DNA of 11,849 bases from Promethearchaeota archaeon (GCA_019057865.1 JAHLWP010000066.1:1-11849); one strand, 5' to 3'; counted from the first letter of the stretch, positions 1 to 11,849 are shown. Notes: a model not told the origin generated them from the letters alone. A program made the numbers and translations.

Positions 1-232
1 TTGAAAATGAATTCAGCTCAATGGATTTCTAACATCTAAATCCTTTGAGACTGTTCTTTTAAAAGATAGAGAAAGAGATTATAAAGCAAAAAATCCCCTT
101 AGATTTCTAGGATCTTTGATTATATGAAAAATTTTATAGTTCATAATAGATTCGAAGAAATCCTAAAAGGATCTGAAGAAAATGGTTGATATTTCAAAAA
201 TAATAAATTTTGTAAAAATAATATGAATTTAT

Positions 233-895
233 ATGTCATATATTTATATGAAATCTTTAGAAAAAAAGGCAGAGAAATACGATAAAGGTATAAAAATTTT
301 AACATTAGGCAGGTTACCAAAAATAAAACAATACATTGTTGATAATTATTTAAAAAAAGATCAAATTTTATTGGATGTTGGAATGGGAACCGGAACATTT
401 GCTATATTATGTGCAAAGAAAGGTTTAAATGTTGTAGGAATTGACTTTTCAGAAAAGATGTTAGATATAGCAAGAAAGAACATTGAAAAAGAAGATTTAA
501 CTGAAACTATTGAAATTGTTAAAATGCCGGTTATTGAATTGGATGAAAAATTTGCTGATAATTCATTTGATAAGGTAACAGCAATTTTAGTATTCAGCGA
601 GCTTTATTTTAAAGAACAAGAGTTTTGCTTAAACCAAATTTTTCGTATCTTAAAAGAAAATGGAGAATTTATATTGATTGATGAGGTTAAACCTAAAATA
701 TTTTGGAGAAAAGTTTTATATTTTATAATTAGAATACCACTAGCTTTAATAACATTCATAAAAGCACATGTATCGACTAAATCATTAGAAGATATCGAAA
801 AAAGGTTGCAAAATCATAGTTTTATAATTATAGAAGAAAAATTATATTTACTAGACTCTTTAAAAATTATACGTTCAAAAAAAATTATTACATAA
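233..895 (+). CDS. Class I SAM-dependent methyltransferase (UbiE-like fold), probably the corrinoid-protein-associated methyltransferase (CpaM-like)
   Basis: SAM motif I LLDVGMGTG, motif II VVGIDFSEKML, post-II FADNSFDKV and RILKENGEFILIDE. The N-terminus YIYMKSLE..AEKYDKGIKILTLG resembles, from my recall, methyltransferases found next to HgcAB-like fusions. It lies 15 bp upstream of such a fusion. Confidence 0.88.
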   Translation: MSYIYMKSLEKKAEKYDKGIKILTLGRLPKIKQYIVDNYLKKDQILLDVGMGTGTFAILCAKKGLNVVGIDFSEKMLDIARKNIEKEDLTETIEIVKMPVIELDEKFADNSFDKVTAILVFSELYFKEQEFCLNQIFRILKENGEFILIDEVKPKIFWRKVLYFIIRIPLALITFIKAHVSTKSLEDIEKRLQNHSFIIIEEKLYLLDSLKIIRSKKIIT

Positions 896-910
896 TAATT
901 TAGAGTAAGT

Positions 911-2005
911 ATGAGCTTAAAATCTAAATTGAAATTATTTGGAGCTTATTTTTTCAGGTGGTTCGGCTTTTCAATTGAACCAGATCTTAGAATAATTGGA
1001 AATCCTAATCGTGATAGCCCAGTATTACTAACTTGTAATTTTAATCTAACTGTAAATAGAGTATTAAAGGAGATAAAGGATTTAGATTGTTACTTATTAA
1101 TTGCTCCTTCAAATGGAATAAATGTGTGGTGTGGAGCATGCGGTGAGGATTTTAAAACAGATGCAGTAATATCTATTATTAAAACAAGTGGCATTAACGC
1201 GCTTGTATCCCACAGAACTTTAATATTACCTCAATTAGGCGCTCCAGGATTAGAACCTATTGAAATTAAGAAGAAAACAGGATGGAGTGCTAAATTTGGT
1301 CCTGTATACGCTAAAGATATTCCTGCATATGTGCATAATAATTTTGAGAAAATTGATATGAATCAATGTGAAGTAAGATTTCCAATTTCTAAGAGGCTAG
1401 AAATGGCAAATTTATATTTGTTTAGTCTATTTATTTTATTTTCCACTTTTTATTGGATTGCTTCTATCTTTTTACCATTTCTGGATTTGTTTCTCTATTT
1501 AGATAGTATTTTAATTCTTATTATAGTCATTAATGGTTCATTATTGATTCTTCCAAGTTTTAAAACAAAGACAGGGAAAGTAAAAGTATGGATTTACGAA
1601 GTAGTCATTTTAATATTAATCTTACTTTTTAGTCTTTTTCTAATCTATAACATTTTCTTTTTAATTTGGAATATTACTTTATCAATTCTTATCACCTTAG
1701 TTATGTCAGAAGATTTTCATGGGCTTACTCCAACATATAAAAGTGAATTAGGAGAAAAAAGTTGGAAAAAAGGAAAAGATAAAATGAAATTTCTTTTCAG
1801 TGAATATAAATTACAACCTTATGGAATAATTAATATAGAGAGAGAAAAATGCATCGGTTGTAAGATATGTATTGAAGTATGTCCAAGAAATGTATACTTT
1901 TTTAATACGAGAGAAAATAAAGTAGATATTAAATATTCCGAGAAATGTATTAATTGTAATGCATGTGTAAAGCAATGTTTAGCTCATTGTTTGACGATTA
2001 TCTAA
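911..2005 (+). CDS. Fused HgcAB-like protein: CdhD/HgcA-type corrinoid-binding domain, about 4 transmembrane helices and a C-terminal 2x[4Fe-4S] ferredoxin
   Basis: HgcA-type motifs GNPNRDSPVLLTCNFNLT, GINVWCGACG (cap helix, Cys74), HRTLILPQLGAPG and FGPVYAKDIPAY. Hydrophobic segments at about aa 168-265 are followed by DFHGLTP (compare HgcA NFTGxTP). Ferredoxin motifs are C314IGCKICIEVCP and C346INCNACVKQC. Confidence 0.9.
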   Translation: MSLKSKLKLFGAYFFRWFGFSIEPDLRIIGNPNRDSPVLLTCNFNLTVNRVLKEIKDLDCYLLIAPSNGINVWCGACGEDFKTDAVISIIKTSGINALVSHRTLILPQLGAPGLEPIEIKKKTGWSAKFGPVYAKDIPAYVHNNFEKIDMNQCEVRFPISKRLEMANLYLFSLFILFSTFYWIASIFLPFLDLFLYLDSILILIIVINGSLLILPSFKTKTGKVKVWIYEVVILILILLFSLFLIYNIFFLIWNITLSILITLVMSEDFHGLTPTYKSELGEKSWKKGKDKMKFLFSEYKLQPYGIINIEREKCIGCKICIEVCPRNVYFFNTRENKVDIKYSEKCINCNACVKQCLAHCLTII

Positions 2006-2136
2006 AAAAACACATTCTAAAGGAATTTTAACTTTATTGATTATTAAATCCTCTTCTTTTTAAGTTTGGTGATTATATTTAAAATCATTTGAGACTTTAT
2101 GATAAATGTAAAGATAATTATACTATAGTGATATCA

Positions 2137-4047
2137 ATGTCGAATGACTTTAGTGAAGATATTTCATCAGTGTTGAAAAAATATAACAAGAAGAAAGTTT
2201 CAATAGATAAAGCAATTAAAAAATTTATATATCCAGGAGATCGAATTTTTATTGATTCTGGTTGTGCAGAACCAATTGATTTAACTGCGAAGTTAATAGA
2301 ACTTGGTCCTAAGCTTCCAGATGTAGAAATTCTGCATTTTCTTAGCCTTAGTGATCTTGATTACTATGAAACTGCTGGGGGTATAGAAGACTTATTTAGA
2401 CATAATGCATTCTTTATAGGAAAATCACTGCGTAAATATGTTAAAGCTGGTCAAGCAGATTATACACCAATGCTTCTATCAGAAATCCCTTGGTTATTCA
2501 AACTCGGTCGTATGCATTTAGAAACAGCTCTTATTCAGGTTAGCCTCCCTGACAGATACGGATTCTGTAGTTATGGAATAAATGTTGATATTGTAAAACC
2601 TATTTGTGAGGCTGCTGAATATGTTGTTGCAGAAATTAATCCGAATATGCCACGTACATTAGGAGATTCTTTTATTCATATGGACGATATAGATGCATTT
2701 GTACTCACAGACCATAATATAATAGAATTCAATTATGATCCTCCAGGAGAAGTCGAAACTAAAATAGCAAAATTTGTAGCATCTCTAATTGAAGATGAAT
2801 CAACAATTCAAATGGGAATTGGGGCTATCCCTAATGCAGTTACTTCAGAATTGGAAGTTAAAAAGGATTTAGGCGTACATAGTGAGGTATTTTCTGATGG
2901 GATTGTAGATCTTGTAGAGAAGGGTGTAGTTACTTGTAAAAAGAAAACAATTCATAAAGATAAAATCATTTGTTCTTTTGTTATGGGTTCTCGAAGACTA
3001 TATGATTTTGTTGATGATAACCCTATGGTTGAATTTCATCCTTGCGATTATTGTAATGATCCATATATTATCAGTCAAAATAAAAAACAGGTTGCTATAA
3101 ATGCTGCATTGACTGTAGACTTAACGGGTCAAGTAAATGCAGATTCTCTTGGTCATCAATTTTATAGTGGAATTGGTGGTCAAGTAGACTTTGTAAGAGG
3201 TGCGGGACGGGCTATGGATGGAAAACCAATAATGGTGGTACCTTCAACAGCAACCTTAAAAGATGGCACTATTGTTTCTCGGATTGTTCCTTTTCTACAA
3301 CCAGGCTCCGGAGTAGTTATTACTCGTGGTGATGTTCATTATATTATATCTGAATGGGGTATTGCTTATCTTTATGGTAAAAGCATTAGAGAAAGAGTTC
3401 TTGAGATGATTAACATAGCACATCCTGATTTTCGAGAGGAATTATTAGAACATGCTAAAAAATGGAAATATGTATATTCAGACCAAAATTTACCCATATC
3501 CATAGATGGAAGAATTGCTGTATATCCTGAAAAATATGAAACGATATTCAAATTAAAGAATGGAAAAACAATAAAAATTCGCCCTGTTAAACCGACTGAT
3601 GAGAGAATTATCCAAGAACTCCATTATTCGCTTGATGAGAAGGATAGATATTTAAGATTTTTTACTCCTGTTCATGATTTTCGTCATAAGAAAATGCAAC
3701 CGTTTGTAACAATCGATTACACTACAGATATGATTTTAGTGGGTGAATATAGTGAAGGGGGAGAAGAAAAAATTGTTGCTTTAGGAGCATTTTTCAAAAC
3801 AGTTCAACCCTCAGTAGCAGAATTAGCTTTTGTTGTTAATAAGAACTGGAGAGGATTGGGAATAACTAGATTTTTACTAAATTATTTAGCAAAAATTGGT
3901 CGTGAGCTTAATTATAAAAATTTTGGAGGGTCAATTTTACTTGAAAATAAACCTATGCTTCATATAATTGATACATCGGGATATAAACTAACATTCAAAA
4001 ACATTGAGAGTGGAGTTGCTGAATTTGCATTAAATATTTCAAAATGA
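2137..4047 (+). CDS. Acetyl-CoA hydrolase/4-hydroxybutyrate CoA-transferase family protein fused to a C-terminal GNAT acetyltransferase domain
   Basis: AEINPNMPRTLGDSFIH, IQMGIGAIP, DLGVHSE (catalytic Glu), VDLTGQVNAD, SGIGGQVDFVRGA and IAHPDFRE. The GNAT part has IRPVKPTD, YLRFF and AELAFVVNKNWRGLGI. The in-frame ATG at 2137 is preferred over the TTG at 2089. Confidence 0.9.
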   Translation: MSNDFSEDISSVLKKYNKKKVSIDKAIKKFIYPGDRIFIDSGCAEPIDLTAKLIELGPKLPDVEILHFLSLSDLDYYETAGGIEDLFRHNAFFIGKSLRKYVKAGQADYTPMLLSEIPWLFKLGRMHLETALIQVSLPDRYGFCSYGINVDIVKPICEAAEYVVAEINPNMPRTLGDSFIHMDDIDAFVLTDHNIIEFNYDPPGEVETKIAKFVASLIEDESTIQMGIGAIPNAVTSELEVKKDLGVHSEVFSDGIVDLVEKGVVTCKKKTIHKDKIICSFVMGSRRLYDFVDDNPMVEFHPCDYCNDPYIISQNKKQVAINAALTVDLTGQVNADSLGHQFYSGIGGQVDFVRGAGRAMDGKPIMVVPSTATLKDGTIVSRIVPFLQPGSGVVITRGDVHYIISEWGIAYLYGKSIRERVLEMINIAHPDFREELLEHAKKWKYVYSDQNLPISIDGRIAVYPEKYETIFKLKNGKTIKIRPVKPTDERIIQELHYSLDEKDRYLRFFTPVHDFRHKKMQPFVTIDYTTDMILVGEYSEGGEEKIVALGAFFKTVQPSVAELAFVVNKNWRGLGITRFLLNYLAKIGRELNYKNFGGSILLENKPMLHIIDTSGYKLTFKNIESGVAEFALNISK

Positions 4048-4093
4048 TTACAATTTTGTGTGTTTCTTATAAAAAATAGTAATTAAATTAATT

Positions 4094-5386
4094 TTACTCC
4101 CTTATCTCTCTATTCCTTAAATATCCAGCAATTTTAAGTGCTATTTTTTCTTGCCGCTTCCAATCACCAAAAGCATATCCTCTTGAAATTAGATTTTTAA
4201 TCTCTTTTTTATATACTTCACTAAGATGTTTAGCTGATTTTTTCTCAAATGGTGTTTGAGGTAAGGGAATAAAAGAATGTGCATGAATTCTTGCACCTAA
4301 TTTTGACAAATCCTTCATCATCTTAATTGTAAGTTCAATATCTTCATCGGATTCTCCGGGTAATCCAAAAATGAAGTCTACATTAATTTTTAGATTTGAT
4401 TTTATAGTTAAATTTACAGCGTTATATACATCATCGATTGTATGATCTCTATGGCATAAATCCAATATTTTTTGACTTCCTGATTGTGCTCCAATTGTTA
4501 TATTATCATTGTTGGCATATTTTAAGACTAATTCTAAAGTTTCATTTATTACATGTTCAGGTCTTACTTCTGAAGGGAAGGACCCGAAAAAGATTCTTCC
4601 ATTAGGAGCAATAATCTCCTTGATTTTAACCAGTAGTTCTTCTAATAATGGAATATTTAGCGTTTTTCCATTTAAAGAGGCATAAGAAAAAACATTAGGC
4701 GAAATAAATCTTATATCAGTAAGATCTCCATAATGATTTTTTAATTCTTGTACATATTTACAAATAAGCTCAATACTTCTGTGTCTTGGATAAACACCAG
4801 ATATATATGGTGTTTGACAAAAATAACAGACATAGGGGCACCCTCTCGTTATTTCTATGGCCCCTGACTTTGCATTTTTTATAGGGAATGGAGGATAATC
4901 ATCTAAATTAATAGGTTTTCGCTTACCAGTAAAAAAATACTCATTCGATTCATTTAAATAAGCAATCCCTTTAATATGTGTAAAATCTTTTCCCATATCT
5001 ATTTTTTTCAAGAGTTCTATTATAGTTTCTTCACCTTCACCTACGACAACTATATCAAATCCTAATTTAAGTGTTCCTAAAGGATCACCTGTTGGATGAG
5101 GTCCTCCCGCTAAAAGAATAACCTTTCTTGAGTATTTTTTCTTTAAAGTTGTAATTAGATCATAAATTTCCCATAATTGTGTAGTAAAAAAGGATATACC
5201 AATAACTACAAGTTTGTGTTTATTAATTATATCTTTCAAACTATGAATGAGCCCATCTCTTTTTGGGATAAAGTATATCGCAAATTGGTCAAAATATTGA
5301 TCTGTTTCTAGAGCTCCGATTAAGGCGTTAAAACTGTATATATTATTTTTATAATAATAAATAACAAAAGCAGTATTTTGAGACAA
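4094..5386 (-). CDS. B12-binding domain/radical SAM protein (MJ1487-like family)
   Basis: N-terminal B12-binding-like domain (ISFFTTQ, LAGGPHPTGDP, VVVGEGEET). Radical SAM motif EITRGCPYVCYFC (CxxxCxxC), then FFGSFPSEVRPE, IGAQSGS and VDFIFGLPGE. TTG start. Confidence 0.88.
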   Translation of the reverse strand: MSQNTAFVIYYYKNNIYSFNALIGALETDQYFDQFAIYFIPKRDGLIHSLKDIINKHKLVVIGISFFTTQLWEIYDLITTLKKKYSRKVILLAGGPHPTGDPLGTLKLGFDIVVVGEGEETIIELLKKIDMGKDFTHIKGIAYLNESNEYFFTGKRKPINLDDYPPFPIKNAKSGAIEITRGCPYVCYFCQTPYISGVYPRHRSIELICKYVQELKNHYGDLTDIRFISPNVFSYASLNGKTLNIPLLEELLVKIKEIIAPNGRIFFGSFPSEVRPEHVINETLELVLKYANNDNITIGAQSGSQKILDLCHRDHTIDDVYNAVNLTIKSNLKINVDFIFGLPGESDEDIELTIKMMKDLSKLGARIHAHSFIPLPQTPFEKKSAKHLSEVYKKEIKNLISRGYAFGDWKRQEKIALKIAGYLRNREIRE

Positions 5387-5534
5387 TTATTTCATCCTTA
5401 TAGTTATATCAAATAAATTGCAATATTCTACGATTATTATAGTTTTTTTAATGTAACTTTCTGGTACAGTATAATACTTAAACTTAAATTAGTTTTATGT
5501 GATTAAATAATAAAATTCAAATTGGGAATATATT

Positions 5535-5999
5535 ATGCTATTTAATGATTTTATTGCAACGACAATTCAAGAGGTAGGATTATCGTGGATTGACTTCTAT
5601 TCGATAGGTCATATCTGTTTCGGGGTTGGACTTTTTCTATTTTTTTCATTGTTTTACACTATACCGAAGAAAAAAGGGAAAATTCCAATATTTTCATTGC
5701 TATTTGTATTTATCTGTACGATGGTAATAGTAATTGCTTGGGAAATTGTGGAAAATACTGTTTTTATTTTTTTAGATTGGAAATTTGAGGGACGAGCTGA
5801 TAGTTGGCAAAATATAACTACCGATATGATATTTGGTGCAATTGGCGCACTTGGTTCATGGCTCTTTGCCTATTTAATCTTTGAGAAAGATAAGAATGCT
5901 TGGGGATATTATATCTTTGGCTTTATAGGATTTGCACTGTGGCTCAGTGTTTTCATAATATTACGGTATATAACTCTTAAAAATTCTCCAATTATTTAA
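5535..5999 (+). CDS. Hypothetical integral membrane protein (about 4 TM), possibly a metal-binding membrane hydrolase
   Basis: Four hydrophobic segments carry polar motifs DFYSIGH, AWEIVE and DSWQNITTD. Confidence 0.7.
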   Translation: MLFNDFIATTIQEVGLSWIDFYSIGHICFGVGLFLFFSLFYTIPKKKGKIPIFSLLFVFICTMVIVIAWEIVENTVFIFLDWKFEGRADSWQNITTDMIFGAIGALGSWLFAYLIFEKDKNAWGYYIFGFIGFALWLSVFIILRYITLKNSPII

Positions 6000-6000
6000 C

Positions 6001-6014
6001 TTTTTTTTTATTTT
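6001..6014 (+). terminator. Oligo-T tract, probable archaeal-type terminator
   Basis: TTTTTTTTTATTTT begins 2 nt after the stop of 5535..5999. Confidence 0.45.
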
Positions 6015-6043
6015 AAGAAATTAATTACTAAGTTGTTTTAGTA

Positions 6044-6262
6044 ATGAATCCAATTGCTCCTGGTCATCCAAGGAGGAGAGAGTATGTCTTAACTGGAGGT
6101 TATATAACTCAAGCATATGGTTCTTCAAAGATTTCAGAGAGTAAAACAATGCAAATTGAGTTTTCTGACAGAATAAGGATTCTTGACAAGAAATTAAGAA
6201 AAATTGTAATTCAAACTCTTGCAGAAATAATAGTTAATGAATATAAACAAATTAGATTATAA
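6044..6262 (+). pseudogene. Probable C-terminal fragment of an N-formylglutamate amidohydrolase-like protein
   Basis: GGYITQAYG followed by MQIEFSDRIR matches the recalled FGase-family C-terminal signature GGYITxxYG...QxE. The ORF is only 72 aa, and an in-frame TAA at 6029-6031 prevents upstream extension. Confidence 0.55.
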
Positions 6263-7441
6263 TTAAGATGATAGTGGAAAGGTTCCATATACTCTCCATA
6301 TTGCTATATCTTCAAATCCTAAAATCTCTGTTTGAGTTAATTGCCCATTACATGTGTCCTTTACTTTGTGCCATAGTATTTTTGAGATCTCATCAATTGA
6401 TTTATCCTCAGTTATAATTTTTGAAGCATCTACATCAATATTACATTTCATCCAATCACAAGTTTTTGGATTTCCACAGATTTTAATAACTGGGGTCACA
6501 GGATTGCCAGTAGGAGTGCCCTGTCCTGTTGTCATTATAATTAATTGAGAACCTGCCGCAGCAAGACCTGTCATCGATTCTACATCAATTCCGGGTTCAT
6601 TCATCAACCATAATCCTTTTCCTTTAGGTACTTCTGAGTAGTTGATAACACCTTGAATAGGGGCTTTTCCTGCTTTAGCTATCGTTCCTAAGGATTTTTC
6701 TTCGATTGTTGTTAAACCTCCTTTTATATTACCGGGAGTCGGTTGGATACCTCTGAAATCAATTCCTAATCTCATTGTTCTTTCTAAAAATGCATCTAAG
6801 AGTCGTTTAATTTTTTCAGCAGTTTTTTCGTCTCTTGCTCGCTTTATTAATAGATGTTCAGTTCCTATCCATTCAGTAAATTCTGGAAGAATAAATGTAC
6901 CCCCTAATTCAATTATTTTATCAGAGATGATACCTACTGCTGGATTAGCAGTAATTCCAGATATTGAATCCGATCCTCCACATTCTAAACCTAAAACCAA
7001 ATGTGAGAAATCAAATGGTTCTCGCTTTAATTCTTTCGCTTCTCCAGTCATTTTTTTAGCTAATTTTATACCTTTTTCAATTGCAGCAATTGAACCACCT
7101 TTAACATCTTGAACATTAAAAAATTCTACTGGTTTTTTAGATCTTTTTATTTGATTTGCTAATTGTCTGCTAGTAAGATTTTCACAACCTAATCCAATGA
7201 CTAAGGCTCCATAAACATTGGGATTTTTGGCTAGCCCTGCCAAAGTGCGGAGTGTGTATGTGAAATCGCGCCCGAACTGAGCACAACCAAGGGGATGGCA
7301 AATTTCAACAGAATTTTCTACTTTTTTCGCTATTTGCTTGGCGATATTATTTACACATACGACACTCGGCAAAATTACAATTTTATTTCGAATACCTACT
7401 TGCTTATTTAGACGTTGAAATCCTAAAAATTCTTCACCCAT
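6263..7441 (-). CDS. UxaA/GarD-family dehydratase, catalytic (large) subunit
   Basis: VGIRN, HPLGC, LVIGLGCE, GLECGGSDSISGITANPAVG, PTPGNIKGGLTTIEEKSLG, and MTTGQGTPTGNPVTPVIK. Confidence 0.9.
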   Translation of the reverse strand: MGEEFLGFQRLNKQVGIRNKIVILPSVVCVNNIAKQIAKKVENSVEICHPLGCAQFGRDFTYTLRTLAGLAKNPNVYGALVIGLGCENLTSRQLANQIKRSKKPVEFFNVQDVKGGSIAAIEKGIKLAKKMTGEAKELKREPFDFSHLVLGLECGGSDSISGITANPAVGIISDKIIELGGTFILPEFTEWIGTEHLLIKRARDEKTAEKIKRLLDAFLERTMRLGIDFRGIQPTPGNIKGGLTTIEEKSLGTIAKAGKAPIQGVINYSEVPKGKGLWLMNEPGIDVESMTGLAAAGSQLIIMTTGQGTPTGNPVTPVIKICGNPKTCDWMKCNIDVDASKIITEDKSIDEISKILWHKVKDTCNGQLTQTEILGFEDIAIWRVYGTFPLSS

Positions 7442-7722
7442 TTCTTTTTACCCTCCTCAAGATAAGCGCTTTTAACATTATGAATATGAATCCAATCCCC
7501 TTTCATAATATCTTCTGTAGCAATCCCAATAATTTCACCATATTTGAAGATTAATTCTCCTTTTTTGATGTCGCTTAAAGCAACTTTATGACCATAAGGT
7601 ATAACTTGATTTATTTTAATCGTTTGATTCTTGTTAATTTCAATTATCTCATTTCGGGGAATTTCTTCTAAAAGCGTGGTGCAATTATCTTTAGGATTCA
7701 TTCTTATGAATTTTTTTCTCAT
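7423..7722 (-). CDS. UxaA-family dehydratase small subunit (SAF domain)
   Basis: PKDNC, IPYGHKVAL, FKYGEIIGIATEDI and GDWIHIHNV. It overlaps the downstream large-subunit gene by 19 nt. Confidence 0.9.
   Translation of the reverse strand: MRKKFIRMNPKDNCTTLLEEIPRNEIIEINKNQTIKINQVIPYGHKVALSDIKKGELIFKYGEIIGIATEDIMKGDWIHIHNVKSAYLEEGKKKWVKNF
7452..7458 (-). promoter_or_regulatory. Shine-Dalgarno-like site for the UxaA large subunit
   Basis: The minus strand reads GAGGAGG-GTAAAAAGAA-ATG at the 7441 start, embedded in the 3' end of the SAF gene. Confidence 0.55.
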
Positions 7723-7849
7723 ATATAATCCTATTTTTTAATAAAATTCTTAATTTATTTATTTAAAAGAAATATTTTAAATTTTTATTAAATACTAATA
7801 AATATTCTAGGTTTTAGTATAAGTAATTGAAATTGTTCTAAGTTTAAAT

Positions 7850-8194
7850 ATGCCAGATGATCAAATTGACATTGATGATTTAGAATCATTTATTGATGGT
7901 TTAAAAACATCTTTAGACACATTAGAAGGTATCAATCCAAAAAAAGCGCGGGGATTCCAGGCGCAATTAGCGAAAGCTATTTCAAATTTAAGGATAAAGA
8001 AATCTGCTAAATTTGAACCGCTTCCAAAATATATTGGTCATGTTACGAAAGAAGATCTTAAAAATTATTTAATGAAAGAATTGGAGGATCTTAGGAATCT
8101 TTTAGATACTGATGAATATTCTCCTTATCCAAGAAGGAAATTTAATCTAATAATGAAAATTACAAAACTTAGAGAAAAAATAAGTAGAATGTGA
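7850..8194 (+). CDS. Hypothetical soluble alpha-helical protein
   Basis: A 114-aa ORF with an ATG start that fills the gap between an AT-rich spacer and tatD. It has an amphipathic helix pattern and no recognised family. Confidence 0.7.
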   Translation: MPDDQIDIDDLESFIDGLKTSLDTLEGINPKKARGFQAQLAKAISNLRIKKSAKFEPLPKYIGHVTKEDLKNYLMKELEDLRNLLDTDEYSPYPRRKFNLIMKITKLREKISRM

Positions 8195-8278
8195 TTATTT
8201 ATCTTTAATTTTTTCTTAATTTAAAAAGATTAAATTATGAAAGTTAATTGTTAAAATAAAACTACTTTGGTCCTTAAA

Positions 8279-9040
8279 ATGTTAATTGATATCCACTGTC
8301 ATGCAAATCTTTACTTAGCTATTGATGAAATTATTCGAGAAGCTAAGAGTGTAGGTGTTGAAAAGATAATATCTGTTGGAATGAGTGCTATAAGTTTAGA
8401 AAGAGTCTTAGAAATATCAAATCAATATGAGTCTATATATCCATCTTTAGGAATTCATCCAGAAGAAGTTCAAATGAATGAGCAAATTGAAAATCAATTA
8501 GATTCTGCAATTGAATTAATTAGAAAAAATAAAGAAAAGATTTGTTCTATTGGTGAGATTGGGTTAGACCATCATTTTGTAAAAAACGAGGAATTATATC
8601 CACTTCAAAAAAAGATATTTGAAAAGATGCTTTCACTTGCTCAAGAACTAGAATTACCTGTCAATTTACATACCAAAGGTGCAGAAAAATTAGTGTTTGA
8701 TACATTACCATCCTATAAACTTCCCAATGTAAATATTCATTGGTATTCTGGTCCTGAAAATTATTTAAAATTAGGGATCGATCGAGGATATTATTTTTCT
8801 ATTACTCCAGCAATTTCTTATTCTCCGGCAGTGAAAAAAACTGTATTAATGGTTGATAAAGAACATTTATTGCTTGAAAGTGATGGTCCAGTAAAATATG
8901 CTGGAAAAATTGGTACACCAGCAATGATTAGAGAGGTATTAAATTCAATTTCTAAATTTAAAGAAATTTCTGCAAATGAATTGGAAGTTCGATTATATGA
9001 AAATACAAAAAGAATTTTTCCTAAAATTTTTGAAAAATAA
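8279..9040 (+). CDS. tatD: TatD family metal-dependent hydrolase/DNase
   Basis: IDIHCH, LGIHP, IGEIGLDH, LPVNLH, IHWYSG and LLESDGP. The ATG at 8279 (MLIDIHCH) is preferred over the TTG at 8267. Confidence 0.92.
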   Translation: MLIDIHCHANLYLAIDEIIREAKSVGVEKIISVGMSAISLERVLEISNQYESIYPSLGIHPEEVQMNEQIENQLDSAIELIRKNKEKICSIGEIGLDHHFVKNEELYPLQKKIFEKMLSLAQELELPVNLHTKGAEKLVFDTLPSYKLPNVNIHWYSGPENYLKLGIDRGYYFSITPAISYSPAVKKTVLMVDKEHLLLESDGPVKYAGKIGTPAMIREVLNSISKFKEISANELEVRLYENTKRIFPKIFEK

Positions 9041-9053
9041 GCTTCAAGTGATT

Positions 9054-10892
9054 TTATAAGTTATCTAATCCTAAATGCTTTAATTTTTCTTCATTAATTT
9101 TACCAGTGTCCAAATCAAAACCTCGATATTCATAATAAAATTTTTTTAATTTCTGAAAGTCTGGAGATTTTCCTGCGGCTTCACTTTTTTCTAGAGGTTT
9201 AAGAAGGATTTTTGGTAATCGATCATCTGATGGTTTAATTCCCATTTTTAAATTAAATAATCGTTTCATCATGTAATTTTTTTCACCCAAAGTCTTTAGT
9301 TTTTCTATGTCACAGCCTATACCCATACTTGTTTGTATCAGTTCAGCGATAGTTGATGGCTTAGGATTGGCAAAAACACACATAGTCAAGGAACTATAAA
9401 GAGCTCTTAAATCTTGTAATCTAGCACTCATAATAGCCATCTCTTCATTATCCTTAAATTTATCTATATATTCAATTCCAAATTCATCAAGTGGAATACC
9501 TAATAAAATAGTACACATATCACATGAATTGTGACAAGGTCCTCTTGGAGTTCCTAAAGCATAAGCAACACTCATACCAAAATTACTTCTTAAATCATGA
9601 TAGGGAACTTCCATCCCATAAACAGTTGCGATTTCTTCTTGGTTAATTTTAAACCGTTTTCCAAATGCATCTGAACCTTCTGCAAGCAAATTCCCAACAC
9701 CTTCCCTAAATGATATTTTTCTAATAAACTCAAATACAGGTTTAATATCACCCCATTTTAATTTTAACCCATCAATATCCTCGGATTTAATTTTATTATT
9801 ATTATAAAGATGATATAAGAAAGCAATTGTGCTACTAGTAGTTAATAGATCAATTCCATAATCATTACATAAAATATTTGCTTTTACAATGGATTCAAGA
9901 TTATCATTTAAAATCATAGAACCAAATCCGGCTAGAGCTTCATATTCTGGTGATTCTACTTCGCCATCTGTCTTATATTCTCCCTCTTTAATAATAGCTT
10001 TTTTAGCACAACCTATTGAGCATGAAAAACAGGAGTATTTCTTCACAACAATTTTTTCGGCAGCAGTATTACCAGAAATATTGTATGCTCCCTCCCACTC
10101 ATCACCCATTGTCCAATATTTCTTAGGCAATTCTCCTGTGATATTCCATAAATCTACTCCAGCAGTTGTACCAATATCACCATACATAGTAGTTGTAAAA
10201 GCAGAATTAACAGAGGATTGCGCTTTTTTTACAACTTCCTTAAATCCCTCTGGATCAGCTGGTTCGTAAATTCTTTTTTTACCTCGAACTGTTATAGCTT
10301 TTAACTTTTTTGAGCCCATAACTGCTCCCATACCTGTTCTCCCTGCTGCTTTTTCTTCTGAAGCAATTATTGCATATTTTACCAAATTTTCACCTCCTTG
10401 ACCGATACATGCCACTCTTGTTAAATTAGTTCCTGATTTCTCTTTAAGTATTTGGGACGTTTCCTGTATACCTTTTCCCCATAGATCGGTGGCATCTTTA
10501 AGTTCAGAGGAATTTTCAGTAATTTTAAGGTAAACTGGATGATCAGAAGCACCTTTTATTATTACCCCATCATAGCCAGCTTTTCTTAATTCAGGACCAA
10601 AAAAACCACCACAACTACATTCACCCCAAATTCCTGTATATGGAGATTTAGCACAAACAGCAAATTTAGCACTAGAAGGAGCATTAGAACCACATAATAA
10701 TCCTGTCATAAACATTAATATATTATTTGGAGATAAAGGATCTGTATCTTTATCCAAAAAATCATATAAATATCTACAACTATATCCCGCACCTCCTAAG
10801 AATGTCTTAGCAAAATCCTCATTAAGAGGTTCATCATTAATGTTGTTTTTACTTAAATCTACTTTTAAAAGTTTTCCTATAAATCCTTTCAA
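9054..10892 (-). CDS. aor: Tungsten-type aldehyde:ferredoxin oxidoreductase family protein
   Basis: GKLLKVDLS, KSPYTG, GGFFGPELRKAGYD, CIGQGGENLV, AAGRTGMGAVMGSKKLKA, [4Fe-4S] ligands CFSCSIGC plus a distal Cys (MCVF), PEYE, RGPCH and DDRLP. TTG start with GGTG about 9 nt upstream. Confidence 0.93.
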   Translation of the reverse strand: MKGFIGKLLKVDLSKNNINDEPLNEDFAKTFLGGAGYSCRYLYDFLDKDTDPLSPNNILMFMTGLLCGSNAPSSAKFAVCAKSPYTGIWGECSCGGFFGPELRKAGYDGVIIKGASDHPVYLKITENSSELKDATDLWGKGIQETSQILKEKSGTNLTRVACIGQGGENLVKYAIIASEEKAAGRTGMGAVMGSKKLKAITVRGKKRIYEPADPEGFKEVVKKAQSSVNSAFTTTMYGDIGTTAGVDLWNITGELPKKYWTMGDEWEGAYNISGNTAAEKIVVKKYSCFSCSIGCAKKAIIKEGEYKTDGEVESPEYEALAGFGSMILNDNLESIVKANILCNDYGIDLLTTSSTIAFLYHLYNNNKIKSEDIDGLKLKWGDIKPVFEFIRKISFREGVGNLLAEGSDAFGKRFKINQEEIATVYGMEVPYHDLRSNFGMSVAYALGTPRGPCHNSCDMCTILLGIPLDEFGIEYIDKFKDNEEMAIMSARLQDLRALYSSLTMCVFANPKPSTIAELIQTSMGIGCDIEKLKTLGEKNYMMKRLFNLKMGIKPSDDRLPKILLKPLEKSEAAGKSPDFQKLKKFYYEYRGFDLDTGKINEEKLKHLGLDNL

Positions 10893-10965
10893 ATCTTTTA
10901 CACCAATTCTTTATTAAATGTTAAATTTTTCATTTTAAATTTAAGAAAAAAAGAAAATTATTGGA

Positions 10966-11849
10966 TTAAAAATCAACATCTTTCCCTTCGAAAGCATAAT
11001 CAAAAAGCTTTCTAAAATATTCATCTGTCATTGATCTAGGGGACATTACAACTGTTGCATCTTCAAAACAACACGATACCAATGAGTCTAAGTTCTTCTC
11101 TAAATCTTCCCTTGAGATTCCTAAATCTTTCAGTTTCGTGGGGAAATCGACCTTTTTCTGAAGTTCTTTAATTTTCTCAATAACTAAAAAAGCAGCCTTC
11201 TTTTCCTCTTCGTCCCAATTAGCCCAACCTAATTGCTTTGCCACTTTTGCATAAATTTCTATAGTTTTATCCTCCTCATCAGAATTATTTAACAAAAATT
11301 GAGTTACATAGGGGAGCACTATACCAACTGCTCTCCCATGAGCTGTGTTAAAGACAGCACCCCAACTATGGCCCATTCCATGACCTATATGTAACTGTGA
11401 ATTACTAAAAGCTAAACCCGCCATTGTTGCAGCTTGATGTAGGTAATCTCGAGCCTTTTGATTTTCACCATCTTTATAGACAATTGGTAAATATTTAAAT
11501 ACTAACTCTATTGATTTTAATCCAATTGCATAAGAAAATTCATTTCTCCAATTTGAAACCATTGCTTCAATAGCATGGGAAAGTGCATCGAAACCAGTAT
11601 CAACCGTTAATTTCGAAGGCATACCGAGTGGAAATATTGATCTACAATTGCATATGTAGGTGCCAACCCCTTGTGAGTATATATAAACTTTTTCCATATA
11701 TCGTTTTCTAATCTTGAGATAATAGCAGCATTAGTAGTTTCAGAACCTGTTCCAGATGTAGTAGGTATTGCTATAAATTTTGATCTTTTACCTATATCGT
11801 ATAATTTATTATTAAAGGAGTGAACATCATCTATCGTAAACTCAGGAAA
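10966..11849 (-). pseudogene. Iron-containing (type III) alcohol dehydrogenase, 5'-truncated by the window edge and with an apparent 1-nt frameshift near 11639 (pseudogene or sequence error)
   Basis: The frame from 11849 reads ...FIAIPTTSGTGSETTNAAII...LAPTYAIVD and stops at 11609-11607. The adjacent frame continues IFPLGMPSKLTVDTGFDALSHAIE...AGLAFSN...GHGMGH...HG, with the Fe ligands intact. Confidence 0.8.

Follow-up and report, generated by a model that had tools for sequence, protein, structure and literature searches.

A second cysteine in the cap helix of an archaeal HgcAB-like fusion protein as a lineage trait of a catalogued family

Introduction

What does a second cysteine do in a cap helix whose first cysteine is the predicted ligand of cobalt, and does it make a new enzyme of the protein that carries it? 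The question is raised by a gene at positions 911–2005 of a stretch of DNA of 11,849 nucleotides (hereafter the window) from Promethearchaeota archaeon (GCA_019057865.1, JAHLWP010000066.1:1-11849). Its product resembles HgcA and HgcB joined in one chain, and its cap helix reads WCGACG. In the true HgcAB system, SAM methylates Co(I), and a conserved cysteine thiolate is the lower axial ligand of the resulting methyl-Co(III), with a Co–S distance of about 2.5 Å by EXAFS (PMC11588087). This ligand is expected to be off cobalt upon reduction to Co(I) (PMC7305189). A clade of fused HgcAB proteins, Asgard members included, has already been described (PMC4646819, PMC10083202), and the fused-type protein of Pyrococcus furiosus, the sole one tested, produced no methylmercury (PMC4646819).

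Results

The gene at 911–2005 belongs to the HgcAB-like fusion family

The gene and the domains outside its cap helix are as follows.

911–2005, plus strand: HgcAB-like fusion protein of 364 aa, with a corrinoid-binding domain, membrane helices and a 2x[4Fe-4S] ferredoxin domain
1385–1711, plus strand: membrane domain, with long helices at residues 159–187, 193–216, 222–245 and 248–267 (DSSP on the AlphaFold2 model; hydrophobic sequence)
1850–1978, plus strand: fused ferredoxin with two CxxCxxCxxxC motifs (C314–C324 and C346–C356), matching Fer4 families

We found that the NCBIfam model NF043039, "HgcAB-like fusion protein", matched this open reading frame with 362.2 bits (cut-off 285) over model positions 5-349/350. 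The cut-offs of the models for true HgcA (NF040863; 158.7 bits, cut-off 275) and true HgcB (NF040864; 45.6 bits, cut-off 99) were not reached, and the model for the CFeSP large subunit (NF003195) gave 82.7 bits against a cut-off of 306, with a match confined to the C-terminal corrinoid domain. In the Pfam search, PF03599 (CdhD/CFeSP corrinoid domain) covered residues 22–140 and the Fer4 4Fe-4S dicluster families covered residues 305–360. The closest database proteins were 57–73% identical to the product, with one more at 97%, and the named nearest entries were "HgcAB-like fusion protein" in Promethearchaeota, Odin-, Thor- and Heimdallarchaeota, which identifies the host as an Asgard archaeon. 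Near-identical DNA was present in marine-sediment and subsurface metagenomes from 11 studies. One metatranscriptome contained two contigs of 151 nt across 916–1242 at a depth of 3, a signal too slight for transcription to be claimed.

All eight cysteines of the two ferredoxin motifs were invariant (118/118 close homologs). Past the last cluster cysteine there is a tail of 8 residues with a single cysteine, Cys360, and no Cys-Cys tail of the HgcB type. Judged by its sequence, the gene encodes an ordinary HgcAB-like fusion protein and shows no difference from the other members at the family level.

The cap helix and the other clade-typical cysteines

The residues at issue were located in the gene by translation.

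1115–1150, plus strand: cap-helix segment G69-INVWCGACGED-80 (helix 72–77 by DSSP on the model)
1130–1132, plus strand: Cys74, codon tgt, the predicted lower axial cobalt ligand, equivalent to HgcA Cys93
1139–1141, plus strand: Cys77 (position +3), codon tgc, equivalent to HgcA Gly96 and CFeSP Ala377
1034–1036, plus strand: Cys42 in T41-C-N-F44, codon tgt, at the end of strand 1 beside Thr41
1088–1090, plus strand: Cys60, at the start of strand 2 (residues 60–65 in the model)
1988–1990, plus strand: Cys360, four residues past the last cluster ligand; Ala in other family members

The original prediction had described a cap helix in which Cys74 is kept and the canonical AAGK is replaced by GACG, so that Cys77 is added, and this description was correct to the base (1115–1150, with the Cys74 codon at 1130–1132). 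The same was true of its second observation, that Cys42 stands in T-C-N-F where canonical HgcA has alanine: the canonical HgcA sequences recovered in the same searches read NVWCAAGK and carried Ala at that position. Two more clade-typical cysteines, Cys60 and Cys360, were absent from the prediction. Thr41, next to Cys42, corresponds to HgcA Thr60 when a constant 19 is added to reach the ND132 numbering; in the published HgcAB model (PMC7305189) this threonine binds the nucleotide loop.

Conservation was examined in a set of 120 close homologs with 41–97% identity which, together with the query, made 121 sequences. Cys74 was present in every one of them (121/121), Cys60 in all but one (120/121) and Cys360 in 117/118, while position 75 was Gly in 102/121. 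The prediction had singled out Cys77 and Cys42 for such an alignment, with variation among close homologs to count against it. Cys77, kept in 117 of the 121 sequences, withstood this check; Cys42 withstood it only in part, with Cys in 98 but Ala in 13 and Ser in 7. Across 115 aligned family members G69, N71, W73 and C74 were invariant, and G78 was nearly so.

In the species-representative genomes Cys77 was encoded by TGT four times and by TGC eight times. Contigs that came from an RNA library and from three further metagenome studies had several substitutions elsewhere in the gene, but codons 74–78 were free of variants. The retention in 117/121 close homologs, the use of both cysteine codons and the lack of variants in codons 74–78 lead us to conclude that Cys77 is kept by purifying selection in this lineage.

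Some of the substitutions in the contigs of other studies were toward the family consensus: A85S (1163) in RNA library X20 only, A97E (1200) in DNA run X6 and in X20, and V99I (1205) in X20 only. Compared with these contigs, the strain of the window has a few atypical residues right after the cap helix.

Distribution of the second cysteine in the wider family

The wider family was covered by an exhaustive HMMER scan, and clustering at 50% identity left 150 representatives, which with the query gave 151 rows. Cys74 was found in 147 rows, and two of the remaining four have a gap there. Position 77, by comparison, was the most changeable site of the cap helix: Gly in 62 rows, Ala in 23, Cys in 18, Thr in 13, Ser in 10, Leu in 7 and Arg in 6, and also Glu, Val and Asp. 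A small residue (G, A, C, T or S) was present in 126 of the 151, and the spread as a whole indicates that the site tolerates large and charged side chains. Position 42 was Gly in 57 rows, Cys in 35 and Ala in 34; Cys60 occurred in 65/151 rows and Cys360 in 12 representatives. At position 78, Lys is restricted to canonical HgcA; the fused family has Gly there.

Two trees were used to follow these residues. The first was computed for 123 proteins after the columns of the cap helix had been taken out, and Cys at +3 requires five changes on it. Of the 73 rows in one well-supported (starred) clade, 69 have Cys at +3 and four do not; these four read AAGG, GASV, AALG and GASG, and all of them retain Cys74, Cys60 and Cys360. 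Cys77 was thus lost at least four times while those three cysteines stayed. Site 77 changed 4 times within the clade (tree length 15.85), against 22 times among the 42 other fused rows, and changed less within the clade than variable sites flanking the cap helix, such as 68, 79 and 82.

On the second tree (80 loci from species-representative genomes), all 12 species representatives that bear Cys77 fell in one starred clade of 21 rows, interleaved with members that have A, R, V or K. One sister pair joins a Calditrichaceae protein with ASCG to a Desulfobacteraceae protein with AARG. Cys77 was fixed only in a sub-clade of Asgard archaea and Hadarchaeota, and it was intermittent in the nearest bacterial lineages, where A, R, V and K also occur. 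Among the species representatives Cys360 was confined to the same archaeal sub-clade, in which Cys77 comes together with Cys360 and usually with Cys42; the bacterial CxxC members are without Cys360. This sub-clade also misses the usual Pro after the last cluster ligand (C-L-A-H-C). Further copies in Heimdallarchaeota, from quite different branches of the family, are without the second cysteine.

Independent contrasts showed no coupling of Cys77 with Cys42, Cys60 or Cys360, on 5 contrasts only, which makes the comparison underpowered. In a covariation analysis of 260 fused sequences (MI with APC; Neff 196), indels at 287–302 accounted for the top pairs, and the partners of position 77 were 305, 363 and 348 in the ferredoxin domain, a weak and phylogeny-confounded signal (z 3.6–4.5).

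The original prediction had taken the extra thiols to define a distinct subfamily. This was not borne out: the protein belongs to a catalogued family (NF043039; the fused HgcAB of Podar 2015) within which Cys at +3 has repeatedly been lost or exchanged for A, R, V, K, S, L or G. From the sequences compared here, Cys at +3 is a lineage trait of that family, neither a requirement of the family nor the sign of an enzymologically new subfamily.

Structure and placement of Cys77

The AlphaFold2 model, built on 115 family members, had a mean pLDDT of 95.7 and a pTM of 0.90. It consists of a Rossmann-like domain with the short helix 72–77, four long membrane helices (within 159–267) and the ferredoxin domain. 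The best Foldseek matches were the published integrative model of HgcAB (9a0b) and crystal structures of CFeSP, with an rmsd of 1.4–1.7 Å over 124 columns. In the HMMER alignment with CFeSP 2h9a, Cys74 aligned with Thr374, which we take to be the residue beneath cobalt, and Cys77 aligned with Ala377. Placed by the CFeSP alignment and fold match and by the published HgcAB model, Cys77 would lie a turn of the helix below Cys74, beneath the corrin, on the side opposite to the methyl group and its acceptor. Such a lower-face position makes binding of the methyl acceptor by Cys77 unlikely. That the family accepts R, K, E, L and V at site 77 suggests, in turn, that the site is lateral and partly exposed, and speaks against a packed or catalytic position. 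In the HgcAB model the backbone of Gly96, at the position of Cys77, contacts HgcB Arg58 at the domain interface (PMC7305189).

The CpaM partner and the gene neighbourhood

The gene that lies immediately upstream is the following.

233–895, plus strand: CpaM, a corrinoid protein-associated class I SAM methyltransferase of 220 aa, ending 15 nt before the HgcAB-like gene

The model NF043040 matched this open reading frame with 242.6 bits (cut-off 180), and Pfam Methyltransf_11, Methyltransf_25 and Methyltransf_31 matched it as well. Of the 73 HgcAB-like loci, 69 had a CpaM homolog upstream on the same strand or fused in frame, irrespective of the +3 residue, compared with none of 7 canonical HgcA (AAGK) loci. 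The HgcAB-like fusion gene (911–2005) and CpaM (233–895) are thus assigned, by homology and gene order, to a two-gene module. Archaea as well as bacteria also have single-chain triple fusions of about 580–630 aa (CpaM, corrinoid, membrane and ferredoxin parts), some with Cys at +3 and some lacking it (P0106, P0109, P0120, P0121, P0138 and P0139; loci L022, L024 and L033-L035). These triple fusions strongly indicate that CpaM works jointly with the corrinoid protein.

Among the neighbours of the homolog loci, no gene of the window besides CpaM was conserved next to the HgcAB-like gene, and no thioredoxin-like or disulfide-reductase gene was conserved beside the CxxC loci. CpaM shows no conserved cysteine set of the ArsM type; its sole frequent cysteine is that of the ordinary GCGTG SAM-binding motif.

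The window contains several other genes. A B12-binding radical SAM protein of the TIGR04013 (MJ_1487) type is encoded on the minus strand at 4094–5386 (440 bits), 2 kb from the module; we considered it as a partner and rejected it, as it is not conserved beside the homologs. The plus-strand open reading frame at 2089–4047 encodes a 652-aa acetyl-CoA hydrolase/transferase (CoA-transferase) fused to a C-terminal GNAT acetyltransferase domain; its listed TTG start is doubtful, and the ATG at 2137 is likelier. On the minus strand, 6263–7722 holds an altronate/galactarate dehydratase in two overlapping open reading frames (SAF-domain small piece, 7423–7722; large piece, 6263–7441), in a split UxaA-like arrangement. 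Finally, an iron-containing alcohol dehydrogenase at 10966–11849 (minus strand) is apparently split across two frames, with the end of its N-terminal domain at 11607–11849 and its C-terminal domain in an open reading frame at 10966–11697 that overlaps by about 90 nt; this split could reflect a frameshift, a pseudogene or an assembly error.

A second HgcA-like module is present in the same genome outside the window (contig C57, locus L002:6-2818). It comprises, in this order, an ACR3 arsenite efflux gene, a 552-aa CpaM::HgcA fusion and a separate 121-aa HgcB-like ferredoxin. The CpaM::HgcA fusion has the cap helix GINVWCAARG and no fused ferredoxin, and the HgcB-like 2x[4Fe-4S] ferredoxin has a Cys-rich C-terminal tail. 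The adjacent arsenite pump hints at a metalloid link for this paralog.

Discussion

Proposed working of the module and role of Cys77

We consider it probable, at roughly 0.7, that the protein is an ordinary family member working in a module with CpaM, and that Cys77 is a useful but dispensable second-shell residue, a lineage trait that forms no substrate site. By analogy with true HgcAB, the fused 2x[4Fe-4S] domain would reduce the corrinoid to Co(I). CpaM would then supply the methyl group of SAM or assist its loading, and the Cys74 thiolate would bind the lower face to give CH3-Co(III)-S(Cys), from which the methyl group would leave by the upper face to its acceptor; these steps, too, are modelled on the known system. 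Cys77 would act as a putative second-shell modifier of the Co–S(Cys74) site. While the Cys74 thiolate is off cobalt, the thiol of Cys77 could share a proton with it or form a hydrogen bond to it, and Cys77 may sit at the interface with the ferredoxin domain. The retention of Cys77 in 117/121 close homologs and throughout the archaeal sub-clade could also point to a function more specific than tuning.

Alternatives to a second-shell role

One alternative is that Cys77 has no specific function and is a tolerated small residue at +3 that was fixed by descent. The variability of position 77, the highest in the cap helix, with a small residue in 126 of 151 representatives, is what this would lead one to expect, and so are the losses of Cys77 without accompanying change and its alternation between close bacterial sisters. 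The 73-row clade tells otherwise: site 77 changed only 4 times there over a tree length of 15.85, less than the flanking sites 68, 79 and 82, both cysteine codons are in use, and drift rarely keeps a cysteine across 40–60% sequence divergence. Pure drift fits the clade-wide retention of Cys77 poorly, and we regard this explanation as unlikely.

A thioredoxin-like switch is a more doubtful proposal. Cys74 and Cys77 of W-C74-G-A-C77 would form a reversible disulfide within the helix, so that oxidation would pull Cys74 off cobalt and reduction would restore ligation. The local WCGAC resembles the thioredoxin motif, WCGPC, down to Gly75, which the Asgard clade shares with thioredoxin (102/121). 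Both cysteines lie in the model helix 72–77, and the C-alpha distance from i to i+3 in an ideal alpha helix, about 5 Å, is in the disulfide range, a figure that comes from geometry and not from the model. The selective retention of Cys77 in the clade would also suit a switch. The fold, however, is Rossmann-like and corrinoid-binding, not that of thioredoxin; the CxxC loci have no thioredoxin-like or disulfide-reductase gene conserved beside them; and the hosts are strict anaerobes of marine sediment. Moreover, the switch would have to be optional, since four lineages carry S, G or L at the site and bacterial sisters carry R, K or V.

A narrower form of the proposal, which we judge somewhat less likely still, is that WCGAC in Asgard archaea and Hadarchaeota is a dithiol/disulfide switch that couples cobalt ligation to the redox state either of the cell or, perhaps through Cys360, of the fused ferredoxin. 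If true, a thioredoxin-like motif would gate Cys-on methyl-cobalamin chemistry, a form of control undescribed for any corrinoid protein.

That Cys74 and Cys77, with Cys42, bind a metal(loid) acceptor or replace the missing C-terminal cysteines of HgcB, as the original prediction had offered, is highly improbable: the cap helix would be placed beneath the corrin and methyl transfer would take place on the upper face, Cys74 is required as the predicted cobalt ligand, Cys42 varies among close homologs, CpaM is without a conserved cysteine set of the ArsM kind, and the contrasts, though only 5 and underpowered, show no coupling of Cys77 with Cys42, Cys60 or Cys360. The fused ferredoxin is indeed without the HgcB Cys-Cys tail, with the protein ending four residues past Cys360, and the second module of the same genome shows the reverse arrangement (WCAARG and a Cys-tailed HgcB-like ferredoxin, by an ACR3 pump), which is a single anecdote. 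Most fused members are, however, without both the tail and Cys77, which indicates that no compensation is required. On the topology read from the CFeSP fold match and the published HgcAB model, substrate binding or replacement of the HgcB tail by the cysteine pair would be unlikely.

We thus favour a second-shell role for Cys77 in an ordinary HgcAB-like protein. The HgcAB-like/CpaM module occurs widely among anaerobes, and knowledge of its active site would inform how Cys-ligated methyl-cobalamin chemistry, the basis of mercury methylation, is tuned. The natural variants without Cys77 are ready-made controls for work on purified members.

Comparison with known systems

The protein and thioredoxin both have W-C-G-x-C at a beta strand followed by a helix, within the first helical turns, and the resemblance is only local: the fold is different, the first cysteine is here the predicted cobalt ligand, and there is no linked redox partner gene. 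The CFeSP large subunit (AcsC/CdhE; 2h9a, 2ycl, 4djd) matches residues 20–142 with its C-terminal corrinoid domain (E 5e-9). It has Thr374 and Ala377 in place of Cys74 and Cys77, and an N-terminal [4Fe-4S] domain and a TIM barrel without a membrane domain, unlike the product of 911–2005, which has one.

HgcA and HgcB (Parks 2013; modelled by Cooper 2020, PMC7305189; studied biochemically by Zheng 2024, PMC11588087) have in common with it the corrinoid domain with the cap-helix cysteine, the membrane domain, the 2x[4Fe-4S] partner and, as predicted for the fused protein, SAM as methyl source. The HgcA motif is N(V/I)WC(A/S)(A/G/S)GK (PMC10087281), as against WCGACG here; HgcB is a separate protein with vicinal C-terminal cysteines, whereas the ferredoxin is fused here and lacks the Cys pair; and the product of 911–2005 differs further in having a dedicated SAM methyltransferase partner. 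The original prediction had foreseen that strict motif screens would miss such a protein, and WCGACG is indeed excluded both by the high-stringency list of Hg-MATE and by Lin 2023, whose filter is N(V/I)WC(A/S). Its exclusion by motif-based hgcA screens is right.

In a literature search for motif strings we found no paper that prints WC(G/A)(A/S)CG, and the two-cysteine variant of the cap helix itself seems undescribed. The closest known system is the HgcAB-like fusion (NF043039; Podar 2015, PMC4646819; Lin 2023, PMC10083202), which has the same architecture of corrinoid, membrane and 2x[4Fe-4S] domains, the same invariant NVWC core ending in Gly and not in Lys, and the same upstream CpaM (NF043040). 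Within this family, the product of 911–2005 falls in a sub-clade with Cys at +3 and, in archaea, also Cys360. The two-cysteine helix marks an archaeal-centred lineage in a catalogued family and not a new enzyme.
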